A stretch of 61,539 bases of DNA from Chloroflexota bacterium. Its GTDB lineage: Bacteria; Chloroflexota; Chloroflexia; QHBQ01. This document shows, piece after piece, positions 1 to 61,539 of this stretch. Below the pieces are notes generated by a model, which was not told where the DNA came from, searched no databases, and saw nothing but the letters and a program-made list of their open reading frames with translations. How positions within the stretch are numbered: position 1 is the first letter of the stretch; each line of letters begins with the position of its first letter. The position numbers and the translations under genes were made by a program. Location: contig JAYUUN010000009.1 of the NCBI GenBank assembly GCA_043754535.1, positions 1 through 61,539 of the forward strand, in the 5' to 3' direction.

Positions 1-1
1 C

Positions 2-172
2 AGCAACTTCGCCTACGCCGCGATTGAGACGCTGGCGGCTAGAGGCATCATCAATGGCGCAGCCTGCACCAGCGGCCAGTGCTTCCGGCCTAACGACAAC
101 GTGCGACGTGGCGAACTCAGCAAGGTCGTGCGTCGCGCTACCGAGAGCCAGTTGTTACAAGGCAACCCATAG
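2..172 (+). CDS. 3' end of an S-layer homology (SLH) domain protein (partial, runs off window)
   Basis: Frame from nt 2 reads SNFAYAAIETLAARGIING..C..CFRPNDNVRRGELSKVV..., stop TAG 170-172; fits the SLH pattern (GIING, FRP..N..R.E). Confidence 0.8.
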   Translation, partial: SNFAYAAIETLAARGIINGAACTSGQCFRPNDNVRRGELSKVVRRATESQLLQGNP

Positions 173-198
173 GCTCATCAGTAAAAAGGAGAAATGTC

Positions 199-1554
199 AT
201 GTCTTCGTTCATCACCCGCTTCAATCATGGTCGCCTGCTGGCGGTGTTCGCCCTCACTCTCGCTCTGCTCCTCAGCGGTAGCACGTGGCAGGCTCAGGCT
301 CAAGGCGGCACTCCTGGCAGCCCCCTCGTGCAACGCTTCCAGGACGTGCCAGACACCTACCTGTTCGCCCCCTTCATCAACAGCCTGTATGACAATGCCA
401 TCGTCGGCGGCTATCCTTGTGGTGGTAACAACCCGTGTGTGCCACCGGCCAACCTGCCCTACTTCCTGCCCAGCGACAACGTGACGCGCGCCCAGCTTGC
501 CAAGTTCCTCGACAACGGTCGCCAGAAGATAGGCAACGCTATCGGCAACTCGCTAGTGATCACTACCAGCAACTTTGTTGCCCTCAGTGTGTCGAACAGT
601 AGTGGTGGCTATGCTGTTCGCGGTTCGTGCATCACCGCTGGCACCGGCTGCTATGCGGTTAGTAGCAGTGCCAATACTGGCAGCTTTGCTGGAGTCTTCG
701 AGGGCGGCAAGGGCGTTTTCGCAGCGGCTGCCGACGCTGATCGCCCGGCGGTGTATGCCTCCTCTGCTGGTGGTGGCGGTTGGGGCGTATACGGTTTGAG
801 TACCAGCAGTCATGGCGTACAGGCCAAGACCAGTGCCTCTAGCTCGTACTCGCTGTGGGTTGAGGCAGCGGGCGGTGACCTGACCACCAGCTCGTCCTAT
901 GTTGCGGGCGGACTGTTTGTCAACGGCAACCTCAACGTCAGCGGCTCCAAGACCGGCTACGTGGTTGACATCATGCAGAACGTCGGCAGCGAAGCCCTGT
1001 CGCAGGGCGATGTGGTGGTGATCGTCGGCAGCAGCGCACCGGCGCAGGGTACGGTGCCGGTCGTCAGCGTCAAGAAGGCCAGTAGCGCGTATGACACCGG
1101 CGTGGTCGGTGTGGTTGACCAGGTGCTACAGGTGCCGAGTGCTGAACTCAAAGCGCAGTATACTAGCGAGCAAGCCGCGATCAAGGCTGCCCTCACCCGC
1201 CGTGATGCCGCCGAGCTTGCCGCGAAGGAAAGCGGCCAGCCGATGAAGGCTGTCCTCATCCCGCAGCAGACGATCAGTGACAAGGCGGTAGCCATTGAGC
1301 CGTTGGCCGATGCAGAGGCAGTGGCAACCGGTGGCTATATCAACGCAGTAACCCTCGGCAGCTACAAGGGGGTTAAGGTTGACGCTAGCTTCGGGGCAAT
1401 CAAGGCGGGTGACTTGCTAGTAGCCAGCAGCAACCCCGGCTACGCAATGAAGGCGGGCGAGATCAGCAAGAGCAATGGTGCAGTAATCGGCAAGGCTCTG
1501 CGTGACTTCCCGGCTGGCACTGGCATGATCCCGGTCATGGTCTCACTCAAGTAA
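199..1554 (+). CDS. Secreted SLH-domain surface protein with Gly-rich beta-repeat middle and C-terminal chaperone-like domain
   Basis: Signal peptide (AQA), SLH motif FQDVP...GGYPC...YFLPSDNVTRAQLAKF, C-terminal VKVDASFGAIKAGDLL...GAVIGKAL; AGGAG RBS. Confidence 0.75.
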   Translation: MSSFITRFNHGRLLAVFALTLALLLSGSTWQAQAQGGTPGSPLVQRFQDVPDTYLFAPFINSLYDNAIVGGYPCGGNNPCVPPANLPYFLPSDNVTRAQLAKFLDNGRQKIGNAIGNSLVITTSNFVALSVSNSSGGYAVRGSCITAGTGCYAVSSSANTGSFAGVFEGGKGVFAAAADADRPAVYASSAGGGGWGVYGLSTSSHGVQAKTSASSSYSLWVEAAGGDLTTSSSYVAGGLFVNGNLNVSGSKTGYVVDIMQNVGSEALSQGDVVVIVGSSAPAQGTVPVVSVKKASSAYDTGVVGVVDQVLQVPSAELKAQYTSEQAAIKAALTRRDAAELAAKESGQPMKAVLIPQQTISDKAVAIEPLADAEAVATGGYINAVTLGSYKGVKVDASFGAIKAGDLLVASSNPGYAMKAGEISKSNGAVIGKALRDFPAGTGMIPVMVSLK

Positions 1555-1618
1555 GCAGCACGAGTGATGATTGATGATTAGCCAATCCGCTGCTGAGTGG
1601 GACACCTCGGTGTGAGAC

Positions 1619-1654
1619 ACGGACAGACCTCTTGGTAGCAAGAGGTCTGTCCGT
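1619..1654 (+). terminator. Perfect 16-bp inverted repeat, probable terminator
   Basis: ACGGACAGACCTCTTG-GTAG-CAAGAGGTCTGTCCGT, 65 nt after the SLH gene stop. Confidence 0.7.
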
Positions 1655-2198
1655 ATCTTGTGCTGGCAAGGGGAAATGGCATCCACACAATCATAAAGAT
1701 GATGCTACTCAAAATTAGCATTACCAGCATCGCTCAACCACAATTCGCCTTAACCATGCTCCACACTAACAAACTCGTATAGAGCCGCCTTCGCTTTGGG
1801 AGCTTTTTGTGCGCCCTTCTTACCAAACTTACGACTAGCTTGGTGGGCAGCCCAACAAAGATCAGGTATGACAATGAGGCCGAGTATCGAGCTAAACACG
1901 TCTTTGTTGTGCGGTGTAAGGCCCGCCCCGTAGCTGGTCAGTTTACCCACTTCGGCAAAGGCTACAAACCAACGCACAGACAGGAAGTTGATGAGCAGGA
2001 TGCCAAACCAGATATTTAGCTGGTGGGCTGTGGAGTAGTTGGTGGACGGTGTGAACAAGCCGAGTGGGATTGTCGCTTAAGCTGATGTATAGCGCGCACA
2101 GTTATGCGAGGGTAAGGCCAGCAGCAACAGCCTGCGCCCAAGATGAAGCCTGCTCGTTGGTTAGCTTGATTGGAGAGCGGTTGCTATTTGACATGAGC

Positions 2199-2450
2199 TT
2201 AGATCGGCAGCAAGCCTTCGCGCAGGTAGTCTAGCATCTCGGTGGGGCGCAGTTCTTCTGGCACCTCGGCGAAGCCGGGGAAGCCGCCCCACGCGAAGCT
2301 GCGGCGCAGGTACTGGACAAAGAACTCTGAACGAACTATCTGAGTGCCCATAGGAGATTGGTCTATTATGGCATCAAACCCCACAGATGGCATTATGATA
2401 AAATCACCATCATCAACATTCCAATCACCGATGCGACACTTTACACTCAT
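2199..2450 (-). pseudogene. Short ORF or gene remnant ending FVQYLRRSFAWGGFPG...LREGLLPI
   Basis: 3' half has genome-like GC/codon use and a protein-like C-terminus; 5' half is AT-richer with no clear RBS. Confidence 0.35.
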
Positions 2451-2561
2451 CTAGCTGCCCTCTGAGCTAAGTATAGCGGCTGGCTACTGGCTTGAGAAGG
2501 GCAGTACAGCAAGCCGCCCGAACAACACGTGCTGGGCGAGCGGCTTGGCTGCTGGCGCACT

Positions 2562-3077
2562 CTACTTGAGGTCTATCTTCTCGTTCTCACCACCCTGGAT
2601 CGGCTGGTGGGTAACCAGGGCTTTGACAAAACCAGCCAACCGCACCACAGTGCTGTTCGGCGCGTCCCAGTACTCGGCCTGGCTCACCTCCACTTTGAGC
2701 AGAGCGAGCTTGGGGTCTTCGAGACCGTCGGGGAACCAGCCCTTGATGAAGGGCGAGTATAGCTCCTTCATCTTCGCCGCATCCTTGACCAGGGTGGCTG
2801 TGCCACTGACCGAGACGTAGCGGTTCTTGCCACCATCGCCGAAGCTGAGATTGACGTGCCGCTCCTTCTGCACCTCATCCACCTTCGGCGAGTCGTCAGC
2901 GGTGAAGAACCAGAGGGTACCATCGAAATCCGTATCCTGGGTCGCCATTGGGCGGCTACGCAGGCTACCATCTTCATCCGCCGTAGTTAGCATAGCAATG
3001 CGGATACCCTTAATCATTTCAGCCAGCTTCTTTACATCCTCGCTCTGGCTATGTTCATTCTGGTTGCTGTCAGCCAT
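2562..3077 (-). CDS. Pyridoxamine 5'-phosphate oxidase-like / general stress protein 26 family
   Basis: IAMLTT..DG.LRSRPM...DGTLWFFT...YVSVSG...WFPDG..DP...AEYWD; AAGGAG RBS. Confidence 0.9.
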   Translation of the reverse strand: MADSNQNEHSQSEDVKKLAEMIKGIRIAMLTTADEDGSLRSRPMATQDTDFDGTLWFFTADDSPKVDEVQKERHVNLSFGDGGKNRYVSVSGTATLVKDAAKMKELYSPFIKGWFPDGLEDPKLALLKVEVSQAEYWDAPNSTVVRLAGFVKALVTHQPIQGGENEKIDLK

Positions 3078-3159
3078 TGTACTTGCTCCTTGATTAACTG
3101 TGCTGGACGGCTAAGCTACCGCCCGCCTTGTCGAGCTAGAAGCAAGCGGTGTACCAGCG

Positions 3160-3804
3160 TCAAGGTGCAACCGGCGTGGCCGGGCTGGCAGCCCCACCCC
3201 CGCCACCGGGGAACAGACCCGTCAGGCTACCGAGGATGATGCGGTTGGCGGTCACGGTGTCGCCGCTGGTTTGGCCCTGCACAGCGATGCGGTCGCCCAC
3301 TTTCAGGTCGCTGGTCTGCTTCTGTTCTACTGCGCTCACAGTAGTGCTGCTGCTCAGCTTGACGGTCAGCGACTTGTCTGTTGTCTCCACCGTCAGGGTG
3401 TCACCGTTAATCGCCGTTACCTTGCCCTGGGTGCCGCCACCGAAGCCACGTGCGCCAGTGCCACGATTGGCCTGGGTGCCAGTGCCGCCCACCGCCCCCG
3501 TGCTGCCCGTCGCCCCCGCTCCGCCAGCCCCAAAGCCGCCGCCACCGAATGCGCCACCACCGGGGAAGTTGCAGCTTTGGCCGCCAGTGCAGGCCGCCTG
3601 GATGAAACTGATCGGGCTGTCACGAAATAGCTGGTAAGCCTTCGCGTCACCGCCACTGTTGCCAACGAACCAGCCCGCCCCGCCTGCCAGCCCAGCGACA
3701 AGGACGAGGGAGACGATGAAAGTGGGAACATTGATGCCCTTGCTAGGCGGGCGTGGTGCCTGGCTCTGCTCGATAGCAGGCAGGAGACTTCTATCTTCAG
3801 TCAT
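3160..3804 (-). CDS. Membrane-anchored Gly-rich DUF5666-like protein
   Basis: One TM helix, Gly-rich linker, GKVTAINGDTLTV...DLKVGDRIAVQG...VTA; ATG 3804 after GAGGAAAGAGG. Confidence 0.7.
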   Translation of the reverse strand: MTEDRSLLPAIEQSQAPRPPSKGINVPTFIVSLVLVAGLAGGAGWFVGNSGGDAKAYQLFRDSPISFIQAACTGGQSCNFPGGGAFGGGGFGAGGAGATGSTGAVGGTGTQANRGTGARGFGGGTQGKVTAINGDTLTVETTDKSLTVKLSSSTTVSAVEQKQTSDLKVGDRIAVQGQTSGDTVTANRIILGSLTGLFPGGGGGAASPATPVAP

Positions 3805-3893
3805 CCTCTTTCCTCCTCTGACGAAGGGGCAGCGTGGTTGCGCCGCCCCTGGCAATCAAGTTAGCTGGTGGCTCCCGCTAAAGGCGGGAGTGG

Positions 3894-4769
3894 CTAGCCG
3901 TTCTGGGTGCTGCTGTCATCCTGGTTCTGGGTGTTCTGGTTCTGCGCTGGGTCGCCCCAGCCACCCATGCCGCCCATGCCACGCTGGTGGTTGCCCATGC
4001 CAGGGCCGCCCATACCGCGCAGCCCGAAGCCAAAGCCCTTGCTCAGGTCTGCGTCCTGCACCTGCTTGAGGGTCGCGTCCTCCTGGGCCTGGGTCAGCTT
4101 GCCATCCTTCACCGCCTTGTCAAGGATTGGCTTGAGGGTGGCGACGATGGTGGCCTTCAGGTCGGCCTCGCTAACATTCTTTTCCTTAGCAATGTCGAGC
4201 AGGCTCTTGCCGCCCCGTATCTCGCTGATCAGTTGCTCACTGGTCAGGCCGAGCTTAGCCGCGACTGCCGCCACAACCTTGCCCATGTCGCCCATCATGC
4301 CGCCCCGCCCCATCATGCCGGGGCCGTCCATGCCGCGCCCCATCTCGTGGCCGCCGAAGGGGAAGCCTTCGCCCATGCCAGCGTCGATCCGCGTGTTGAG
4401 CGCGTCGGCCTGGGCCTGGGTCAGCTTACCATCCTTGACCATCTGGGCTACTACTGCCTTGCTCGCATCCTTCTGCGCGGTGGCGAGCTTGTCCTTGCTT
4501 ACGCCCAGTCCGTCCGCCAGCTTCTGCTGGTAGAGGTCAGCGTACTGCTGGAAGCCGCCCTGTGGCTTGGCTGCGGGCGTAGCCTGGCTGCTACCACTGC
4601 TGGCGGTCGGGCTTGCGCTGACCTGAGCTATCGTGCTGGCCTGGCCGACGGTGCTGGCGGGCGTAGCGGCTGCCGCCCCTGGCTGGACAATCAGGAAGGC
4701 GGCGGTGGCGATGGCGACGAGAGTCACCGCGACGACGCTGCCAACTACCTTGAGGTTGATACTTTTCAC
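3894..4769 (-). CDS. Secreted helical-repeat protein with Gly/Met-rich segments
   Basis: Signal peptide; duplicated VKDGKLTQAQ motif; LG(V/L)..(D/E).L repeats; GTG start with AGGAG. Confidence 0.75.
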   Translation of the reverse strand: MKSINLKVVGSVVAVTLVAIATAAFLIVQPGAAAATPASTVGQASTIAQVSASPTASSGSSQATPAAKPQGGFQQYADLYQQKLADGLGVSKDKLATAQKDASKAVVAQMVKDGKLTQAQADALNTRIDAGMGEGFPFGGHEMGRGMDGPGMMGRGGMMGDMGKVVAAVAAKLGLTSEQLISEIRGGKSLLDIAKEKNVSEADLKATIVATLKPILDKAVKDGKLTQAQEDATLKQVQDADLSKGFGFGLRGMGGPGMGNHQRGMGGMGGWGDPAQNQNTQNQDDSSTQNG

Positions 4770-4816
4770 TACTATGCTCCTTGTTGTGATTGCGACGAGG
4801 GTCGCTAGCTGCTTAC

Positions 4817-4844
4817 ATTACACCGCCGCCCACTGCGATGTTCC
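4817..4844 (-). promoter_or_regulatory. Putative ECF sigma promoter (GGAAC-N17-TGTAAT)
   Basis: Same motif precedes the adaptor gene and the sigma gene. Confidence 0.65.
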
Positions 4845-4887
4845 TACTGGGCGGTGGCTCTAACCCTGCTCTAATCTCCACCCCTGG

Positions 4888-6162
4888 CTATTCATAACGC
4901 AGGGCTTCGATGGGGTTGAGGCGGGCGGCACGGCGGGCGGGGTAGATGCCGAAGAATAGGCCGATGGCTGCACTGAAGCCAAAGGCGAGTAGGACGGAGC
5001 CGAGGTCGATCTGCGAGGCGATGGTGCTGCTGCCAAAGAGGGCGAAGCGCGCCCCCAGCGAACTGACCGCGTAGCTGATGCCCGCCCCCAGACCGATGCC
5101 AATCAAGCCACCCAGCAGGCTAATTACTACCGCTTCGACCAGGAATTGGGTGAGGATATTGCCTTCGGTTGCCCCCACCGCCTTCCGCACGCCGATCTCC
5201 CGCGTGCGCTCAGTAACGCTGACCAGCATGATGTTCATGATGCCGATGCCGCCCACCAACAGAGAGATGAAGGCGATTGCGCCGAGGAAGCCGGTGATTG
5301 CCGCCAGCACGCCCGTCAGGGTGGTGAGCAGCGAAGCCTGGTTGAGCATACTGAAGTCATCAGTCCCCTCAGTGGTACGGTGACGTTCGCGCAGCACTGC
5401 GGTCGCTTCAGTCTGCACGCTATCGGTGTGTTTGTCGTCAACCGCCTGGAGGGTGATGTTGTTGATTGGGTGGCCGACGACCCCAGTAGCAGCCTTGCGG
5501 CCAGATAGCTTGGTGTAGGCGGTGGTAATCGGGATGAACACCTGGTCGTCGCTGCTGCCGAAGGTGTTGCCACCCTTCTTCGTCAACACGCCGACCACGC
5601 GGAAGCTGAGGCGGTTGATCTGGATCGTCTGGCCTACAGGGTCTTCACCCTGGAACAGGTCACTAGCGACGTTAGGGCCAATCAGGGCGACGTTCTGGAT
5701 GCCGCTCAGTTCGGTCTGGCCGAACCAATCGCCGCTAGCTGCGCTGACGCTGTAGGCGGTGGCGTAGTCGCTGGTAGTGCCGATTACGCTGTAGCTATTG
5801 TTCGTTCCTTGATAGACAACCTGCCCCTGGGTAGTCACCTGCGGCACGATCACGGCGGCACTTGGCACCTTGTCGGTGTTCTGCAAGGCGATAGCATCCT
5901 CGTAGGTGAGGGTTTGCGCCCCCCCCTGCCCACCGCGTGCGCCGCCTGGCCCGAAGCCGCCGCTGCCTGGCCGCACGGTGATCAGGTTTGTGCCATTCGA
6001 GGTGATTTGGCTGGTGATGCTCTTGGTGGTGCCGTTGCCGAGGGAGAGCAGGGCGATTACCGCTGCTACACCGATGATAATCCCCAGCATGGTCAGCACA
6101 GAGCGTAGCTTGTTGGCGGCCAGACTCTTGACCGCAATCCTGATACTTTGCATCAGACCCAT
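4888..6162 (-). CDS. MacB/YknZ-type ABC transporter permease
   Basis: NKLRSVLTMLGIIIGV, SLLVGGIGIMNIMLVSVTERTREIG, PARRAARLNPIEALRYE. Confidence 0.95.
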   Translation of the reverse strand: MGLMQSIRIAVKSLAANKLRSVLTMLGIIIGVAAVIALLSLGNGTTKSITSQITSNGTNLITVRPGSGGFGPGGARGGQGGAQTLTYEDAIALQNTDKVPSAAVIVPQVTTQGQVVYQGTNNSYSVIGTTSDYATAYSVSAASGDWFGQTELSGIQNVALIGPNVASDLFQGEDPVGQTIQINRLSFRVVGVLTKKGGNTFGSSDDQVFIPITTAYTKLSGRKAATGVVGHPINNITLQAVDDKHTDSVQTEATAVLRERHRTTEGTDDFSMLNQASLLTTLTGVLAAITGFLGAIAFISLLVGGIGIMNIMLVSVTERTREIGVRKAVGATEGNILTQFLVEAVVISLLGGLIGIGLGAGISYAVSSLGARFALFGSSTIASQIDLGSVLLAFGFSAAIGLFFGIYPARRAARLNPIEALRYE

Positions 6163-6182
6163 TGTTGTTACCTCTACTCGTG

Positions 6183-6992
6183 CTAGCTGGTTAAGCCAGC
6201 CACCTTGACCAATTCGCTATTGCCGTTCATGCTATGCGTAGGGGCCGCTGAGCCTTCGGGCTGCGCTGGCAGGCTGGCCCCGATTACGATAGGAGCCAAT
6301 ACTGGCTCGTCGGCGGCAAGCAGGCCGTCGCGGATGCGGATGATGCGGCGGGTGTGCTGCGCGATTTCTGGCTCGTGCGTAACAAAGATGACGGTGATAC
6401 CCTGCGTCTGGTTGAGCCGCTGAAAGATTGCCATGATCTCGGCACTGGCAGTGCTGTCAAGGTTGCCGGTTGGCTCGTCGGCCAGCAGGATAGCGGGGTT
6501 GTTAACCAGCGCGCGAGCGATGGCGACGCGCTGCTGCTGGCCGCCAGAGAGTTCGTTGGGCTGGTGAAAGAGGCGGTCGCCGAGGCCGACGGCTTGCAGC
6601 ACACTGGTCGCCCGCGCCCGCCGATCCTTCGCGCTACCGATCCCCGCGTACATCATCGGCAACTCTACGTTCTCCAAAGCCGAAGTGCGGCGCAGCAGGT
6701 TGAATTGCTGGAAGACGAAGCCGATCTTCTTGCTGCGCGCCTTTGCCAGCACCTTGCCGCTCAACTTACCCACATCGTCACCGTCGAGGATATAGCGGCC
6801 ACTGGTTGGCGCATCAAGGCAACCGAGCAGGTTCATCAGGGTGGACTTGCCAGAGCCAGACGGCCCCATGATCGCCACCAATTCACCACTCTGCACCTGG
6901 AAGCTGACCCCGCGCAGGGCGTTTACCTTCACGTCGCCCATTTGATACGACTTGACGAGGTTCTCTGCCTGGATCACGGTGTGGTTGTTCAT
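6183..6992 (-). CDS. MacB/YknY-type ABC transporter ATP-binding protein
   Basis: Walker [40 protein letters not shown]. Confidence 0.95.
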
Positions 6993-7035
6993 TATATCTC
7001 CTTAACCTGCCCGCTGGCGAGGGTGTGGCGGCTGA

Positions 7036-9432
7036 TCAACGTAGCCCCCCCAGGCCACCGCTGCCACGGGTAGTAGTCGTAGTGGTGGTAGCAGTGGTGT
7101 TCAGCACCACGCTGTCACCATCCGCGAGGTCGCCGCCACTGACGATGCTGGCGATTTCGGTGTTGGTGCCGTCGTTGAGGCCAGTAGTGACCACTAGCTC
7201 GTGGTTCTGGCCGCCGCTGCGGACGGTGACGATGCGCTGGCCGCTCTGACTGCGAATTGCCTTATTCGGCACCAGCAGGGCGTTGGTTTTAGCTTCGTAG
7301 ACCACGGTGGCGTTAGCAGTCATCCCTGCTCGCACTGCCGCCGCCGATGCCTTGTCAAGCGTGACGGTGGTCAGGTAGGTGACAACATTGGAGCTAACCG
7401 TACTCTTGCTGGCGACAAACGTCACCTTGCCCTGTACGGTGGTGCCAGCGATAGCATCGAAGGTGAGGTTCACCTCGTTGCTCAGCTTGACTTTGGCAAT
7501 GTCAGCTTCACCAATGTAGAGGTCTACGTGGTAGCTACTATCGTCTACCAGTTCAACGGCATTTTCGCTGCCGGTGAGCGACTGGCCGGGGATAATATTC
7601 ACCGCGTTGACCACGCCGCTGAAGGGGGCGGCCAGGGTGGCGTTCTTCAGCTTGAGGCGGTTCACTTCGAGGCTGGCCTCCGACTGCTTGACGCTAGCCA
7701 TTGACACTGCGATGTCTTCGCTGCGTGGCCCATTCTGGAGGTCGGTGAGGGTAGCATTGGCCTGGTCTACACTGGCCTGGGCCTGGGTGAGGTCGTTGGC
7801 AGTGCCACCCTGCGCCGCCTTGTCGTAGCTGGCTTGCGCGCTGGCGATGCTGGCTTCAGCGGCAGCTATGTCGCTAGCGGTCGGCGGGGCCACCAGTTTG
7901 TCGTAGCTGGCCTGCGCCTGCTTGAGCGATTCCTGGGCCGAGGCCACATCGAGGGCAGTACCGCCCTTTGTCATCTTGTCGTAGTTAGCCTGGGCCGAGG
8001 TCACGCTGGCCTGGGCTGCGGCTACGTCTGCTTCGGTAGGAGTAGCAAGGCTCTTGTCGAAGCTAGCCTGGGCCGAAGTGAGGCTGGCCTGGGCTGCGGC
8101 TACGTCTGCTTCGGTGGCGGGAGCTACCGCCTTGTCGTAGCTGGCCTGGGCCGAGGTTACGCTAGCCTGGGCTGCGGCGAGGTCGCTAGCCTTTGGCCCA
8201 GCCGTCAGGTCGGCTAGCTGCTTCTTCGCGTCGTCGAGGCTGGCCTGAGCAGCGGCAAGCGTGTTCTTCTGCTGGATCAGCGCGTCGTTGTAGCTGTTGG
8301 CCGCCTTCTGCTGGTTGCCAGTTGCGTCCTGCAAGTCGCGATTGGCCTGGTCAAAGGTGGACTTGAGGGTACCACGCGGGTCGTCTTTGGTCGTGCCATC
8401 GGCGTTGTAGTAGTTGTCGTAAGCGGTGGCATAGCTGCCCTGCGCCTTCCGCACCGCGTTGTCGGCCTGGTCACGGGCAACCTGTGCGCTATCCACGCTG
8501 GCCTGCTGCTGCGAGATCGTCTTGTCGAGGCTGGTCTGTGCGCTGGTCACCTTCAATTGGGCGGTGCTGAGGTCTGCGTTAGTGGGGCCAGCCTGCACCG
8601 CAGCTAGCTTGGCCTTTGCGCTGTCCAGTTGCGCTTTCGCATTGGCAATATCGCTGGCAGTATAGCTGCCCTTCTGCACCGCAGCTAGCTTAGCCCTTGC
8701 GCTGTCCAGTTGCGCTTTCGCATTGGCAATATCGCTGGCGGTATAGCTGCCAGCCTTGACCGAGGCTAGCTTGGCATTTGCGCTGTCCAGTTGCGCCTTC
8801 GCGTTGGCGATGTCGGACACACTGTAGTTGCCAGTCTTGGTCTGTTCGAGCTTGATTTTGGCGGCGGCGACCTGCGATCTTGCGCTGGCAATTTCGGCGG
8901 CGGTGGGGCCAGCCTTCAGTTGGGCTAGCTTGGCCTTCGCGCTGTCTAGCTGAGCCTGTGCGCTGGCGAGGTCGGCTACAGTGCTGCTGCCGCTCTTGAC
9001 CGCATTGTACTTGGCCTGAGCCGAGCGCAGGGTAGCTTCGGCGTTGGCGAGGTCTTTGGTGGTCGCCCCTGCCTTCGTCTTGGCAAGGCTGGCCTGGGCT
9101 GAGGCGAGATTGGCCTCCGATTGCTGCACGGCTTGCTGCAACTGGCTATCGTCAATCGTCGCCAACACATCACCAGTCGCCACCCGCTGGCCGGTCTTGA
9201 CCTTGATCGCGGTCACGGCTCCACTTGCGCCAAAGCTGAGATTGAGGTCAGCGGCGGGTTGCACGGAGCCATTACTGCTAACTGATGCCTGGATTGTCCC
9301 CCGCGTGGCCTGGGCAAGCTGCACGGTAGTGGCAGCGGTGCTGCCCTGCGGCTTGTTGAGGATGAAGGCGGCAGCGGCCACCAGCAGAGCAACTGCCAGG
9401 ATGCCCCCGATCCACTTTACTGCATTGTTCAT
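7036..9432 (-). CDS. Efflux adaptor (membrane fusion) protein with greatly expanded alpha-helical hairpin, 798 aa
   Basis: N-terminal TM, lipoyl halves (GAVTAIKVKTGQRVATGDVLA; LAAPFSGVV), beta-barrel (EADIAKVK, GMTA), LLVPNKAI; 26-27 aa internal repeats. Confidence 0.9.
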   Translation of the reverse strand: MNNAVKWIGGILAVALLVAAAAFILNKPQGSTAATTVQLAQATRGTIQASVSSNGSVQPAADLNLSFGASGAVTAIKVKTGQRVATGDVLATIDDSQLQQAVQQSEANLASAQASLAKTKAGATTKDLANAEATLRSAQAKYNAVKSGSSTVADLASAQAQLDSAKAKLAQLKAGPTAAEIASARSQVAAAKIKLEQTKTGNYSVSDIANAKAQLDSANAKLASVKAGSYTASDIANAKAQLDSARAKLAAVQKGSYTASDIANAKAQLDSAKAKLAAVQAGPTNADLSTAQLKVTSAQTSLDKTISQQQASVDSAQVARDQADNAVRKAQGSYATAYDNYYNADGTTKDDPRGTLKSTFDQANRDLQDATGNQQKAANSYNDALIQQKNTLAAAQASLDDAKKQLADLTAGPKASDLAAAQASVTSAQASYDKAVAPATEADVAAAQASLTSAQASFDKSLATPTEADVAAAQASVTSAQANYDKMTKGGTALDVASAQESLKQAQASYDKLVAPPTASDIAAAEASIASAQASYDKAAQGGTANDLTQAQASVDQANATLTDLQNGPRSEDIAVSMASVKQSEASLEVNRLKLKNATLAAPFSGVVNAVNIIPGQSLTGSENAVELVDDSSYHVDLYIGEADIAKVKLSNEVNLTFDAIAGTTVQGKVTFVASKSTVSSNVVTYLTTVTLDKASAAAVRAGMTANATVVYEAKTNALLVPNKAIRSQSGQRIVTVRSGGQNHELVVTTGLNDGTNTEIASIVSGGDLADGDSVVLNTTATTTTTTTRGSGGLGGLR

Positions 9433-9484
9433 TACCTACTCTCCTATAGCTAACGGTGTTAGTAGAAGCTCAACTTCTGCTTGC

Positions 9485-9511
9485 ATTACACCAGGCTGAC
9501 GGCAATGTTCC
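9485..9511 (-). promoter_or_regulatory. Putative ECF sigma promoter (GGAAC-N16-TGTAAT)
   Basis: About 50 nt upstream of the adaptor ATG; matches two other copies. Confidence 0.65.
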
Positions 9512-9559
9512 CGCCAGTGCGCAACCTTAATCCCCCTCTAACCTTAGCAGGGGCTGGGG

Positions 9560-10309
9560 CTAGTAGTCGAGTTCGTCGAGGGCCGTGCGGCGGTCATCAC
9601 GCAGGCTAAGGAGTAGGCCACCGAGACCGCTGAGGATGATCAGCAAACCAAGCGGCGGGCCAGCATATGGGATCAGGCTAATCATAAAGAGGACGAGCAA
9701 GCCTGCTAGCAGGTCGGGGAGCGGCTGGGCGAGGGGCGCACCAATGCTGGCTGCCAGGCTGCGCCCGATAGCGAGGGCCACCACGCAGGCACCCACTAGC
9801 AAGGCTGGTAGCAGCACGATCAGGGCGAGGATGATGATCGCCGGGCCAATAGTGCTGATCGCGCTTAGATAGGAGAGGGCAACGGTGGCGAGCAGGCTAA
9901 GGAAGCCAACGAGTAGGGCGCGCAGCAAATAAGCCGGGCCGCTCCGCAAGATCGCTGCGCCTGCACCAACCTGCCGTGGCACGAAGAAGAAGGCTAGCAG
10001 GGCGGCACCGAGTAGCACCACCAACTGAGCGAGGTAACGGTAGAAACCGCTCAATTGTTGGATGAAGAAGACCCCCTGCCGATTGCGCGGGAAATCGGGC
10101 TGCTCTCCAGGGGGGGTTAGCATCGATGGCGGACCGCCCGCGAAGGGGGTAGTCACCTCCACCCCCCGCCTGCCAAACTGCACCAGGGCAGCATCGCCCC
10201 CCAACGGGAAGAAGATGCTGACGAGGAAGGCGCACAACAGGGCCAGTCCAGCCAGAGCCGCCACCAGCAGCCAGGTGCGCTGGCTATGCTTTGCCTGTTC
10301 GCTCATCAT
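9560..10309 (-). CDS. Polytopic membrane protein of the ECF operon
   Basis: Several hydrophobic helices; ATGA overlap with the upstream gene. Confidence 0.75.
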   Translation of the reverse strand: MMSEQAKHSQRTWLLVAALAGLALLCAFLVSIFFPLGGDAALVQFGRRGVEVTTPFAGGPPSMLTPPGEQPDFPRNRQGVFFIQQLSGFYRYLAQLVVLLGAALLAFFFVPRQVGAGAAILRSGPAYLLRALLVGFLSLLATVALSYLSAISTIGPAIIILALIVLLPALLVGACVVALAIGRSLAASIGAPLAQPLPDLLAGLLVLFMISLIPYAGPPLGLLIILSGLGGLLLSLRDDRRTALDELDY

Positions 10310-10773
10310 TGGGCCAGCCTTCGGTCTGCCGCTTGCCGAGGGAGGGGGCTGCTCAACGCCTGGTAGAGCAGGCCGAGCAAGCCGACAACCAGCACGCAGA
10401 GGCCGAGCAAGACGAGTGGGTGTTGGGTGATCAACTCCTGGGTGATGCTGCCAGAGCCGACACTAGGGCTGGCGATCCAATCGCTAATACCCTGCCCTAC
10501 GTTGCCGCCTGTGCCACGCAAGTCGCCGAGGGCGGCGAGCAGCAGATTGAACAGGTAGGTGTCGGGGACCAGGGTGAGCAGCAGGCCGAGGGCGCACAAC
10601 GCCGCGACCAGCAGCCGCCAGCGGCCCGCCAGTGCAGGCGTAGGGGCGACGCTGGCGGGCAGGACTAGTAGGACGCTACTGACCAGGGCTAGCGGTTCAC
10701 GCAGCGGTGGGCGGTAGCTCAACATCTTCTCTACCTGCTCGTCAGAGGGTAGGGTGCGGGTAGCCTTCTCCAT
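10306..10773 (-). CDS. Putative membrane anti-sigma factor
   Basis: Overlaps ECF sigma 3' end; short soluble N-terminus plus two TM segments. Confidence 0.6.
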   Translation of the reverse strand: MEKATRTLPSDEQVEKMLSYRPPLREPLALVSSVLLVLPASVAPTPALAGRWRLLVAALCALGLLLTLVPDTYLFNLLLAALGDLRGTGGNVGQGISDWIASPSVGSGSITQELITQHPLVLLGLCVLVVGLLGLLYQALSSPLPRQAADRRLAQ

Positions 10774-11366
10774 AACTTCTCCCCTTTGCCCAGTTCGCGG
10801 CGCAGGCTCTCCTTAGCGCGAAAGAGGCGGGTCTTGACCGTGCCAAGCGGCAGGTTCAGCGTTTCGGCGATAGCGGCATAATCTAGGTCAGCCCCATAGC
10901 GTAGGGCGATCACCGCCTGATAGTCGGTGGGCAGCTTGCTGATCGCGGCGTTGACAGCCGCCTGCTGCTCGGCACGTTCGCTCAACTCCTCTGGCCCCGC
11001 CGCTATGTCGGGCAGGTCGAACATCACATCTTCATCTTCGCCAGACTGCGCCCGCCCCAGCCTGCTGAGGGTGATGGTTGGCTGACGACGCTGCTGCCGC
11101 TGCTGGTTGAGGCAGTAGTTGACCCCCAGCCGGTAGAGCCAGGGGAAGAAACGGCGGCTTGGGTCGTAGCTGCTGAGGCGCAGGTAGGCACGCACAAAGA
11201 TTTCTTGGGTCAGGTCGCGGGCTTCCTCCGCGTCGCCCGACAGGCGGTAGGCCAGATGGTAGATCGGTAGCTCGTAGCTGTGCAGCAGGCGGGTGAAGGC
11301 CTCCCGGTCGCCAGACTGGGCTAGCTTTGCCAGTTGTTCGTCACTTTCCCCCTCCGCATCTGCCAA
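10731..11366 (-). CDS. ECF RNA polymerase sigma factor (SigW-like)
   Basis: SDEQLA..AQSGDREAF, DLTQEIF, FFPWLYR, IAETLNLPLGTVKTRLFRAK; TTG at 11366 chosen because it lies downstream of the promoter. Confidence 0.93.
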   Translation of the reverse strand: MADAEGESDEQLAKLAQSGDREAFTRLLHSYELPIYHLAYRLSGDAEEARDLTQEIFVRAYLRLSSYDPSRRFFPWLYRLGVNYCLNQQRQQRRQPTITLSRLGRAQSGEDEDVMFDLPDIAAGPEELSERAEQQAAVNAAISKLPTDYQAVIALRYGADLDYAAIAETLNLPLGTVKTRLFRAKESLRRELGKGEKLWRRLPAPYPLTSR

Positions 11367-11406
11367 CGGGCGGCCCCCTTGCCTCCTGGGTGTATTGCCC
11401 AGCCAT

Positions 11407-11435
11407 ATTACACCAGGGCGCAAGCGAAAGTTTCA
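11407..11435 (-). promoter_or_regulatory. Putative autoregulatory ECF promoter (TGAAAC-N17-TGTAAT)
   Basis: Directly upstream of the sigma gene; -35 equals the B. subtilis SigW TGAAAC element. Confidence 0.7.
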
Positions 11436-11595
11436 GCTAGCGGTCTGGCCCAGCCAGCGTCCGCCATGCCACTAGCGGGCCATTAGCCGATTAGCAGAGC
11501 CAGTAAGCTGCGGCAGGTTGCATATCAGCAAGCAAATCGTGGCACAAACCCTGTATCTTTGTTATAATAGCGTGGTAGAGAGGAACAACAAGGCA

Positions 11596-12966
11596 ATGAC
11601 GATGCTCACGTGTGATCAATGCAGCTATAATAACTCTACTACAACTCTTAGTTGCTATCGCTGCAAAGCCGACCTGCGGGCGATGCGAGCTGAGTTCTTC
11701 CTCGGCCTGGCCGAAGCCGCGTTCGTTCAAGGCAAGCACGACCAGGCACAGGCACAGTTGCTGGCTGCTGACGCTGCGCTGCTAACCCTTAGTGCAGAGC
11801 AGCTCGCTAGCAGGATGTTTGTGGGCCGCGCCTACTTCTTGCAAGGAGCAGTCAACTACAACAAGGGATTGATGGACATAGCTAGAGCCGATCTGCTACT
11901 TGCCTGTGCAAAGTTGGAAGGACAGCCGGCCAGTGCCAGCCTACACAGCCGCGCCTTGAATATGCTGGGCAACATCGTTTTTCTGGGTGGCAGAATAGAG
12001 GGGGCTGAACAGTATTATCGGGACAGTGCCGCACTAGCAGAGCAGGCCGACCTCAGCGCAGATGCGGTGGTGCCACTAGGCAATCTAGCAATGGTCTACA
12101 GCCAAACCAACCAGATAGAGCAGGCATTTGCCACTCACACCAAAGCGTTGGCATACGCAGAACGATCAGGGCAACCGATCAAACTTGCCGTTACCTACTG
12201 TAGGCTAGCCCTACTGCACGCACAGTATGGACCCTTCTGGCAAGCGGTTAGCTATGCCGATCAGATGCTCGCGCTCCGCAGCCAAGTCGATGACCCAACC
12301 CAGCGCTCTCAACTGGTAGCAGACACCTCTATCGTCTACAGTTGGGGGGGCAGGCTGGCTGACAGCGAAACGTATATTAAGGAAGCCTACACTCTGTTGA
12401 GCGAAGGCTACCATACGATAGGTGAGTTTGTGCTGGTACATATGCTCAGCCTGGCTGCCCTATATGAAACGACCCCTAAGTGGCTGGATCAAGCAATCAA
12501 GCAGATGATACTTAGCACAACCGAACCAAACAGGGTATGGGAGCTTTATGTGCCAATGGCTCGCTACTATCTCTCAAGTGGCGACATAAACCACATTCGC
12601 CACCACCTCCAATGGATAGCCGACAAGCACAAAGCTGGCAATCCTAATGCCGATGCTGTTAGTCAGCAAGGACGCGCCCTGCTACTGGCGGCTCTCGGCG
12701 ATTGGCAGCAGGCCAGTGACCTTTATGCGCAAATAATTAGTAACAAAGTCAACAGACCGCGTGACCAGGCAGTACTGCTAGCTGAACACAGCTTTATGCT
12801 CGCTCGGCTCAATCAGCAGCAGCCCAACCCCCTACTCGGCATAGAAGCTGCTGCCAGCCGGCGCAAGGCGGCTGACCTCTTTGAGCAGATCGGTTTGCCC
12901 CGTGGCCTCGACCAGTGCAACGCCTGGCTAGAGCGTGTTTACCACGCAGCAGGGGGTTTGGGCTAG
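11596..12966 (+). CDS. TPR-repeat protein with N-terminal zinc ribbon
   Basis: CDQC..N...CYRC; TPR-like helices (ALNMLGNI..AEQYY, LGNLAMVY); TGnTATAAT at 11560-11568. Confidence 0.75.
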   Translation: MTMLTCDQCSYNNSTTTLSCYRCKADLRAMRAEFFLGLAEAAFVQGKHDQAQAQLLAADAALLTLSAEQLASRMFVGRAYFLQGAVNYNKGLMDIARADLLLACAKLEGQPASASLHSRALNMLGNIVFLGGRIEGAEQYYRDSAALAEQADLSADAVVPLGNLAMVYSQTNQIEQAFATHTKALAYAERSGQPIKLAVTYCRLALLHAQYGPFWQAVSYADQMLALRSQVDDPTQRSQLVADTSIVYSWGGRLADSETYIKEAYTLLSEGYHTIGEFVLVHMLSLAALYETTPKWLDQAIKQMILSTTEPNRVWELYVPMARYYLSSGDINHIRHHLQWIADKHKAGNPNADAVSQQGRALLLAALGDWQQASDLYAQIISNKVNRPRDQAVLLAEHSFMLARLNQQQPNPLLGIEAAASRRKAADLFEQIGLPRGLDQCNAWLERVYHAAGGLG

Positions 12967-13035
12967 CTTGCGGCAGCTTGCTTCTGGCAGGGAGAACGCA
13001 ACTTGGCGGCAACCCAGGCTGGTCGGCAAAATTGC

Positions 13036-13065
13036 TTGACATAGAGCTGCCTGCTTTGCTATAAT
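13036..13065 (+). promoter_or_regulatory. Housekeeping sigma promoter of rplU-rpmA
   Basis: TTGACA-N18-TATAAT with extended TG. Confidence 0.85.
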
Positions 13066-13183
13066 TGCCGAACGTAAGGGCTGGCAAGCCCGCGATTTGC
13101 CACGTATTGAGCTGCCCTGCCACCAGGCGGGGCAACAGTTTGGCTCAAGGGCGACAGCGCAGCAGCGCACCAGGAGGAAAATC

Positions 13184-13501
13184 GTGTTCGCAGTAGTAGA
13201 AACTGGCGGCAAACAGTACAAGGTTGCCCCCGGCGACCGACTTGATATCGAGCGGTTGCCAATCGAGGCAGGTCAGCAGTTCGACCTGGGCCGCGTGCTG
13301 ATGGTCAGCAATGAGGCTGGTGAGGTGATGTTCGGCAGTCCAGTCGTCACCGGCGCACGAGTGTTGGCAACCGTGCTTGAGGAGCATCGTGGCGATAAGC
13401 TGATCGTCTTCAAGTTCAAGCCCAAGAAGCGGTATCGTCGCAAGAACGGTCATCGCCAAACCCTTACCCGCATCAGCATTGACAACATCGTGATCGCCTG
13501 A
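13184..13501 (+). CDS. rplU: 50S ribosomal protein L21
   Basis: FAVVETGGKQYKV...KKRYRRKNGHRQ; GTG after AGGAGG. Confidence 0.97.
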   Translation: MFAVVETGGKQYKVAPGDRLDIERLPIEAGQQFDLGRVLMVSNEAGEVMFGSPVVTGARVLATVLEEHRGDKLIVFKFKPKKRYRRKNGHRQTLTRISIDNIVIA

Positions 13502-13531
13502 GCGGGCGGGGATTAGAAGGAGAGCAGGACA

Positions 13532-13843
13532 ATGGCACACAAAAAAGGTGTAGGTAGCTCGCGTAATGGCCGCGACAGTAGGCCGAAGATGCTGGGGGTC
13601 AAGCGGTATGGTGGCGAACTCGTTACCTGCGGCACGATCATCGTGCGCCAGCGCGGTACAAAGATCGCCCCTGGTCAGAACATTGGGGTTGGCCGCGACC
13701 ATACCCTCTACGCTCTGGTGGATGGCACCGTGTTCTTCCAGCCCGCCACCCGCGACAAGAAGAAGGTTTCAATCCTCCCGCTCAGCATCCCCGCTGGCGT
13801 TGAGGTAGCAACCGAGAGCCTGGCCCTGGCCGAAGCTGCCTAG
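13532..13843 (+). CDS. rpmA: 50S ribosomal protein L27
   Basis: [16 protein letters not shown]...LGVKRYGG...RQRGTK. Confidence 0.98.
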
Positions 13844-13926
13844 TTCTCTGCACTTGCGGGGAACAAACCAGTCTGTTAGTGGCAAGTTAGACTTGCGGCA
13901 AACAGACCGCTGATTGGCAGCGGATG

Positions 13927-13935
13927 TGGTATAAT
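13927..13935 (+). promoter_or_regulatory. Extended -10 element upstream of rpmE
   Basis: TGGTATAAT following a hairpin at 13871-13907. Confidence 0.6.
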
Positions 13936-14060
13936 CAGATTAGCCGCAAGGATAGCGGCGGCACGTAGCATGGCAGTTGCGCCAAGCTGCAGCAGTGCCA
14001 AACCCCAGTGAGATGATCGACGCTCCAGCAACGAAAAGGCGATCAAGAAAGGTACTACCA

Positions 14061-14405
14061 GTGAAGCCAGATATCCATCCGAAGTACGAGGCGACCACCG
14101 TAACTTGCTCTTGTGGCAACGTATTTGAGACGCGCAGCACTAAGAAGAATCTGCGTGTTGACCTCTGCTCCAACTGCCACCCATTCTACACCGGCGAACA
14201 GCGCATTGTAGACACGGCTGGTCAGGTTGAGCGGTTCATGAGGAGGCTCGGCACTGCCGACCAAATCCGCAACCGCAACGAGCAGCAGGCCGTACAACGC
14301 CGCACCGCCGAGGAGAATGCCCGTCAGCAAGCTGCCCAACGGCCTGCTCCGCGCCCACAGCGGCCCGCCCGCCCAGTGACCAGCCCAGAAGAGCAGCAAA
14401 GCTAA
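14061..14405 (+). CDS. rpmE: 50S ribosomal protein L31 (Zn-binding type) with C-terminal extension
   Basis: [35 protein letters not shown] start. Confidence 0.96.
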
Positions 14406-14512
14406 CCCCTATCGCTTGAAACCCAGTAGGGCCGAAGACCTCACCGTTTTCGGCCCTTTCTATGCCCCTACCGCTCTGCCAAAGGGGCTGGCTGGGGATG
14501 ACGAGGAGCGCA

Positions 14513-15097
14513 ATGTCAGCACGCGAAAGCCGCCGAGAGGGCTGGATCGAGGTCGTTTGCGGCAGTATGTTCAGCGGCAAGACCGAGGAGTTGATCCGCA
14601 GGGTCAAGCGGGCAGAACTGGCCCGCCAGAAGGTGCAGGTCTTCAAGCCCGCAATGGACAACCGCTATGCCGTGGAGAAGGTCTACTCGCACAGCGGCCT
14701 CAACCGTCTGGCCCAGCCAGTCAACAGTAGCCACGAGATTGCAGGTTGCGTTGAGGATGACACCCAGGTAGTCGCAGTAGACGAGGCGCAATTCTTCGAC
14801 ACCGGGGTGGTAGAGGTCTGCCGCCGCCTGGCCGAGGATGGCAGGCGAGTGATTGTCGCCGGTCTCGACCTCGACTTTCGCTGCGAACCATTCGGCCCGA
14901 TGCCAATGCTGATGGCTGAGGCCGAGAGTGTGGACAAGTTGCAGGCGATCTGCATGGTCTGTGGGGCAGCGGCCAGCCGCTCCCAACGGCTGGTCAACGG
15001 TGAGCCAGCCAACTACCACGACCCGATCATCCTGGTTGGCGCAACCGAGAGCTACGAAGCCCGCTGCCGGCACTGCCACCGGGTGCCAGGCCGCTAG
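14513..15097 (+). CDS. tdk: Thymidine kinase
   Basis: [48 protein letters not shown]. Confidence 0.96.
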
Positions 15098-15166
15098 CAG
15101 ATCGGCAGGGGCTGCCCAAGCTCAGCATCCTTATCAACAAGCCAGTTCTTCTAAGTGAAATGTGGT

Positions 15167-15195
15167 TTGACAAAGCGATAGCTGGGTGGTATAGT
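15167..15195 (+). promoter_or_regulatory. Housekeeping promoter
   Basis: TTGACA-N17-TATAGT with extended TG. Confidence 0.75.
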
Positions 15196-15248
15196 AGACC
15201 CAACTGCTACAATCAAATATGAGACAAAAGATGAGGAGCCTAAGTTTA

Positions 15249-16340
15249 ATGGCCGACAATATCAGCCGGGCTGCCAGCCCGAAGGGTGACGATGCGCTAC
15301 GCAAGGTCGAGACCCAAATCGAGAGCGGCGTACGCCAGTTGGTCGCCAGCATCCCCCCAGAGCGGCTAGGCGATATGATTACCGAGTTGCCGGTGCTAGT
15401 CTCGCAGATGCCCCAATTGCGCTATCCCAACCTGCCAGAGGCCGGTGTGCTGCTGGAACGCCTCAGCTACGAGCTTGCCGAGTTTGGCCGCGTGCAGGAC
15501 GACCCTAATGCTGCTGAAACTGTCGGCAATCGGCTGGACAAGACCCTCGGTGAGGTAGTGACCAAACTGACCCGCCCAGAGGTCAAGCAGTACATCCGCG
15601 CTGTCCTCTACGGCACCCTGGTGCAGATCGACCCCAACAGCGTAGAGGCTTTGATTATTGCTGTCGGGGTAATGACCCTAGATACCATGCAAGATGTTGA
15701 CAGCCCAATGCTCAAGCAAATGGTGCTGCAAACCTTGCAGGAGGCCAGCCAGCAGATGGCCGAGATGGAGGAGGCAATGGCGAATCTGCCCAACCTCACC
15801 GAAGTCAAGCCTAGCACGCGGCTGATCATCCGCATTGGCGAACCACAGGCCCGTCAGTTGTCGCGCACCGCAGCCCTGGTACCATTCCTCAACATTGACC
15901 GCCTGGCACTGCCGCCAGAGGAGTTGACCAACGACGCGGCGCGCATCCTGGCTATGGAGCAGAAGATTCAGGCGGACAAGCGCACTGACTTGAACGATGA
16001 GGAGCGCAGCGAGCAGCAGAAGATGATGGAGACCACCGTTAATCTACGCTACTCCCCACAGCGGATCGCGGCAGTGCAGAGCGAGTTGCAGCGGCTAGCC
16101 CAGTGGGGAGCGCAAACCGACCCGCAACGCTTCCGCGATCTTGCTGAACTCGCCAGTTTCGCCGCAGGCAGCTTCAACCTCGTTCCCCCCGGTGACCACC
16201 CGCTGCTGCAAGGGCTGTGGGCGATGAGCATCAACGCAGCGGCTAATCAGTTGTTGCAGCAACGCGAGTTGGAGCAGGTCGAGGAGCAGGTAGCGGCGGT
16301 AGGTGCGGAGGGTAGCGGTGATGAGCAGTCCGCAAGCTGA
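15249..16340 (+). CDS. Hypothetical helical protein
   Basis: Long ORF with genome-typical codon use, GAGGAG RBS; family not recognised. Confidence 0.75.
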   Translation: MADNISRAASPKGDDALRKVETQIESGVRQLVASIPPERLGDMITELPVLVSQMPQLRYPNLPEAGVLLERLSYELAEFGRVQDDPNAAETVGNRLDKTLGEVVTKLTRPEVKQYIRAVLYGTLVQIDPNSVEALIIAVGVMTLDTMQDVDSPMLKQMVLQTLQEASQQMAEMEEAMANLPNLTEVKPSTRLIIRIGEPQARQLSRTAALVPFLNIDRLALPPEELTNDAARILAMEQKIQADKRTDLNDEERSEQQKMMETTVNLRYSPQRIAAVQSELQRLAQWGAQTDPQRFRDLAELASFAAGSFNLVPPGDHPLLQGLWAMSINAAANQLLQQRELEQVEEQVAAVGAEGSGDEQSAS

Positions 16341-17079
16341 AGTACAGGCCATGCTTGAGCGCATGACCCGCATCCGCGACGAGGCTGTAATCTGCACCGC
16401 CTGTGACTTGAAGAACACCCGCACCCACGTCGTCTTTGGCGAAGGTAACATCCTCTCCCCGCTGGTGATCGTCGGCGAGGGACCAGGCGAGGACGAGGAC
16501 TCACGGGCGCGGCCCTTTGTTGGGCGCAGCGGTCAACTGCTGAACAAGATACTGGCTGAGGCGGGCATCAAGCGCGAAGACGTGTGGATGACCAACATCG
16601 TCAAGTGCCGCCCCACTGGGCTGAACCAGAACAATCGGGTAACCAACCGCCCACCCCGCGCTAGTGAGGTGAAAGCCTGCCAGCGGTGGCTAGGAACCGA
16701 GCTTGACATCATCCGTCCGCGCATCATCATTGCTCTGGGCAACAGCGCGGCCAGTCAGATCATTGTCAAGGACTTCAAGATGACCACTGGGCGCGGAGTG
16801 ATCGCGCCCGCCAGTGGCCCCGCTATTCCCCCTTCGCTGCTGCCAGTTGAGACTGGCGTGGCGGGTGCAGCGGTAGCAGAGAACCAGATTAGTATGTTCG
16901 ATACAGTAGAGGCCACCCCCCAGCCCCCTGCCCTGACCGCCAGCACCTGGGCGATGGCGACCTACCACCCGGCTTACATCATCCGGCAGGAGGAGCCACT
17001 ACTGGGCCAACTGGTGCAACTGACGGTCAACGACCTCAAGACTGCGCTGATCAAGCTGGACGAAATCTGGAAGCCGTGA
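16321..17079 (+). CDS. Uracil-DNA glycosylase family 4 (Fe-S type)
   Basis: CTAC.L, VGEGPG..ED...PFVGRSG, TNIVKCRP, TYHPAY. Confidence 0.93.
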   Translation: MSSPQAEVQAMLERMTRIRDEAVICTACDLKNTRTHVVFGEGNILSPLVIVGEGPGEDEDSRARPFVGRSGQLLNKILAEAGIKREDVWMTNIVKCRPTGLNQNNRVTNRPPRASEVKACQRWLGTELDIIRPRIIIALGNSAASQIIVKDFKMTTGRGVIAPASGPAIPPSLLPVETGVAGAAVAENQISMFDTVEATPQPPALTASTWAMATYHPAYIIRQEEPLLGQLVQLTVNDLKTALIKLDEIWKP

Positions 17080-17101
17080 TTACCCCCACCCTGGCCTCAC
17101 G

Positions 17102-17572
17102 ATGAAGCTAACGCCGCCCAAGTTGAAGACGGGGATGCTGATCGTGGCAGCGGTGATCGCCCTCACCCTCACCCTCAGCAGCCTGGTAGTACGTACCTGG
17201 CAATGTAAGGTCTACTTCACCCAGGCGAAGGCTGCTGGCAGCGATCTGGATGCGTCCGTCTGCAACGACGAGCAGTTCGACCAGCTACAGGCGCAAGCCA
17301 GCCTTAACGCGCTAGGAGGCAGCAAGATGAAGCCGAACGTCAACCGCGGCTTCCCCTTCGTTATGACCAACAGCGACGAACTGCAACTGACCACACTGCC
17401 CGCCACCCTCGGCAACTTCATCTTCTACTTGTTCTGCGTCGTCCTCCTCTGGTACATCCTGACCCTGACTGGCATCCTCGACCCCAAGACTTTTGCTAGC
17501 TTAGCCCCGCTTGCACCCATGTGGTATGATGATAACATCCTAACGCCATGTGGTGGAGTAACACACTTATGA
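17102..17572 (+). CDS. Small membrane protein, paralog A
   Basis: Two TM helices flanking WQC..YF.QA...VC.D..QLQA...RGFPF. Confidence 0.7.
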   Translation: MKLTPPKLKTGMLIVAAVIALTLTLSSLVVRTWQCKVYFTQAKAAGSDLDASVCNDEQFDQLQAQASLNALGGSKMKPNVNRGFPFVMTNSDELQLTTLPATLGNFIFYLFCVVLLWYILTLTGILDPKTFASLAPLAPMWYDDNILTPCGGVTHL

Positions 17573-17940
17573 TCGTCCGTAAATCCTTCCTGATCACTGT
17601 CCTGCTGCTAGCAGTGGGCCTGACGGCAGCTAGCCTGTTGCTTGGCCGCTGGGAATGTACCAGCTACTTTGCTCAGGCCGGGCTGAACAGGCAGGTCTGC
17701 GACGATGCTGGGCTGGCCCAGTTGCAAGCAGCCGCAACAACAGCGGGCCTGAAGCCCAGCCTAAGCGCAAACATCGTGCGTGGCCTCCCCTTTGCCTACC
17801 TCACGCAGGGGGGGTTGCAGATCGTGCCGCTGCTAACCGACTTCCTCTCCTGGTTTGCTGCCCTGGTGGTGGGTTGGCTACTCTGGCAGATTGTCCGTGC
17901 GCTGGTGGGCAACGCGTTGGACTACAACTTTGAGCGGTGA
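17569..17940 (+). CDS. Small membrane protein, paralog B
   Basis: WEC..YF.QA...VC.D..QLQA...RGLPF; GGAG RBS before ATG 17569. Confidence 0.7.
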   Translation: MIVRKSFLITVLLLAVGLTAASLLLGRWECTSYFAQAGLNRQVCDDAGLAQLQAAATTAGLKPSLSANIVRGLPFAYLTQGGLQIVPLLTDFLSWFAALVVGWLLWQIVRALVGNALDYNFER

Positions 17941-18076
17941 CGCTTGCAACCGGATCGCCAGATTTGGTATATTGCGCGCAGGCGGCTAGCAGGCTGGCAC
18001 CGTGCTGGCTGCTGCCCTATCGAAGATCGCCAGCCCCGTGCCTCCCCGCAAGGGAGTAGTTGCAGAAGGAAATATT

Positions 18077-19045
18077 GTGCAGAACACGCAAGCGCAGCAC
18101 CCTACGATCCTGGTCAGCGGCTCGGTCGCTTTTGACAACATCATGGTCTTCCCCGGTTACTTCAAGGATCATATCCTACCCGATAAGATTCATATGCTCT
18201 CGGTCAGCTTCCTGGTAGAAAGTATGAAGCGGCAGTATGGCGGCGTTGCTAGCAATATTGCCTACAGCCTCGGCCTGCTTGGCGAGCAGCCTGAACTCTA
18301 CGCCACCGTCGGGCAGGACTTCGACAGCTACCGCCAGTGGTTGGAAACAGTGGGGGTCAAGACCAGCCTCGTGCGCGAGTACAAGGCCGACTTCACGGCC
18401 ACCTGCTATATCACTACTGACATGAGCGACAACCAGATCGTGGGCTTCTACCCTGGCGCAATGGGCCGCTCGGTTGACTTGAGCCTGGCCGACGCGGGCG
18501 GGGCTGACTTTGTGATCGTCGGGCCAAGCACGCCAGAGGCCATCGTCAAGCTGACCCACGAGTGCAAAGCGCAGGGGGTCAAGTATATCTACGCCCCCAC
18601 CCAGCAGATCGTGCGCCTCAGCGGTGAGGAGATGCAGGAAGGGATCGCTGGTGCTTATGCAGTGGTCGGCAACGACTACGAGTTTGAGATGATCCGCAAC
18701 AAGACCAGCCTCGAACCCCAGGCCATCGCCGAGCAAGGGCAGTACGCCTTCGTTACTCGTGGGGCCGAGGGCAGCATCATCTACGTCAAGGGCGGGCAGC
18801 CAATCAACATCCCGCCTGCCAAGCCGACAGAAGCGGTTGACCCCACTGGTGGCGGCGACGCTTACCTGGCCGGGATCACCAAAGGGCTGGTTAGCAACTA
18901 CCCGTTGGCGGTGGTCGGGCGGCTGGGTAGCCTCAGTGCAGTCTACGCTATCGAACACCACGGCACCCAGGCCCACCACTACACCCTGGCCGAGTTCCGC
19001 GCCCGTTACGCCGAGAACTTTGGCGAACTAGCAGTGCAGTTGTAG
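18077..19045 (+). CDS. PfkB-family kinase, probable adenosine kinase (mycobacterial AdoK type)
   Basis: GSVAFDNIM.FPG.F.DHILPDK.H.LSVSFLV, GGVASNIAY, VDPTGGGDAY; promoter TTGCAA..TGGTATATT at 17944-17973. Confidence 0.85.
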   Translation: MQNTQAQHPTILVSGSVAFDNIMVFPGYFKDHILPDKIHMLSVSFLVESMKRQYGGVASNIAYSLGLLGEQPELYATVGQDFDSYRQWLETVGVKTSLVREYKADFTATCYITTDMSDNQIVGFYPGAMGRSVDLSLADAGGADFVIVGPSTPEAIVKLTHECKAQGVKYIYAPTQQIVRLSGEEMQEGIAGAYAVVGNDYEFEMIRNKTSLEPQAIAEQGQYAFVTRGAEGSIIYVKGGQPINIPPAKPTEAVDPTGGGDAYLAGITKGLVSNYPLAVVGRLGSLSAVYAIEHHGTQAHHYTLAEFRARYAENFGELAVQL

Positions 19046-19133
19046 TCCAGCAGCCAACCAGCAAAGCGCGTAGGCAGCCGGTGGTTCACGCGATATGTTT
19101 GCCGACTAACTTGCTCGCTAGAGGCTGCCACTA

Positions 19134-19163
19134 TTGACAAGCCACCAGCGGAGTTGGTACAAT
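19134..19163 (+). promoter_or_regulatory. Housekeeping promoter of ahcY
   Basis: TTGACA-N18-TACAAT with extended TG. Confidence 0.8.
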
Positions 19164-19242
19164 TAGGACATAGGGTGTTTCGCACCCTCATCTTGCCCAG
19201 GCACTAGCCCCTACGCCTTCCTCTGCGCCGGGGTAGCAGTAA

Positions 19243-20733
<1,491 letters not shown>

Positions 20734-20982
20734 TAGACCGTAGTAGACTGCTGTAGTACAATGGGGGCGTGCCATGAGGCGCGCCCCTTGTGCTACAACG
20801 CGGTCTCCTTGCCTTTGAGTCCACCGCCCTACCTCCTCGGCTGTAAACCATCCCCAACAAGCGCAATCTGGCGGTGCAACCCACACAGCCCTAGCCTGAC
20901 CAAAATGGGCTATTGCGCTCAAGCCGATTGTACTGTATCATACAGCCGGGGCAAGCAGGTGACATAAGAAGGAGACGCGCCT

Positions 20983-22380
20983 ATGTATGGGGCTAGCACT
21001 ACTCAGACAGCAGGTAAGGTGAAGCGGATGATCTACCGCTACCCCCTTTGGCTACAGCTACCACTCGAACTGTTCGGCTACGGTATCAGCCTGGTGGCGG
21101 CTTACAACTTCCTGCGCCACATCATGTTCTACCTGGTGGTTACGCGGCCACTGGGTCTCGACCCACGCCGTATCTCAACCATCAGTTGGCTGCCAAAGCC
21201 AGTCGCTGACTTCTTCGCCAGCGTCACCAACTACTTCTTTGTGGAGAGTGGCACCGAGGGTTTGCTTTGGCCGTTGATCCAGAGTATCTTTGCCCTGCTG
21301 CTGGCCCTGCTGCTACTGCGCTTCGTGCGTGGCCTGCTGCCCAACCTGCACGTCAGCAGCGAAGGGCTGGTGCTGATCAACTGGCGCAGCGAACGGCTGC
21401 TACCCTGGGGCGAACTGATGCGCCTGCACTCCACTGAACTGAGCGGCGGCAAGTATTTTATCATCGTGGTCGAGGGTTCGGACGATAGCCTGGGGCTAGT
21501 GCATCGCCTCTACTCCTACCTGTTTGGCCCGTTCGAGGGGCCGTCTTTCCTGATCACCTCAAACATCAAGAACTTCGACGACCTGATCCAGCAGATCGTC
21601 AGCTACAGGATGAGCAGCTACAGCCCCGCCCGAACGAGTCGGGGACGCGCAGCTACGCCGATGTCAGCGGGCCTGTTGATCGAGGAGGACTATCTGTTGC
21701 CCGCGATCAGCGTCCCCGCCGACCCACAGCGCGCCCTTGCCCGCCTGACTGGTCTCAACCCTGGTGGCAAGACCGGGGCGGTTGAGGACCCAGAGAGCGG
21801 CAAGGCATTGGAGGAGAGAGCGACCAGTGATGCGTTGCCACCCCCGCCGCCGCGTTACCACTACAGTCGGGGGCAGGTCGTGCAGCAGGCGGCAGTGCTA
21901 GCCGCTATGCCCGCCCTGATCTACCTGGTAGACACACTACTCTGGGGCTTCAGCCAGAATCGCGGCTTCGAGTTGAACAACATTGGCGTGCTGCTCAACC
22001 TGTTCGTGGTGCGCCCGCTGATCCTGCTCATCCTCGGCTTGCTAGAGGTGCCGATTGCCGCTGGGGTGATCTACGCCCTCGGCGAAATCCTCACCGGCGA
22101 GAGCAGCGCACGCTACTTCACCATCTCGGCTAGCGTCTACCCCTTCACCCAGGCCGTGCGTGTGCTATTGCTGACCCTGGGACTGATCCTGCTAGTCGCC
22201 AACCTGGGCTTCTTCCTGGTGCTACTCTGGCTCGGCGGGGTAGTGGCGGGTGCCTACTTCGCGGGGCTGCTAACTGCCCGCCTCTACCCGATTGACCGCC
22301 AGCTAGCTCTGCTCGGTGGGGCAGCCACCATCGTCTACCAACTGATCCTCCTTAGCGTCTTTGGCAGCTTCCACAACTAA
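20983..22380 (+). CDS. Hypothetical polytopic membrane protein
   Basis: Multiple TM helices with a soluble middle domain; AAGGAG RBS. Confidence 0.75.
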   Translation: MYGASTTQTAGKVKRMIYRYPLWLQLPLELFGYGISLVAAYNFLRHIMFYLVVTRPLGLDPRRISTISWLPKPVADFFASVTNYFFVESGTEGLLWPLIQSIFALLLALLLLRFVRGLLPNLHVSSEGLVLINWRSERLLPWGELMRLHSTELSGGKYFIIVVEGSDDSLGLVHRLYSYLFGPFEGPSFLITSNIKNFDDLIQQIVSYRMSSYSPARTSRGRAATPMSAGLLIEEDYLLPAISVPADPQRALARLTGLNPGGKTGAVEDPESGKALEERATSDALPPPPPRYHYSRGQVVQQAAVLAAMPALIYLVDTLLWGFSQNRGFELNNIGVLLNLFVVRPLILLILGLLEVPIAAGVIYALGEILTGESSARYFTISASVYPFTQAVRVLLLTLGLILLVANLGFFLVLLWLGGVVAGAYFAGLLTARLYPIDRQLALLGGAATIVYQLILLSVFGSFHN

Positions 22381-22416
22381 GCCCTCGTCGCCTCCCCAAC
22401 CAGGAGGAGGATAACA

Positions 22417-24300
22417 ATGTACGTCGTCGGCACTGCTGGTCATGTGGATCACGGCAAGTCTACCCTCGTGCTGGCCCTGACCGGCATCAATCCCGACCGC
22501 CTGCGCGAGGAGCAGGAGCGGGAGATGACGATTGATCTCGGCTATGCCTGGCTACGCCTGGCCGACGGCAACGAGATTAGCATCATTGATGTACCAGGCC
22601 ACGAACGCTTCATCAAGAATATGCTGGCTGGGGTGGGCGGTATCGACGCGGCGATCCTGGTGGTGGCCGCCGACGAAGGGCCGATGCCTCAAACCCGCGA
22701 ACACCTGGCGATCCTCAGCCTGCTGCAAATCGAGCGTGCCGTTGTCGCCTTGACCAAGTGCGATCTGGTAGACGAGGATTGGCTGGCCCTGGTTAGTGCA
22801 GATGTGCGTAGCCTGCTAGCCGGGACGCGGCTGGCCGCTGCCCCCATTGTGCCAGTTAGCGCACGCACTGGGGCAGGATTGGACGCATTGCAAGTGGCAC
22901 TGGCCGCAGTGCTGGCGGGCGCACCAAGCGTGAGCGATCAGGGCCGTGCTCGCCTGCCCATTGACCGCGCCTTCAGCATCGCTGGCTTTGGCACTGTAGT
23001 GACTGGCACCCTGCTGGATGGCGCACTGGCGGTGGGGCAAGAGGTGGAGGTGGGGCCAGGGCCGCATGGCGCACCACTGCGGAGCCGTATCCGCGGCCTA
23101 CAGATGCACAAGCAGAAGGTAGAGTTGGCCCCGCCCGGCAATCGCGTGGCGGTCAACCTGATCGGGCTAGAGGTGGGTGAGTTGCGACGGGGGCAGGTGC
23201 TGACCCTCCCTGGTCGGCTGGAGACTAGCGACCGCCTGGATGTCTCCATCAGCACGCTGGCAGATGCACCACTGATCGCCCAGAATAACGAATTGGATTT
23301 GTTCGTCGGCACCAGCGAAACTGCTGTTCGCCTGACTATCCTCGATCAGGAGAGCCTGGCAGCGGGGGCGCAAGGCTGGGCGCAGTTGCGGCTGGCTAAC
23401 CCCGTTGTTGTCGCAAGGGGCGACCGCTTCATCCTGCGCCAGCCCTCGCCCAGCCGCACTGTTGCGGGGGGAGTGATCGTTGATCCGCAGCCGCGCCGCC
23501 ACAAACGCTTCCAGCCCAGTGTGCTGGTCAGCCTCAGCACGCTGGCGAAGGGCGACCCCGCTGACCTCCTGCTGACCGTCCTCAGCCAACCGCTTGAACT
23601 GAAGCAGGCAGGTAGCCTGGTGCAACTAGGCGCGGCGGCAGCAGAGCAGGCGGTGGCGCAACTGCTGGGCGCGGGTCGCGCTCGCAAGCTGGCTGGCTAC
23701 CTGATCGGCAGCGGCGCGTGGGCTGACCTCAGCCACCGCCTGCACGAAGTGGTCGCCCTGTTCCACCAGCAACACCCGTTGCGGGCTGGCATCGGCAAGG
23801 AGGAGTTGCGCGGCAAGTTGGGGCTGGACAGCAAGCCATTTGCTGCGGTATTGGCTGCTGCCGCCGAAGCCAAGATCATCGTTCCCTCTGCCCTTGAGCA
23901 AGCAGGGCGACTCGGTGGCAGCTACCACCTGCCCGACTTTGTGATCACCCTCAGCCCCGCCCAGCAGCAGCAGGCTGACCGCTACCTGACTGCCCTGCAA
24001 GCCAATCCCTATGCCCCACCCGCCCCTGCCGAACTGGGCCTTGAGGGAGAGGGCGATGTGTTGACCGCCTTGCTGGAGCGCGGCGAAGTGGTGAAGGCAG
24101 GGGGGGTGTTCTTCGCGCGGGCGGCGCATGAGGCCGCTAGCAGCCGCGTGCTAGCCCTGATCGACGCGGGCGAGAAGGTCAGCGTCGCCAGCCTGCGTGA
24201 CCTCTACGGAGCCAGCCGCAAGTACGCCCTGGCGATCCTGGAGTCTCTGGACGAGGCACACTTTACCCGCCGCGAAGGGGACTGGCGGGTGCGCTACTAA
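22417..24300 (+). CDS. selB: Selenocysteine-specific elongation factor
   Basis: GTAGHVDHGKS..LTGINPDRL.EE..REMTIDLG, DVPGHERF, C-terminal winged helix SRKYA..ILE..D..T.R.GD.R. Confidence 0.96.
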   Translation: MYVVGTAGHVDHGKSTLVLALTGINPDRLREEQEREMTIDLGYAWLRLADGNEISIIDVPGHERFIKNMLAGVGGIDAAILVVAADEGPMPQTREHLAILSLLQIERAVVALTKCDLVDEDWLALVSADVRSLLAGTRLAAAPIVPVSARTGAGLDALQVALAAVLAGAPSVSDQGRARLPIDRAFSIAGFGTVVTGTLLDGALAVGQEVEVGPGPHGAPLRSRIRGLQMHKQKVELAPPGNRVAVNLIGLEVGELRRGQVLTLPGRLETSDRLDVSISTLADAPLIAQNNELDLFVGTSETAVRLTILDQESLAAGAQGWAQLRLANPVVVARGDRFILRQPSPSRTVAGGVIVDPQPRRHKRFQPSVLVSLSTLAKGDPADLLLTVLSQPLELKQAGSLVQLGAAAAEQAVAQLLGAGRARKLAGYLIGSGAWADLSHRLHEVVALFHQQHPLRAGIGKEELRGKLGLDSKPFAAVLAAAAEAKIIVPSALEQAGRLGGSYHLPDFVITLSPAQQQQADRYLTALQANPYAPPAPAELGLEGEGDVLTALLERGEVVKAGGVFFARAAHEAASSRVLALIDAGEKVSVASLRDLYGASRKYALAILESLDEAHFTRREGDWRVRY

Positions 24301-24368
24301 GCGAAAGGCAAGGCACAATCCGCAGTTTGTGCTATACTACAGCAGAGATTTGGCAGGAGGTTGCTGTG

Positions 24369-26984
24369 ATGGCAGAACTACCAGGTGGAGTCGTAACCTT
24401 CCTCTTTACCGACATCGAGGGTAGCACCCGCTTGTGGGAGCGGCACCCGCTCGCGATGCGCTCTGCCCTTGCCCGCCACGACGCGATCATCCGACAGGCG
24501 GTTGAACCCCAGGGCGCGATCTTCAAGACGATTGGTGATGCTTTCTGCGCTGCCTTCAGCGACCCAAATGCCGCGCTTGCTGCGGCCCTGGCGATCCAGT
24601 TGGGCCTGCATACTGAGGCCTGGGGCGAAACCGGCCCACTGCGGGTGCGGCTGGCCCTCTACACCACCACTGCCTTCCCAACCAGCGGCGACTACCCGGC
24701 CCCGATCCTCAACCGGGTCGAACGCTTCCTCTACGCTGGGCATGGCGGCCAGATACTGCTTTCGGCTACCGCCGCTGATTTGGTGCGGGGGAGGCTGCCA
24801 GGCGGCGGTCAACTCTACGATATGGGCGAACGGCGGCTGCTGGATGTGACCCAACCGGAGCAAATCTTCCAGCTACTTGTCCCAGACCTACCGAGCGGGT
24901 TTCCGCCGCTGCGGACGCTAGACGCGCACCCCACCAACCTGCCCGCCCACTCTACCTCACTGGTAGGCCGCAAGCGCGAAGTAATAGCGATCTGTGACCG
25001 CCTGCGCCAGCCTGGGGTACGGCTGCTCACCCTCACCGGGCCGGGCGGTAGCGGCAAGACACGCCTCAGCACCCAGGTGGCCGCCGAGATGCTAACCGAG
25101 TTTAACGGCGGGGTGTTCTTCGTCCCGCTCGACCGCCTCACCGAATCAGGGTTGATCGAGGCGGAGATCGCAGCGACGTTGGAGATAGGGGAGACAGGCG
25201 AGAGCCTGGCCGCCAGCCTCAGGACGCGCCTGCGCGACAAGCAGATGCTGTTGGTGCTGGACAACTTCGAGCAGGTAGTAGAGGGTGCAGAACTGCTCAC
25301 TGACTTGCTCAGTGCTGCCCCCCAACTCAAGATACTGGTCAGCAGCCGCACTTCCTTGCACCTCTATGCCGAACACGAATTCGCGGTGCTGCCCCTGGGC
25401 CTACCTCCCGGCCCACAACTGCCGCCGCTAGACGAGTTGCTCTACTACCCCGCCGTCGCCCTGTTTGTAGAGCGGGCGCAGGCGGTCAAGGCTGGCTTCC
25501 AGTTGACGACCGAGAATGCGGAGGCGGTGGTGGCGATCTGCCGCAAGCTGGACGGCCTACCGCTGGCTATCGAACTGGCGGCTGCCCGTAGCAAGCTGTA
25601 CCCGCCGCAGATGATGCTGATCCGCCTCAGCAGCCTGTCCTTCACCGCGCAAGGGATGCACGACCGGCCCGAACGCCAGCGCAGCTTGCGCGGGGCAATT
25701 GAGTGGAGCTACGACCTGCTGGCCGAGAGCGAACGACTGCTCTTTGCCCGCTTCAGCGTCTTCGCGGACGGCTGCACGGTCGAGGCTGCTGAGCAGGTTT
25801 GCCAGTCAGTAGCCGCTGACGGCGCGGGCTTGGAAGCCCTGGCTGACCAGAGTATGTTGCAGCGGGGCGAGACGGCGGTGGGTGAGGTGCGCTTTGCTAT
25901 GTTGCAGACGATCCGCGAGTATGCAGCAGAAAAGCTGGTCGAGGTGGGCGAGCAGGCGGCAACTGCCAACCGCCATGCTGAATACTACCTGCGCCTGGCC
26001 GAGACCGCTGACCTGGGACTGCTCGGCGCAGAGCAGCGTGACTGGCTGGTTCGGCTGGAGGAGGAGCATGACAACATGAGAGCCGCCCTCACCCATGCCC
26101 TGCAACCAGGGACAGACACAACCCTGGCCCTGCGGCTGGCGGTTGCTCTCTGGCGGTTCTGGTTTACGCGCGGTCACTTCAGCGAAGGGCGTGCCTGGCT
26201 GGAAGCGGCTCTGGCCCAGAAGACGACCGCTGACTCCTCTCTGCGGGCCAAAGCCTTGAACGGAGCGGGTGGGCTTGCCTTTGCCCAGAGCAACTACGAG
26301 CAGGCGCGCATACACTACCAGTTGGCTCTCGCTCTGCAACGCGAGCAGGGCGACCGGGTGGGCATCTCTGCCACGCTCAATAATCTAGGCAGCATCGCCC
26401 TTGATGAGGGGGATCTAGCCACTGCCCACCGCCTGTTCAGCGAGAGCCTGACAATCGAGCGGCAGGTGGGCAACAAGGCAGGTACGGCCATCGCTCTCGG
26501 CAATCTCGGTATCGTCGCCTATCAGTTGGCCGACTACGCCACCGCCAGCCCACTGTTGCAGGAGAGCCTGGCCCTGGAGCGCGAGTTGGGCAACGAGGGT
26601 GGCATCGCGACGGTGTTGGGCTACATCGGGCTGATCGCCCTACAGCAGGGGGACGCACTTACCGCCCACCGCCTGATCCGCGAGAGCCTGGCCCTGCAAA
26701 GTAGCCTCGGCGACACAATCGGCAGCCTCACCGGGTTGGACGCTTATGCTGACCTCTTTCTTTATCTTGGGCAGGCACGATTGACCCTACCTCTGCTGGT
26801 CGCTATCAGTGCGCTGCACGATAGCCTCGGCACCCCCTTTTCGCCCACAGAGCGCGAGAAACACGACCGACAACTGGCAGCAGCCCTGGCTAGACTGAAC
26901 AGCAATGAAGTGGCAGCAGCCGTGGCGGAGGGTGCCTCCTGGACGCTGGAGCAGGCGGTGGCCCGCGCTTTGGAGGAGATGTAG
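24369..26984 (+). CDS. Class III nucleotide cyclase - STAND ATPase - TPR protein
   Basis: FLFTDIEGST, KTIGDAF, GPGGSGKTRL, LLVLDNFE, LDGLPLAIELAAAR, C-terminal TPRs. Confidence 0.92.
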   Translation: MAELPGGVVTFLFTDIEGSTRLWERHPLAMRSALARHDAIIRQAVEPQGAIFKTIGDAFCAAFSDPNAALAAALAIQLGLHTEAWGETGPLRVRLALYTTTAFPTSGDYPAPILNRVERFLYAGHGGQILLSATAADLVRGRLPGGGQLYDMGERRLLDVTQPEQIFQLLVPDLPSGFPPLRTLDAHPTNLPAHSTSLVGRKREVIAICDRLRQPGVRLLTLTGPGGSGKTRLSTQVAAEMLTEFNGGVFFVPLDRLTESGLIEAEIAATLEIGETGESLAASLRTRLRDKQMLLVLDNFEQVVEGAELLTDLLSAAPQLKILVSSRTSLHLYAEHEFAVLPLGLPPGPQLPPLDELLYYPAVALFVERAQAVKAGFQLTTENAEAVVAICRKLDGLPLAIELAAARSKLYPPQMMLIRLSSLSFTAQGMHDRPERQRSLRGAIEWSYDLLAESERLLFARFSVFADGCTVEAAEQVCQSVAADGAGLEALADQSMLQRGETAVGEVRFAMLQTIREYAAEKLVEVGEQAATANRHAEYYLRLAETADLGLLGAEQRDWLVRLEEEHDNMRAALTHALQPGTDTTLALRLAVALWRFWFTRGHFSEGRAWLEAALAQKTTADSSLRAKALNGAGGLAFAQSNYEQARIHYQLALALQREQGDRVGISATLNNLGSIALDEGDLATAHRLFSESLTIERQVGNKAGTAIALGNLGIVAYQLADYATASPLLQESLALERELGNEGGIATVLGYIGLIALQQGDALTAHRLIRESLALQSSLGDTIGSLTGLDAYADLFLYLGQARLTLPLLVAISALHDSLGTPFSPTEREKHDRQLAAALARLNSNEVAAAVAEGASWTLEQAVARALEEM

Positions 26985-27086
26985 GGGGAAGAAGTTCCTG
27001 CTTGACCTTTTGACGCTGCAACAAAACGGCCTATGCTGACGTACTGTATGGCGAACAAGCAAAACTACACACGCTGGGAGATCGCC

Positions 27087-27575
27087 ATGCTCAAGAGCCA
27101 TAGTCGCAGCAGCCGTCGTCCTCTCTTGCTCATCATTGGGTTGCTGGCAGGCGGGTGCCTCCTGGTGCTGGGGCTGATGACCTGGGTGGGCTTCAACCTG
27201 CTGGCTGGCACCAGCCTGGACGAGGGGCAGCTAACCCCGGCGCAGCAACTCAAGTGGTTGAACGACTACTCGCCGCAGCCAGTACCAGCCAGTGCGGGGG
27301 CAATCAAACTCAGCTATCACCAATTCACCGACTGGTACTTTGAGGCAGATTTTGCCCTACCTGCCTCTGACTTTCAGCGGTATGTAGAGCAATTGCGCCC
27401 TACTGATGGTAGCGAGGGAACCTTCATCGGTGCCTGCCAGCCCTATGGCAGTATGCCAGCCGTTACCAAATCGGTGCTTAACCACTACAAGGGGACGTGC
27501 GTGGGCGGCTATGATGGGCTGATCGTGGCTGATCCGACCACCTTGCACATCCATATCATCCACCACAGCACTTGA
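27087..27575 (+). CDS. Hypothetical membrane-anchored protein
   Basis: N-terminal TM helix, GGGAG RBS. Confidence 0.6.
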   Translation: MLKSHSRSSRRPLLLIIGLLAGGCLLVLGLMTWVGFNLLAGTSLDEGQLTPAQQLKWLNDYSPQPVPASAGAIKLSYHQFTDWYFEADFALPASDFQRYVEQLRPTDGSEGTFIGACQPYGSMPAVTKSVLNHYKGTCVGGYDGLIVADPTTLHIHIIHHST

Positions 27576-27579
27576 GTGG

Positions 27580-28800
27580 CTACTGGCTGAGGGTGGGGGG
27601 AAGATCGCTGAGGCTGATCACTTGTGGCTCCTTGAGGCCGCTAGCCGGGTTGACCAGGACGACGCTGGCTTCGCCGTCGATCAGCCCATCACTAACCAGC
27701 CGCTTCAATCCAGCCAGGGCCATTGCCCCCTTCGGCGAAGCGAAAATCCCTTCGCAGCGGGCGAGATCGAGTTGGGAGGTGGCAATCTCCTCGTCACCAA
27801 CGGTAATGATCTGGCCGCCACTCTCACGCACCAGGCGCAAGGCAAGATAGCTACCCACTGGGTTGGTAGAGTGCAAGCAGTTGTAGATCGTCTCCATTTC
27901 CCGCTCTGCCCAGGGTTCGCTACTTTCGCCCCCGCTTTCAAAGGCACGGCTGAGCGGGGCGCAACCTACCGCCTGTACGCCAAAGACGCGAGGGCGATAG
28001 CTACTAATCCAGCCCAAAGCCTCCAACTCAGCCCAGCCCTTCCAGATCGCGGCCAGGCCAATTACGCTGGTCAGTGGGTAGATCAACGCGTCGGGTAGTT
28101 GCCAGTTGTAGGCCTCGGCCAATTCGTAGCCCAGCGTCTTTTCGCCCTCAAGCCGATATGGTTCGCGCAGGTGGCTGAGGTCGAACCAGCCGAACCGCTT
28201 GCTGTGGGCGCGCACCTGCTGGTTGTTCTCCAACTCTTTCGCTTTGATCCTGTAGGTGTAGGCACCAGCGGCAACCGTGGTGGCGAGGTGGGTAATGCTC
28301 GCTACATCGGGGACAAAGACGTAGCTCTCCAGCCCAGCGCGAGCAGCGTAGGCGGCTACCGCGTCGGCACTGTTGCCCAGTGAAGGGATCGAGACAGCGG
28401 CTATGCCATACTGGCGGGCTACAGAGACGGCCACCGCCACCCCGCGCGCCCGCGAACTGCCAGTTGGATTGCAGCCCTCGTCCTTGATCCGCAACTGACC
28501 CACCCCCAATTGGCGGCTGAGGCGGTCGCAAGCAAGCAGGGAGGTGTCCCCTTCGCCGAGGGTAACGATATCGCGCTCGTCAGCCAGGGGTAGCAACTCG
28601 TACCAACGCCAGACACCGCGTGGGCGGCGGGCAAGCTCAGCCACTGTCAACTGCTCCCGTAGGCTATCCAGGTCGTACTGGCAGAACAGCACCTTGCCGC
28701 AGTTGGGGCAGGAGCCATGCATCTGGTCGGCAGCATACTGGCTGCCACAGGCTGTACAAACTAGCCCGATCAGCGCGCTCGTTTTTGTCACGTCTGCCAT
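27580..28800 (-). CDS. Threonine synthase homologue lacking the PLP-binding Lys
   Basis: CTAC..CPNC, VWRWYELLP, LGEGDT.L, KDEG.NPTGSSRARG, EPYRLEG.KT.GYE. Confidence 0.85.
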   Translation of the reverse strand: MADVTKTSALIGLVCTACGSQYAADQMHGSCPNCGKVLFCQYDLDSLREQLTVAELARRPRGVWRWYELLPLADERDIVTLGEGDTSLLACDRLSRQLGVGQLRIKDEGCNPTGSSRARGVAVAVSVARQYGIAAVSIPSLGNSADAVAAYAARAGLESYVFVPDVASITHLATTVAAGAYTYRIKAKELENNQQVRAHSKRFGWFDLSHLREPYRLEGEKTLGYELAEAYNWQLPDALIYPLTSVIGLAAIWKGWAELEALGWISSYRPRVFGVQAVGCAPLSRAFESGGESSEPWAEREMETIYNCLHSTNPVGSYLALRLVRESGGQIITVGDEEIATSQLDLARCEGIFASPKGAMALAGLKRLVSDGLIDGEASVVLVNPASGLKEPQVISLSDLPPTLSQ

Positions 28801-29026
28801 CCTTCACCACTCGTCTCACTGCGATTATAACATATCTAGGTCAGAGATGAAGGCAGGCATCCTACGTTGATAATCGGCGTAGGGATGCAGCCACACGCAC
28901 TCTAAACGACCGCCTTGCGGAGCCAGCCGCGAGCTGGCTCCGGCTTGTGTTAGGCTTGACGCTTGCTGTACAATGGTAGCAGACAAAAGTGGCGATTACA
29001 CGACATGTTGAAACGAGGGAACTTCT

Positions 29027-31942
29027 ATGCGACCTAGGATATGGGTGCCGATTGCTGTCGTTGTGGCAGTGCTACTGTTTGGCCTGCCCCTGATCTTTAA
29101 TATCGCAGCAGACTGGTTGTGGTTCGACAGCCAATCGCTTAGTTCGGTCTACATTACCCGCTTCACCACTCAATGGCTGGTGGGCATCGCGGGTACCATA
29201 CTGGCTGCGATCTTCCTGGCCGTCAACCTCCAGTTGGCGCGGCGCAATAGCACGCCAGGACAGATATTCGAGGGCCAACAGGCGACCCTCAGTGCAGGGT
29301 CGATCCGCCAGCTAATTTGGGTGGCCACCCTGATACTGGCGATCTTCTTCGGTCTCGCTGCTGGGGGCGAGTGGGTGACGGTGCTACGCTTCCTCAACGC
29401 CACGCCCTTTGGTGGCAGCCCCGACCGAATATTCCAGCAGGATGTTGGCTTCTACGTCTTCACCCTGCCCTTCCTGGACGACCTGCGCGGCTGGATCAGC
29501 AGCCTGATCCTGTTTACTGGCGTGGCGGTGATTGCCGTCTATGCAGTTGGCAGCCGCCTGACAATGCCGACTGTAACCCGCCCCGCCGCCCGCCGCCTGG
29601 CCGAGGATGGGTCGCCAGAGACGATGCTCAACCAGCTTGGCTTGCCGCAGATCGACCTGCCAGCGGCAGCCCGCCCCCACCTGACCATCCTCGGCGCACT
29701 CTGGCTGCTCACCTTCGCCTTCGGCTACTTCCTTGACCGCTACAAGCTGCTGTTTAATCAGCGCGAAGGCAGCAACGCGTTCGCTGGGGTTGGCTATACC
29801 GATGAGAACGCCCGCATCATCGCCAGTTGGATACTGCTGGTGGTCGTGATCCTCGCTGCCCTAACCCTTCTGCTGACCATCCGTTCGCGCAACTATCGCT
29901 TGCCGCTCTACGCCCTCGGCGCGTGGCTGCTGGTGGCGATCCTGGTCGGCGGGGTCTACCCCACCTTTGTACAGCAATTCCAGGTCAACCCCAACCTGTT
30001 CGATAAAGAGAGCAAGTATGTTGACAACAACATCAAGGCCACCCGCACCGCTTTCAACCTCGACAGCATCGAAGAACGACCGGGGCCAACCGCAGAACTG
30101 ACCCGCGCCGACCTCGCCTCCAGCCCGCAAACAGTCAAGAACGTACGCCTCTGGGATTACCGCCAGCTTGAGCAGTCTTACCAGCAGTTGCAGGCGATTA
30201 GCACCTACTTCAACTTTAGCGAAGTGACGATTGACCGCTACACCCTCGGCAGCGACTACCGCCAGGTGATGCTAGCCGCCCGCGAACTGGATCAGAACAA
30301 GGTGAACGGCCTCAACTGGCCGAATCGCCACCTGCAATACACCCACGGCCTGGGTGTAGCCCTCAGCCCCGTCAATGAGTCAGTGGGTGAAGGCTCACCG
30401 CGCTTGTTCGTGCGCGACATCCCCCCCGTCAGCAGCTACCCCAACCTCAACCTCAGCCGCCCCGAAATCTACTACGGCCTGCAAACCGACGACTATGTGT
30501 TCGTCAGGACGACGGCCACCGAGTTCCAGGGCAACGAAGGGGTGATCAGCAATACTGGCAGCCTCAGCAGCACGACCACAGCAACCAACACCCTGGGCGG
30601 AGGCTATGAAGGCAGCGGTGGGGTGGCCCTCGACTCCTATTGGAAGAAGCTGCTCTACGCCTACCACTTTGGCGACGGCAATATCCTGCTCAGTGATGCG
30701 TTTAAGGACGATAGCCGCATCCTCTACAACCGCGATGTGCAGCAGATGACCAACCTGGTCGCTCCTTTCCTGCTCTACGACGACGATCCCTACCTGGTGA
30801 TCGCCGAGGGCAAGCTGTATTGGATACGCGACGCTTACACGATCAGCGACCGCTACCCCAACGCAACGGTGTACACCGGCACCATTGGCGGCTTCAACTA
30901 CATTCGCAACTCGGTGAAGGTGGTGATCGATGCCTACAGCGGCAAGATGGCCTTCTACGCCTTCGACGAGAACGAGCCGATCCTCAAGACCTACAGCAAG
31001 ATATTCCCCGACCTGTTCAAGCCGCGCTCCGCGATGCCTGCGAACCTGGTAGCCCACGTGCGCTACCCAGAGTTGCTCTTTAATGTGCAAGCACAGACGC
31101 TCGAACTCTACCACATGACTGAGCCACAGGACTTCCTGCGGCGGCAAGACCCCTGGACTGTCGCCACTGACGGCACGCCCAACCGCAACCGCAACGCCAA
31201 TGCCGGTGGCATGGAGCCTTACTACAACATCATGAAACTACGTGGTGACGAGAGCGAGTCCTTCCTGCTGCTACTGCCCTTCACCCCCGCGGGCAAGCCC
31301 AACATGACGGCGTGGATGGCGGCTAAGAGCGACGGGGCAGACTACGGCAAGATCGTAGTGATCCGCTTCCCGGCTGGCAACCAGGTGAGCGGCCCGCAAC
31401 AGGTGGTCGCCCGCGCAAACCAGGACCCCAGCATCTCTCAGCTACGCACCCTCCTGGGGCAACGTGGCTCGAACGTAGAGTTGGGCAACCTGCTCGTCCT
31501 GCCCATCGGCCAGTCGATCCTCTACGTGCAGCCGCTCTACGTCACCGCCGAGCAGAACCCGCAACCCGAACTGAAGTATGTGATCGTCGCCAGCACGAAC
31601 CGGGTGACTATCGCTAGCACCTTCGACGAGGCGATCAACAAGCTACTCAGCGGTCAGGGTAGCGCGATTGAGCAGCCTGGCACCGTTGTTGGTATTGGCA
31701 CGCCAACAGCGAATGGCACCCCCGGCCCGCAGCCGACTGCCGCCCCCCAACCGACCATCGCAGGCGGCACCGACCTCGCCACCCTCAGCCCGCAGCAGCT
31801 AGTCAGCCTCGCCCAGCAGCAGTACGAGCGCGGCCAGGCTGCCTTGCGCGCCAACGACTTTGCCACTTACGGTCAAGCGCAGGCCGAACTCAAGCGCACT
31901 CTAGACGAATTGGCCCGCCGCATCGGTACGCCCGCCCCCTAA
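29027..31942 (+). CDS. UPF0182 family membrane protein
   Basis: DWLWF, FYVFTLPF, NVRLWD, HLQYTHG, RPEIYYG, NYIRNSVKVVIDAY.G, GNLLVLP..LYVQPLY. Confidence 0.93.
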   Translation: MRPRIWVPIAVVVAVLLFGLPLIFNIAADWLWFDSQSLSSVYITRFTTQWLVGIAGTILAAIFLAVNLQLARRNSTPGQIFEGQQATLSAGSIRQLIWVATLILAIFFGLAAGGEWVTVLRFLNATPFGGSPDRIFQQDVGFYVFTLPFLDDLRGWISSLILFTGVAVIAVYAVGSRLTMPTVTRPAARRLAEDGSPETMLNQLGLPQIDLPAAARPHLTILGALWLLTFAFGYFLDRYKLLFNQREGSNAFAGVGYTDENARIIASWILLVVVILAALTLLLTIRSRNYRLPLYALGAWLLVAILVGGVYPTFVQQFQVNPNLFDKESKYVDNNIKATRTAFNLDSIEERPGPTAELTRADLASSPQTVKNVRLWDYRQLEQSYQQLQAISTYFNFSEVTIDRYTLGSDYRQVMLAARELDQNKVNGLNWPNRHLQYTHGLGVALSPVNESVGEGSPRLFVRDIPPVSSYPNLNLSRPEIYYGLQTDDYVFVRTTATEFQGNEGVISNTGSLSSTTTATNTLGGGYEGSGGVALDSYWKKLLYAYHFGDGNILLSDAFKDDSRILYNRDVQQMTNLVAPFLLYDDDPYLVIAEGKLYWIRDAYTISDRYPNATVYTGTIGGFNYIRNSVKVVIDAYSGKMAFYAFDENEPILKTYSKIFPDLFKPRSAMPANLVAHVRYPELLFNVQAQTLELYHMTEPQDFLRRQDPWTVATDGTPNRNRNANAGGMEPYYNIMKLRGDESESFLLLLPFTPAGKPNMTAWMAAKSDGADYGKIVVIRFPAGNQVSGPQQVVARANQDPSISQLRTLLGQRGSNVELGNLLVLPIGQSILYVQPLYVTAEQNPQPELKYVIVASTNRVTIASTFDEAINKLLSGQGSAIEQPGTVVGIGTPTANGTPGPQPTAAPQPTIAGGTDLATLSPQQLVSLAQQQYERGQAALRANDFATYGQAQAELKRTLDELARRIGTPAP

Positions 31943-31977
31943 GGCTGGCCGCCACTACTGTCCCCAAACCAAACTAG

Positions 31978-32010
31978 AAGCACACGCTGGTGGCACAGTG
32001 TGTGCTTTTT
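31978..32010 (+). terminator. Rho-independent terminator
   Basis: AAGCACACGCTG/CAGTGTGTGCTT stem followed by T tract. Confidence 0.75.
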
Positions 32011-32076
32011 GTTGTCTGTAACTACCGAGCAACCACCACACTTACCTAGATATCAGGCAAGCTAAAGGAGAAACCG

Positions 32077-32703
32077 ATGCAGACCCAGGACAAGAAAGAG
32101 AAGAAGGGCAACAAGGCCCACCAGAATGGCAACGACCACAGCAGCATGGATAGCCAACCGCTGATCCACCAGCGCAAGGGGGTTGAGGTTCAGCAGTTTG
32201 GTACCCTACGTGACCTGCCGATTGCCCTCAACCGCGATGTTCGCCAGGAGAGCTGTGACCTGCTTAACCAGGTTTTGGCCGACACGATCATCCTCTACAA
32301 CCTCTATAAGAAGCACCACTGGCTGATGCGCGGCCATACCTTCTACCAACTGCATTTGCTGCTGGATAAGCACGCAGACGAGCAGTTGAAGTTGGTTGAC
32401 CTGATGGCTGAGCGAGTGCAGAGCCTGGGCGGCATCGCCGTCGCCGACCCTCGCCACGTTGCCGAACTGACCAAGATCGAGCGGCCCCCCAATGGTGCCG
32501 AGGAAGTGCCAGTGATGCTCTCCCGCCTGCTTGAGGCCCACGAGATCATCATCAGGGAAGGGCGTGCTGCGATTGAGCGCACCGACGAAAGTGGTGACAG
32601 CACGACCAACGACATCCTTGCGAGCGAAGTGCTGCCCACCAACGAACTGCAAGTTTGGTTTATCGCCGAGCATCTGGTGGACACCCCCACTGTGCGCGGC
32701 TAG
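32077..32703 (+). CDS. dps: Dps family DNA protection protein
   Basis: KKHHW..RG.TF.QLHLL.D, D..AERVQSLGG, WFIAEH. Confidence 0.93.
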   Translation: MQTQDKKEKKGNKAHQNGNDHSSMDSQPLIHQRKGVEVQQFGTLRDLPIALNRDVRQESCDLLNQVLADTIILYNLYKKHHWLMRGHTFYQLHLLLDKHADEQLKLVDLMAERVQSLGGIAVADPRHVAELTKIERPPNGAEEVPVMLSRLLEAHEIIIREGRAAIERTDESGDSTTNDILASEVLPTNELQVWFIAEHLVDTPTVRG

Positions 32704-32727
32704 TCTAATCCAGGCTGGTAGATAGCA

Positions 32728-32761
32728 AGAGGGGCCATGCAAATTGCTGCATGGCCCCTCT
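32728..32761. terminator. Hairpin between convergent genes
   Basis: AGAGGGGCCATGCA / TGCATGGCCCCTCT 14-bp stem. Confidence 0.7.
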
Positions 32762-32773
32762 CGTTGCTGCTGG

Positions 32774-34651
32774 CTACCGTAGCTCCCCCTGCCAGCTAGC
32801 CAGCAGCAACCCGTCAGCGGCATAGTAGTCTAGGCTGTAGGAGCCAGGGCTGGCGGGAGTTTCGGCGATTAGCGGCTTGTCGGGAGCAACATCGGCGCGG
32901 CCCTCCTGCGTGCTGCCAGTAGTCAGGTTACGTAGCACCAGCCTGCCACCAAGGTTGGGGCGGCTGGCAGCAATGGCGATCCGCAGACGATTGCCGTCCA
33001 ACAGGGTGAGATTAAGGCTAGCAGCGGCGGTGGCAACTCGCGGCGCACCAGTACCAAGTAGAGGATACCAGCTTTCGTCCCAGGCTAGTTTCGCGCCCGC
33101 CGCCAGCCGATTGCTGTCCCAGAAGGTCGCCTGCACCCCACCCCACAACTCCAGGTACTGCGAACCGTCGTCGGTATAGATTTTGGGGTCGAAGCGCGGG
33201 CCGAAGGCGAACAGCTTGAGGCCGGGAGCGGTCTGATGGGGGAAGACGCGCACCACCCCCTCCTGTCGGTCGTGGTTGTAGACCGCAGCCCAATCCGCTG
33301 TCGTCTCCACCGCGAAGAAGCCGAGGTAGTCACGCCAGTTGGCATAGCGGCTGAGGTCGCGCCCGTCGTAGTTGGGCCAGCTAAAGCGGCTGTGTGCGGG
33401 GGGCAGGCTGCTATCGGCGGTGCTGTGGGTGACGGCCAGGCTGATTGGCAGGGCGAACTCAGTGTTCGGTGAGACGGTATTGCTGCCACCAGGGGCCAGC
33501 ATCGCATTTAGCCAGAACTGGTAGCTGGCAGGGGTGGGGCCAGGGTTGGCGAGTTCCAGGTGCAGGCGCAGAGCGGCTTCCAGCGGGCGCAGGCTGATCG
33601 TGATCGCTGGGCGCAGGCCGCTAGTACGCTCGGTCGTCGTTACCCGCACGCTAGCCGAGCCGTCGGCAGTGGTCTGCACCGCATAATCCCAGGCAATGTT
33701 CTCCAGGTAGCCATGCTCCTCCGTCGGCAAGGCCCATTCGATGCCACCCACGCCCAACCACCAGCCACGCTGCCCAAAGTTGCTGGGTTTGACCACTGCA
33801 TTCTGGTAGAATTGCTGGTGGCCGGTGGACTTGAACAGCAAGCCGTAGACGCGCCCGCCAAGCTCTGGCAGCACGCTAACCTTGAGGTAGCGGTTCTCCA
33901 GGGTGAGCAGCTTGTAGCCCTGCGGCAGCGGTGGGCCGACCTGGTCGAAGTGCAGCCGCTGGTAAGGGGCGATGCTGTCGCCGGGCTGGTCGTAGAGGGC
34001 TTGCTGGTACTGGTAGGTGGGCAGGGTCAGCAACTCCTCCGTTACTGTCACCCGCTCTTGCAGCAGATCGCGGCCCAGCAGACCAAGCAGCACGTCGTAG
34101 GGCGGTTTGTTCTCTGGGTGGTACTCGAAGCGATTGCGCTCAAAGTATTGCACGCTGTAAGGCTTGCCATCCGCCGCACTGACCTCCACAAACTCCTCGC
34201 TGAGGGGGAAGCCGAACTGGTCCAGACCGCCGTGCGCCTGCCAGTAGTCGCGGAACTTGCCGAGCAAGGTATGGCCGCTTTCGGCGAAGTAGGTAGTGGC
34301 CTGCGTGTTGGTGATCGTACTGGCGGGGCGGGCGAACTCGCGTCCGGCAGTAAGGGCCACACCGAGCAGACCAAGCTGCACATCGTAGGGCGGTTTGGCC
34401 TCTGGGTGGTACTCCAGCCGCGCCCGCTCCGTGTACTGGGTGAGCAGGCCGTTCTCGTTCGCCGCGTCGCTGAGCGGGAGGCCGAGGATCGGCAAGCCGC
34501 CGTGCGCGTCAAAGTAGGAGATGAACTGAGCGGCCAGCGTCTTACCACTCTCACGATAGAACCGTCCACCTGCCTGCGCTTGCCCACCGCCCGGCAAGGC
34601 CAGCAGGCTGAGCAGGAGCAGGCCGATCAGCAGCAGATTGGTTCGCTTCAA
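32774..34651 (-). CDS. Secreted DUF5107-like protein with N-terminal surface repeats
   Basis: Signal peptide, two GLP.S...QY.ER.R.EYHPE repeats, LENRYLKVSVLPELGGRV, GGIEW, YLELWGG; TTG start. Confidence 0.8.
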   Translation of the reverse strand: MKRTNLLLIGLLLLSLLALPGGGQAQAGGRFYRESGKTLAAQFISYFDAHGGLPILGLPLSDAANENGLLTQYTERARLEYHPEAKPPYDVQLGLLGVALTAGREFARPASTITNTQATTYFAESGHTLLGKFRDYWQAHGGLDQFGFPLSEEFVEVSAADGKPYSVQYFERNRFEYHPENKPPYDVLLGLLGRDLLQERVTVTEELLTLPTYQYQQALYDQPGDSIAPYQRLHFDQVGPPLPQGYKLLTLENRYLKVSVLPELGGRVYGLLFKSTGHQQFYQNAVVKPSNFGQRGWWLGVGGIEWALPTEEHGYLENIAWDYAVQTTADGSASVRVTTTERTSGLRPAITISLRPLEAALRLHLELANPGPTPASYQFWLNAMLAPGGSNTVSPNTEFALPISLAVTHSTADSSLPPAHSRFSWPNYDGRDLSRYANWRDYLGFFAVETTADWAAVYNHDRQEGVVRVFPHQTAPGLKLFAFGPRFDPKIYTDDGSQYLELWGGVQATFWDSNRLAAGAKLAWDESWYPLLGTGAPRVATAAASLNLTLLDGNRLRIAIAASRPNLGGRLVLRNLTTGSTQEGRADVAPDKPLIAETPASPGSYSLDYYAADGLLLASWQGELR

Positions 34652-34761
34652 GGGGGAGCCTTTCCAGGAGGGATGCAACAGTAGAATGGGAAATAACCAC
34701 ACCTATTATACCAACTCAAGGCTACCTGCTCCCACTTTAGCTACGTTGCCAGGCCGCACCT

Positions 34762-35739
34762 TTAGCTGCGCTGTCCGTTAGCGTCCAGACGATCCAGCAC
34801 CTGCTGCAATGCGGGTGGCAAAGGGCTGACGAACTCGCGGTAGTCGCCAGAGGGTAGGTTGAAGCCCAGCTTGTGGGCATGGAGGAACTGGCGGCTGAGG
34901 CTGGCAACCGGGGGGTCTTTGCGCCACTCCTGGTTGCCGTAGATCGCATCGCCAACAACCGGGTGGTTGAGGTGGGCGAAGTGGACGCGAATCTGGTGGG
35001 TGCGACCTGTCTCCAGCCGCACGCGCACATAGGTGTAGCGGCTATAGTAGGCGATGGTTTCATAGTGAGTGCGGGCCTCGCGGCCACTGTTGACTACCGC
35101 CATGCGCTTGCGTTCACGCGGGTCGCGGCCAATCGGCCCGTCAATGATCCCTTGCGCGTGCTTCAACCGCCCCTGCACCAGCACGAGGTACTCCTTGTGC
35201 ATGGTGCGCGCCTGCATTTGGGCCACCAGGCTCTCCCGCGCATGGTCGTTGCGGGCGACAACCAGCAAGCCGCTAGTGTCCTTGTCCAGGCGGTGAACAA
35301 TACCAGGGCGGTTTGTGCCATTCATGGTCAGCCCTGGGTCGTAGCCAAGCAGGGCGTTGACCAGGGTGCCACGGGCATGGCCGGGGGCGGGGTGAACGAC
35401 AAGGCCCGCCGCTTTGTCCACCACAATCACGTCAGCATCTTCATAGACGATGTTGAGCGGAATCTGCTCGGCCACCAAGTCGCTAGCCTCGGCGGCTGGT
35501 AGGCTGAGGTTGATTTCGTCGCCAGGGCGCAGCTTGTAGCTAGCCTTCTCCAACTTGCCAGCGACGATCACATTGCCCTCGTCGATCAACTTCTGGGCGA
35601 GGGAGCGTGAGATCGCGGCCTCTGGCAAGCTGGCAAGGTAGACATCCAGCCGCCTACCAGCATCCTCCGCTCCAACAGCGAAGGTTAGTTGGTGGCCGTC
35701 TTCCTCAAGGTCGAGTTCTAGTTCTAGTTCATCTTCCAG
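34762..35739 (-). CDS. rluD: RluA-family pseudouridine synthase (RluD-like, with S4 domain), probable CTG start
   Basis: GRRLDVYLA S4 start, KAAGLVVHP, RPGIVHRLDKDTSGL, TGRTHQIRVH, QFLHA. Confidence 0.9.
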   Translation of the reverse strand: MEDELELELDLEEDGHQLTFAVGAEDAGRRLDVYLASLPEAAISRSLAQKLIDEGNVIVAGKLEKASYKLRPGDEINLSLPAAEASDLVAEQIPLNIVYEDADVIVVDKAAGLVVHPAPGHARGTLVNALLGYDPGLTMNGTNRPGIVHRLDKDTSGLLVVARNDHARESLVAQMQARTMHKEYLVLVQGRLKHAQGIIDGPIGRDPRERKRMAVVNSGREARTHYETIAYYSRYTYVRVRLETGRTHQIRVHFAHLNHPVVGDAIYGNQEWRKDPPVASLSRQFLHAHKLGFNLPSGDYREFVSPLPPALQQVLDRLDANGQRS

Positions 35740-37330
35740 CGTCTTGCTCCTCTAGCAGGCGGATGATCGCCTGACGCATCTGTTCCACGGCAGCACGGCT
35801 CTCGCTCGTACCCTCGGCGTAGTCGCGCAGGGCGACGGGCAGTTGCAGGTTGAGGCAGCTAGCGTGCAGCACTGGAAAGCCAGGGGCAGCAGCGATCACC
35901 ACTTGCAGATAGTCCTCGGCCTGCCGCTGCGGGTCGATCAGGTTGGCCCAGTATACCCCCCGCGCCACGTCGCCTGCGCTACTCCAGCGCGCCCGCCAAC
36001 TGGCCGCCTCCGCCGCTCCGACGCGGGTTAGTAGCTGCGAGTTGGTCTGGGCATTGGCTTCGCGTAGGATCGCGCCGGGAACGTTCACCCGACCGCCGCC
36101 GTCGCCGCCCGCCCCCCCACCGAGGACGCTGATGTAGCCGTAGGCCGCCTTGGTCGCGGCAAACAAGTCGCTGGCAAGCTGGCTGAGGTGCGGCGACTGC
36201 ACAAAGTCGAACAACGCCTGCACCTCAAAGGCGCGTTGCAACACATCCGCGGTGTACTGGTCGTCGAAGATGCTGGGGTACTCAACCAGCACCACGTCCA
36301 GCGGCACCTCATCGCTTGCCCGCTGGATCGTCAGGTTGCAGCCAGGATAGTAGCGCAGGTTGAGCCGCTCGCCCGCCGTCAACTCCTCGTGCAACAGCCC
36401 ATCAATCAACTCGCTCTCATCCTTGTAGTACGTCCCCAGTAGCTCCAGTTCGTGCCAACCGCTACCCCCCGCTGGCAGGCTCTGGGTGAGCAGCAGGATC
36501 GTGTCTACCATCTGGCGGTAGGTGAGCGGCTGGCGGCAGTAGAGGGTGAGGCCGACGCTGTAGGCGGGCTGGTGCTGGGCGGGACGGCGCAGGGTAAGCG
36601 GCTGCCAGCCAACCAGCGTGCCATTCTGCTCGGCGCGCACCAGGTCTAGGTAGGTGACGGTCGGCTCGGCGATAGCCAGGCTCGCCGCTAGCTGCCTCGC
36701 CCACGAGTCGGCGTAAATCTCCCCTTCGCCGCTGATCAGCGCGTCCATGTAGTCATTCTCGTTGTCCAAAGTGCGCCGAAAGAAGGCTCTGTAGCCGTTG
36801 ATAGCATGGTCAGCCACTACAGCAGGCTGGGCCGCCGCCACAGCAGCGAGGAAGCCTGCCAGTGCCGCAACGTCGCCCCGATAGCGCGGCCCTTGCTGCT
36901 CTACCGTCAAGTCGGGACGGTGCAGCAGATAGGGGCTATACGCCTCAAGCTCGATCCAGTCCTCGGTATAACGATCCATGACCGCCCCGGCCTGGGCGAT
37001 AGTGTAGCCCCAGACATACTGATCGATGCTCCAAAGCAGGATGGCAGGGCCGTGCGCAGAGAGGGCGGCCAGCAGCCCCTCTGCGGTCGCCTCATCCAGG
37101 CGGAAGCCGTCTTCGTCTACAATAGTCAGCCAGCCAGCGGTTGGTTGACCCAGGTAGAGGCTGCGAGTGGCCTGCCCCAGATTGAGGGCGGGGCGGTAGG
37201 GGTTGAGGTCGGCCTCGGCCACCGGCTCGTAGCCTCCCACTTGCAGGTGGCGGCTGAGGGTCGCCAGCAGGTCGGCCTGCGCTCCCCCTGGACCAAGATG
37301 AACGTGTATCGCTACGAAGTCGTAGGCCAT
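35729..37330 (-). CDS. Hypothetical protein, 533 aa
   Basis: Long ORF, GAGGAG RBS; family not recognised. Confidence 0.75.
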   Translation of the reverse strand: MAYDFVAIHVHLGPGGAQADLLATLSRHLQVGGYEPVAEADLNPYRPALNLGQATRSLYLGQPTAGWLTIVDEDGFRLDEATAEGLLAALSAHGPAILLWSIDQYVWGYTIAQAGAVMDRYTEDWIELEAYSPYLLHRPDLTVEQQGPRYRGDVAALAGFLAAVAAAQPAVVADHAINGYRAFFRRTLDNENDYMDALISGEGEIYADSWARQLAASLAIAEPTVTYLDLVRAEQNGTLVGWQPLTLRRPAQHQPAYSVGLTLYCRQPLTYRQMVDTILLLTQSLPAGGSGWHELELLGTYYKDESELIDGLLHEELTAGERLNLRYYPGCNLTIQRASDEVPLDVVLVEYPSIFDDQYTADVLQRAFEVQALFDFVQSPHLSQLASDLFAATKAAYGYISVLGGGAGGDGGGRVNVPGAILREANAQTNSQLLTRVGAAEAASWRARWSSAGDVARGVYWANLIDPQRQAEDYLQVVIAAAPGFPVLHASCLNLQLPVALRDYAEGTSESRAAVEQMRQAIIRLLEEQDAGR

Positions 37331-38438
37331 TGCTCTCCTCTAATAACAGGCTGTTGACCTTGACCCAGCGACGCTCCTTGCTGGACAGGCGCACCGCGTC
37401 AAGTAGCTGCTGCACGGCCACGCCGTCGGCAAAGCTAGCAACATCCACCGCTGCTGCTTCACCAGCCCGGATCGCGGCGGCCAGGCGACGGATCAACTCC
37501 ATGAAGGGGGCTTGCAGGTGATGCTCACCAACCTGTGCCAGCTTGAGGTCGTTAGGGATACGTAGCAGGCGCAACTTCTCCGCTTGCCCCGGCTCCACGC
37601 CGTAGATCGCTTCGTCACGGCTGGTGTCCAGACTGAGGGAGCCATCGCTGCCGAACGCTTCGATCTGCCGCCGCCCAGCCAGGCTCATGCCGCTGAGGTG
37701 CATGGTCAACTCTGCGCCATTCGCCAGCCGACCGAGGATCGCCACCGCATCGTCGCTCGTTACCTTGCGCTGCTCGTTGGGCTGGTCGCGCAAGGGGCGG
37801 CTGGCAGTGTAGGTGTCTACCGTCGCGCAAACCTCGTCTACCTCGCCGAAGAACCAGCGGATGGTGTCCAGGTAGTGGCTACCGATTGCACCGAGCAAGC
37901 CGCCCCCCTGCGTCTCGTCCATCCACCAGTCCCAGGGCCGTTTGGCCGGGTCATGCAGCCAGCCACCCATCTCTGACTGCTGTACAGCATAGACAGTGCC
38001 GAGGTAGCCGTCGTCGAGCAGTTGCTTCATGTAGTGGCGGGCGGGCAAGAAGCGGAACTCGTGGTTGATCGCGGTGGTCAGATTATGCGCCGCCGCCGCT
38101 GCCTGCATCTCGCGGGCCTCGGCGACGTTGAGCGCAAAGGGCTTCTCGCAGAGGACGTGCGCCCCCGCTGCGACGGCGGCCAGCACCGTCTCGCGGTGGA
38201 GGAAGGGGGGCGTGGTGATGTCCAGCAGGTCAACGCCCGCCGCCAACAGATCGCCATAGCTGGCGAAGGCTGGCACGCCATGTTGGGCAGTGATTGCCGC
38301 TGCCTTCTCTGGCGAGGAGGTTGCCACGCCCACAAACTCGATCTGCTCGCTAAGGGCCAGCAGGCCGGGCAGGTGAACCTTGAGGCCGAAGCCGCTACCA
38401 ACCAGCCCGACACGCAGTTTCTTTGTCATTTCGCTCAT
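37092..38438 (-). CDS. Gfo/Idh/MocA oxidoreductase (conserved part ends near 37350)
   Basis: VGLVGSGFG, HVLCEKP, NHEFRF, GGGLLGAIGSHYLD. Confidence 0.9.
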   Translation of the reverse strand: MSEMTKKLRVGLVGSGFGLKVHLPGLLALSEQIEFVGVATSSPEKAAAITAQHGVPAFASYGDLLAAGVDLLDITTPPFLHRETVLAAVAAGAHVLCEKPFALNVAEAREMQAAAAAHNLTTAINHEFRFLPARHYMKQLLDDGYLGTVYAVQQSEMGGWLHDPAKRPWDWWMDETQGGGLLGAIGSHYLDTIRWFFGEVDEVCATVDTYTASRPLRDQPNEQRKVTSDDAVAILGRLANGAELTMHLSGMSLAGRRQIEAFGSDGSLSLDTSRDEAIYGVEPGQAEKLRLLRIPNDLKLAQVGEHHLQAPFMELIRRLAAAIRAGEAAAVDVASFADGVAVQQLLDAVRLSSKERRWVKVNSLLLEESNGLRLRSDTRSSWSRGSAGRPAGDPQPPPASGRLRAGGRGRPQPLPPRPQSGAGHSQPLPGSTNRWLADYCRRRRLPPG

Positions 38439-38439
38439 C

Positions 38440-38847
38440 TTAATCCTGCCTGCTACTGATTTTGTTGGGGTCTAGCAATTCGGTGACGGCGTGCTTGATC
38501 GGCAAGAAGTAGCCGTTGCAATAGTCATAGAACTCGTCTACCGTAAAGCAACGCATCCGATAACGCGCCTCGATGCTGGCCTGACGCAAGACCTGGAAGC
38601 GTTCAACTACCTGGCGGTTCTGCATCTCTGGGTCAGCGGCGATATTAGCATCCTGGGCCTCATGGCTAGGGCTGCTGACGGCACGCACCCCTTCCAGATA
38701 GGCATCTATGTAGTGTAGAGCCGAGTAAAAGAGCATGATGATCGCCCAGCTAGCCGCCCGCTCTGGCTCACGCGAAGCGAGCCACATCGCCAGTTGCTCG
38801 TTGAGCATGGCCTGTTCAAGGTGTTGCGTACCTGTTGTTGTCTCCAC
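38440..38847 (-). CDS. HEPN-like domain protein
   Basis: W...LFYSALH..DAYL...SH...F..L..AS..ARY pattern; TGnTATAAT at 38885-38893 and GGAG RBS. Confidence 0.6.
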   Translation of the reverse strand: METTTGTQHLEQAMLNEQLAMWLASREPERAASWAIIMLFYSALHYIDAYLEGVRAVSSPSHEAQDANIAADPEMQNRQVVERFQVLRQASIEARYRMRCFTVDEFYDYCNGYFLPIKHAVTELLDPNKISSRQD

Positions 38848-39046
38848 CAAACCTACTCCCAGCACAAGGTTTTTCCATGCTTCTATTATAACACAAGCCA
38901 GGGACGAAAGTACCAGTGCCAGAGCGGTACTTGTGGCACAACTACATAGTTCTAGCTGCCCTCGGCATTGGCGGCCCGGCTCCGAGCAGAAGTGCAAAGC
39001 GGCCACCCCTACTCATGGGATGGCCGCTTGACCGGGCTGGGCTGGC

Positions 39047-39571
39047 TCAGGGCTTGCCGCCGCCATGCTTGCTAATGTTGGTGTTGTCGGGGTTTGTGCC
39101 GTTGGAGCTAGGCGTTTCGGGGGTGGCATCCTCGTCGGGGCCATTGGCCGAGATCAGCATCCCCTCAAAGTCGTCGCACTCCTGCACCAGCGAGAGGGTC
39201 AGGCGGCTGAACTGGTCAGGGTCAAGGTCTTCTATTTCCAGGTTGTGCATCACAGAGTAAACCTGCTTCTCACCAATCTCCTCAACCGCCCAGAAGCCCA
39301 TCTTGCGGCGGGCGTTGCGCTGAAGCAAGACAGTAGAGAGGCCACCGGGGATTTCTTCCTCGCTGTCGAAGGCAGCCATGCTAGGCACAGAGAACTCCAG
39401 GGTCTCATCATAGCGGATAATGAACAGGGTTTGGGGCCGCCCAGAGTCCATAGTGAAGGTGATTACGGCCTTGCGCTCGTCGGCCTCGGCAAGGGTGAAG
39501 CCAGCATCCTGGCTGTACTGCTCGAAGGTGGCTTTGAAATCAAAACTAGCACCGTCAAAAGGGGTGGTCAA
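39047..39571 (-). CDS. YbjN / secretion-chaperone-fold-like hypothetical protein
   Basis: GRPQTLFI..LEFSVPS..LLQRN..GFW..ECDDFE; TTG start with GAGGAG. Confidence 0.6.
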   Translation of the reverse strand: MTTPFDGASFDFKATFEQYSQDAGFTLAEADERKAVITFTMDSGRPQTLFIIRYDETLEFSVPSMAAFDSEEEIPGGLSTVLLQRNARRKMGFWAVEEIGEKQVYSVMHNLEIEDLDPDQFSRLTLSLVQECDDFEGMLISANGPDEDATPETPSSNGTNPDNTNISKHGGGKP

Positions 39572-39659
39572 GGTAAGAACTCCTCTCTGCTTGGTAGCGC
39601 GGCCCACTTTTCGGGCTGCGTCAGTTGGGGCTTGGCGGCGGTCGCCAGCCAGTAGGGGC

Positions 39660-39688
39660 ATTATAGCAGCGTGATTGGGGAGTGTCAA
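39660..39688 (-). promoter_or_regulatory. Full-consensus housekeeping promoter
   Basis: TTGACA-N17-TATAAT with extended TG. Confidence 0.85.
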
Positions 39689-39806
39689 TCAAAGAAGCAG
39701 CGGAAATGTAGAAGGAGCGGCCACCCTCGCAGGTAGTCGCTCCAGCCTTGTTGCTTTTCGTTGTTTGTAGTACGCCAGGGTTACTGCCAGCCCCGTGGGG
39801 CCGCAA

Positions 39807-40232
39807 TCAACGCTTGGTGTACTGCGGAGCGCGCCTGGCCTTCTTCAAGCCAACGTGCTTGCGCTCCTTAACGCGGGGGTCGCGGGTAAGATAGCCAGCC
39901 CGCTTGAGGGTCGGGCGCAGGGCCGCATCGAAGACGAGCAGGGCGCGGGCGATGCCGTGCCGTACGGCTCCAGCCTGACCGCTGACCCCGCCGCCAACAA
40001 CCTTGATCGACACACCAAAGCGGCCAGCCATGTTGGTGACGCGGAAGGGGTCGTTGATCACGATCTGGTTCATGCCACGACCGCCGAAGTAGTCCTCAGC
40101 CGTCTTGCCATTAATGATGAACTGGGTAGCACCGGGGGTAATCCGCACGCGGGCGATGGCCGACTTGCGGCGGCCCGTGCCGTAGAAGTAGCGGCTGCTG
40201 GCAGCCGGGCTGCTCTGTGTAGGGGTTGTCAA
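39807..40232 (-). CDS. rpsI: 30S ribosomal protein S9
   Basis: [32 protein letters not shown]. Confidence 0.98.
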
Positions 40233-40235
40233 CTC

Positions 40236-40724
40236 TTAGCTCTCCTTCTGACCAGCCTGGCGGTTGCCATGCTGCCGCTCGTTGAAGACATAGGGGACGG
40301 GGGTTTGGCCGCCGTGCGGGTGGCTGGGGCCAGCGTAGACGTGCAGCTTGCCCAACTGCGCGTTGCCAAGGCGGTTGCGTGGCACCATGCCCTTGACTGC
40401 ATTCTCGATGATCCGCTCCGGGTGGGTCGCCATCAAGTCCTTGTAAACTACCTCGCGGAAGCCGCCGGGGTAGTTGGAGTGGCGGCGGTACATCTTTTGG
40501 TTGGCACGGTCGCCAGTGACCACGATCTGCTCGGCGTTGATCACTACCACGTGGTCACCGCTATCGAGGTGGGGAACGAAGGTTGGCTTGTGCTTGCCAC
40601 GGATGAGGTTAGCGACCTCGCTGCTCAGGCGGCCCAGGGTCATACCAGCGGCATCAACCAGGTGCCAGGCGTGGGCGATCTCGCTCAACTTAGGCTGGTA
40701 AGTCTTGACGTTGATACTCTTCAT
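40236..40724 (-). CDS. rplM: 50S ribosomal protein L13
   Basis: LGRLSS, GKHKPTF.PH.D.GD.V, YRRHSNYPGG. Confidence 0.98.
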   Translation of the reverse strand: MKSINVKTYQPKLSEIAHAWHLVDAAGMTLGRLSSEVANLIRGKHKPTFVPHLDSGDHVVVINAEQIVVTGDRANQKMYRRHSNYPGGFREVVYKDLMATHPERIIENAVKGMVPRNRLGNAQLGKLHVYAGPSHPHGGQTPVPYVFNERQHGNRQAGQKES

Positions 40725-40813
40725 TGCTCACAGTTTCCTTTGTCATCAGTGTTTGCTCCGCTAGCGGCGGTAGCACGACCAGATATAACCCGCTCCCCAG
40801 GGAGGTCGGGGGA

Positions 40814-41608
40814 CTAATACTCCACCTGCACCAGGCAGAGACCCTGCGGTGGGGCGGTCGGCCCTGCGGCCTTGCGCTCCGTGGCCGCTAGCACAGCCGC
40901 GAAGCCTGCCAGGTCTAGCCTACCGCTGCCAACTAGCAGGAGGGTGCCAACTATATTGCGAACCATGTGTGGCAGGAAAGCGTTACCCGCCAGCCTAACC
41001 AGCACCAGTCTGCCCGTCACCGCCACCTCACGCACGAAGCAGGTTGCCTCGTAGAGCAGGCGGACGGTTGAGGGGCTACCCTCTTGCCCGCTGCGGCTGC
41101 CCCAGCCGTCACCGGCGAAGCTGGCGAAGTTGTGTTCGCCCACGAGGTTAGCAGCGGCTGCGTCCATCGCGTTCACATCCAACGGACTAGCAACGTGGTA
41201 GCTGTAAAACCGTCGCAGCGGAGAGGGCGCAGGCCCATTCCAGATAGCATATTCGTATGTGCGCCGCTTCGCGTCGAAGCGGGGATGGAAGCTGTCTGCG
41301 GCTTCCGCCACCTGCCAGATGCGAAGATCGGGCGGCAGGTAGGCATTGAGGGCGCGCTGCCAGTCATTCAGTTTGAGGCGGGCTGCCGTCCCCTCTGTGG
41401 GAGGTTGGAAGGCAGCTACCTGACCTTCAGCGTGTACGCCGCTGTCGGTGCGGCCAGCCAGGGTCACACGGATCGCTTGCCCGACCAGGCGGCTGATCGC
41501 CCCTTCCAGTTCGCCCTGCACCGTGCGCTGCTGCTGCCCCTGCTTGCTCTGGTACTGCGAACCGTAGAAGGCGGTGCCGTCGTAGGCAAGGGTCAGCTTT
41601 AGCATCAT
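40814..41608 (-). CDS. truA: tRNA pseudouridine(38-40) synthase
   Basis: AYDGTAF.GSQ, AGRTDSGVHA.GQ, FLPHMVR, TAPPQGL.L. Confidence 0.96.
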   Translation of the reverse strand: MMLKLTLAYDGTAFYGSQYQSKQGQQQRTVQGELEGAISRLVGQAIRVTLAGRTDSGVHAEGQVAAFQPPTEGTAARLKLNDWQRALNAYLPPDLRIWQVAEAADSFHPRFDAKRRTYEYAIWNGPAPSPLRRFYSYHVASPLDVNAMDAAAANLVGEHNFASFAGDGWGSRSGQEGSPSTVRLLYEATCFVREVAVTGRLVLVRLAGNAFLPHMVRNIVGTLLLVGSGRLDLAGFAAVLAATERKAAGPTAPPQGLCLVQVEY

Positions 41609-41669
41609 ACCCTCTCTTGCGCTCAAGAAGCGGAGGCTTCTATTCCGCTAGCGAAGGGGCGAGTGGTGG

Positions 41670-42032
41670 TTAGCTCTCCAGGATTTCGAGCAGGCAGATG
41701 TGCGCGTGGTCGCCCAGGCGGTAGCCGAGTTGGTAGATGCGGCTGTAGCCACCGTTGCGGTTGATAAAGCGCGGGGCGATATATTCGAACAGCTTGGCGG
41801 TGAGCAGCTTGTTGTTCAAAGCGGACATTATCTGAGCGCGGTTGTGTGGAGTATCCACACGGGCGGTGGTGATCAGCTTCTCCAACATCGGCTGAATCTC
41901 CTTCGCCTTCGCCTCGGTGGTCTTAATCCGCTCGTGTTCTACCGCTGAAACCAGCAGGTTGCGGTAGAGGGCGTGACGCTCGGCCCCGGTACGGCCAAGA
42001 TAGCGTCCCTTGCGATTGTGCTTCATGCCCAT
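41670..42032 (-). CDS. rplQ: 50S ribosomal protein L17
   Basis: ERIKTTEAKAKE, RNGGYSRI; follows rpoA. Confidence 0.96.
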   Translation of the reverse strand: MGMKHNRKGRYLGRTGAERHALYRNLLVSAVEHERIKTTEAKAKEIQPMLEKLITTARVDTPHNRAQIMSALNNKLLTAKLFEYIAPRFINRNGGYSRIYQLGYRLGDHAHICLLEILES

Positions 42033-42080
42033 TAGGGTCTAACTCCTTGTCGCCCTCACCCGAAGACCGGGGAGGATCGG

Positions 42081-43157
42081 CTACTTGCTTTCTTCTTCGT
42101 CCAGGTCGTCGGTCAGGCTTGCGCCCTCGGCCTGTTGGGCCGCGCGGGCCTTGTCCAGGTCAACGGCCAGGTCACTGTCGGGGGGTAGGAAGCCGCGTTC
42201 GGCCAGGCGCAGCCGCAGTTCGTCGTAAGACTTGTCGCCGAAGTTACGGACGGCCATCAAGTCCTTGCGATCCATCTGCAAGATTTGGCCCACTTTGGTG
42301 ATCGAGCTACGCTTGAGGCAGTTGTAGGTTCGCACCGACAGGTTTAGCTGCTCAATCGTGGTCTCGGCCACGTGCGAGGGGATGGAGGCGATGATGCCAT
42401 GCGCGATTTCGCGCTCACCGCCCAGGCCACGCTTGAAGTTAGCAATCAACGAGGTATGCTGCACCATCACCTGCGCGGCCTGGGAAAGTGCATCCGCCGG
42501 TTCGATAGTGCCGTCAGTCCAGACTTCCAACAGCAAGCTCTCGTTCTGCTGCTGCGGGTCGTCTGCATCTGCCTCGAACTCAACCATGTAGTTGACACGT
42601 GGGACTGGCGAAAAGATCGCATCCACTGGAATCAGGCCGATGGTTGGATTTTCGCGCCCGTCGGACGAGTAGTAGCCACGCCCCCGCTCGACGGTCAGTT
42701 CCATCTCCAGGTGTCCATTGTCACCGTCCAGGTGGGCAAGAACAAGTTCGGGGTTAACGATCTCGACCTGGCTGCTTGTCTCGATGTCACCCGCCTTGAC
42801 CTCCCCGCCTTCACTCACGCTGAGGCGTACCTGTACCGCCCGCTCGGAGAAGCTACGCAGCCGAATCTTCTTTACGTTCAGCACGATCTCGGTCACATCC
42901 TCTTTGACGGAGGGCAGCGACGAAAACTCGTGGTAGATGTTGTTGATGCGGATGTGGGTAACAGCACTGCCTGGCAGCGAGGAAAGCAGGATGCGGCGGA
43001 GCGAATTACCCAGCGTTTGTCCGTAACCTGGCCCCAACGGCGCAAAGCGAAAGCGGGTGTAGTTGGTGCCGACCGCCATTACTTCTACCTTCGGCCACTT
43101 ACTTTCTACCACGCGGTCAACCTCCTTGAACCCACTAGCTGTCAGAACTTGTGTCAC
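42081..43157 (-). CDS. rpoA: RNA polymerase alpha subunit
   Basis: TLGNSLRRILLSSLPG, HEFS..KEDV, LSVRTYNCLKR. Confidence 0.97.
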   Translation of the reverse strand: MTQVLTASGFKEVDRVVESKWPKVEVMAVGTNYTRFRFAPLGPGYGQTLGNSLRRILLSSLPGSAVTHIRINNIYHEFSSLPSVKEDVTEIVLNVKKIRLRSFSERAVQVRLSVSEGGEVKAGDIETSSQVEIVNPELVLAHLDGDNGHLEMELTVERGRGYYSSDGRENPTIGLIPVDAIFSPVPRVNYMVEFEADADDPQQQNESLLLEVWTDGTIEPADALSQAAQVMVQHTSLIANFKRGLGGEREIAHGIIASIPSHVAETTIEQLNLSVRTYNCLKRSSITKVGQILQMDRKDLMAVRNFGDKSYDELRLRLAERGFLPPDSDLAVDLDKARAAQQAEGASLTDDLDEEESK

Positions 43158-43786
43158 TAGCGGCTGTAGAACTCGACGATCAGTTGGTCGTTGATCGTCA
43201 GGTCAATATCGGCTTTGGTCGGCTGGCTAATCACGTTGCCTTCCATGCTGCGGGCATCAAGCGACAGCCAGCTAGCGGTGCTATGCTTGCCGAGGCTCTG
43301 GCTGACCGCCTTGAAGTAGTCCAACTCGCGGCTCTTGTCGCGCAGCACGATCTTGTCGGCCTGCTTGACGATGAAGGAGGGGATGTTGGTCTTGGTGCCA
43401 TTGACATCGAAGTGGCCGTGGCGCACCAGTTGGCGAGCCTGCGCCCGCGAGTCAGCGAAGCCGAGGCGGTACACCACGTTGTCCAGGCGCATCTCCAGAA
43501 TGCGAAGCAGGTTTTCGCCCGTCACGCCCTGGATGCGGTTGGCCGCGTCAAAGTGGCGGCGGAACTGACGCTCCAACACGCCGTAGATGCGCTTGGCCTT
43601 CTGCTTCTCGCGCAATTGCAGGCCAAACTCACTCGACTTGCGGGGTCGCTTCTGGCTGACAGGCCCTGGGGGGCTGTTGCGCCGCTCAATGGCGCACTTG
43701 GGGGTTAGACAGCGATCCCCCTTGAGGAGGAGCTTCATCCCCTCCCGACGGCACAGTTTACAAACTGGCCCAATATACCTTGCCAA
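43157..43786 (-). CDS. rpsD: 30S ribosomal protein S4 (Cys-containing type)
   Basis: [43 protein letters not shown] start. Confidence 0.98.
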
Positions 43787-43875
43787 AGATAGTCCTCCGT
43801 TATCACACTGCGAGGGGCGACATTGCACCCCTGATTGATGCTAATCAGCTAAAACGAGCGCACTCACGCCCAGGA

Positions 43876-44301
43876 TTAGACGCGCCGACGCTTGGGTGGG
43901 CGGCAACCGTTGTGCGGGATCGGGGTCACGTCGGTGATGCTGATCACCTGGATGCCGCTGGCTTGCAAGGCGCGGATCGCCGACTCGCGGCCACTACCTG
44001 GCCCCTTGACGAAGACCTCGACCTGGCGCAAGCCGTGTTCCATAGCCTTGCGCACCGCATTCTCCGCCGTCACCTGGGCGGCGTAGGGGGTGGACTTGCG
44101 CGAACCCTTGAAGTTGTTCGCCCCTGCGCTGCTCCACGACAGGACGTTACCATTCGGGTCAGCGAGGGTGACGATTGTATTGTTGAAGCTAGACTGGATA
44201 TGGGCCGTGCCACGCGGTACATTCTTGCGCTCACGCCGCTTGGCACGGGCCTGGCGGGCCTGCTTGGTGCTTACCGGGCGTTCTTGCTTCTTATCTGCCA
44301 T
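43876..44301 (-). CDS. rpsK: 30S ribosomal protein S11
   Basis: [38 protein letters not shown]. Confidence 0.98.
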
Positions 44302-44555
44302 GCTTGCTAAAACTCCTGTCAGTTTACTTAACGTTGTGTATGGATGCTGGTTCGCGGGGCCAGCGGGCCATCAAGCAGGGCGGGTGCCTTAGCTTGCAGA
44401 GGACGCAGCGGCTATCGCTGCAACAAGCTGGTTCACCGGAGCAAACTTGGTGGCTTTGGCCGCCAGCCCACTTCTCCTCCGCTGATGAGACGGTGAAGAA
44501 AGGCGTAGCTGAACGGTTGCTGGCTGGCGGGGTCTCGATAAGGAGACCTAATTGC

Positions 44556-44927
44556 TTACTTCTTGCGCTTAGAACCGACGATACGACGTGGGCCACGCCG
44601 GGTGCGCGCATTGGTGCGCGTGCGCTGCCCATGTACTGGCAGCCCCTTGCGGTGGCGGATGCCCCGATAGCACTGAATGTCAACCAACCGCTTGATGTTC
44701 ATGCTCACTTCGCGGCGCAGGTCGCCCTCTACGCGCACTTCGCGGTCGATGATCTCGCGCAGGCGCGTAACATCTTCCTCGCTCAGCAGGCGGGTGCGGG
44801 TGTCGGGATTGATGTTGGCCTGGGCCAGCACACGCTTGCTGGTGGTCGGGCCGATACCGAAGATATAGGTGAGGGAAATCTCGATCCGCTTATCGCGGGG
44901 GATGTCTACACCGGCGATTCTTGCCAA
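44556..44927 (-). CDS. rpsM: 30S ribosomal protein S13
   Basis: [32 protein letters not shown]. Confidence 0.98.
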
Positions 44928-44997
44928 CGCCTAAACTCCTTCTTGAACGCTGGGGCAGGATCGCGCCTGCCCCCTACTTCCCTTGCGGGATGGGGGT

Positions 44998-45114
44998 CTA
45001 ACCCTGCCGCTGCTTGTGCTTGAGCTTGCTGCTGCAAATAACCATCACCACGCCCTTGCGCTTGATGATCTTGCAACTCTCGCAGCGGGGCTTGACCGAT
45101 GCACGTACCTTCAT
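44998..45114 (-). CDS. rpmJ: 50S ribosomal protein L36 (not in the ORF track)
   Basis: Hand translation: [38 protein letters not shown]. Confidence 0.97.
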
Positions 45115-45170
45115 GTTACTGCTCCTTCGTTCGCCCACCTTGCGGCAGACTGCACTTGAATATGGCTCGT

Positions 45171-45392
45171 TTATCTGTAGCGGTAGGTGATCCTGCCACG
45201 AGACAGATCGTAGGGCGAAAGCTCGACTAGCACGCGGTCGCCAGGTAGAATGCGGATGAAGTTGAGGCGGATTTTGCCAGACACATGAGCCAGCACCTTG
45301 TGGCCGTTGTCCAATTCCACCTGGAACATCGCATTCGGCAACGACTCCAGTATCTTCCCTTCGACCTCGATTACGTCTTTCTTCTTTGCCAA
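45171..45392 (-). CDS. infA: Translation initiation factor IF-1
   Basis: [40 protein letters not shown]. Confidence 0.98.
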
Positions 45393-45470
45393 AAACTAAC
45401 TACCTCCCTGGTTCGCCGCCCGAAAAGGGCGCAAGACATTGCGATGCGGCCTTGTGGCGCACTAACCCTT

Positions 45471-45500
45471 ATTATACTGGATTAGCCCCGCCTACGTCAA
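45471..45500 (-). promoter_or_regulatory. Internal promoter upstream of infA
   Basis: TTGACG-N18-TATAAT immediately after the map stop. Confidence 0.75.
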
Positions 45501-45501
45501 A

Positions 45502-46278
45502 TCAGAGGATGGTGAAGATGACTGGTCCATCGGCAGTGAAGCCAATGGTATGCTCGAAGTGCGAGGCCCATGCGCCGTCACTCGTTCGCAGCGTCCAGCC
45601 ATCCTGGTCAAGCGTCATGCTGGGGCTGCCTGCCGACAGCATTGGCTCGATTGCCAGTGCCATCCCTTCGCGGATCAACATCCCATCTTGGGGGCGGCCA
45701 TAGTTCGGTACGTGCGGGTCTTCGTGCATAGCAGTGCCGATACCGTGTCCACCGTAATCGAAGACCAGGCGGAAGCCCTCAGCCTCGGCGTAGGTCTGGA
45801 TCGCGTTGCTGATCGCCCCGATGTGCGCTCCCACCTTTGCGGCGGCGATGCCTCGGCGCAGCGACTCCTCGCCCGCTACCAGCAGATGTTGGGTCACTTC
45901 GCTGACCGGGCCGATGGCGAGACTGATCGCCGCGTCACCATGATAGCCCCGGTAGATCGCTCCGCAGTCGAGGCTGAGGAGATCGCCCGGCTTGAGCGGC
46001 ACGTCGTCTGGGATGCCATGTACTACTTCGTCGTTGACCGAGGCGCAGATCGTGGCGGGGTACTTCGGCTGGTCGGTACCCTGACCACCGTAGCCCTTAA
46101 AGCTGGGGATCGCCCCCGACTTGCGGATGTGCTGGTAAGCAATCTCGTCTAGCTGGCGCGTAGTCGCCCCCGCCACTGCCGCCTCGCGCATCAGTTGCAG
46201 GGCTTCAGCCACGATCTGGCCCGCCCGCCGCATCAGCTTGAACTGCTCCTCGTTCTTGGTCGTAATTCGGATGCCCAT
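45502..46278 (-). CDS. map: Methionine aminopeptidase type I
   Basis: CASVNDEVVHGIP, GYHGDAA, GHGIG..MHEDP, AIEPM, SHFEHT. Confidence 0.97.
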   Translation of the reverse strand: MGIRITTKNEEQFKLMRRAGQIVAEALQLMREAAVAGATTRQLDEIAYQHIRKSGAIPSFKGYGGQGTDQPKYPATICASVNDEVVHGIPDDVPLKPGDLLSLDCGAIYRGYHGDAAISLAIGPVSEVTQHLLVAGEESLRRGIAAAKVGAHIGAISNAIQTYAEAEGFRLVFDYGGHGIGTAMHEDPHVPNYGRPQDGMLIREGMALAIEPMLSAGSPSMTLDQDGWTLRTSDGAWASHFEHTIGFTADGPVIFTIL

Positions 46279-46388
46279 GAACCCCTCACCCTGACTTTCC
46301 CCCTCACCATGGAGGGGACTGGAAGTGTCCTGTCAGTCCACCCGCTCTTGCTTTGCTGCGCGCAAGGGAGGATGCTGCTGACCCAGCA

Positions 46389-47042
46389 CTAGTTTGTGGG
46401 CTGCTCCAGGCCGAGCAGTTGGACTAGGCGACGGCTAACTTCTTCGATGTCGGCCTCGCCATCGATCTCCTGCAATGCACCGTGGCTGCGATAGTAGTCA
46501 ACCACTGGGATGGTCTTCTCGAAGACTACCAGCCGCTTCTCCGCCGTTTCGCGACTGTCGTCGGGCCGCTGGTAGAGTTTGCTACCGTCAATATCGCAGA
46601 TGCCAACAACCCGTGGTGGGTTGTAGATGATGTGGTAGCTGTGGCTGGCGGCCTTGCAGATGTAGCGACCACCAAGCCTGTCTAGCAATGCTTCACGCTC
46701 TACTTTGATGTAGGGGACTGCGTCAATACGCTGGCCCTTCGCTGCCAAAGCCGCGTCCAATGCTTCGGCCTGGGCAACGGTGCGTGGGAAGCCGTCAAGG
46801 ATGATCGAGCGGTCGCTGTTGACAACTACCCGACTGAGGATCATGTCGATCATCACGCTGTCGGGGACGTACTCGCCGCGATCCATGTAAGCGGCGGCCA
46901 GCACGCCCAATTCCGTGCCGAGCTTGCGCTCCTCGTTCAAGAGGTTGCCACTCGACAGGTGTACCATGCCATACTGTTTGACGAGCATCTGAGCCTGTGT
47001 ACCTTTGCCCGCCCCTGGTGCGCCTAGCAACACTACGATCAT
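46389..47042 (-). CDS. adk: Adenylate kinase
   Basis: GAPGAGKGTQA, LDGFPRT..QA, QRPDD. Confidence 0.97.
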   Translation of the reverse strand: MIVVLLGAPGAGKGTQAQMLVKQYGMVHLSSGNLLNEERKLGTELGVLAAAYMDRGEYVPDSVMIDMILSRVVVNSDRSIILDGFPRTVAQAEALDAALAAKGQRIDAVPYIKVEREALLDRLGGRYICKAASHSYHIIYNPPRVVGICDIDGSKLYQRPDDSRETAEKRLVVFEKTIPVVDYYRSHGALQEIDGEADIEEVSRRLVQLLGLEQPTN

Positions 47043-47139
47043 CGTTGATCCCTTTTGCCTGGGGTAGCCAGCGGACTGCCAGCACGGGTGCCTGCTTTGC
47101 AAGCCGCATCCGTCAGGCCGCCCGCTGGCTGCCACGCCG

Positions 47140-48480
47140 CTAGTTCTTGATGAAGCCTTCGTACTGACGCATCAGCAGTTGTGCCTCAAGCTGCTTCATC
47201 GTGTCAATTGCTACACCGACGACGATGAGCAGGCTGGTGCTGGTGATCAGGTTCTGCGTGCCAGCCGAGCCAGTGGCTATTGCGCCGAGGTAAGGTAGTA
47301 CCGCGACCAGGCCGAGGAACAGCGCACCCAGTAGGGTGATGCGGAACAGCACCCGCTGGAGGTAACGGTCGGTCGCTGCACCTGGACGGACACCGGGGAT
47401 GCTACCGCCGCTCTTTTGCAGGTTTTCGGCGATCTGCTGCTGCTGGAACTGCACCAGCGTGTAGAAGAAGGCGAAGGCAACAACCATCACGAAGTAGAGA
47501 ATCTGGTACTGCAAAGTCTGGGGTGAGAAGAAGTCGCGTACCCCGGTGGCGAAGTCGCGGATGCCCTGCGATTGCGCGCCGAGGAAGAAGCCCGCGATGG
47601 TCGAGGGAAACAGCATGATCGCAATGGCAAAGATCAGCGGGATCATGCCTGCCGAGTTGACGCGCATGGGGATGAAGCTGCTCCCGCTCTGTCGGGTAAT
47701 CCGCCCACCGCGCATCATAGTGCGGGCGTAGTTGACGGGGATGCGCCGTTGCCCTTCCTGGATCAGCACGATACCGATGATGGTAGCGATGCCAATCAGG
47801 ATGAAGATGATGAAGCCGATGAAGTTGCCGACCCCAGCGGTGGAGTTGAACAACTGACCGATTTTGTTCGGTAGGCCCGCGACAATGCCACCGAAGATGA
47901 TGATGCTGACCCCCTGGCCGATGCCATATTCGGTGATCAGTTCGCCCATCCAGACAAGCAGGATAGTGCCAGCGACCATAGCGACCAGCACCGCCCAGCT
48001 AAACAGGCGGTCGGCATTGCCGTCGAGTAGGCCGAACTTGAAGTTGAGCAGGCTGGTGCTGGCACCGAGGGCTGCCCCATTGCTGAACTGGCGCAGGAGG
48101 CCGTAGGCTTCGAGGGCAGCCAGCGGTACGCTGACGTAGTGGGTGATGCGGTTGATCTGGGCGCGGCCCGACTCGCCTTCTTTCGAGAGTTCGGTCAGGC
48201 GTGGGATGATGCCGATCAGCAACTGCATCACGATGGAGGCGGTGATGTAGGGGTAAACCCCCATGGCGATCACCGAGAATTGGCTGAGAGTACCGCCAGA
48301 GAAGACGTTGAGGATGCCGAGAGCCTGGTTGCCCTCGATCACCTTCGCCAGTTCGCTGAGGTTGATACCTGGCACTGGCACGTGGGCGATGAAGCGCACG
48401 AGGATGAGAATGCCGATAGTAAACAGTATCTTGCGTCGCAAGTCGGCGATGCGGAAGGCGTTGAGCGTAGCCTGGAGCAT
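47140..48480 (-). CDS. secY: Preprotein translocase subunit SecY
   Basis: GVYPYITASI.MQLL, GMIPLIFA, IPGVRPG, TSLLIVVGV. Confidence 0.98.
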   Translation of the reverse strand: MLQATLNAFRIADLRRKILFTIGILILVRFIAHVPVPGINLSELAKVIEGNQALGILNVFSGGTLSQFSVIAMGVYPYITASIVMQLLIGIIPRLTELSKEGESGRAQINRITHYVSVPLAALEAYGLLRQFSNGAALGASTSLLNFKFGLLDGNADRLFSWAVLVAMVAGTILLVWMGELITEYGIGQGVSIIIFGGIVAGLPNKIGQLFNSTAGVGNFIGFIIFILIGIATIIGIVLIQEGQRRIPVNYARTMMRGGRITRQSGSSFIPMRVNSAGMIPLIFAIAIMLFPSTIAGFFLGAQSQGIRDFATGVRDFFSPQTLQYQILYFVMVVAFAFFYTLVQFQQQQIAENLQKSGGSIPGVRPGAATDRYLQRVLFRITLLGALFLGLVAVLPYLGAIATGSAGTQNLITSTSLLIVVGVAIDTMKQLEAQLLMRQYEGFIKN

Positions 48481-48593
48481 GGAGTGAGGGCTACCTTTCT
48501 AAGTTGACCGGGGGCGAGTTTGCGCCCCTGGCGACTGCTGGTTGCCAGATGGGGAAGCAGCGCGAGCTAGTGGCTTGCGCTGCTTCCTGCTGC

Positions 48594-50099
48594 TTACTTG
48601 CTGCTGCTGCTGCGAACGCTATCGCAACCTTCGACGATCTGATAGCTGCCATCCTGCTGGCGGGCGATGTTGTGCGCCTTGCCAGAGGTTGGGGCGGGGG
48701 CAAGCTGACCCTCGCGCAGGTAGGGATGGTCGCTGGCGACGGCATTGCTGCCCTCGTGCTTACCCCAAACCACGCTGTCGACCAGGCCGCCGCTAGCATC
48801 AAGTAGGCCCACGCCGCCCCCTTCGAGGCGCATCTGGCCGCCACCCTGTTCGCCCATGCGGGCATCCGGGGTAGCAGGGCAGTCGTAGTCGTTGCCTATC
48901 AGCAGGTAGTGACCGCCCGCCGGGATGATCGTGTCGCTGGCCCACTTGTGCAGGGTGGGGCGCACGGAGGGCTTACCACTGGCCGCCCGATAGTAGAGTT
49001 GGTAGCCATTGAGGTTAACTTCGTTGTCAGTGCCGTTGTAGAGTTCGATGAACTCGTCGTCCTTGCCGTTCGGCCCATCCACGCGGATTTGGCTGATGAA
49101 CAGGCCGCCAGTCAGCTTCGGCATCGCCGTTGCGCCGCTAGTGCTGCTCAGTTCGGCGGGGCTGGCCTGGATGAAGCTAGCCAGGTCGGGGTCGAGGTCG
49201 GCAGCCATCGTCGGCACTTCAGCCACCACAGCCGGGGCTTCTACTTCAGCCGCAGCCGTCGGGGCTTCAACAGCCGGGGCTTCTGCTTCAGCCTCAGCCG
49301 TCGGGGCTTCTACTTCAGCCACCACAGCCGGAGCTTCTACTTCAGCCGCACTCGTAGCAGTCAGGGCTTCAACAGCCGGGGTTGCAGTTACCTGCGTCTC
49401 AGCGGTGGGGGTAGGACGAGCCTTCTTCGGCTTGTCGGAGGCAGCACTCTGCTCCTTCTTGGAGCTAGCCTGCTGCTCCTTCTTGCCAGTGGCAGCCTGC
49501 TGGCCCTTCTTGCTGGTGGGTGCCGGGGTTGCCTCTTGGACGGGGGCATTGGCGGCAGCCTCAGCATCTGCTGCGGCCTTCGCTGCTGCCTCTACCGCTG
49601 CCTCCTCCCGCTTCTGGCGGCGGAGGCGGCGGTTCTCAGTATCGGCGTGTTCCAGTTCGGTAGCAGTGCCACCAGCAGCCTGGATTTTCTGCATCGCGCC
49701 CGCAGTGAAGGCGTGCGCGCTGATATTCATGGGGCGAGTCAGTTCGCCGCTGCCCAGTACCTTGAGTGGGCGATCTGCGTGCTGCGCCCAGCCCAGGTCG
49801 TGCAACAGGGTCGGGGTAATCTCGTCGGTGTCCAGTTCGCTCAGGCGATCCAGGTCCACCGTGTCATAGCGGGTAGTAAACAGACTGTTGGTGAAGCCCA
49901 CGCCCCGCTTGTAGGGCAGCGACTTGATCAGCTTGTTTTGTCCGCCTTCAAACCAGGGCTGGATATTGCCGCCAGTTCTGGCCTTCTGGCCCTTTTGACC
50001 GCGCCCCGAAGTCTTACCTCTGCCGCTGCCATCGCCGCGACCAACCCGCTTGCGCGTCTTACCTGCCCCATAAGGGGCGGTTAGCTCGTGTAGCTTCAC
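48594..50099 (-). CDS. rplO: 50S ribosomal protein L15 fused to a low-complexity linker and a lamin-tail-like domain (501 aa)
   Basis: aa 1-149 L15 (KRVGRG.GSG.GKTSGRGQKGQKAR, FEGGQ, KVLG.GEL, KI.AAGG); aa ~330-500 LFISQI..DEFIELYN...VNLNGYQL..IPAGGHYLL..L.D..G..VDSV.WG; canonical position between rpmD and secY. Confidence 0.9.
   Translation of the reverse strand: MKLHELTAPYGAGKTRKRVGRGDGSGRGKTSGRGQKGQKARTGGNIQPWFEGGQNKLIKSLPYKRGVGFTNSLFTTRYDTVDLDRLSELDTDEITPTLLHDLGWAQHADRPLKVLGSGELTRPMNISAHAFTAGAMQKIQAAGGTATELEHADTENRRLRRQKREEAAVEAAAKAAADAEAAANAPVQEATPAPTSKKGQQAATGKKEQQASSKKEQSAASDKPKKARPTPTAETQVTATPAVEALTATSAAEVEAPAVVAEVEAPTAEAEAEAPAVEAPTAAAEVEAPAVVAEVPTMAADLDPDLASFIQASPAELSSTSGATAMPKLTGGLFISQIRVDGPNGKDDEFIELYNGTDNEVNLNGYQLYYRAASGKPSVRPTLHKWASDTIIPAGGHYLLIGNDYDCPATPDARMGEQGGGQMRLEGGGVGLLDASGGLVDSVVWGKHEGSNAVASDHPYLREGQLAPAPTSGKAHNIARQQDGSYQIVEGCDSVRSSSSK
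49214..49381 (-). repeat. Tandem coding repeats (AEVEAPAVV / AEVEAPT) in the L15 linker
   Basis: Recurrent + strand units such as CAGCCGGGGCTTCTACTTCAGCC. Confidence 0.85.
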
Positions 50100-50326
50100 T
50101 GCATTGCCTCCTCAGTGCCGATCTCCTCGACATGGACGAGGTGGGCCACCGTCGCTACCATACCACGCACCATCGGAGAATCTTGCTTGACCACAGTCTG
50201 ATGAATCTTGCGGATGCCGAGGGCCACCAGGGTGCGCCGCTGGTTCTCCAGCCGCCCCGCAGAGCTACGCACCTGGGTGATCCGTAGCTGCTTGCCACTA
50301 CTCTGCTTTTCGTTATTAGCGTCCAC
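50096..50326 (-). CDS. rpmD: 50S ribosomal protein L30
   Basis: [34 protein letters not shown] after GGAGG. Confidence 0.95.
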
Positions 50327-51143
50327 GATTACCTCCACCACCACCAGCAGCACCACCAGGGCGACCGCCACGCGCACCACCAGGGCCGCCACGACCGCCG
50401 CCAGGGCCGCCACGACCGCCACCAGGGCCACCGCGACCACCAAAGCCAGTGCCAGTGCTACCAGTGCCAGTACCACCAGTGCCAGTACCGCCGCTATCTT
50501 CACCTTCGCCACGCCGACCGCCGCGACCGCCGCGACCGCCGCCACGCTGGTCATTGCGCCCGTTGCGGGGCCGCTCCAACCGCTCGTCGCCAACCGCAGG
50601 GGCAGTAGCAACCGGGGCGTTGGGGTCAACCTTGACCCGCGCTCGCCGCGCCATCTCCTCAACCGGGAGGCCACGCAGTTGCGCGATCTCGTCGGAAGTG
50701 CGGAGGGTTTGCAGGGCGTTGAGGGTAGCCCGCACCACGTTGACCGGGTTGTTGTTGCCGAGCGATTTGGTTAGCACATCCTTGATCCCAGCAGCTTCGA
50801 GGACAGCACGCACGGCACCGCCCGCGATCACGCCCGTACCAGGCGAGGCGGGGCGAAGCATCACCTTGCTTGCGCCAAAGCTGACGATCACATCGTGAGG
50901 GATCGTCGTACCGACCATTGGCACCTGGATCAGGTTCTTCTTCGCGTCCTCTACACCCTTGCGGATCGCGTCGGTCACTTCAGCCGCCTTGCCCATACCC
51001 GCGCCGACGATACCACGACCGTCGCCCACGACAATCACCGAGCTAAAGCTGAAGCGGCGACCACCCTTGACCACTTTGGAGACGCGGTTGAGTTGTACCA
51101 TACGCTCTTCCAGTTCAAGCCTGGTTGCGTCAATTCTTGCCAT
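50316..51143 (-). CDS. rpsE: 30S ribosomal protein S5 with long Gly/Arg-rich C-terminal tail (275 aa)
   Basis: [27 protein letters not shown]; tail GGRGGRGG...GTGTGGTG...GGRGGPGG. Confidence 0.97.
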
Positions 51144-51305
51144 GTTGTACCTTTCGTCATGCCTGGCACGGGCCATCTGGCTGGCGCGCCAAAGCCTGGT
51201 TGGAACCAGCATCCTTTCTGCCGTCGGACGAACGACAGAGCAGAGGTAGTGCTGGCAGATCGTCACCCCTTGACTGCCACCTCCTCAAGGGAAGCGGGCT
51301 GGGGG

Positions 51306-51674
51306 TTAGAAGTCGAGGCCACCTTCGCGTGCGCCGTCGGCTAGAGCCTGGACGCGCCCGTGATAGAGGTAGCCACCGCGGTCGAAGGCGATCTTGCTGA
51401 TGCCCTGGGCGACAGCCCGCTCGGCGAGTGTGCGCCCGACGAGGGTAGCAGCTTCGGTCTTCTTCATGCTAGCGGTCTGCCCACGCAGAGCCGGTTCGAG
51501 CGAGTTGGCGGCCACGATGGTGTGGCCCTGTACGTCGTCAATAATCTGCGCATAGATGTGTTCGAGGCTGCGGAACACATTGAGGCGGGGACGCTCTGCT
51601 GTGCCGCTCACCTTCGAGCGCACGCGGTCGTGGCGCATCTTGCGCGGTGACTTGAGGTAGTGGTTACGCTTCAC
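51306..51674 (-). CDS. rplR: 50S ribosomal protein L18
   Basis: [33 protein letters not shown]. Confidence 0.98.
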
Positions 51675-51797
51675 TGCTTGCTCCTTGCGCGGCTGGGTGG
51701 GCCAGGATAGTCACTGCTTAACCAGCGCGTCTTGTTTGTTGGCGATAAGTAGAGCAACAGGCTTTGGCCTACCACGCTACTTACTGCCGATTGCCAG

Positions 51798-52349
51798 TTA
51801 CTTCTTAGCGGCCTTGCCAGCCTTGCCAGCCTTGCGCCGAATCTTCTCGCCACTGTAGGCGATACCCTTGCCCTTATAGGGTTCGGGTGGGCGGATGCCG
51901 CGCAGCTTGCTGGCGATCTCACCAACCTGCACCTTGTCGATGCCCTCAACCCGCAGGCGGGTAGGGGTGTCAACCACGAAGCTGATGCCGTTGGGCGGCT
52001 CAACCAGGGTCGGGTGGGAGAAGCCAGTAAAGAGGATCAGGTTGTTACCTTGCTTGACGACGCGGTAGCCCACACCCGTGATCTCCAACCCACGGCTGTA
52101 GCCAGTGGTAACGCCGATCACCATGTTGCTGATCAGGGTGCGGGTGAGGCCGTGCAACGAGCGATGCTTGGTGCTTTCGCTGGGCCGCTCAACCACGATC
52201 TGGCCGTCCTGCTGGGTGATCAACAGATCACTATTGAAGGTAGCGGCTAGCGTCCCCTTCGGCCCCTTGACCGTCAGCGCATTGCCCTCAGCGATGGTGA
52301 CAGCCACCTCTTTCGCCACCGGGATCGGCTTGCGACCAATACGAGACAT
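51798..52349 (-). CDS. rplF: 50S ribosomal protein L6
   Basis: MSRIGRKPI, GVGYR, RPPEPYKGKGI. Confidence 0.98.
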   Translation of the reverse strand: MSRIGRKPIPVAKEVAVTIAEGNALTVKGPKGTLAATFNSDLLITQQDGQIVVERPSESTKHRSLHGLTRTLISNMVIGVTTGYSRGLEITGVGYRVVKQGNNLILFTGFSHPTLVEPPNGISFVVDTPTRLRVEGIDKVQVGEIASKLRGIRPPEPYKGKGIAYSGEKIRRKAGKAGKAAKK

Positions 52350-52376
52350 AATTCTTTCTCCTTATCCAGCTACGGC

Positions 52377-52775
52377 TTAGTAGACGTAGCAGAGGACTTC
52401 GCCGCCGACGTGCTTACGCCAGGCATCGTGGCCGGTCATGATCCCTTGCGGGGTCGAGAGGATGGCAATACCAAGACCACCGAGGACGATAGGGATGTCT
52501 TTGTGTCGGGTGTAGACGCGCAGGCCCGGCTTGCTGATGCGACGCAGGCCACTCATTACCGGCTTCTTGTCGGGGCCATACTTCAGCCAGACGCGGATGG
52601 TGGGGTGTTCAGCATCGGGTGGGAAATCGAAATCCTGGACGTAACCCTCGCGCTTGAGGATTTGGGCGATGGACTCCTTCATCTTGGAGGCCGGGATCAG
52701 CACGCTTTGGTGGCGAGCCATACCAGCGTTGCGGATGCGGGTCAGCATATCTGCAATGGGGTCGGTAACGTTCAT
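52377..52775 (-). CDS. rpsH: 30S ribosomal protein S8
   Basis: [30 protein letters not shown]. Confidence 0.98.
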
Positions 52776-52935
52776 GTGTAACCGAGTCTCCTTAATCTTC
52801 TCTGGGGAACAAAGGTTGCTCCCCGACAAATCGTAGCTACTGGCACTGCCGGAGCGGTCAGTGCTGTTCAGCCCCCTCGCTCCTGCGCTCCCTACCACGG
52901 GCGGTGGTGGGTAGGATGGGGGTACGAGGGTCAGT

Positions 52936-53121
52936 TTACCAACTGGACTTGACCACGCCGGGCAGTTGACCCTTGAGGGCCATCTCGCGGAAGCAGATGC
53001 GGCAGAGGCCAAACTTGCGGATGTAAGCGCGAGGGCGGCCACAGATGTTGCAGCGGTTGTAGCCACGCACGGCAAACTTGGGGGTGCGCTGCTGCTTGAC
53101 GATCATTGACTTCTTAGCCAT
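52936..53121 (-). CDS. rpsZ: 30S ribosomal protein S14, Zn-binding type Z
   Basis: 61 aa, RCNICGRP...LCRICFRE. Confidence 0.97.
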
Positions 53122-53138
53122 GTGTCTCTCCTCTGGGT

Positions 53139-53681
53139 TCAGCGGCGGAACGGCATACCGAGCAGTTGCAGCAGGCGGCGGCCTTCTTCGTCGTTGCGGG
53201 CGGTGGTGACGATGCTTACTTCCATGCCGCGCAGCTTGTCGATCTTGTCGTACTCAACTTCGGGGAAGATGAGTTGCTCCTTGAGGCCGAGGGTGTAGTT
53301 GCCTCGCCCGTCAAACGCCTTGGGCGACACGCCGCCGAAGTCGCGGATACGGGGCAGGCTGGCATTGAACAGGCGGTCGAGGAACTCGTACATCCGCGCC
53401 CCGCGCAGCGTAACCATCGCCCCAATCGGGTTGTTCTCGCGCAGCTTGAAGGTAGCGATGCTCTTTTTGGCGCGGGTGACGACGGGACGTTGGCCGGTGA
53501 TCATCTGCAAGTCGCCAACGGCAGCATCAATCGCCTTCGAGTTCTGCAAGGCCTCACCAATGCCGATGTTGACTACTACTTTGGTGATGCGTGGCACCTG
53601 CATGACGCTGCTGAAGCCGAACTCCTTCTTCAAGGTGGCAACAACCTCGTTGTCAAACTTTTCTTTCATCCGTGGAGGCAT
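53139..53681 (-). CDS. rplE: 50S ribosomal protein L5
   Basis: [24 protein letters not shown]. Confidence 0.98.
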
Positions 53682-53782
53682 TATGTTCTCCTTCTGCGTG
53701 TAGGCTATCCACCCCGGTTGGTGGTGGAGCTTTACACTCGGTCAGGAACGCAGCGGCAGGCGGGTTGCGCTTGCCCTGTGCG

Positions 53783-54133
53783 TTACTGGCGGTCGTTCAA
53801 CTGTTCATCTTCGAGAAGCAGGCCGTTGGCATCATGCCCGCCGTGCAGCATACGCACTTTGGTGCCATCAGTGAGGAAGGTGTAGCCCACGCGCCGGGGA
53901 CGGTTGTACTTGGGCGAAACGATCATTACGTTGGAGCAATCTAGCGCGGCTTCCAGTTCGATAATCCCGACCTGGCGGGCGTTGCGGATACCCTGGCGGC
54001 GGTGCCGCTTGACGATGTTCAGACCTTCGACGATCACCTTGCTCTTGGCAGGCAGGGCTTGCTTGACCTTACCGCGCTTGCCCTTGTCCTTGCCAGCGAT
54101 GATCTCGACCTGATCACCCGTGTGGATTTTCAT
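53783..54133 (-). CDS. rplX: 50S ribosomal protein L24
   Basis: GDQV.II.GKDKGK.G.V, VEGLN.VKRH, SNVM. Confidence 0.96.
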   Translation of the reverse strand: MKIHTGDQVEIIAGKDKGKRGKVKQALPAKSKVIVEGLNIVKRHRRQGIRNARQVGIIELEAALDCSNVMIVSPKYNRPRRVGYTFLTDGTKVRMLHGGHDANGLLLEDEQLNDRQ

Positions 54134-54163
54134 CCTGTAGTTCCTCCGAGGTCGCCTGCGAAG

Positions 54164-54535
54164 CTAAAGAACTTCGGGGGCGAGCGAAATAATCTTCATG
54201 AACTGCTTGTCGCGCAACTCACGGGCGACGGGGCCAAAGATGCGCGTCCCCATCGGGTTGTCGGTGCTAGAGTTGAGGATCACGGCGGCGTTCTCGTCGA
54301 AGCGGATGCGACTACCATCGGGCCGGGCGTATTCCTTGCTAACACGCACGATCACCGCCCGCACCACGTCGCCCTTCTTGACTTGGCCGCCAGGGGTAGC
54401 CTGCTTGACAGCGGCCATGATCACGTCACCGACGGTACCATAGCGGCGGTAGCTGCCGCCCTTGACCCGGATGCACATGATCACCTTCGCGCCGGTGTTG
54501 TCGGCTACGCGTAGCCGGGTTGTCTGCTGGATCAT
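54164..54535 (-). CDS. rplN: 50S ribosomal protein L14
   Basis: [28 protein letters not shown]. Confidence 0.98.
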
Positions 54536-54541
54536 TGTTGT

Positions 54542-55081
54542 TTACCTCTTCTTCGCCTTCGCCTTCGCCTTCGGGCGGGGGGCGGGGGTGGCAGCGGTGG
54601 CGGCCTTCGTGGGGTTGGCGATGATGTCACGCGACTGCTGGAGGATGGCGGCCAACCGCCAGCTTTTCTCCTTGCTGATCGGGCGGCATTCTTCGATCCG
54701 CACGATGTCACCAGCGTTGGCCTGGTTGTGTTCGTCGTGCGCCTTAAACTTGCGGGTCAGGCGCATGGTCTTCTTATAGATACGGTGCTTCTTCAAGTGT
54801 TCGACAGCAACCACGATGGTCTTATCCATCTTGTTGCTAAGGACGCGGCCAACCTTGACCTTGCCACTCTCCCGCTCCTGTACGCTGACGCGGTGGGCGT
54901 GAGGGGTGGCAGCCACTACCTCGGCGGCAATATCCGGGGCGGCCTCGCTCATCGCCTGGTCGGGCGAAGGCACGCTGCTGCTCTCGTCAAGCGGCAAAAC
55001 CGCTGGGGTCTGCACCTCACCGCCTGCGCCCACGTTCGGGTCAGCCTCGATGAAGTCCTGGTTCACATTCTCGTCTGCCAT
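54542..55081 (-). CDS. rpsQ: 30S ribosomal protein S17 with N- and C-terminal extensions (179 aa)
   Basis: G.V.SNKMDKTIVV, KFKAHDE.N, GD.V.I.ECRPISK; GAGGAG before ATG 55081. Confidence 0.95.
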   Translation of the reverse strand: MADENVNQDFIEADPNVGAGGEVQTPAVLPLDESSSVPSPDQAMSEAAPDIAAEVVAATPHAHRVSVQERESGKVKVGRVLSNKMDKTIVVAVEHLKKHRIYKKTMRLTRKFKAHDEHNQANAGDIVRIEECRPISKEKSWRLAAILQQSRDIIANPTKAATAATPAPRPKAKAKAKKR

Positions 55082-55139
55082 GTTACTCCTCGTGTGGTGG
55101 GCGCAAGCCTCGCGCCCCGACAGTACTGCCCAGCAGGGC

Positions 55140-55385
55140 CTAGCTGTTCTCGTCCAGGCCACTGGCGTGCTGCGCCATCAGTTCGCTCTCGCGCAGAATA
55201 GTCTTCATGCGGGCAATATCGCGGCGCACCTCTAGGATGCGACCGTGGTTCTTCAGCTTGCGGGTGGCAAGCTGGAAGCGCAGGTTAAAGAGTTCCTGGT
55301 GCGCATCATTGATATTCTGCGTCAGTTCCTCGTTGGTCATTCCGCGCATCGTTTCGCGCTTCTGCGCATTGGTCTTCTCGGCCAT
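55140..55385 (-). CDS. rpmC: 50S ribosomal protein L29
   Basis: ELFNLRFQ.AT, VRRDIAR.KT. Confidence 0.96.
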   Translation of the reverse strand: MAEKTNAQKRETMRGMTNEELTQNINDAHQELFNLRFQLATRKLKNHGRILEVRRDIARMKTILRESELMAQHASGLDENS

Positions 55386-55448
55386 TGTTCGTTACCTCTC
55401 TAGCCACCCCCCTTGCGCCCCCAACTGAGCGCGGGCAAGGAAGGAGAT

Positions 55449-55970
55449 TTAGGCGTTGTCCTCGCTTGTCCCTTCAGCATCCTCGCTGCCAGGGAGCGGT
55501 GGGCGGCCAGTAGCCCGCTTGGTACCCATGAAGCGGGGATCAAAGGGGGTATCATTACCTGACTCGACGCGGCTAACGATCTTGGTCTTGATCGGCAGCT
55601 TGTGACCAGCCAGCCGCATCGCCTCGCGCGCCTCAACCTCTGGCACGCCCGCGATCTCAAAGAGGATGCGCCCCTCCTTGACCACGGCCACCCAGTGGTC
55701 GGGTGCGCCCTTGCCTGAACCCATGCGGGTCTCGGCGGGTTTGGCGGTCATCGGCTTGTCAGGGAAGATACGAATCCAGACCTTACCGCCACGCTTGGTG
55801 TAGCCGACGATGGCGCGGCGGGCAGCCTCGATCTGGCGACCGTCCATCCAGATCGTCTGCAAGGCTTGCAGGCCGAACTCACCGAAGGCCACCGTGGTGC
55901 CGCTGTAAGCACGGCCACGCGACTCGCCGCGATGCGTCTTGCGGAACTTGGTGCGCTTGGGCATCAACAT
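55449..55970 (-). CDS. rplP: 50S ribosomal protein L16 with C-terminal extension
   Basis: [33 protein letters not shown]. Confidence 0.98.
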
Positions 55971-56030
55971 GGTAAAACACTCCTAATCATCGTATGGGCC
56001 AGAGCTACGCCCCGGCTAGGCTGCTTGCCT

Positions 56031-56747
56031 TTACGCAGTAGCGGGGTCTGTAGTCGCCTCGATCAGGTCGGCAGCACGGCCAGTACCCTCACGCCGTGGC
56101 TCCGGACGGAAGCTCTCGCGGGCAGGCAAGACATCACCCTTATAAATCCAGACCTTCACGCCAATCCGCCCGTAGGTGGTGCCAGCGTGGTAGATCGCGT
56201 AGTCAATATCAGCGCGGATGGTTTGGGCTGGGATGCGGCCATCCTTCTCCAGGGCGGTGCGGGCGATCTCGGCCCCGGCCAGACGGCCACTGCACTTGAC
56301 CTTGATCCCCTTGGCCCCCAGGCGCATGGCGCGGGTAACAGCCTGCTTCATCGCCCGCTTGTAGCTGATCCGCTTGCTTATCTGATCGCCGATGCTCTCA
56401 GCAACCAGGTAGGCATCCATTTCGGGCTGGCGGATTTCGTTGATGTTGAGGCGAACCTTCTTGCCGCTCATCGTCTCCAAATCCTTGCGGAGTTGGTCGA
56501 CGGCCTGGCCGCCCTTGCCTATCACTATGCCCGGCTTGGCGGTATGTAGGGTTACGTCAACCTGGTTGGCCGAACGCTGAATCTCAACCTTGCTCACGCT
56601 GGCATTGGCAAGCAAGCGCAATACCATGCGCCGAATCTTACTGTCTTCCAGTACCAGTTGCGCATAATTCTTCTCAGCATACCAGCGCGACTGGAAGTCC
56701 TTGTTGATGCCGAGGCGGAAACCGATGGGGTTAACTTTGCGGCCCAA
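56031..56747 (-). CDS. rpsC: 30S ribosomal protein S3
   Basis: [29 protein letters not shown]. Confidence 0.98.
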
Positions 56748-56748
56748 A

Positions 56749-57087
56749 CTATACCTCTCTCTCTGCTACCACGACGGTGATGTGGCTCATATACTTCATG
56801 ATGCGGTCGGCCTTACCACGAGCGCGGGGCATAAACCGCTTGAGGGCTGGCCCCTTGTCGGCGTAAATCTCGGCTATGTAGAGGTCGGCAGGGTCGAGTT
56901 GGTGGTTGTTCTCGGCATTGGCGATGGCCGAAGCGAGGCAGGCGCGCACATCGCGGGCTGCATACTTCGGCAAGAACTTGAGGATGTCCATCGCCAGCAA
57001 CACGGGCTTGCCGCGTACTACGTCCACTACCAGCCCGACCTTCTGCGGCGAACTGCGGACGTATTTGGATACAGCACGTACTCTCAT
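56749..57087 (-). CDS. rplV: 50S ribosomal protein L22
   Basis: [26 protein letters not shown]. Confidence 0.97.
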
Positions 57088-57169
57088 TAAAAGAAACTCC
57101 TCGTAGGCGTATCGCCTTCACCTGCCCTTGCTCCCCTAGACAGAGAGCAAGCACTGGCTAGCGACGTAA

Positions 57170-57451
57170 CTACTTCTTGGTAACGCGGTCGGTGTGGCCG
57201 CCATGACCCTTGAAGAAGCGGGTCAGGGCGAATTCGCCGAGCTTGTGGCCGACCATGTTCTCGGTCACATAAACCGGCACGTGGCGGCGGCCATCGTATA
57301 CGCCGATGGTGTGACCGAGCATCTGCGGGAAGATAGTAGAGGCCCGCGACCAGGTTTTCAGCACCTTCTTGGTGCCAGTGCGGTTCATGTCCTCGATCTT
57401 CTTCAGCAGCCGCTCCTGAACGAACGGCCCCTTCTTACTTGAACGACTCAT
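57170..57451 (-). CDS. rpsS: 30S ribosomal protein S19
   Basis: [24 protein letters not shown]. Confidence 0.98.
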
Positions 57452-57662
57452 CTTGGCTCCTCATGCTAAACCCCCGCCATCCTCCGGCTGCATAGGGGAG
57501 GTTGGTGGGGGTGCGAGACTCCACCATCTCCCTCCTGGCTTGCGGACAAGCTGGTTAGGGGTACGGGGGCAGGACACAGCACGATATTATACCGTATCCA
57601 GCCACCATATTGCCAGTTTTTGTGACTAAAGGGCGGAAGTTAGCCGCCCCGCCGCCAGTATG

Positions 57663-58490
57663 CTACTTCTTGGTGCGCTTGCGGACGATCATGTTGTCGG
57701 TGCGCTTGTTGTTGCGGGTGCGGAGACCCATTGCGGGCTTGCCCCACTTGGTCTGCGACACGCCACCAGCAGGGGCGCGGCCTTCTCCACCACCGTGCGG
57801 GTGATCGCGGGGGTTCATGACCGTACCACGCACTTCAGGCCGTAGCCCCATGTGGCGGGCGCGACCAGCCTTGCCGATGCTCTCGTTCTCGTGGTCAAGG
57901 TTGCCGACCTGCCCAATCGTCGCCATGCAGTTGACGTGGATCAAGCGTACTTCGCCAGAGGGCATCCGCACCTGGGCATAGACATCTTCGCGGGCGATCA
58001 ACTGTGCGCTGGTGCCTGCGCTGCGGACAAGCTGACCGCCGCGACCGGGCTGCATCTCGATGTTGTGGATCACAGAGCCGAGCGGGACATTGCGGAGCGG
58101 CATACAATTGCCCACCCGAATCTCGCTGCCCGCCCCACTCTGGATCGTGTCGCCGACCTTGAGGCCACTGGGAGCGAGGATGTACCGCTTCTCGCCGTCG
58201 GGGTAAAAGATGAGGGCAATACGGGCCGAGCGGTTCGGGTCGTACTCGATAGTCGTCACCTTGCCGGGGATGCCTATCTTGTTGCGCTTGAAGTCAATGA
58301 TCCGGTAGAACCGCTTCTCGCCGCCACCACGGTGACGAGTAGTAATCTTACCCTGGTTATTGCGGCCCGCAGTGCTTTTCTTGATAACGAGCAGCGACTT
58401 CTCTGGCTTGGAGGTGGTAATCTCCTCGAAGTTGCTGACCGTCATCGTCCGCACACCGGGCGAAGTGGGCTTAAAACTCTTGAGTGCCAT
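57663..58490 (-). CDS. rplB: 50S ribosomal protein L2
   Basis: [28 protein letters not shown]. Confidence 0.98.
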
Positions 58491-58615
58491 TGCTATCTCC
58501 TGTTACGCCGCAGCCAGCGGGGGGTATTGCCTGCTGGGTGCAGAGTGGTTAGCGGGCGGACAGGTTTCCGCCCATAAGTTGAGTAGTTAGTCGGCAGCCC
58601 GCAAGCTGCGGCTGG

Positions 58616-58909
58616 CTAGACTTCCTCGAAGGCTTCGATGCGCTGCCCTGGGAGCAGAGTGACGATTGCCTTCTTGATCGGGCTGCTGAAGCCAGCCCGA
58701 CGGCTGGTGCGGCGGGTGCCGCGTGGCTTGGCCGGCAGGCGCACAATATTGACCTTAGTCACATTCACGCCGAAGATGGTTTGCACTGCTTCTTTGACCA
58801 TCGCCTTGTTCGCGTCCATAGCGATCTGGAAGACGTACTTGCCCTGGGCCATCAGTTGCGAGTTCTTCTCGGTCAATACTGGGCGGCGGATAACTTCGTA
58901 GATGTTCAT
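58616..58909 (-). CDS. rplW: 50S ribosomal protein L23
   Basis: PVLTEK, ANK..VKEAV..IFGV.V.KVN, KKAIVTL. Confidence 0.97.
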   Translation of the reverse strand: MNIYEVIRRPVLTEKNSQLMAQGKYVFQIAMDANKAMVKEAVQTIFGVNVTKVNIVRLPAKPRGTRRTSRRAGFSSPIKKAIVTLLPGQRIEAFEEV

Positions 58910-58915
58910 GGTTGG

Positions 58916-59797
58916 CTAGGCACCCTTCTGCGTCGCGTCTGCGTCGTCTTCGTCAATCATCTGGCGGCTGCTTTCGCTGACCGCCTCGGCTACGCCACGT
59001 GGGGTGAGTGGGTCAAGCATCTCAGCGGTGCTGGTGCTGACCGCTTCGGCCAGGCCGAGGCTGTGGTCGGTGAGTGGTAGGTCGACGGTAGTGGTTGGCA
59101 GGTCGCTGCTTGGCGTTCGAACCTTCAGTTCGTCCTTCGCCGCATCGTCGGCAAAGGCACCCATACCATCGCCGAGGATGCTGCCGATCAGTTCGAGCGA
59201 CTCCGGGGTGAGCAGCAGGTACTCGTACTTGAGCATATCCACCAGGCTAAGGTACTGGGCGAAGGCAAGTTCGCACTGTTCGATATTGTGAGCAGCGCGG
59301 TAAACGTTCTCCTCGCGGCTAGCCAGCATGATCAGGGCGCGACCCTTGCCCTGGGTGAGGTTGAGCTTGGCAAGCAGAGTGATCATCGTCTTGGTACGTG
59401 GCTCAATGTTGTGCAGACCCTCGATCAGGATGATCTGACCGTCGGCTGCCTTGATCGAAAGGACGCTGCGGGCGGCCAGACGGCGCATCTTACGCGGCAA
59501 ATCCTTCTCATAACTACGCGGATGTGGGCCAAAGACCACTGCGCCACCACGCCACTGGGGGGAGCGGTTGCTACCCTGGCGGGCGCGGCCCGTACCCTTC
59601 TGGCGGTATGGCTTGCGGCCACCGCCACGCACGGCAGTGCGGTCTTTGGTGCTGTGGGTACCCTGGCGGGCATTGGCCTGCTGGCGCACAACCGCCTGAT
59701 GGACGACGGCAAGGTTCGGCTCAATGCCGAAGATGTAGTCGTTCAGTTCCAGGGTGCGGCTGACTTCACCGTTCAGGTTGTAAACTTGCACTTGCAT
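58916..59797 (-). CDS. rplD: 50S ribosomal protein L4 with acidic C-terminal extension (293 aa)
   Basis: [36 protein letters not shown]. Confidence 0.97.
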
Positions 59798-59907
59798 CTG
59801 AAGGTTAGCTCCTCTATGCCTCGCGGCATATGCCCTGTCGGGAGTGCTGTACGCACGAAAGCCCCGTTCTGGGCGTGGTGGGGGCGGCAGACAGCCAGCC
59901 CCTTCGC

Positions 59908-60564
59908 TTACTGCTCGCTCGGCTGGCCCTTGACGGCGCGGCGCACCATCACCAGGCCGTTGTTCGCGCCAGGGATTGCCCCCTTGATCAGCAGGAGGTT
60001 GCGGTCAGCGTCTACTCGCACGATCTTGAGGTTCTGCACCGTCACCCGGTCGTTGCCCATCCGCCCTGCCATCCGCAGGTTCTTGAGGACACGCCCAGGG
60101 GTGGTGCCAGAGCCGATGGAACCAGGGCGGCGGTGGCGGTCGGACTGGCCGTGCGTCTTGGGGCCGCCACTAAAGTGGTGCCGCTTGACTACGCCTGCGA
60201 AGCCCTTACCCTTGCTGATGCCGGTTATGTCCACCAGGTCGCCGTCATTGAACTGCTCGACGGTCAGCACATCGCCGACATTGTGGCCGCTCAGATCGTT
60301 GCTACGGACCTCGCGCAGGTAGTGCAGGTTGGGCAGGTTGGCATCCTTCTTCTTCAGGTGGCCGCGCTCCGGCTGGTTCAGCCGCTTCTCCTCAATCTGC
60401 TCGAAGCCGAGCTGCACGGCGGTATAGCCGTCCTGCCCCTCAGCCGTCTTAATCTGGGTGATATAGTTCGGGCCGAGTTCGATCACGGTGACACCAGTCG
60501 CCGTGCCGGTAGCGTCGAAGATTTGGGTCATGCCCAGCTTCTTACCGATCAGTTGGTCTATCAT
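59908..60564 (-). CDS. rplC: 50S ribosomal protein L3
   Basis: [35 protein letters not shown]. Confidence 0.98.
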
Positions 60565-60781
60565 CTGTTTCCTCTCTAGCATCTCAGTTGGCTAAACCAC
60601 TCATCGTGTAGCGGCCAGCACTGGCGGATGCTTCCCTCAACGACGAGGGACGAGCGGCAAGTAATCCGTGGTCGCTGGTTGAAAGTAACCTGCCGCAACC
60701 TGATCACCTGCGCCCTGCTTGTAATCACAGGCAGCCATGTCCGCTAAGTAGCCTGCTGGCTAAGCGCGGACGGCAACCTGC

Positions 60782-61090
60782 TCAGAGCTTGATTTCGATG
60801 TCCACGCCAGCGGGAAGGTTGAGGCGCATTAGTGCGCTAATCGTCTTGGGGCTGGGGTCAACCACATCGATCAGCCGCTTGTGGGTGCGAACCTCAAACT
60901 GCTCCTGCGAGTCCTTGTCAATGAAGGCCGAGCGGATCACGCTGAACTTCTCGATGCGCGTAGGGAGCGGCACAGGGCCAGCAACCTTCGCCCCAGTACG
61001 TTCGGCGGTCTCCACGATCTGCAAGGCCGACTGATCCAGGATGCGGTGGTCGTATGCCTTCAGGCGGATACGAATCCTCTGCTTTGCCAT
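60782..61090 (-). CDS. rpsJ: 30S ribosomal protein S10
   Basis: [29 protein letters not shown]. Confidence 0.98.
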
Positions 61091-61239
61091 CTGTTCTCCT
61101 TAATGAATGGTTACGGATACCAGTGGGTAGCACCGGGCGTGCTACCCACTACGCTGCTTGCTTGCTGCCAGCCCGCTCCTAGCAAGGGAGGAGGCGGCTT
61201 CGACGGTAACGCCTCTGCAACGAGAGGCAGGTCAAGCGG

Positions 61240-61539
61240 TTAGGCGATAATCTTGGTCACGACCCCTGCACCAACCGTGCGTCCACCCTCGCGGATGGCG
61301 AAGTGCAACCCTTCTTCCATCGCCACCGGTACGATCAACGTCACATCCATCTGCACGTTGTCTCCTGGCACGACCATCTCCATCCCATCCGGCAGCTTGA
61401 TCGCCCCTGTCACGTCCGTCGTCCGTACGTAGAACTGCGGGCGGTACCCGTTGAAGAACGGCGTGTGTCGCCCTCCTTCATCCTTGCTCAACACGTACAC
61501 CTCCGCCATGAAGTGCGTGTGCGGCTTGATGCTCCCTGG
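61240..61539 (-). CDS. tuf: Elongation factor Tu, C-terminal part (partial)
   Basis: [36 protein letters not shown]. Confidence 0.97.

Follow-up and report, generated by a model that had tools for sequence, protein, structure and literature searches.

The rplO gene in the 61,539-nt stretch of Chloroflexota DNA that we analyzed (the window) encodes a protein of 501 residues in which a canonical ribosomal protein uL15 is followed by a low-complexity linker of ~180 residues and a lamin tail domain (LTD). Taken as a whole, these features are best explained, with somewhat better than even probability in our judgment, by a fused ribosomal protein that serves as a ribosome-tethered binding module. 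To our knowledge, the acquisition of a whole folded domain by a core ribosomal protein is rare in free-living bacteria, and lineage-specific changes to these proteins are mostly short or disordered tails. The protein described here appears to be an essential-class ribosomal protein bearing an Ig-like domain that was recruited from a secreted nuclease and is held on a leash of variable length.

Gene Order, Copy Number and Integrity of the Assembly

A sequence-only reading of the window had proposed a single uninterrupted frame of 501 codons at the canonical rplO position, and such a frame is indeed found there, in the spc operon between rpmD and secY (Table 1), the same slot that rplO occupies canonically in bacteria. 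The second species of the genus has the same gene order. The predicted product has a mass of 52.4 kDa and a pI of 5.6. The stop codon of rpmD and the start codon of rplO share the sequence GTGA, an overlap that suggests translational coupling of rplO to rpmD, and a spacer of 113 nt separates the fusion gene from secY. When we looked for a second rplO, TIGR01071 (rplO_bact) had one match in the whole 3.87-Mb assembly, a metagenome-assembled genome of 132 contigs that is 88.86% complete; as the sole copy found at this completeness, the fused gene is, judging from its sequence and position, the working rplO of the organism. The sister genus has an unfused rplO, likewise followed by secY. Since the rplO-secY order is universal as far as we know, the adjacency of secY is uninformative with regard to a link with the translocon.

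Table 1. Features of the fused rplO gene and its neighbors (positions in the window)
Feature	Position	Strand	Evidence or remarks
Fused rplO (uL15-linker-LTD)	48594..50099	-	501 codons + stop, GTG start; ORF list, sequence
rpmD (uL30)	50096..50326	-	TGA stop overlaps rplO GTG start; start at 50326 is our reading
secY	47140..48480	-	Usual rplO neighbor downstream; PF00344 at 320.9 bits
Canonical uL15 core, aa 1-149	49653..50099	-	TIGR01071, PF00828, alignment with B. subtilis uL15, dN/dS 0
Arg/Glu/Ala-rich segment, aa 150-186	49542..49652	-	Sequence; tail of sister genus
Basic K/Q-rich repeats (KKGQQAATG / KKEQQASS), aa 187-232	49404..49541	-	Net charge +6
Acidic AEVEAP(A/T)V repeats, aa 233-300	49200..49403	-	Net charge -13; TRF, alignment
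Connector, aa 301-329	49113..49199	-	Low model confidence
LTD beta-sandwich, aa 330-490	48630..49112	-	PF00932, AlphaFold2, Foldseek, dN/dS
C-terminal tail GCDSVRSSSSK + stop	48594..48629	-	Alignment

The repeats of the linker break short-read contigs in two of the four metagenome runs that we compared, as might be expected if an assembly or sequencing artefact had joined rplO to an unrelated LTD gene. However, the overlapping pieces contain no alternative joint, and the whole ORF lies within single contigs in two runs, one of them a possible source run and the other an independent run from another study. Moreover, seven versions of the protein (501, 502, 511, and 530 aa), listed under five source labels, all keep the reading frame and vary in length only in the linker, and they include a fusion of 530 aa from the second species of the genus with 92-95% identity. 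Misassembly at the linker repeats, which had been named as a possible refutation, is thus excluded, and we consider an artefact of any such kind to be effectively refuted.

Domain Architecture of the Fused uL15

The complete L15 that had been assigned to the first 149 residues was borne out by TIGR01071, which matched aa 2-146 with 131.6 bits (cut-off 77.95; model positions 1-143 of 144), and by an end-to-end alignment with uL15 of B. subtilis (PDB 3j3v chain L), residues 1-144 of 146 of which align with the first 149 of the fusion (E 3.8e-34). PF00828 gave 54.4 bits on the fusion protein, compared to a cut-off of 21.5. Solved bacterial uL15 chains are listed with ~131-161 residues, whereas the fused protein has 501 and ends in a folded domain.

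Beyond the core, the sequence-only reading had described a charged helix followed by KKxQQA repeats and acidic AEVEAP repeats. Both sets of repeats are present (aa 187-232 and 233-300). The description of the helix held with respect to its charge, as aa 150-186 are rich in Arg, Glu and Ala; its helicity is probable from composition only. The start of this segment (TELEH..RR.RR) is common to the short uL15 tail of the sister genus. The acidic repeats, in which Tandem Repeats Finder reported 2 copies with a period of 42 nt at 49228-49310, differ in number between the two species, with 29 additional residues in the 530-aa form. The 511-aa variants have one extra 9-residue K/Q-rich unit, and the connector is polymorphic for a 3-nt insertion (one Ala) behind position 49153. 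The composition of the linker suggests that it may be disordered and act as a flexible tether.

The globular C-terminal domain that had been recognized by its motifs is an LTD, as PF00932 matched aa 330-446 with 56.6 bits (cut-off 34.3; model positions 5-108 of 109) and a six-frame profile search gave 60.1 bits. Structure prediction, which had been suggested as a check, yielded a confident lamin Ig fold: the AlphaFold2 model of the LTD (pLDDT 74.6, pTM 0.78) has strands up to aa 489, and the first 16 ranks of a Foldseek comparison were all lamin Ig folds (lamin A/C, B1, and B2; best E 4.8e-6), with the same top matches for an earlier, weaker model. The fold is the same as that of the Ig-like tail of animal nuclear lamins (PDB 3jt0, 3umn, and 1ifr), with TM-scores of up to 0.72 normalised to the target; the fusion protein differs from these lamins in sharing only 12-21% sequence identity with them, in having no coiled-coil rod, and in its cellular context. 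A sequence search of solved structures with the LTD part gave no matches at E ≤ 1, the lamins being found by fold comparison only, and the ESM Atlas returned only generic LTD clusters. PF00828 and PF00932 were the only domains found in the fusion protein, and there was no hydrolase domain (EEP nuclease or phosphoesterase).

Behind its first strand the fusion LTD has the core LTD motif, E-[FYW]-[IV]-E-[LI]-x-N; E57, L58, and N60 do not vary across the 14 rows of one LTD alignment, nor do E27 and N30 across the 18 rows of a larger one. The motif D-T-D-N-N-x-x-D-F, or in its more general form D-T-[DNG]-x-N-x-x-D-F, ends 15 of the 16 LTD rows that are not linked to uL15, and both uL15 rows have GCDSVRSSSSK in its place, which suggests that the ligand of the ancestral LTD may no longer be bound. 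The domain is acidic (net charge -8, pI 5.0), and this charge speaks against simple electrostatic binding of nucleic acids.

Distribution of the Fusion and Origin of the LTD

The fusion occurs in two species, both from the same genus of uncultured Chloroflexia, to which it is restricted. It was absent from the sister genus, from 34 relatives with a uL15 match, and from 301 genomes of the class, and none was found elsewhere among 5.8 billion protein clusters or 1.84 billion representatives. Both profiles exceed their cut-offs in the fusion protein, and in these searches the architecture was not found outside the genus. Our literature search likewise gave no description of a uL15-LTD fusion, in line with the sequence-only reading, which knew of none. 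Long uL15 frames in other relatives proved not to be fusions, as a stop lies within those of G034 (648 aa) and G039 (280 aa), and that of G019 (292 aa) is an upstream extension introduced by ORF calling.

In the relatives, uL15 tails are 20-50 residues long and, in the closest ones, basic. Database searches returned 97 clusters of long uL15 (275-552 aa); none has an LTD, and according to a precomputed Pfam column only three have a further domain, either SecY or L30. Most of the ten clusters that we inspected have long acidic or Ala/Pro-rich tails, which suggests that the C-terminus of uL15 tolerates extensions. Such long-tailed uL15 proteins, from metagenomic Chloroflexota-like and other lineages, have the same type of Ala/Glu/Pro/Lys-rich tail as the fused protein, sometimes with near-identical AEAEAP-type repeats, and differ from it in lacking the LTD.

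The closest sequence relatives of the fusion LTD are the N-terminal LTDs of ExeM-like nucleases, Chloroflexia proteins of ~1056 aa, with 35-41% identity. In a phylogenetic tree the uL15-linked LTD nests with these nuclease LTDs with a support of 94/99, and its branch has a length of 2.4 changes per column. The LTDs of ExeM/NucH-type nucleases, including Shewanella ExeM (PMC6085458), share with it the motifs [IV]S[QE]..., DEF[IV]E[LI].N, IPAGG.YL, and IDSVG.G. They are located behind a signal peptide and ahead of nuclease domains in extracellular proteins, whereas the fusion LTD is located behind a ribosomal protein and would be cytoplasmic; in comparison with them, it also lacks D-T-D-N-N-x-x-D-F, carries an insertion of 6-8 residues, and is set apart by a very long branch. 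The statement of the sequence-only reading that bacterial LTDs occur mostly in secreted or membrane-associated hydrolases agrees with PMC6085458, and this genome's other three LTD proteins conform to it as well. The other LTD proteins examined were all extracytoplasmic, and LTD paralogues and relatives begin with hydrophobic leader segments, which on visual inspection look like signal peptides or anchors. The fusion protein, as had been noted, has neither a signal peptide nor an upstream anchor, its N-terminus being uL15 itself.

We rejected this genome's own LTD genes as donors, since their identity to the fusion LTD is only 18-25%. A separate LTD gene between rplO and secY was not found in the sister genus, and the LTD matches of relatives are in other ORFs of 425-1868 aa. 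When the 3′ end of rplO and the rplO-secY spacer were compared between the sister genus and this genus, no DNA homology was found beyond the uL15 core; the matches comprised a stretch of 52 nt within the core and one of 14 nt where secY begins.

A probable course of events is that a short basic uL15 tail like that of the relatives grew by the addition of a segment rich in Ala and Glu and of two sets of repeats, the K/Q-rich and the acidic AEVEAP ones, and that the lengthened tail was then capped with the LTD beta-sandwich, for a total C-terminal addition of 350 residues. The source of the LTD would be the secreted ExeM-like nucleases of the same class, whose N-terminal LTD was captured and then diverged strongly. 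Such a series, from disordered tail through repeat expansion to domain capture, would be a concrete example of how domains can accrete on the ribosome.

Selection on the Fused Gene and the Nature of Its Product

Between the two species of the genus, dN/dS was 0 for uL15 (no non-synonymous and 17 synonymous changes), 0.43 for the linker, and 0.057 and 0.063 for the LTD (aa 330-446 and 447-501, respectively), with dS similar along the whole gene (0.12-0.17); the depth of this comparison is small, as it involves two species at dS ~0.15 and 17.5 synonymous vs 4.5 non-synonymous changes over 182 codons. The difference between LTD and linker indicates that the LTD is kept by strong purifying selection and is functional. 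The restriction of the architecture to one genus would be consistent with a tolerated, functionless passenger, LTD-coding DNA that the 3′ end of rplO picked up recently by accident, yet we regard this as very improbable, given that dN/dS is roughly 0.06 in the LTD and 0.43 in the adjoining linker at equal dS, that the domain still folds confidently as an LTD in AlphaFold2, and that a new function would account for a branch that is long after the capture and constrained thereafter.

Alternatively, one gene may give rise to two products, a uL15 of normal size on the ribosome and a free cytoplasmic LTD, either by cleavage of the linker or by initiation at an internal LTD start, in which case rplO would do no more for the LTD than secure strong expression coupled to growth. 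A long, low-complexity and fast-evolving linker would be accessible to proteases, and there are in-frame ATG codons at positions 298 and 326. However, none of the eight in-frame ATG or GTG codons between codons 150 and 340, these two included, is preceded by a Shine-Dalgarno-like match of at least 4 nt, as the sequence-only reading had judged when it saw no obvious internal ribosome binding site. Promoter-like sites were not found in 48300-50400 either, and the separate translation of the LTD that had been raised as a possible refutation thus has no start signal or promoter-like site in its favor. No dedicated protease site can be recognized in the linker, and the frame has been kept through all linker length changes in the seven sequences, although cleavage would equally require this. 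We consider a two-product gene unlikely. Rather, we infer that the gene is read as one polypeptide of 52 kDa, translationally coupled to rpmD, that enters the ribosome in this form and carries on a flexible tether a domain that binds a target.

Possible Function of a Tethered LTD

In the explanation that we favor, the uL15 core would assemble into the 50S subunit as usual, and the LTD would swing on its flexible tether of ~180 residues at the solvent face, where we take the C-terminus of uL15 to be placed; variation in tether length would be tolerated. A tethered module is thus plausibly displayed on every large ribosomal subunit, and the LTD would act as a binding module that keeps a partner near the ribosome or, conversely, keeps ribosomes near a cellular structure. 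Candidates for the partner are proteins, polyanionic polymers, and components associated with the envelope or nucleoid. We know of no bacterial LTD with a demonstrated ligand. Bacterial LTDs have been proposed to be targeting or binding modules, and deletion of the LTD lowered ExeM activity in vitro and caused a partial defect in ShfP (PMC6085458 and PMC11188070). If the fused protein is in the ribosome as encoded, it would be a natural experiment in ribosome decoration, in which the module could control the location or the cargo of ribosomes, and the bacterial LTD, functionless by annotation, would gain a tractable cytoplasmic context for ligand finding.

A more specific form of this explanation, to which we assign a low probability, is that the LTD acts as an anchor at the end of a long leash, so that all ribosomes of these filamentous Chloroflexia are attached to a fixed structure of the cell, be it the nucleoid, the cytoplasmic membrane, or envelope machinery. 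The sequence-only reading had likewise proposed anchoring, to membrane, translocon or a scaffold, which our results do not specifically favor. If ribosomes are anchored, a free-living bacterium would have permanently localised ribosomes, like mitoribosomes tied to the inner membrane, and this would be the first captured extracellular adhesion or targeting module to be re-used intracellularly on the ribosome. The mitoribosomal membrane tethers mL45/Mba1 would be functional analogues if the LTD anchors ribosomes to the membrane; they are, however, unrelated proteins, and are sited at the tunnel exit.

Self-association of LTDs could also pair or cluster ribosomes, which might serve, for instance, to store them where it is cold and nutrients are scarce. 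The metagenome runs carrying this DNA are labelled sediment, glacier and freshwater, and lamin Ig-like domains can dimerise via beta-strands according to the title of PDB 7crg, one of the fold matches, but no oligomerisation interface is indicated in the sequence, and we find such a ribosome-ribosome linker rather improbable. Slightly less doubtful is the possibility that the fusion enters ribosomes while the selected function of the LTD is extraribosomal, such as regulation or quality control of assembly by a free pool. E. coli tolerates the loss of L15, which would leave the protein some freedom. Extraribosomal roles are common among bacterial ribosomal proteins (PMC10931766). Against this, the locus indicates no regulatory target, and the uL15 core is the most constrained part of the only copy found.

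For the tethered binding module that we prefer, bL12 (L7/L12) offers a parallel in principle only, as it too is a folded module that captures partners from a flexible Ala/Pro/Glu-rich linker on the 50S subunit. It differs in being a universal protein that is unrelated in sequence and fold, with a much shorter hinge, and in recruiting translation GTPases.

Architecture and Operon Context of the Fusion Gene

A single 501-codon ORF occupies 48594..50099 on the minus strand. The ORF listing of the window and the profile matches place it within a standard spc/alpha ribosomal operon, in the order uL6, uL18, uS5, uL30, uL15-LTD, secY, adk, map, infA, uS13, uS11, uS4, rpoA and bL17. It begins with a GTG that shares bases with the TGA stop of rpmD (GTGA), and 113 nt separate its own stop from the start of secY. 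Residues 2-146 match the rplO equivalog TIGR01071 of NCBIfam (131.6 bits vs. a cut-off of 77.95), and the uL15 part aligns end to end with the solved B. subtilis uL15. The Pfam lamin tail domain (LTD) profile, PF00932, covers residues 330-446 and exceeds its gathering score (56.6 vs. 34.3 bits). All of the elements described by the sequence-only reading (the ORF, uL15, the charged segment, both repeat types and the LTD) were found where it had placed them, and the fusion gene is confirmed.

Features of the fusion gene and of other ribosomal protein tails in the window, with Nei-Gojobori estimates against the second species
Feature	Location	Strand	Characteristics	Synonymous; non-synonymous changes	dS	dN/dS
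uL15 core				17; 0	0.17	0
Arg/Glu/Ala-rich segment	aa 150-186	-	between uL15 and LTD
KKxQQ repeats	aa 187-232	-	basic, net charge +6
AEVEAP repeats	aa 233-300	-	acidic, net charge -13; 42-nt period at 49228-49310
Linker	aa 150-300			16.5; 21.5	0.16	0.43
Short connector	aa 301-329	-	between AEVEAP repeats and LTD
LTD	aa 330-446			12.5; 2.5	0.17	0.057
C-terminal stretch	aa 447-501			4; 1	0.12	0.063
uS5 tail	50319-50672	-	~110 residues past Pfam C-domain; RGG / GGRGGPGG repeats
uL16 (173 aa) tail	55452-55574	-	~40 residues past Pfam domain; acidic, low-complexity
uL4 (293 aa) tail	58919-59185	-	~85 residues past Pfam domain; acidic, low-complexity

The lack of an obvious internal RBS, noted earlier, was borne out: of the eight ATG/GTG codons that lie in frame from codon 150 to codon 340, not one is preceded by an SD-like match of at least 4 nt. 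No sigma-70-like site was found in 48300-50400, and the three terminator-like sites in this interval (1.8 expected) all lie on the opposite strand or within secY. Cleavage of the fusion, or a separate LTD product, appears improbable to us.

Assembly Integrity and Copy Number

The second species of the genus, the only other one available for comparison, also carries the fusion gene in the order rpsE-rpmD-rplO-secY. Its product has 530 aa, with identities of 95% to query residues 1-293 and 92% to residues 251-501. The architecture is represented in the protein collection by seven sequences in two clusters, with lengths of 501, 502 (n = 3), 511 (n = 2) and 530 aa and source labels of NCBI, Logan, JGI/IMG, ENA and GEM. 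When aligned, these differ only by a few substitutions and by in-frame linker events, namely one KKGQQAATG unit more, one Ala more, and 29 residues more of AEVEAP-type repeats. We also compared contigs from four public metagenome runs (X1, X5, X7, and X10) with 48400-50400. The whole interval is spanned by one contig in X1, a possible source, and by one in X7, from another study, the latter departing from the window by two substitutions and by an inserted CGG behind 49153. The X5 and X10 contigs break off within the repeats and their pieces overlap; over the interval these contigs gave no sign of a different joint or a joined form. Given the second species, the seven in-frame proteins and the contigs spanning the ORF, the joint is upheld against the suspicion of misassembly at the repeats, which is excluded for practical purposes. 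We give almost no credence to an artefact.

The linker is polymorphic in frame within populations: the 511-aa variants have an extra 27-nt KKGQQAATG unit at 49500-49530 (minus strand), and the CGG (Ala) insertion at 49153 (minus strand) occurs in frame, at the population level, in three independent runs.

A search for a second rplO, which the sequence-only reading had advised, returned the fusion gene as the one TIGR01071 match in the whole assembly (3.87 Mb in 132 contigs); as this assembly is 88.86% complete, another copy could lie on the missing DNA.

Distribution of the Fusion

Among 41 genomes from the order and its neighbors, 37 gave some match. Apart from the two genomes with the fusion, 34 relatives had a uL15 match, in no case past query residue 236, a conclusion that holds without the four unpublished genomes among them (G007, G012, G015, and G034). 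LTD-like matches in relatives sit in separate ORFs of 425-1868 aa. In the sister genus, uL15 has 194 aa, of which ~45 form a basic tail, and only a spacer, not an LTD gene, separates rplO from secY. A word-indexed search of 5.8 billion clusters, covering 275-877 aa, found PF00828 together with PF00932 in two of 101 matches, both from this genus, the other matches being 97 long uL15 forms that lack an LTD, plus two LTD-only proteins. In a HMMER scan of 1.84 billion representatives, both domains were matched only by the fusion cluster among the best 150, which reach down to ~100 bits (a very divergent fusion could score below this); the others were 144 uL15 proteins and five multi-LTD proteins. 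When the LTD part was searched against 185,579 species genomes, the second species was the sole match apart from a weak one of 34 residues. A literature search for uL15, or any ribosomal protein, linked with an LTD found none, and the joint mentions that were examined proved coincidental. As far as these searches reach, the architecture is unique to one genus and undescribed, in keeping with the initial impression that no such fusion had been reported.

Three database ORFs join uL15 to SecY (P0013 and P0072, PF00828+PF00344) or uL30 to uL15 (P0039, PF00828+PF00327), and may be true fusions or missed stops. In P0218, a uL15 homolog of 313 aa, the C-terminal globular half is present in three tandem copies (three matched stretches).

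Fold and Proposed Origin of the LTD

The domain was modeled with AlphaFold2 from 18 aligned sequences covering the LTD only; this model (mean pLDDT 74.6, pTM 0.78) has beta strands at residues 333-489. Foldseek ranks 1-16 were, without exception, Ig-like tail domains of lamins A/C, B1, and B2 (best E 4.8e-6; TM-score up to 0.72, normalized to the target), with which the LTD is thus predicted to share its fold; a poorer first model had the identical outcome. Structure prediction therefore bears out the lamin tail identity previously proposed from motifs.

Information on bacterial LTDs is sparse. According to two reports that both cite Mans et al. (2004), these domains occur mostly in secreted or membrane-associated hydrolases, and LTD deletion makes ExeM slower in vitro and causes a partial defect in ShfP (PMC6085458, PMC11188070). 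This agrees with the three other LTD proteins of the genome, whose leader segments, read by eye, are probably signal peptides or membrane anchors. These are 18-25% identical to the uL15-LTD domain, and one is an ExeM-like nuclease whose C-terminal part is of the EEP type. In an LTD protein of this genome at locus L005 (contig C32, ORF 502-2403; 633 aa), a cytoplasmic N-terminal domain is followed by a hydrophobic segment, the LTD and C-terminal membrane helices, and the protein is putatively membrane-embedded.

LTD matches at E <= 1e-8 were found in 18 of 301 genomes of the class. Besides the two fusion genes, the closest (35-41% identity) are N-terminal LTDs of ~1056-aa secreted nucleases, whereas in the fusion the LTD is C-terminal on uL15. 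Maximum-likelihood analysis groups the two uL15 LTDs with seven such nuclease LTDs, at an ultrafast bootstrap of 94 and SH-aLRT of 99, which is below the star threshold of the tree program; the uL15-LTD branch is 2.4 changes per column long, and long-branch effects are flagged for this tree. In the alignment of 18 LTDs, the uL15 LTDs keep all core motifs and have an insertion of 6-8 residues, but have lost the terminal D-T-D-N-N-x-x-D-F motif, which is retained in 15 of the 16 rows from other proteins. The domain is acidic (net charge -8, pI 5.0) and is distant in sequence from all other LTDs examined. Our reading is that it was captured from a secreted nuclease-type gene, remodeled fast, and held constant since. 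As its surface is acidic and the end motif is lost, simple retention of the ancestral LTD ligand would seem disfavored.

Constraint and Possible Function

The dN/dS pattern across regions, taken from a codon alignment at a depth of two species, indicates that the LTD is constrained to the degree usual for a functional protein. The tether can vary in both sequence and length, never in frame. The architecture is genuine and under selection, and we consider it very unlikely that the LTD is a neutral passenger.

The domain layout, together with the pattern of selection, leads us to propose a tethered binding module. With the uL15 core seated in the 50S, a leash of ~180 residues, with an estimated contour length of tens of nanometers, would allow the LTD to sweep the surroundings of the ribosome and bind a partner. 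That the product is one polypeptide, resides on the ribosome and has a binding function seems to us reasonably probable; our confidence in any particular target is far lower. That the LTD serves in anchoring, as the sequence-only reading had suggested, is a possibility to which we give a low probability, and the adjacency of secY is no evidence for this. We regard an extraribosomal role of the fusion as unlikely, and clustering of ribosomes by LTD self-association as slightly less likely still.

Tails on Ribosomal Proteins

Long uL15 proteins of 275-552 aa form at least 97 clusters (P0003-P0099). Among ten that were examined, most tails are of low complexity and either acidic and rich in Ala/Glu/Pro or mixed in charge; AEAEAP-type repeats occur in some. 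Long uL15 tails look like a widespread class of ribosomal protein tail. One of these proteins is labeled Candidatus Limnocylindrales. In the window, uL4, uL16, and uS5 also extend past their Pfam domains (see table), and such tails look like a lineage habit. Given how common long uL15 tails are, and these further tails, the uL15 tether is an exaggerated form of that habit, and the folded cap is the new element; the fusion is a case of a core ribosomal protein being extended in one lineage, here by a whole domain. The uS5 tail, whose end is overlapped by the L30 gene start, resembles eukaryotic RGG boxes, and similar uS5 tails are also present in four other genomes compared (G001, G004, G019, and G039).
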